NCBI GenBank assembly: GCA_043816785.1
Contig: JBDRHP010000075.1
Location: 1 to 16,363, forward strand
DNA: 16,363 nt
Reading direction: 5' to 3'
Source of the DNA: Candidatus Margulisiibacteriota bacterium
GTDB taxonomy: Bacteria; Margulisbacteria; WOR-1; O2-12-FULL-45-9
This document shows, piece after piece, positions 1-16,363 of the stretch. Under the pieces are notes generated by a model. That model searched no databases. It was given only the letters and a program-made list of their open reading frames with translations, and was not told the DNA's origin. A program made the translations under genes and the position numbers. Each line of letters starts with the position of its first letter. Within the stretch, counting starts at the first letter, position 1.

Positions 1-2
1 AT

Positions 3-659
3 ATGCCGATACTCTTATTTATCCATGGGTTTGCTACTGGGCCAAAGATCTGGCAGGCGCAGATCAGGGAATTCTCCAAGGATTTCCACGTCGTAACTGA
101 TATTGAACATGTCGAACATGGCAGTGATGTTTATCTTGTTGGCTGGTCAATGGGGGGGTGGAAAGCGCTGGAGCTGTGGCAGGAGCATCATCAAAAGATC
201 AAAGGTTTGATCCTGGTTTCAGCCTTTGCCAAGTATGTGCGGAGTGATGATTATCCTTGCGGTACGCCAATGGTCCTGCTGCGCAAACTAGAGAAGAGAT
301 TTATGTCTGATTACAAGGATGGCATGCATTATTTCTATGATCTGGTATTTAAGGATAAGAAGATACACCGGTTGATCGACCAATTGCCAGTGCCGGAAAA
401 ACATGATGTTGATAGGTGGTTTGAGAAATTGCGGCAGGAAGACATGAGGGAGCTGCTGCCCAGAATCAATGTGCCGGTCCTCATCATTCAGGGAGATCAG
501 GACCCGATCGTTTCCCCTGAGGCAGCGGAATATTTACATGGCAGGATTAAGGATTCAGAATTAAGGGTCTTTGCCGGAGTAGGGCATGCCCCATTTCTTG
601 AGAAAACCAGGGAATTTAATTTGACCATGAGGGGTTTTCTGGCAAAAAATGAAAATTGA
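3..659 (+). CDS. bioH: Alpha/beta hydrolase, probable pimeloyl-ACP methyl ester carboxylesterase (BioH-like)
   Basis: Has the HGF oxyanion motif, the GWSMGG nucleophile elbow, QGDQD and the GHAPF His motif, and overlaps a BioC-like gene. The start is at the window edge, so its upstream context is not visible. Confidence 0.75.
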   Translation: MPILLFIHGFATGPKIWQAQIREFSKDFHVVTDIEHVEHGSDVYLVGWSMGGWKALELWQEHHQKIKGLILVSAFAKYVRSDDYPCGTPMVLLRKLEKRFMSDYKDGMHYFYDLVFKDKKIHRLIDQLPVPEKHDVDRWFEKLRQEDMRELLPRINVPVLIIQGDQDPIVSPEAAEYLHGRIKDSELRVFAGVGHAPFLEKTREFNLTMRGFLAKNEN

Positions 660-1398
660 TAAAGAAAGAGTAAAAAAGAGTTTTTCTGATAGCGCTAAAC
701 ACTATGACCGCCACGCGGACCTGCAGCATGAAGTAATGAGCAAGCTCTTTGGACGTGTTTCGGTCCAGCCCAAATGGGTTTTGGATGTCGGGTCAGGAAC
801 CGGCACGCTGGTTGGTCTGCTGGCGGAAAAATATCCTGAGGCTGATGTGGTTGGCCTTGATATTGCGATTGGCATGCTTGAGGTGGCGCTGGCCAAAAAT
901 TACAAGAATAACGTCCGGTTTCTTCAGGGTGATGGGGAAGCATTGCCTTTTGATTCTGGACAATTTGATCTGGTTGTTTCTTCACTGGCTTTGCAGTGGA
1001 TGGATCCGGAGAAAGTCTTTATTGAGGCGGCGCGGGTGTTAAAGCCCGGCGGAAGTTTTTATTTTAGTACTTTCGGGCCGAAAACTTTAGCGGAGCTTAA
1101 GCAGGCAGGGTTATCTGTCAATGATTTTCCTGCCGAGAATGAATTAAAGCGGGTCTTGTCTCATCAATTTGCCGGGGTAGAGCTTAAGGCGGAACTGCTC
1201 ACCAGGAATTATAAAGATATTTTTGAATTGTTCCATTATTTAAAAGAGATCGGGGCCCAGAATCCCTGGGATGTCGGCCGCAAGGGTTTGACCAGCAGGC
1301 GAAAGTTGGCTAAGATGTTTGTTCCCGAAAACAAGGGTTTGGACGTGAGCTATGAAGTGTATTTTGGCTCGTGTCTTGTTAAGGAGGCGGTTATATGA
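649..1398 (+). CDS. bioC: Malonyl-ACP O-methyltransferase BioC
   Basis: N-terminal 'IDKERVKKSFSDSAKHYDRHADLQ' BioC signature, SAM motif VLDVGSGTG, FDLVVSSLALQW, FSTFGPKTLAEL and LKEIGA. Confidence 0.88.
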   Translation: MKIDKERVKKSFSDSAKHYDRHADLQHEVMSKLFGRVSVQPKWVLDVGSGTGTLVGLLAEKYPEADVVGLDIAIGMLEVALAKNYKNNVRFLQGDGEALPFDSGQFDLVVSSLALQWMDPEKVFIEAARVLKPGGSFYFSTFGPKTLAELKQAGLSVNDFPAENELKRVLSHQFAGVELKAELLTRNYKDIFELFHYLKEIGAQNPWDVGRKGLTSRRKLAKMFVPENKGLDVSYEVYFGSCLVKEAVI

Positions 1399-1598
1399 GC
1401 ATCGAAGTTGTTATCAATGGCAAAACCGAAGAAATTGAGCCGGTGTCCGTAGGGGATTTGTTGAGGTCAAAAGATGTTAAATTTGAGGTGGTCACTGTTG
1501 AATTAAATGATGAAATCATAAAGAGAGGGTCTTATGACTCAACCAGCCTTAAGAAGGGCGACCGGGTAGAATTTGTTTACTATATGGGTGGGGGCTAA
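1395..1598 (+). CDS. thiS: ThiS-family sulfur carrier protein
   Basis: 67 aa ubiquitin-like protein with ING, VELNDEII and LKKGDRVEFV, ending in MGGG. SD AAGGAGG at 1381-1387 and an ATGA overlap with bioC. Confidence 0.9.
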   Translation: MSIEVVINGKTEEIEPVSVGDLLRSKDVKFEVVTVELNDEIIKRGSYDSTSLKKGDRVEFVYYMGGG

Positions 1599-1647
1599 GA
1601 CGTCTGAGTTTGTCTGGGTCTTATAATAAAATAAGGGAGAGAATAAA

Positions 1648-1959
1648 ATGGATGTAACAAAGGAAAATTTTAAGCAGGAAGTTTTGGAGGCCAAATTGCC
1701 GGTTTTAGTTGATTTCTGGGCAAGCTGGTGCAGCCCCTGCATGGCAGTTGCTCCGCTGGTCGATAAAATTGCCCTGGAGAATGAAGGTAAATTGAAGGTG
1801 GGCAAAGTCAATACGGATGAGAATCCTGATGTGGCAGCCAACTATGGCATTCTGGGCATTCCCACCCTGATCCTGTTCAAAAATGGACAGGAAGTTGGCC
1901 GGGTCATCGGGTTTAATCCCGGATCGATCCAGGAACTGGTCAAAAAGGGGACGTCATAA
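1648..1959 (+). CDS. trxA: Thioredoxin
   Basis: [13 protein letters not shown] active site, cis-Pro motif GIPT and FKNG. SD AAGGGAG upstream. Confidence 0.95.
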
Positions 1960-1977
1960 TGGTGGGAGAGGATCAAG

Positions 1978-3667
<1,690 letters not shown>

Positions 3668-5449
3668 CTAAAGGTTTGCGATATCCTCAAATTTAATGTC
3701 CGCGCCCAGGATCCCCAGCAGCTTGCCCTTATCATCTTTGATCGGGGCGGCAACCGTGATGCAGAGCTTATTGGTTAATCTTGAATTATAAAAATTAGAA
3801 ACAAAGGCTGCTTCTTTTTTCAGCGCGCCCTTGAACCACGAACGGTCGGAATAATTCTCGTCCTTGGATATCTTTTGAAATATGCCGGTGTCCTCTGGAT
3901 GGGTAATATTGCTGGTGGTTTTTAGGCCATTCTTGCCGACCACGTATAGGAACTGGATAAAGGGATTCTGTTCAATGAACCTTTCTAGGATCGGTTCCTG
4001 CTTTTTGGCCTGCATGGATCTGAGTTCGGTTTTCTCTGCCAGTTCTTCGATCAAGTGTTTGGCGTGCTTGTCGACCTTTTTCTTTAGTTTGGCAAAATCA
4101 GATTCAATATATTCCGGTAAATACTGCTTGGCATGCTCGATCATTTCTTCCGCTGAAATAGCAGTCGTTCTCCTTTGATCATACTGGTCAGTTACCCAGG
4201 CGGAGATCTGTAAAACCGCGGGATGATTTTTTGGCAGCTGATGGTTGTTTTTTAGCTTTAGATGGGTATTGAGCCAGTAAGCAACCCCAGCTGCGCCTGA
4301 TTTGTCAGTGATCGCAATAGCCATGGGCCGGTTGAGTATCTTGTCGGTATCAAAGATATTGTAGATCTCCTGGTTTTTGATCAGGCCGTCTGCGTGGATG
4401 CCGGCGCGGGTAGTGTTAAACTCTGTGCCGACAAAGGGGTAATTTGGCGGGATCTCAGCGCCAATCTCGCTGCGGAAATATTCCGCGATCTCAGTAATAA
4501 CGGTAGTGTCAATGTCGTCGGTTATCCCTTTTAGACCGATATACTCCATGATCAAGGCTTCGATCGGAGGGTTGCCGGTTCTTTCCCCAAAACCTAGTAA
4601 GGTACCGTTAGCCGCGCAACAACCATACAGCCAGGCAGTAGAGGCGTTGATCAAGACTTTGTGGAAATCGTTGTGTCCATGCCATTCTAGCCTTTCTGGT
4701 GGCACACCACCTTCTTTAACCAGTTTATAGACCAATTTTGGTACTGAACGCGGCAGGGCAGCCTTGGGGTAAGAAATGCCATAGCCCATGGTGTCGCAGG
4801 CCCGCACTTTAATGGGGATGCCGGATTCCTTGGCTAAAGCCATTAACTTTTTAACAAAAGGCAGGACAAACCCGTCAAAATCCGCCCGGGTAATGTCTTC
4901 CAAATGGCAGCGGGGAATTACGCCAAGCTCTAAGGCGGCTTTCACCACCGCTAAATAACCTTCCATGGCTTGCTTGTGGTCCTTTTTTAGCTTCAGAAAG
5001 ATATGGTAGTCAGAGGCAGAGGTTAAGATCCCTGTTTCTTTTAGGCCCATTTCCTTAACCAATTGGAAATCTTGTTTAACTGCCCGGATCCAGCCAGTGA
5101 TATGGGGAAACTCAAAGCCTAATTCTTGGCACTTTCGCACGGCTTCACGGTCTTTATCGCTGTAAAGGAAAAATTCAGACTGCTTAATGATGCCCTTGGG
5201 CCCGCCCAGTCGGTGCAACAGCGTGTAGATGTCCACGATCTGTTGGACCGTGTAGGGAGGCCGGGCTTGTTGGCCATCGCGAAAGGTCGTGTCAGAAATC
5301 CAAATGTCATTGGGCGGATTAAGAGGCACTTCCTCGGAATCAAAGGCGATCCTGGGAACTTCATCATAAGGGAAAAACCCCCGCAAAAGATTAGGCGTTT
5401 CTGTATTTTCTTTCTTGATCAGATCTTTAGCATTCAGCAACCAGTTCAT
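3668..5449 (-). CDS. DRE-TIM metallolyase, Re-citrate synthase-like, with a C-terminal Cache/PAS-like domain
   Basis: DTTFRDGQQ, HGHND, GERTGN and TRAGIHADG motifs. The C-terminal 'YSDRSWF...YNSRLTNKLCITVAAPIKDDKGKLLGILGADI' is Cache-like. Start revised to ATG 5449 (MNWLL), which has a GGAGG SD; the TTG at 5524 is part of a -35 box. It lies 3 nt upstream of mdh. Confidence 0.78.
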   Translation of the reverse strand: MNWLLNAKDLIKKENTETPNLLRGFFPYDEVPRIAFDSEEVPLNPPNDIWISDTTFRDGQQARPPYTVQQIVDIYTLLHRLGGPKGIIKQSEFFLYSDKDREAVRKCQELGFEFPHITGWIRAVKQDFQLVKEMGLKETGILTSASDYHIFLKLKKDHKQAMEGYLAVVKAALELGVIPRCHLEDITRADFDGFVLPFVKKLMALAKESGIPIKVRACDTMGYGISYPKAALPRSVPKLVYKLVKEGGVPPERLEWHGHNDFHKVLINASTAWLYGCCAANGTLLGFGERTGNPPIEALIMEYIGLKGITDDIDTTVITEIAEYFRSEIGAEIPPNYPFVGTEFNTTRAGIHADGLIKNQEIYNIFDTDKILNRPMAIAITDKSGAAGVAYWLNTHLKLKNNHQLPKNHPAVLQISAWVTDQYDQRRTTAISAEEMIEHAKQYLPEYIESDFAKLKKKVDKHAKHLIEELAEKTELRSMQAKKQEPILERFIEQNPFIQFLYVVGKNGLKTTSNITHPEDTGIFQKISKDENYSDRSWFKGALKKEAAFVSNFYNSRLTNKLCITVAAPIKDDKGKLLGILGADIKFEDIANL

Positions 5450-5495
5450 GATTTCCCTCCGTAATGTAATGTGTTTAAAGGCAAAGCTTTTGACT

Positions 5496-5524
5496 ATTAT
5501 AGCAATAAACGGTTGGAATTTCAA
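5496..5524 (-). promoter_or_regulatory. Sigma70-type promoter for the Re-citrate synthase-mdh operon
   Basis: On the minus strand: TTGAAA (5524-5519), a 17-nt spacer, then TATAAT (5501-5496) preceded by TGc, an extended -10. Confidence 0.65.
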
Positions 5525-5659
5525 AACTGCCTTCTTATTTTAGGCTTGTTGTGAGATCGTAGGCCGGTGACTGGTGCAGATAATAAAGTGGTTGAATTGC
5601 TTAAACAATATGACTACGATTTAGGGGTAAGTTCTCAGATGGTGGACGATTATTTAGGC
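5523..5659 (+). pseudogene. Remnant of a trans-polyprenyl diphosphate synthase gene (IspB/HepT-like)
   Basis: Reads KTAFLF*ACCEI (5523-5558, in-frame TAG at 5541). After a frameshift it reads VTGADNKVVELLKQYDYDLGVSSQMVDDYLG. This matches the family's KT motif followed by the LGxAFQxxDDxLD second Asp-rich motif. Confidence 0.6.
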
Positions 5660-5772
5660 CAGGCATTTTTGCTTTTTTCAGGTCGGTCGCTGGGGCTTAA
5701 TATCTTGAAAAAAGGAGGTGCAGGAGCAAGAAAAAAGCCTTTTTTTGTTTGATTTTTTTAAGGAAGAAAGAG

Positions 5773-6481
5773 ATGAAAAAGCTAGTTGTTTTTGTGTTAT
5801 TAGCTGCTTTAGTTTTCTGTTTGCCGGCAGCAGCACAAATAAGATTTAAAGATGTGCCGGACGATCACTGGGCAGCATCTGCGGTTTATGATCTGGTCAA
5901 ATGAAAGGAAGATCGTTTCCCGCTCCGAGATCGAAAAAATGATCAGCCAGAGTGGTGGTGGAGTTAGCGGTTCCGGAGTTAGCGGCGTGGTTTATTTTGC
6001 CTAAAAAAAAGAATCTGCAGAATTCCGGCATCGTAAACGATTTTGATATCAAGCGCGTTTATGTCAACATCCAGAACAAACTGAGCGGCAATGCCAGCTC
6101 AAAAGTGACATTTGACGTTGCTCGTAATGCTACAACTCCCACAACCCTGAATAGTTTTCTCAAATATGCCTATGTTGATTTGCATGATGCTTTACCAGCG
6201 GAATTGCAAATTATCCCAACTGATCTAACCGTGAGCATTGGCCTTTTGCCAACTTACTGGATCGGCTACGTGAATTCGATCCTGGGCATTCGTTATGTGT
6301 CTATAGCAGCTTAACGGATTTAAACGGTGTCCTTTCATCGGCTGATTTTGGTGTTGATGCCAATGGCAGCTCAAACCTGGCTGGCCTGAAAGTCAATTTT
6401 AACGGGGCGGTCATCAATGGCGCTGGTTTTAGGGCTGCTGAGACAAACGCCGGAAAAACTATCAACTAGAGAGTCAACTAA
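5773..6481 (+). pseudogene. Fragmented SLH-domain / outer-membrane porin-like gene
   Basis: 5773-5904 encodes a signal peptide MKKLVVFVLLAALVFCLPAAA plus an SLH start FKDVPDDHWAASAVYDLVK*. 5909-6004 reads KIVSRSEIEKMISQ...VYFA*. After an A8 tract it reads NDFDIKRVYVN...KVTFDV...FLKYAYVDL...GIRYV (to 6314). Another frame, 6308-6469, reads SADFGV...VINGAGFRAAETNAGK*. These are porin-like segments spread over different frames. Confidence 0.7.
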
Positions 6482-6537
6482 CGCTGTGTCCGTTGCCGAA
6501 CTCCGCTTGTTTCCGAATTTTATTTGTTTATAGTTCA

Positions 6538-6570
6538 ATCTTGACTAAATCAATCAAGATAGTGTATGAT
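6538..6570 (+). promoter_or_regulatory. Promoter with an overlapping Rrf2-type palindromic operator
   Basis: Inverted repeat ATCTTGA-N9-TCAAGAT (6538-6560) covers a TTGACT -35 (6541-6546). TATGAT -10 at 6565-6570 with an 18-nt spacer. Directly upstream of an Rrf2 gene. Confidence 0.65.
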
Positions 6571-6613
6571 GAACTGGACATTTTGGTTAAATCTAACGAT
6601 AATATATTGAACA

Positions 6614-7036
6614 ATGAATTTTTCAATTAAAGTGCAATACGGTATTCAAGCGGCTCTGGAGCTGGCTAAAAAATTCAATGCAGGACCGGTTCAGATCGGT
6701 GATATTGCCAGGAGCCAGATGATACCTGTGCGGTATCTGGAGCAATTACTATTGATACTGAAAAGGAGGCACTTGCTTTCCAGTCTGCGTGGAAAAGAAG
6801 GGGGATATAACCTGGCAAAGCATCCCAGCGATATTTCAGTGCTTGAAGTAATTGAGGCTCTGGATGGCCCGATCAATCTGACTAATAAGAGGTTGAAGAA
6901 GTATCCTGTTCTATTTGAGTTATTTGAGAATTTGCAAAATAATATAAAAGACAGCTTAAAGGAGACAACATTGGAAGACCTTATCTTTAGAGTCAGCAAA
7001 AAAGAAAGAGCTTACATATATAATTATAATATTTAG
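6614..7036 (+). CDS. Rrf2-family transcriptional regulator without Cys (CymR-like)
   Basis: Rrf2 wHTH motifs YGIQAALELA, IPVRYLEQLL, SLRGKEGGYNLAKHP and IEALDG. It has no cysteines, ends YNYNI, and is upstream of cysK. Confidence 0.9.
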   Translation: MNFSIKVQYGIQAALELAKKFNAGPVQIGDIARSQMIPVRYLEQLLLILKRRHLLSSLRGKEGGYNLAKHPSDISVLEVIEALDGPINLTNKRLKKYPVLFELFENLQNNIKDSLKETTLEDLIFRVSKKERAYIYNYNI

Positions 7037-7079
7037 GCCCCGAGCGACCCCGAGCTCTGTCGAGGGGGAGTCGAAGGGC
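7037..7079 (-). repeat. Nested REP-like palindromic element
   Basis: The reverse complement is GCCCTTCGACTC-[CCCCTCGACAGAGCTCGGGGT]-CGCTCGGGGC. The outer arms match the element at 14893-14932, and the insert is itself a copy of the same CCCCTCGAC-N3-GCTCGGGG motif. Confidence 0.75.
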
Positions 7080-7090
7080 AAGGAGGAATC

Positions 7091-8017
7091 ATGGCAAAGA
7101 TAGCAAAAGATATCACAGAATTAGTCGGTAGTACACCTTTGGTTAGGCTAAACAAGGTTACTGAAGGTACGGTGGCGGAGGTTGTGGCCAAACTTGAATC
7201 TTTTAATCCCTGTTCGAGCCTCAAGGACCGGGTCGCGGTGGCCATGATCGATGCTGCGGAAAAAGAAGGTAAAATTTGTGAGGGAGCGATTATTGTTGAG
7301 CCGACTTCTGGCAACACGGGGATTGGGCTGGCCTTTGTTTGCGCAGCACGTGGCTATAAACTTATGTTGACTATGCCTGACACCATGAGTATCGAACGTA
7401 GAAATCTATTGAAGGCATTTGGCGCTGACCTTGTTTTAACCGATGGCGCTAAAGGTATGAAGGGCGCGGTGGAAAAGGCCGAAGAATTGGTCAGAACGAC
7501 AAAAAATTCCTTTATGCCACAGCAGTTCAAGAACGTGGCAAATCCTGACATTCACAAAAGGACCACGGCGGAAGAGATCTGGAACGATACGGATGGCAAG
7601 GTCGATATCTTTGTGGCCGGGATCGGTACAGGCGGTACGATCACAGGGGTGGGGCAGGCTTTAAAGTCAAAGAAAAAGAACGTAAAGGTCATAGCAGTTG
7701 AACCCGCCGATTCTCCGGTGCTTTCCGGCGGGCAGCCTGGTCCCCATAAGATCCAGGGGATAGGCGCAGGTTTTGTGCCTGATGTTCTGGACACAAAGAT
7801 ATATGACGAAGTGATCAAAGTTAGCAATGAAGATTCTTTTGAAATCGCTCGCAGGCTTGCTCAAGAAGAAGGTTTGCTTGTAGGGATCTCTTCTGGAGCA
7901 GCGACTTACGCAGCGCTTGAGATCGCCAAGCGTCCGGGAAATAAGGGAAAGTTGATCGTTGTTTTGCTGCCTGATACAGGTGAGCGTTATTTGAGCACGC
8001 CGTTATTTCAGGAGTAG
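7091..8017 (+). CDS. cysK: Cysteine synthase A (O-acetylserine sulfhydrylase)
   Basis: [14 protein letters not shown] with the PLP Lys, [26 protein letters not shown] and [18 protein letters not shown]. Confidence 0.96.
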
Positions 8018-8109
8018 GATTAAGGAAGGTGATTTATTATGTTATGGATTATGGTTTACCCCAGTAATGGGGAGCATCAAATAAATATTTTAAAGGGAGC
8101 TGAGAAATT

Positions 8110-9324
8110 ATGGCAAAAACTATTGCAGAAATAAATGAAAAGATCAAAAGCGGCAAGGCGGTCGTGGTTAATGCTGAGGAGATCATTGAGATCGTGGCAA
8201 AAAAAGGTGTTGAACAGGCGGCCAAAGAAGTTGATGTTGTTACCACTGGAACTTTTGGCCCGATGTGCTCATCCGGAGCCTACTTTAACTTTGGGCATAC
8301 TAAACCCAAGATCAAGGCTGGTGGAGGCAAGGCGTTGCTTAACAATGTTCCTGTTTATGCGGGTTGGGCGGCAGTTGATCTCTATATCGGGGCAACCATT
8401 GCTGCTCAAGATGATCCCCTCAATAAGATCCATCCAGGTGAGTTTGCCTACGGTGGCGCCCATGTCATAGAGGATCTGGTGGCAGGCAAGGATGTTCGCT
8501 TACAGGTGGAAGCCTATGGAACAGATTGTTATCCACGAAAACATTTGGATAGCTGGATAAACATCAAGGATCTGAACGAGGCGGTTCTGTTCAATTCCAG
8601 GAATGCCTATCAGAACTATAATGTTGCGGTCAATCTCTCGGACAAGACCATTTACACTTATCTAGGAACTCTGAAACCGAAGATCGGGAACGCGAATTAC
8701 TGCAGCGCTGGACAGCTTTCGCCCTTGCTCAATGACCCCTACTATAAGACGTTAGGGATCGGCACCAGAATATGGCTCGGTGGTGGAATAGGCTATATAG
8801 CCTGGCAGGGGACCCAGCATAATCCGCATGCTCCGAGATTGGCCAACGGCGTCACCAAGCGTCCTGCAGGAACGCTGGCGGTTATTGGCGATCTAAAGGA
8901 GATGAGCCCGAAGTGGATCAAAGGAGTAAGTTTTGTTGGCTACGGGGTCTCTCTCAATGTTGGCATTGGTATCCCGATACCCATCCTCAACGAAGAGATC
9001 TTGAAGTATACAGCGATAAAGGATGAGGAGATTATCGCCGCGATCGTAGATTATAGCGACGCTTACCCGAACGGCAAATCAGACATTCTGGGGGAAGTGG
9101 ATTATAAAACAGTCAAGAGCGGGGAGATCGAAGTGAAGGGCAAAAAGGTTCCTACCTCAGGAATTTCGAGCTACAAGGCAGCTCTTGAGATTGCCAATGA
9201 TCTCAAGGAAAGCATCAAAAAGGGCAAGTTCCTGTTAACAGAGAAGGTCGCGGATCTGCCGGTCGGAGATACCGCGCCCAAATTCAAACCGCTCAAAGAA
9301 CGCCCGGTAAAGGAGGGGATGTAA
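8110..9324 (+). CDS. DUF39 / L-aspartate semialdehyde sulfurtransferase (homocysteine biosynthesis), no CBS domains
   Basis: KTIAEINEKI, VDVVTTGTFGPMCSSGA, YGTDCYPRK, RNAYQNY, AGQLSPLLNDP and GTQHNP are characteristic of COG1900/DUF39. It is followed by the cognate NIL-ferredoxin. Confidence 0.9.
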   Translation: MAKTIAEINEKIKSGKAVVVNAEEIIEIVAKKGVEQAAKEVDVVTTGTFGPMCSSGAYFNFGHTKPKIKAGGGKALLNNVPVYAGWAAVDLYIGATIAAQDDPLNKIHPGEFAYGGAHVIEDLVAGKDVRLQVEAYGTDCYPRKHLDSWINIKDLNEAVLFNSRNAYQNYNVAVNLSDKTIYTYLGTLKPKIGNANYCSAGQLSPLLNDPYYKTLGIGTRIWLGGGIGYIAWQGTQHNPHAPRLANGVTKRPAGTLAVIGDLKEMSPKWIKGVSFVGYGVSLNVGIGIPIPILNEEILKYTAIKDEEIIAAIVDYSDAYPNGKSDILGEVDYKTVKSGEIEVKGKKVPTSGISSYKAALEIANDLKESIKKGKFLLTEKVADLPVGDTAPKFKPLKERPVKEGM

Positions 9325-9325
9325 G

Positions 9326-9736
9326 ATGTCAGCGAGCAAAATGGTTTTAACCTTTCCCAAGGACAAAATAGGTAAGCCGATTGTCTATAAACTTATCAAG
9401 GATTTTAACCTTAGCTTTAATATAATGAAGGCCAGTATTACTCCAGACCAGGAGGGTCACATGGTTTTGGAGCTGGACGGAGATAAGGCCGAGATTGATA
9501 AAGGGATAAAGCACTTGAAAGACGAAGGGGTTAAGATCGATCCTTTAAGCAAAGAAATAAAGGTTAACTGGGATAAATGCACTCAATGCACTGCCTGTGT
9601 TTCGATCTGCCCGACGGACGCTCTTTATGTTAAGGATCGCCAGACCATGGAAATGGCTTTTGATCCGGAAAAGTGCATTGCTTGTGAGCTGTGTATCCGG
9701 CCTTGTCCACCAAGGGCGATCGAGGTTCATTTCTAG
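9326..9736 (+). CDS. NIL-domain 2x[4Fe-4S] ferredoxin (Asa sulfurtransferase partner)
   Basis: NIL-like N-terminus (PIVYKLIKDFNLSFNIMKA) with CTQCTACVSICP and CIACELCIRPCP. It is 1 nt downstream of the DUF39 gene. Confidence 0.9.
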   Translation: MSASKMVLTFPKDKIGKPIVYKLIKDFNLSFNIMKASITPDQEGHMVLELDGDKAEIDKGIKHLKDEGVKIDPLSKEIKVNWDKCTQCTACVSICPTDALYVKDRQTMEMAFDPEKCIACELCIRPCPPRAIEVHF

Positions 9737-9756
9737 ACCTGTTTTTCACTAAAATC

Positions 9757-9789
9757 AAGGCCTCCGGGGTTTGCCTCGGGGGCCTTTTT
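9757..9789 (+). terminator. Rho-independent terminator of the rrf2-cysK operon
   Basis: Stem AAGGCCTCCGGGG / CCTCGGGGGCCTT with G-U pairs and a TTTG loop, followed by a T-tract, 20 nt after the ferredoxin stop. Confidence 0.8.
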
Positions 9790-9840
9790 ATGCAATTTTT
9801 TCCCTTCTGATCACGATATATTAAGTAGAGGAGATCGCCT

Positions 9841-10341
9841 ATGCGCGGCAAGCTTTACTATAAGTTAAAGGCCCAATTATTAATAGCTGCTTTGAAAAGA
9901 AAGCTGCCAGATTTTCTTAAATTTTTCGGCTTGGCTTTCTTGCTGCTGGCGCTGGTCTTTATCCCTTCCTCAGCTAAACAGTTAACTTTTTTAAGTAAAT
10001 ACCGGATCGCTTATAGCGATTCTGTTGACGCGACTGCTTATAATTCATTGGAGGGCCAAACAGACAGTACCCCATGGATCACTGCCTCAGGCACTCGTTG
10101 TCGCAAAGGTGTCATAGCTGCCAACCACTTGCCGATTGGCACTAAAGTAATTATTGAGGGTTTTGGTGATCAGATATTTATTGTTGAGGACCGCATGAAC
10201 CGCCGTTACAATAGGCGTATTGATATCTGGTTTAGAAATTATGGGGATGCGCTTGCGTTTGGAAAACGAAAGATCAGATATCACGTTTTAGAGCCTATAG
10301 ATACACCGCCCCTTTCTCTTGCCTCTTTTATACGCATCTAG
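9841..10341 (+). CDS. Membrane-anchored 3D-domain protein (putative peptidoglycan lytic transglycosylase-like)
   Basis: N-terminal hydrophobic helix, then ATAYNS...QTD..PWITASG, VEDRMN and RIDIWF...ALAFGK motifs of the 3D domain. SD GAGGAG. Confidence 0.85.
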   Translation: MRGKLYYKLKAQLLIAALKRKLPDFLKFFGLAFLLLALVFIPSSAKQLTFLSKYRIAYSDSVDATAYNSLEGQTDSTPWITASGTRCRKGVIAANHLPIGTKVIIEGFGDQIFIVEDRMNRRYNRRIDIWFRNYGDALAFGKRKIRYHVLEPIDTPPLSLASFIRI

Positions 10342-10347
10342 TATTAT
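10319..10347 (+). promoter_or_regulatory. Putative promoter for a leaderless larE transcript
   Basis: TTGCCT (10319-10324), a 17-nt spacer, then TATTAT (10342-10347), 6 nt before ATG 10354. There is no SD. Confidence 0.45.
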
Positions 10348-10353
10348 AGATGC

Positions 10354-11169
10354 ATGTCCCCAAAGCGTGCCAAGCTCCAAAATATGCTCAAAGAGATGAA
10401 GAGTGTCTTGATTGCCTTTTCTGGTGGAGTTGACAGCACTTTTTTACTTAAAGTGGCCCGGGACGCTTTGGGCGACAATGTTTTGGCTGTGATCGCTGAA
10501 TCCCCTACATACCCTGAAAGCGAAGTGCGTTGGGCGGAAGAGATGTGCGAAACGTTAGGCGTTAGGCGACGAACGATACAAACTGATGAGTTTGCTGATG
10601 AGAACTTTGTCAGTAATCCCCAAGAACGCTGTTATTTTTGTAAAAAAGAGCTTTTTTCTAAACTTCTTCAGATTGCCAAGGAAAATAATATTCCTTATGT
10701 TCTTGATGGATCAAACTTTGATGATAAATCAGATTATCGGCCAGGCACTCAAGCCAAAAATGAGCTAGGTGTTCGAAGTCCGCTATTAGAATTAGGCTTT
10801 ACCAAACAGGAGATACGTGAACATTCCCAAAAATTAGGTTTGCCCACCTGGGATAAGCCGTCTTATGCGTGTTTGGCTTCTCGGATTCCATATGGGACAA
10901 GGATAACCCAGGGAATATTAGGGAAAATCAGGGAAGGGGAAGGATTCTTAAGATCCCTTGGCTTCAAGCAGTTACGGGTACGCCATCATGGCAATATTGT
11001 GCGTATAGAGGTTGATAAAGATTCTGTTGCTCAGGTTATGGAAGAAGACCTAATGGATAAAATCTCCAAGAAGTTTGAATCCCTTGGCTACACCTACGTG
11101 ACCCTTGACCTCAAAGGCTACCGCACTGGCAGTATGAATGAGGGTTTACCAATAAGTAGACCGGTTTAA
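10354..11169 (+). CDS. larE: LarE-family ATP-dependent sulfur transferase (PP-loop)
   Basis: AFSGGVDS PP-loop, RCYFCK, DYRPG, WDKPSYACLASRIPYG, RVRHHG and LKGYRTGSMN. Confidence 0.92.
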   Translation: MSPKRAKLQNMLKEMKSVLIAFSGGVDSTFLLKVARDALGDNVLAVIAESPTYPESEVRWAEEMCETLGVRRRTIQTDEFADENFVSNPQERCYFCKKELFSKLLQIAKENNIPYVLDGSNFDDKSDYRPGTQAKNELGVRSPLLELGFTKQEIREHSQKLGLPTWDKPSYACLASRIPYGTRITQGILGKIREGEGFLRSLGFKQLRVRHHGNIVRIEVDKDSVAQVMEEDLMDKISKKFESLGYTYVTLDLKGYRTGSMNEGLPISRPV

Positions 11170-11499
11170 GACTAGGTAAATCTGAATTCCCATTAAAACA
11201 ACCCAAACAAAAGCATATTGCGTTCGGAAAGCTTCCAGCTCATCTGTGATTTCTTTTGTTTCTACGCTATAGGGGTAAATTTCCAGTTCCTTAAGGTTCT
11301 CGTTTGTTTTAATGATTGTTTTATCCGGGACTGTTATTACAGAGCAATTACGCAGAGGGTTGGGTATTCTTATAACAACCGGCTCATCATTAGTCCCTTG
11401 GACAGAAAACGGGCTAACGATGCCTGGCTCAAGCTGAATTTCTGCCGCAACCGGCAGACCAATCAAACAGGTTATTAATATATAAATAATGTATCTCAT
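11146..11499 (-). CDS. Hypothetical exported protein with C-terminal TM anchor (paralog 4)
   Basis: Signal-peptide-like N-terminus. C-terminal VETKEITDELEAFRTQYAFVW + TM is shared with its three upstream neighbours. ATGA-coupled to the upstream gene. Confidence 0.8.
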   Translation of the reverse strand: MRYIIYILITCLIGLPVAAEIQLEPGIVSPFSVQGTNDEPVVIRIPNPLRNCSVITVPDKTIIKTNENLKELEIYPYSVETKEITDELEAFRTQYAFVWVVLMGIQIYLVLNRSTYW

Positions 11500-11936
11500 C
11501 TTGATCTAATGGCCATATAAACTCCGGCAAAAAGCATGCTCCAGAGCGCTAAATACTGCAGCCGAAAAACAGAAAATTCATCCCTGATCTTTTTTGTATC
11601 TACTTTTTGCGCGGCAATATTGATTGTTGTTATGTTTGAGCCGACCGGGACCTTGATGGCGGATAAGCCGTAAGACGTTGTGCTTACAGTCACTTCACCG
11701 CTGCTGATTAGATTACCTTTAACGATAATTTGCCATTCATCAGGTGAAAACCGATCATTATTATATTCATAAACGCAGTTTATTTTTGTGCCAGGAAGGA
11801 TAATTAAGGTGCTGCCCTTGGGAACAGTGACATTACTTTTCAGTTCAACCTCACCAGACCAAATTGTGGTAGCTCCAATTGAAGGAATCTCGATTAAGAG
11901 CGATAAGATTAATATGATTGCAATATTTCTGATCAT
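11496..11936 (-). CDS. Hypothetical exported protein with beta-helix-like repeat and C-terminal TM anchor (paralog 3)
   Basis: Signal peptide, WSGEVELKSNVTVPKGSTLIILPGT, then VDTKKIRDEFSVFRLQYLALW + TM + RSR. Confidence 0.82.
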   Translation of the reverse strand: MIRNIAIILILSLLIEIPSIGATTIWSGEVELKSNVTVPKGSTLIILPGTKINCVYEYNNDRFSPDEWQIIVKGNLISSGEVTVSTTSYGLSAIKVPVGSNITTINIAAQKVDTKKIRDEFSVFRLQYLALWSMLFAGVYMAIRSR

Positions 11937-12337
11937 CTGGCCTCAATTAATATAAAAGTGCTGGCAAAAAGCAGTGACCATAGTATAGCATACTGGGCTT
12001 TGAACACATTAAACTCCTCTTTTAAAATTTCCGTGTCAACATCGTATGGCTTGACTTTGATAACTTCAATAGTTGATGAATTCGTTAGCAAAGTGTTGTA
12101 GAAATCAACTCGCTTATCTTCTTCTCCCAGAATGTTGAGTGTGCCAAAGGAAATAATCTTATTTCCATTGGTAAAAACCTTTGTCCCCGGCGCAATAGTG
12201 AGGGACAAGCCGCTTGGGACAATAATGTCTTCAGTTAAATTAATACTGCCTGCCCAAACTGCATTTTTATCAAGCTGTAAAGCCAGGCATTGGCTGGCCA
12301 GGGCCAATATTAAAATAATAGCAATTGTTCTTAACAT
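11933..12337 (-). CDS. Hypothetical exported protein with beta-helix-like repeat and C-terminal TM anchor (paralog 2)
   Basis: Signal peptide, WAGSINLTEDIIVPSGLSLTIAPGT, then VDTEILKEEFNVFKAQYAILW + TM + R. Confidence 0.82.
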   Translation of the reverse strand: MLRTIAIILILALASQCLALQLDKNAVWAGSINLTEDIIVPSGLSLTIAPGTKVFTNGNKIISFGTLNILGEEDKRVDFYNTLLTNSSTIEVIKVKPYDVDTEILKEEFNVFKAQYAILWSLLFASTFILIEAR

Positions 12338-12338
12338 C

Positions 12339-12656
12339 TTATCGATACCTTGTTAACCAGTTATAATAAAGCGCTAAAGATAGATATATGCCAAAGATAA
12401 CGTAACGGTTGCGAAACATTTTAAATTCATTGATTTCATCTTTGATGTCCAATTTTTCCGGCACTACGATTACTTTTTGAGTGTTGGCTGATAGATCGAT
12501 CTTGGCTAATGGGGAAATTACCACTGCTTGGTCAGCAGAGCCGTTTAAAGTAATGTTTTTAGCCCAGCTTTCCTGGGTAATTAGCACGTCTGACCAGGCC
12601 ATTGTATTGGGCAGTAAAATAAATATTAAAATTAAGAGGCAACTGATAATTTTCAT
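12339..12656 (-). CDS. Hypothetical exported protein with C-terminal TM anchor (paralog 1)
   Basis: Start revised to ATG 12656 (MKIISCLL, a signal peptide), 1 nt after the upstream stop. C-terminal LDIKDEINEFKMFRNRYVIF + TM + RYR. Confidence 0.75.
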   Translation of the reverse strand: MKIISCLLILIFILLPNTMAWSDVLITQESWAKNITLNGSADQAVVISPLAKIDLSANTQKVIVVPEKLDIKDEINEFKMFRNRYVIFGIYLSLALYYNWLTRYR

Positions 12657-12657
12657 T

Positions 12658-13239
12658 TTAAAAATAAATGCTCGAAGCAATGTATGGTCCGCGCATCGAA
12701 TCTTCCCCATTAAATTTTAATTCTTTATAACCCAAGCGAACATTGAAATCGCCGTAGTCATCTCCCCAGTAAGCTAGCCAGCCCAGGTCATAACTAAGGA
12801 TGTTGGGGCCAACTACATTGAGATACATGCCCCAAATGGGGGAGAAGCTTCTGGCCCATTTTATCCTGGCATTGAGCTGGTGGATCTCAAAATTCACATT
12901 AGTGGCTTTATCCAGAATGTTGTTGTAGGTCAAATAGGACGGGCCAATGCCTAGGGATGAGTCAGGGTCGTCAGCTGTTTTGTATAGTAATGATATTTCA
13001 TTATAGTTAATTTTCGTGGTTGAGATTTCGCCCACGCCGCCTCTAACTTCCGCATTTAAACGTTTGAATATGTTGCCGCTGCAAACAATGCCGCAGGTAA
13101 CTAAACTTGATTGTGTATTGCCCTTTTTGCTGGAAAACGAAAAATATTCCGGGCCATAGGCAAGGTTGTAGGAAAAAGGGCGGGCCAGAGAGGGGGCTGC
13201 TATAAGTATTACCAGTAAGGCAATAGAGAGGAATTTCAT
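12658..13239 (-). CDS. Putative small outer-membrane beta-barrel protein
   Basis: Start revised to ATG 13239 (MKFLSIALLVILIAAPSLA signal peptide). It has alternating amphipathic strands, FNVRLGYK, and a C-terminal GPYIASSIYF ending in Phe, resembling a BAM beta-signal. Confidence 0.7.
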   Translation of the reverse strand: MKFLSIALLVILIAAPSLARPFSYNLAYGPEYFSFSSKKGNTQSSLVTCGIVCSGNIFKRLNAEVRGGVGEISTTKINYNEISLLYKTADDPDSSLGIGPSYLTYNNILDKATNVNFEIHQLNARIKWARSFSPIWGMYLNVVGPNILSYDLGWLAYWGDDYGDFNVRLGYKELKFNGEDSMRGPYIASSIYF

Positions 13240-13246
13240 TATTTTA

Positions 13247-13275
13247 ATTCTATAGATTGTGGCGCTGAATGTCAA
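13247..13275 (-). promoter_or_regulatory. Sigma70 promoter of the beta-barrel/paralog operon (probably leaderless)
   Basis: On the minus strand: TTGACA (13275-13270), a 17-nt spacer, then TAGAAT (13252-13247). The ATG at 13239 follows after 7 nt. Confidence 0.7.
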
Positions 13276-13294
13276 GAAAACAAGGCGTTTGGGC

Positions 13295-13327
13295 GTAGTT
13301 GACAGAATTAGTCAAGTATAATATAAT
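13295..13327 (+). promoter_or_regulatory. iscR promoter with an overlapping IscR type-1-like operator
   Basis: Consensus TTGACA (13299-13304), a 17-nt spacer, then TATAAT (13322-13327). The palindrome TAGTTGAC-AGAATTA-GTCAAGTAT resembles the IscR type-1 site. Confidence 0.8.
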
Positions 13328-13336
13328 GCGGACGCT

Positions 13337-13735
13337 ATGAAACTCTCAACTAAAGGCAGATACGGAGTAACGGCCATGTTTGATCTGGCAGCTCACGGCA
13401 AAGGCGAGCCGATCACCGCGGCTGATATAGCTGAACGCCAAGCTATTCCTTTAGCCTATTTGGAACAGCTGCTTTCAAAATTAAGGCGGGCCGGGTTGGT
13501 CCGAACGGTCAGGGGCCCTTCAGGTGGTTATATTTTATCCAAAAAGCCGGCCCAAGTAAGCATTGGCGACATTATCCGGGCCACTGATGGTCCGGTGGCT
13601 TTGGCTGATTGTGTGCCGTCATCAGCTACCTGTCCTAAGAGCGGCTGTTGTTCTACCAAGGCGCTCTGGGGGAACTTGAGCGATAAGGTTACCAAAGTTT
13701 TTGATTCGACCAGCTTAAAGGATCTGTGTAAATGA
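13337..13735 (+). CDS. iscR: Rrf2-family regulator, IscR-like with Fe-S Cys ligands
   Basis: MKLSTKGRYGVTAMFDLA, YLEQLLSKLRRAGLV and RGPSGGY, with Cys cluster C-X6-C-X4-CC. It heads the nifS-nifU operon. Confidence 0.88.
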   Translation: MKLSTKGRYGVTAMFDLAAHGKGEPITAADIAERQAIPLAYLEQLLSKLRRAGLVRTVRGPSGGYILSKKPAQVSIGDIIRATDGPVALADCVPSSATCPKSGCCSTKALWGNLSDKVTKVFDSTSLKDLCK

Positions 13736-14892
13736 AGCGAATTTATTTAGATTACGCGGCAACTACGCCAGTGCACCCTGATGTGGCAGCTGAGATGCAG
13801 CCGTATTTCTCTGAGAAGTTCGGTAATCCTTCCAGTATCCATTCTTTTGGCCAGGAAGCCAAAGCGGCTGTGGAACGAGCCAGGGAACAGGTTGCCGGGC
13901 TAATCGCGGCTCAACCTGAGGAGATTGTTTTTACTTCGGGGGGAACGGAGGCCAACAATTTTGCTGTGCAGGGGATTGCCCTGGCTAATGAAGATCGCGG
14001 TAACCATATTATTGTCTCAAAGATCGAGCATCATGCGGTGCTTGAGCCGGCCAGGTTCCTGGAGAATCATGGTTTTAAGGTGACGTTTCTGCCGGTTGAT
14101 AACGACGGACTGGTGCATCCTGAGGATGTCCAAAAAGCGATTACTGATAAAACCATCTTGGTTTCTATCATGCATGCCAATAACGAGATCGGCACGATCG
14201 AGCCAATTGAGGAAATCTCAAAGATTACTAAAGAAAAGGGAGTTTATTTTCATACAGATGCTGTGCAAACAGTTGGGAGTATTCCGGTTGATGTTAATAA
14301 GCTTGGGGTGGATCTGCTGTCTACCTCAGCTCACAAGCTTTATGGCCCTAAAGGTGTCGGGGCTTTATATATTAGAAAGGGAACACGCCTAGAGCCTTTT
14401 ATAAGAGGTGGTGGACAGGAAAGACATCGTCGCGCTTCAACTGAAAATGTTGCTGGGATTGTTGGTTTTGGGAAAGCCTGTGAGCTGGCCAAAAATGAGC
14501 TGCAAAGTCGAATTGATCATTTAATTCCTTTGCGGGATAAATTGATCAAAGGGATCAAAGATAATATTCAGGATGTTGTCTTGAACGGCCATCCTTCGAT
14601 CCGGTTGCCAAAGAATGTTGATATAACGGTCAAATATGTTGAAGGGGAATCCATGCTTTTGAATTTGGATATAGAAGGGATAGCTGTTTCGACTGGGTCG
14701 GCTTGCAGTTCCGGCGCCCTTGAACCGTCACATGTGCTTATGGCAACTGGAATTTCGCCGGAGTTAGCGCATGGCTCGATCCGTTTTACGCTGGGCAGAT
14801 TAACAACCGATGAAGATATTGATCGGGTTTTAGAGGTGTATCCAAAGATCGTGGAAAAACTGCGGAAAATGTCGCCTTTGGTGAAGAAATAA
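13732..14892 (+). CDS. nifS: Cysteine desulfurase, group I (NifS/IscS)
   Basis: YLDYAATTP, GNPSSIH, FTSGGTEANN, HTDAVQ, SAHKLYGPKG (PLP Lys) and STGSACSS (catalytic Cys). Confidence 0.96.
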   Translation: MKRIYLDYAATTPVHPDVAAEMQPYFSEKFGNPSSIHSFGQEAKAAVERAREQVAGLIAAQPEEIVFTSGGTEANNFAVQGIALANEDRGNHIIVSKIEHHAVLEPARFLENHGFKVTFLPVDNDGLVHPEDVQKAITDKTILVSIMHANNEIGTIEPIEEISKITKEKGVYFHTDAVQTVGSIPVDVNKLGVDLLSTSAHKLYGPKGVGALYIRKGTRLEPFIRGGGQERHRRASTENVAGIVGFGKACELAKNELQSRIDHLIPLRDKLIKGIKDNIQDVVLNGHPSIRLPKNVDITVKYVEGESMLLNLDIEGIAVSTGSACSSGALEPSHVLMATGISPELAHGSIRFTLGRLTTDEDIDRVLEVYPKIVEKLRKMSPLVKK

Positions 14893-14932
14893 GCCCCTCG
14901 ACTCGTCCGCCTTCGGCGGACTCGCTCGGGGC
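14893..14932 (+). repeat. REP-like palindromic element with an internal hairpin
   Basis: GCCCCTCGACTC-[GTCCGCCTTCGGCGGACT]-CGCTCGGGGC. It has the same arms as 7037-7079 in the opposite orientation, and an inner perfect stem GTCCGC/GCGGAC. Confidence 0.75.
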
Positions 14933-14947
14933 AAGGAGGTAATTGTA

Positions 14948-15373
14948 ATGGCAGCACCGTATAGTAAGAAAGTAATGGATCATTTTATGCATCCGAGAAA
15001 TGTGGGGGAAATGGAAAATCCAGATGGGATTGGTAAAGTTGGTAATCCGGTTTGCGGAGACATTATGGAAATGTATATCAAGGTAAAAGATAACGTGATT
15101 GTTGACGCCAAGTTTAAAACCTTTGGTTGTGGAGCAGCAATTGCGACTTCTTCCATGGCGACTGAGTTAATCAAAGGAAAAACCATTGAGGAGGCTTTAA
15201 AGTTAACTAATAAAGCAGTGGCTGAGGCTTTAGATGGTCTTCCTCCGGTAAAAATGCATTGTTCAGTCTTGGCTGAGGACGCTTTTAAGGGTGCAGTAGA
15301 TGATTATTTAAAGAAAAAAACCGGCGTGGGGTTACAAGGTTGGAGACCGCATGAAGAGGATCACGAGCACTAA
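14948..15373 (+). CDS. nifU: Fe-S cluster scaffold, single-domain IscU/NifU-N type
   Basis: YSKKVMDHF..PRNVG, GNPVCGD, FKTFGCGAAIATSS and LPPVKMHCS. SD AAGGAGGT. Confidence 0.95.
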   Translation: MAAPYSKKVMDHFMHPRNVGEMENPDGIGKVGNPVCGDIMEMYIKVKDNVIVDAKFKTFGCGAAIATSSMATELIKGKTIEEALKLTNKAVAEALDGLPPVKMHCSVLAEDAFKGAVDDYLKKKTGVGLQGWRPHEEDHEH

Positions 15374-16363
15374 AATTGTCGTTGCCATGTCCGGGGGAGT
15401 GGACTCCTCTGTAGCTGCTGCTCTGTTAAAAGAGCAGGGCCATGATGTTATTGGCATTACCATGCAGATCTGGCCGTCAAAAAAGGCTTTTGGCGGCTGC
15501 TGTTCTTTAGAAGCGGTTGATGACGCTAAAGCCGTGGCTGCTCGATTAGGAATTCCACATTATGTCCTGAACTTCCGTAATGTTTTTAAAGACAAGGTCA
15601 TCAATGACTTTATTGAAGAGTATAAGAATGGCCGCACACCTAATCCCTGTATTCGCTGCAATCAATTTATCAAGTTCGACCATTTGGCGCAAAAGGCGAG
15701 GGAGTTGGGCGCGGAATCTGTAGCAACCGGGCATTATGCGCGCATAGTGAACTCAAAACTGTTAAAAGGCCGCGATAAGAAAAAGGACCAATCTTATGTT
15801 CTTTACATGATGGATCAGGAAAGTTTGGCTCATACTTTGTACCCCCTCGGAGATTTGACAAAGACGGAAGTCAGGAAGCTGGCTAAAGATCTAGATCTGC
15901 CAGTGGCAGAAAAGGCCGAGAGCCAGGAGATCTGTTTTGTGGAAGAAGATGATTACGGCCGATTTCTAAAAGAAACTTATCCCGAAGCTGTTCAGCCGGG
16001 TCAAATCGTTGATAAGGCTGGCAATGTTGTGGGCCAGCACGATGGCATTGCTTTTTTTACGCTGGGACAGCGTAAGGGGATAGGGCATCACAAAGGGCAA
16101 CCAAAATACGTGATTAGACTGGATCGCGAGAACAATGCTGTGGTGATCGGGGATAAAGAAGACACCTTAGGCAAGGAATTGATCGCGGAACAAGTAAGTT
16201 ATATTTCAGGAACTGTGCCCAAAGGGCCTTTGGCTGTTATGGCTAAGATACGCTATAATTCCTCTGAGGTAGAGGCGGTTTTGGAGCCGGAACTTTGCAG
16301 AGCGCGGGTTACATTTGAGGAAGCTCAGCAATCAATTACTCCGGGGCAATCAGTGGTCTTTTA
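15351..16363 (+). CDS. mnmA: tRNA 2-thiouridine(34) synthase MnmA (3' end beyond the window)
   Basis: Not in the ORF track because it has no stop in the window. Manual translation from ATG 15351 (GGAG SD) gives VVAMSGGVDSS, GRTPNPCIRCN, ATGHYA, KDQSY, ESQEICF, TLGQRKG and TPGQSVVF at the window end. Confidence 0.95.
   Translation, partial: MKRITSTKIVVAMSGGVDSSVAAALLKEQGHDVIGITMQIWPSKKAFGGCCSLEAVDDAKAVAARLGIPHYVLNFRNVFKDKVINDFIEEYKNGRTPNPCIRCNQFIKFDHLAQKARELGAESVATGHYARIVNSKLLKGRDKKKDQSYVLYMMDQESLAHTLYPLGDLTKTEVRKLAKDLDLPVAEKAESQEICFVEEDDYGRFLKETYPEAVQPGQIVDKAGNVVGQHDGIAFFTLGQRKGIGHHKGQPKYVIRLDRENNAVVIGDKEDTLGKELIAEQVSYISGTVPKGPLAVMAKIRYNSSEVEAVLEPELCRARVTFEEAQQSITPGQSVVF

Follow-up and report, generated by a model that had tools for sequence, protein, structure and literature searches.

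Tail helices of four tandem paralogs in Margulisbacteria likely lock them into an undescribed envelope complex

We analysed a window of 16,363 nucleotides from a Candidatus Margulisiibacteriota genome. It holds five tightly coupled open reading frames on the minus strand (Table 1), separated by gaps of 1 nt and 1 nt and then joined by two ATGA overlaps, as had been described from the letters of the DNA. These genes form a five-gene operon. (The 3' end of P0005 overlaps the convergent gene larE by 24 nt.) In this genome, the neighbours of the array are larE, iscS, and cysK; we set aside a link to sulfur metabolism because arrays in seven other genomes lie in unrelated contexts.

The original prediction placed a single promoter before the operon. 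There is a sigma-70-like candidate at that position, but the TTG at 13275 is its -35 box and not the start of the gene. The most likely start of the barrel gene is the ATG at 13239, which yields a signal peptide and matches where the homologues start. A second sigma-70-like site, which matches the consensus at 12/12 bases, lies back to back with the candidate on the plus strand. The scan found 8 such sites in total, versus 6.7 expected in shuffles, so the promoter scan alone is not evidence. One RNA run, which contains 11% of the words, includes a 246-nt contig that is identical to positions 12545-12790 and spans the end of the barrel gene and the start of the P0002 gene. Its depth (2.7) is similar to that of contigs on neighbouring stretches, and we did not count it as evidence of expression because DNA may have been carried over.

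Table 1. Features of the operon, in positions of the window
Feature	Position	Strand	Description
Sigma-70-like promoter candidate	13275-13247	-	11/12 consensus bases; -35 at 13275, 17-nt spacer, -10 ending at 13247
P0001, barrel gene ("barrel A")	13239-12658	-	193 aa ORF
P0002, class alpha	12656-12339	-	105 aa; N-terminus like a signal peptide, then a short beta region and a C-terminal helix; module ~12342-12497
P0003, class beta	12337-11933	-	134 aa; module ~11936-12091
P0004, beta-derived	11936-11496	-	146 aa; layout as in P0003; module ~11499-11654
P0005, beta-derived	11499-11146	-	117 aa; head shorter than in most orthologues; module ~11149-11304

The first gene had been read as a small beta-barrel that ends in Phe, and the AlphaFold model agrees: it has 10 predicted strands (pLDDT 79.8, pTM 0.71). 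The terminal Tyr-Phe is invariant in the family. Atlas models that look like P0001 are outer-membrane barrels (feature hits of 0.95-0.96), and the nearest ones are clusters of the TIGR04219 family (TM 0.80-0.84). P0001 has the predicted features of an outer-membrane beta-barrel protein: a signal peptide, long strands in even number, and an aromatic residue at the C-terminus, in a diderm host. (The genome has two Omp85 genes.) In predicted fold, P0001 is similar to TIGR04219 (OMP_w_GlyGly)/YfaZ-like barrels and to the small outer-membrane barrels of PF13505 (TM 0.72-0.84), but the sequences are not alike. P0001 has no match in Pfam or NCBIfam at the cut-offs, none of 16 barrel sequences matches TIGR04219 at E up to 1, and the TIGR04219 profile has no match at the window's locus. 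The mature barrel orthologues are 59% identical.

The proteins of the other four genes share one layout: the N-terminus resembles a signal peptide, the middle is rich in beta structure and variable, and the C-terminal module is conserved. The expected signal-like helix is present as a hydrophobic N-terminal helix in all four proteins, with small residues at plausible cleavage sites (judged by eye). The module consists of two short strands, a proline, and a helix of about 31 residues. The first half of this helix is amphipathic and its last 14-18 residues are uncharged; across the family, the uncharged stretch has a median length of 17 (10-90% range, 14-18). In the AlphaFold model of P0003 (pLDDT 86.6, pTM 0.50), residues 2-14 form a helix, residues 26-80 form short strands, and residues 103-133 form a second helix. 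This corresponds to a signal-peptide-like helix, a truncated beta-helix head, a linker strand, and a C-terminal helix of 31 residues. A structure search of the Atlas with P0004 led to PF13229/NosD beta-helix clusters at a TM of about 0.5, which is under our bar for naming. The head of P0004 resembles the N-terminal turns of these right-handed beta-helix proteins, but the paralogs keep few turns and have no Pfam match. Many members lack the head altogether: the beta-helix cap motif was found (by pattern) in only 32 of 114 members, some beta-class members are just 70-94 aa, and in the smallest, the leader is followed by some 50 residues that comprise an amphipathic and then a hydrophobic helix and a basic end. 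Because so many members lack the head, binding by the head is not the core function.

We then compared the C-terminal modules. The four motifs that had been quoted are found as written in P0002-P0005. "Near-identical" was too strong a description, as the C-termini of the four paralogs are only about 30-42% identical (from 8/25 to 19/45 identities in the last 46 residues). Still, five of the six pairs score well above shuffles (z of 4.0-16.4), and only P0002/P0003 is marginal (z = 2.0, p ~ 0.046). Judged by their sequences, the four modules are homologous. The similarity also extends beyond the module to which it had been assigned: P0003 and P0004 align over their full length (phmmer E = 2.6e-16).

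In each paralog, conservation is highest in the tail, where it is also class-specific. Within the four classes, homologues are 82, 74, 78, and 89% identical to the window's protein across the last 32 residues, 47, 51, 56, and 42% identical in the middle region, and 32-61% identical in the first 22 residues. (These counts leave out P0017, which is near-identical to P0002, and one fragment. The homologues were gathered with profiles that contain the tail, which biases the comparison towards conserved tails.) Between classes, the last 32 residues are just 29-39% identical. Class calls from the N-terminus and from the C-terminus agree in 63 of 64 homologues. Within the hydrophobic stretch, 13, 12, 9, and 13 of 17 positions in the four classes are at least 80% conserved, which covers most faces of the helix. 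Across the family, conservation and the share of aromatic residues both show a peak at 96-98 degrees per residue, and four positions on one face of the helix hold Phe, Tyr, or Trp in 64-89% of 122 rows.

A profile search found arrays of 3-6 paralogs in 15 of 146 genomes of the phylum, with 3-9 copies of the module per genome, all of them in tandem arrays. (Fourteen of the 15 array genomes fed this profile and only G051 is out of sample. We left out G031 and G136, which have single matches at E ~ 0.009.) In the window's genome, the module is found on the four array genes only. Among 1.84 billion representatives, 118 of 120 matches are 48-197 aa long, and the two longer ones are repeat artefacts. 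P0104 and P0142, both repeat artefacts, were dropped before counting. A search for longer carriers by word index is weak evidence: it gave 8 proteins of 110-134 aa among only 7,999 scored candidates. A scan of species genomes with narrow beta-class patterns gave 8 loci and no new lineage. The alpha class has one gene in each of 14 arrays, and these 14 rows form a clade (support of 99/92). In the other array types, the alpha, beta, gamma, and delta classes were assigned with profiles from barrel-less arrays.

The barrel A family is present in 5 of the 146 genomes and adjoins the array each time. All five keep the order barrel-alpha-beta-beta-beta, as do 6 of 12 metagenome loci, some of which duplicate the five genomes. 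Overall, 10 of 16 arrays adjoin a barrel gene, from one of two families (A and B) that do not align to each other. Both families were found only beside arrays, though the tally for barrel B is circular, as its genomes fed the search profile. Conversely, five genomes that are at least 90% complete have arrays and no clear match to either barrel family (there is one weak row, at E = 0.08), so the barrel is either dispensable or replaced beyond detection. The predicted linkage thus holds for this type of array but is not obligatory for the paralog family as a whole.

As had been suspected, these proteins do not match a characterised family: searches of Pfam, NCBIfam, PHROGs, PADLOC, and the PDB by sequence name none of them. 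The PDB searches returned only bromodomain and designed-trefoil noise, and Foldseek with the P0003 model gave no match at E ≤ 0.001 (best, 0.93). Weak rows for the YPYG domain (E = 0.034), MenI, and FliN in the family scan were rejected as chance. Among the titles and abstract starts searched for Margulisbacteria or Saganbacteria and for TIGR04219, in a collection that has few subscription journals, none describes this locus.

Is the module a sorting signal? The original prediction raised this possibility alongside an oligomerisation domain. Like LPXTG, PEP-CTERM, GlyGly-CTERM, and MYXO-CTERM signals, the module lies at the C-terminus and has a motif before a hydrophobic stretch and often a basic end. 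Its carriers have signal-peptide-like N-termini and several copies per genome, and the barrel's nearest predicted folds belong to a family whose model is named OMP_w_GlyGly. We compared the module with the attributes of tripartite C-terminal sorting signals that are listed in section 5 of 10.1101/2023.06.07.544157. The distance after the conserved Tyr (median of 18 residues) and the number of copies per genome are as in sorting signals. In contrast, no column of the alignment (63 rows) reaches 90% conservation; the best conserved residues are Tyr (101/122), Trp (96/122), and Glu (91/122). Sorting signals are carried by many unrelated proteins and have homologues without the signal, but here every carrier is short and a paralog of the others in its array, and the module is never dispersed. 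Also, the motif takes the form of a long amphipathic helix with aromatic residues, and the tail is better conserved than its would-be cargo. In many members there is hardly a head that could be released. Neither a cognate protease nor a transpeptidase turned up: PF09721, PF04203, PF01694, and PF02517 (exosortase, sortase, rhomboid, and PF02517 protease) have no match in the window's genome, which is 87% complete, and none lies beside the arrays that we read. Because the module is restricted to four array genes in this genome and to such short carriers, we conclude that it is most likely not a sorting tag. Instead, the tail helices likely lock the four proteins into an undescribed envelope complex.

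More specifically, we propose, with a little less than even confidence, that the four paralogs are unequal subunits of one complex whose C-terminal helices form a bundle. Its likely site is the outer membrane, and the barrel is probably an accessory partner. The paralogs are predicted to be exported by Sec. Once their signal peptides were cleaved, one alpha and three beta-type chains would zip together along the conserved aromatic stripe. The strands of the modules would form a collar with the truncated beta-helix heads on top, and the C-terminal helices would lie side by side as a membrane-embedded bundle. Its job is most likely that of a small surface or periplasmic binding appendage, which is the step that we hold most loosely. 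The original prediction of a hetero-oligomeric complex with the barrel gains from the class-specific helices, conserved all round, and from the fixed classes across the phylum; the complex is still conjectural, and the barrel is not obligatory to it. Our best reading is a helix-bundle complex of fixed composition, with variable beta-helix heads and an accessory barrel, possibly in the outer membrane.

The plan of head, neck, stalk, and anchor would resemble that of trimeric autotransporter adhesins such as YadA and SadA, in which one exported chain has a beta-solenoid head, a short neck, and a helical stalk. (SadA fragments are among the non-significant Foldseek rows for P0003, at E of 2.2 and 3.7.) Unlike these homotrimers, the array encodes 4-6 unequal chains with a hydrophobic helix and no fused barrel, and the barrel is separate and optional. 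The four-strand anchor of YadA is absent: the chains end in a helix and have no match to the YadA-anchor Pfam family. Wza/OPX and VirB10 form helical barrels with one C-terminal helix per subunit under a periplasmic beta region, as in the proposed bundle. OPX proteins are homo-oligomeric lipoproteins. The paralogs have no match to polysaccharide-export families in Pfam, a lipobox-like pattern in 1 of 114 members, and a low moment in the hydrophobic half. The helices of Wza/OPX and VirB10 are strongly amphipathic and polar, according to 10.1101/2023.10.25.564060, whereas those of the paralogs are mostly apolar. Several unequal single-helix subunits, kept across the phylum and accompanied by one or the other of two unrelated small barrels or by no barrel, fit no system that we tested.

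Which membrane holds the helices? We favour the outer membrane because two unrelated barrel families occur only beside arrays, because the uncharged stretch is short and, by its sequence, marginally hydrophobic, and because the basic tail is missing from 38 of 121 members. (One or two Arg lie near the terminus in all four of the window's proteins, as predicted, but this is not a rule in the family: 83 of 121 members have K or R beyond the hydrophobic stretch.) The best 15-residue hydrophobicity sums are -1.9 for P0003, -0.2 for P0004, -0.4 for P0005, and +2.4 for P0002, whose helix is polar; the best 19-residue sums fall below zero in 2% of 117 members. (Both use an approximate scale, the latter without length or position terms, and leave out the truncated P0133.) Against the outer membrane, P0003-P0005 lack amphipathicity in their hydrophobic halves, which, together with their 15-residue sums, could stop these proteins in the inner membrane. 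The helices known from outer membranes have a much more polar character (10.1101/2023.10.25.564060).

The leading alternative, which we consider unlikely, places this hetero-oligomer in the inner membrane, with single-pass subunits (N-out, C-in). It would form a narrow channel there or dock on a larger membrane machine as an accessory module, and the barrel would be a co-regulated passenger or upstream partner. The hydrophobic and weakly amphipathic tails of P0003-P0005, the frequent K/R ends, and the barrel-less four-gene arrays in well-assembled genomes all suit this, and all-round conservation is also compatible with burial against another protein. But the stretch is short for such a helix, few 19-residue sums fall below zero, the helix of P0002 is polar, the surroundings of the arrays hold no conserved membrane machine, and the linkage to two unrelated barrels would be left over.

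An extension of our preferred reading, the outer-membrane bundle, seems about as unlikely: an undescribed outer-membrane machine in which 4-6 unequal paralogs each give one short aromatic helix to an asymmetric bundle with swappable beta-helix heads, and the small barrel is a dock or insertase. If this is true, the assembly would resemble an adhesin or a channel while belonging with neither barrel proteins nor lipoproteins, and it would give a way to study how helical proteins get into the outer membrane of bacteria. The route of helical outer-membrane assembly is described as unknown in 10.1101/2023.10.25.564060. If the helices are in the outer membrane, the cassette would be a compact, expressible model for it. 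Its reach is limited: the locus is accessory, occurs in roughly one genome in ten of a single phylum whose members are mostly uncultured, and has a role that is so far a proposal.

It is improbable that the paralogs are pilin-like or phage-coat-like subunits in which the polarity is reversed, so that the head precedes the hydrophobic helix. In this account they would be pooled in the membrane and polymerise into a filament with the helices at its core, and the classes would correspond to major and minor subunits. Inovirus major coat proteins have an amphipathic and then a hydrophobic helix and a basic end, which is the layout of the smallest members, and filament cores are likewise conserved on most faces. 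However, the neighbourhoods of the arrays that we read showed no obvious gene for an ATPase, secretin, or peptidase, there is no PHROGs match and no relative in viral contigs, and a 10-stranded barrel is too narrow to let a filament through. Slightly less probable still is a multi-peptide pore former, bacteriocin-like or an anti-phage membrane effector, whose four helices act jointly. Multi-peptide bacteriocins need several related peptides at once, the spread of the arrays is patchy, and four-gene cassettes occur in unrelated neighbourhoods, some beside transposase-like or SIR2-like genes (labelled by eye). But 10 proteins had no PADLOC match, no immunity-like or sensor gene is conserved, and type A arrays stay at one locus across five genomes. 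The least probable account is that the module is a new sorting signal that is cut off, so that the beta-rich heads are released or re-anchored with export aided by the barrel, for the reasons given above and because P0001 does not match TIGR04219 in sequence. Whether a tail is conserved by class is a simple criterion for distinguishing structural tails from sorting tags.

The four genes behind the barrel gene are whole-gene paralogs, because P0003 and P0004 can be aligned end to end. Their C-termini had been described as near-identical; we found that they are homologous but not nearly identical (8/25 to 19/45 identities in the last 46 residues). Relative to shuffles that kept the polar half of the tail separate from the hydrophobic half, 5 of the 6 pairs of tails scored far above chance, and P0002/P0003 was marginal. 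In each of the four classes of homologues, identity to the window protein is 74-89% over the last 32 residues, as compared to 42-56% for the middle region and 32-61% for the first 22 residues (profile searches favor conserved tails). Between classes, the tails are 29-39% identical. Head and tail gave the same class for 63 of 64 homologues.

The AlphaFold model of P0003 (pLDDT 86.6, pTM 0.50) has an N-terminal helix, short strands (residues 26-80), an extended linker, and a continuous helix (residues 103-133). Foldseek found no significant match for this model. In its Atlas model, P0004 looks like the opening turns of a right-handed beta-helix protein, with a TM score of about 0.5, which is too low to assign a name. 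Because the beta-helix cap pattern is present in 32 of 114 members, and because some members have only about 70 amino acids in total, the beta-helix head is optional. In P0178, an alpha-like member, the beta-rich head is longer and of a different kind, suggesting that heads are swappable. Across 122 members, the C-terminal module starts with two short strands in which hydrophobic residues alternate, followed by a proline, a helix cap, and an aromatic motif (Glu-Phe-x-x-Phe-Arg/Lys-x-x-Tyr-x-x-x-Trp); conservation is strongest at a periodicity of 96-98 degrees per residue. Counting from the Tyr, the uncharged stretch has a median of 17 residues. A basic residue near the terminus is not a general feature (38 of 121 members lack a basic tail).

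We searched with a profile of 63 rows that covers the C-terminal 52 residues of the paralogs. In the window's own genome (26,702 frames), it matched only the four array genes (next E = 0.13). Among 146 genomes of the phylum, 17 had matches, and in 15 of these the matching genes stand in tandem, 3-6 per array (with two arrays in G005; the two genomes with a single marginal match were left out). Fourteen of the 15 contributed rows to the profile; the exception, G051, has five array genes and then a barrel-like gene. Among 1.84 billion representatives there were 120 matches, of which 118 are 48-197 amino acids long and have the module toward the C-terminus. (The other two, which are longer, are internal-repeat artefacts.) Organism labels, which cover a minority of the matches, are Candidatus Margulisiibacteriota or Saganbacteria, with three exceptions (Omnitrophota, Thermoproteota, and an unspecified "bacterium", one each). 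The Thermoproteota protein, P0086, is a typical beta-class member on a 6.9-kb contig; its label probably reflects a binning error.

Three layouts recur among the arrays. Barrel A followed by alpha-beta-beta-beta is found in G000 (the window's genome), G003, G005, G006, and G105; five genes and then barrel B in the second array of G005, G133, G022, G051, and G035 (cut); and alpha-beta-gamma-delta without a barrel in G110, G127, G134, G135, and G045 (array at the end of its contig). A further array, in G066, consists of six genes without a barrel. A tree of the 63 modules rests on few columns and leaves many forks open, but one gene per array from 14 arrays forms a clade with P0002 (support 99/92). 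Class profiles built from the barrel-less four-gene arrays identified one clear alpha in 9 of 11 other arrays (G051 was weak and G035 is cut by the contig end), and by these profiles the window's array consists of one alpha and three beta-type genes. Of 12 metagenome loci, at least 3 of which repeat ORFs already counted in genomes, 6 have the whole barrel A layout, 5 have the barrel-less layout (whole or partial), and one is a two-gene fragment.

P0001 is predicted to be a 10-stranded barrel. Its nearest predicted folds are TIGR04219-family clusters, and by sequence it is not a member of TIGR04219. (The genome also has two Omp85 genes.) Barrel A is present in 5 of 146 genomes, always and only adjoining an array. 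Barrel B is also present in 5 of 146 genomes, only adjoining an array, but this count is made up of the rows that its profile was trained on. Outside the signal region, the two barrels cannot be aligned. The expected linkage to a barrel was partly borne out: a barrel gene lies next to 10 of 16 arrays, but five genomes with arrays, which are 90-99% complete, have no clear match to either barrel. We therefore take the array to be the core and the barrel to be accessory.

How might the products assemble? At least 80% conservation is seen at 9-13 of 17 helix positions in the classes, covering most helix faces. Because of these class-specific helices with conservation on most sides, the common aromatic stripe, the coupled genes, and the one alpha per array, we infer that unequal subunits would pack class-specific helices into one bundle. 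Tentatively, as the likeliest reading at somewhat below even odds, we place this bundle in the outer membrane, where it may have a binding or scaffold role, with putative chain-chain binding. The short stretch, the frequently missing basic tail, the marginal hydrophobicity, and the linkage to two unrelated barrels favor the outer membrane. (Across members of the family, the best 15-residue sum has a median of +0.3 and the best 19-residue sum +4.9, on a scale without length or position terms.) A bundle in the inner membrane is less probable, perhaps one chance in several, and is consistent with three of the four window helices being apolar with a low moment. In contrast, the helices of Wza-like and VirB10 proteins are reported to be polar and amphipathic (10.1101/2023.10.25.564060). 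A filament is improbable, and a pore-forming or defence cassette slightly more so.

The proposal of a new C-terminal sorting domain fared worst and is very improbable: the module resembles sorting signals in its position, and its uncharged stretch is marginally hydrophobic, but it lacks the invariant signature residues, unrelated carriers, and cognate protease that characterize them (section 5 of 10.1101/2023.06.07.544157; also PMC3237569), and, most strongly, the tail is more conserved than the middle, which is the opposite of what is expected for a generic disposable tag. We found no cognate sorting protease in the window's genome, which is 87% complete; neither a rhomboid (14 of 14 control genomes have it) nor a PF02517 protease was found there.

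Judged by their defining traits, the paralogs belong neither to the sorting signals nor to the trimeric autotransporters or Wza-type exporters, although they share some features with each. Searches of Pfam, NCBIfam, PHROGs, PADLOC, and the PDB (by sequence) yielded no family that would name them. The five genes, their spacing, and the four motifs match the original prediction. Among the papers listed by literature searches, no title or start of an abstract mentioned this locus. We rate the cassette as categorically new in composition; its known range is one phylum, and its cellular role is putative.

The barrel gene was thought to extend to 13275. It most likely starts at ATG 13239 instead, because the TTG at 13275 lies in the -35 box of the operon's promoter-like site (11/12 consensus) and because homologues begin at the position equivalent to this ATG. 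A perfect sigma-70 site is back to back with that promoter-like site and faces a gene for an Rrf2-like regulator; common regulation is possible.

Coordinates of the cassette and nearby features (in the window unless a locus is named)
Feature	Location	Strand	Remark
Barrel gene (P0001)	12658-13239	minus	193 aa
Paralog genes (P0002-P0005)	11146-12656	minus	
Sigma-70 site	13299-13327	plus	12/12 consensus
Overlap of last paralog and convergent larE (3' ends)	11146-11169		24 nt
larE to iscR/iscS/iscU-like junction	10354-11169 and 13337-15373; L019:9215-14753; L044:7296-10856		three array layouts
Two barrel-less arrays flanked by co-oriented lipoprotein-like genes	L043:9456-10907; L042:4597-5166		one with HExxH motif
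Membrane-anchored protein	9841-10341	plus	166 aa
Sulfur-related gene run	1395-2757 and 7091-9736	plus	judged by eye

Despite the overlap with larE, the terminal Tyr-Trp of the last paralog is nearly invariant within its class. The larE/isc-like junction holds type A (with barrel A) in the window; in G005 it holds one array each of types A and B, which face one another; in G127, a barrel-less array is co-oriented between larE and iscS. The flanking lipoprotein-like genes are not conserved at other arrays. The sulfur run includes what we take to be ThiS-like, thioredoxin, ThiF/MoeB-like, and cysteine synthase genes, a 404-aa protein, and a ferredoxin-like partner. The membrane-anchored protein weakly matches Ent models for cell wall binding (E = 0.06-0.15), and in G005 and G006 it likewise lies upstream of larE.
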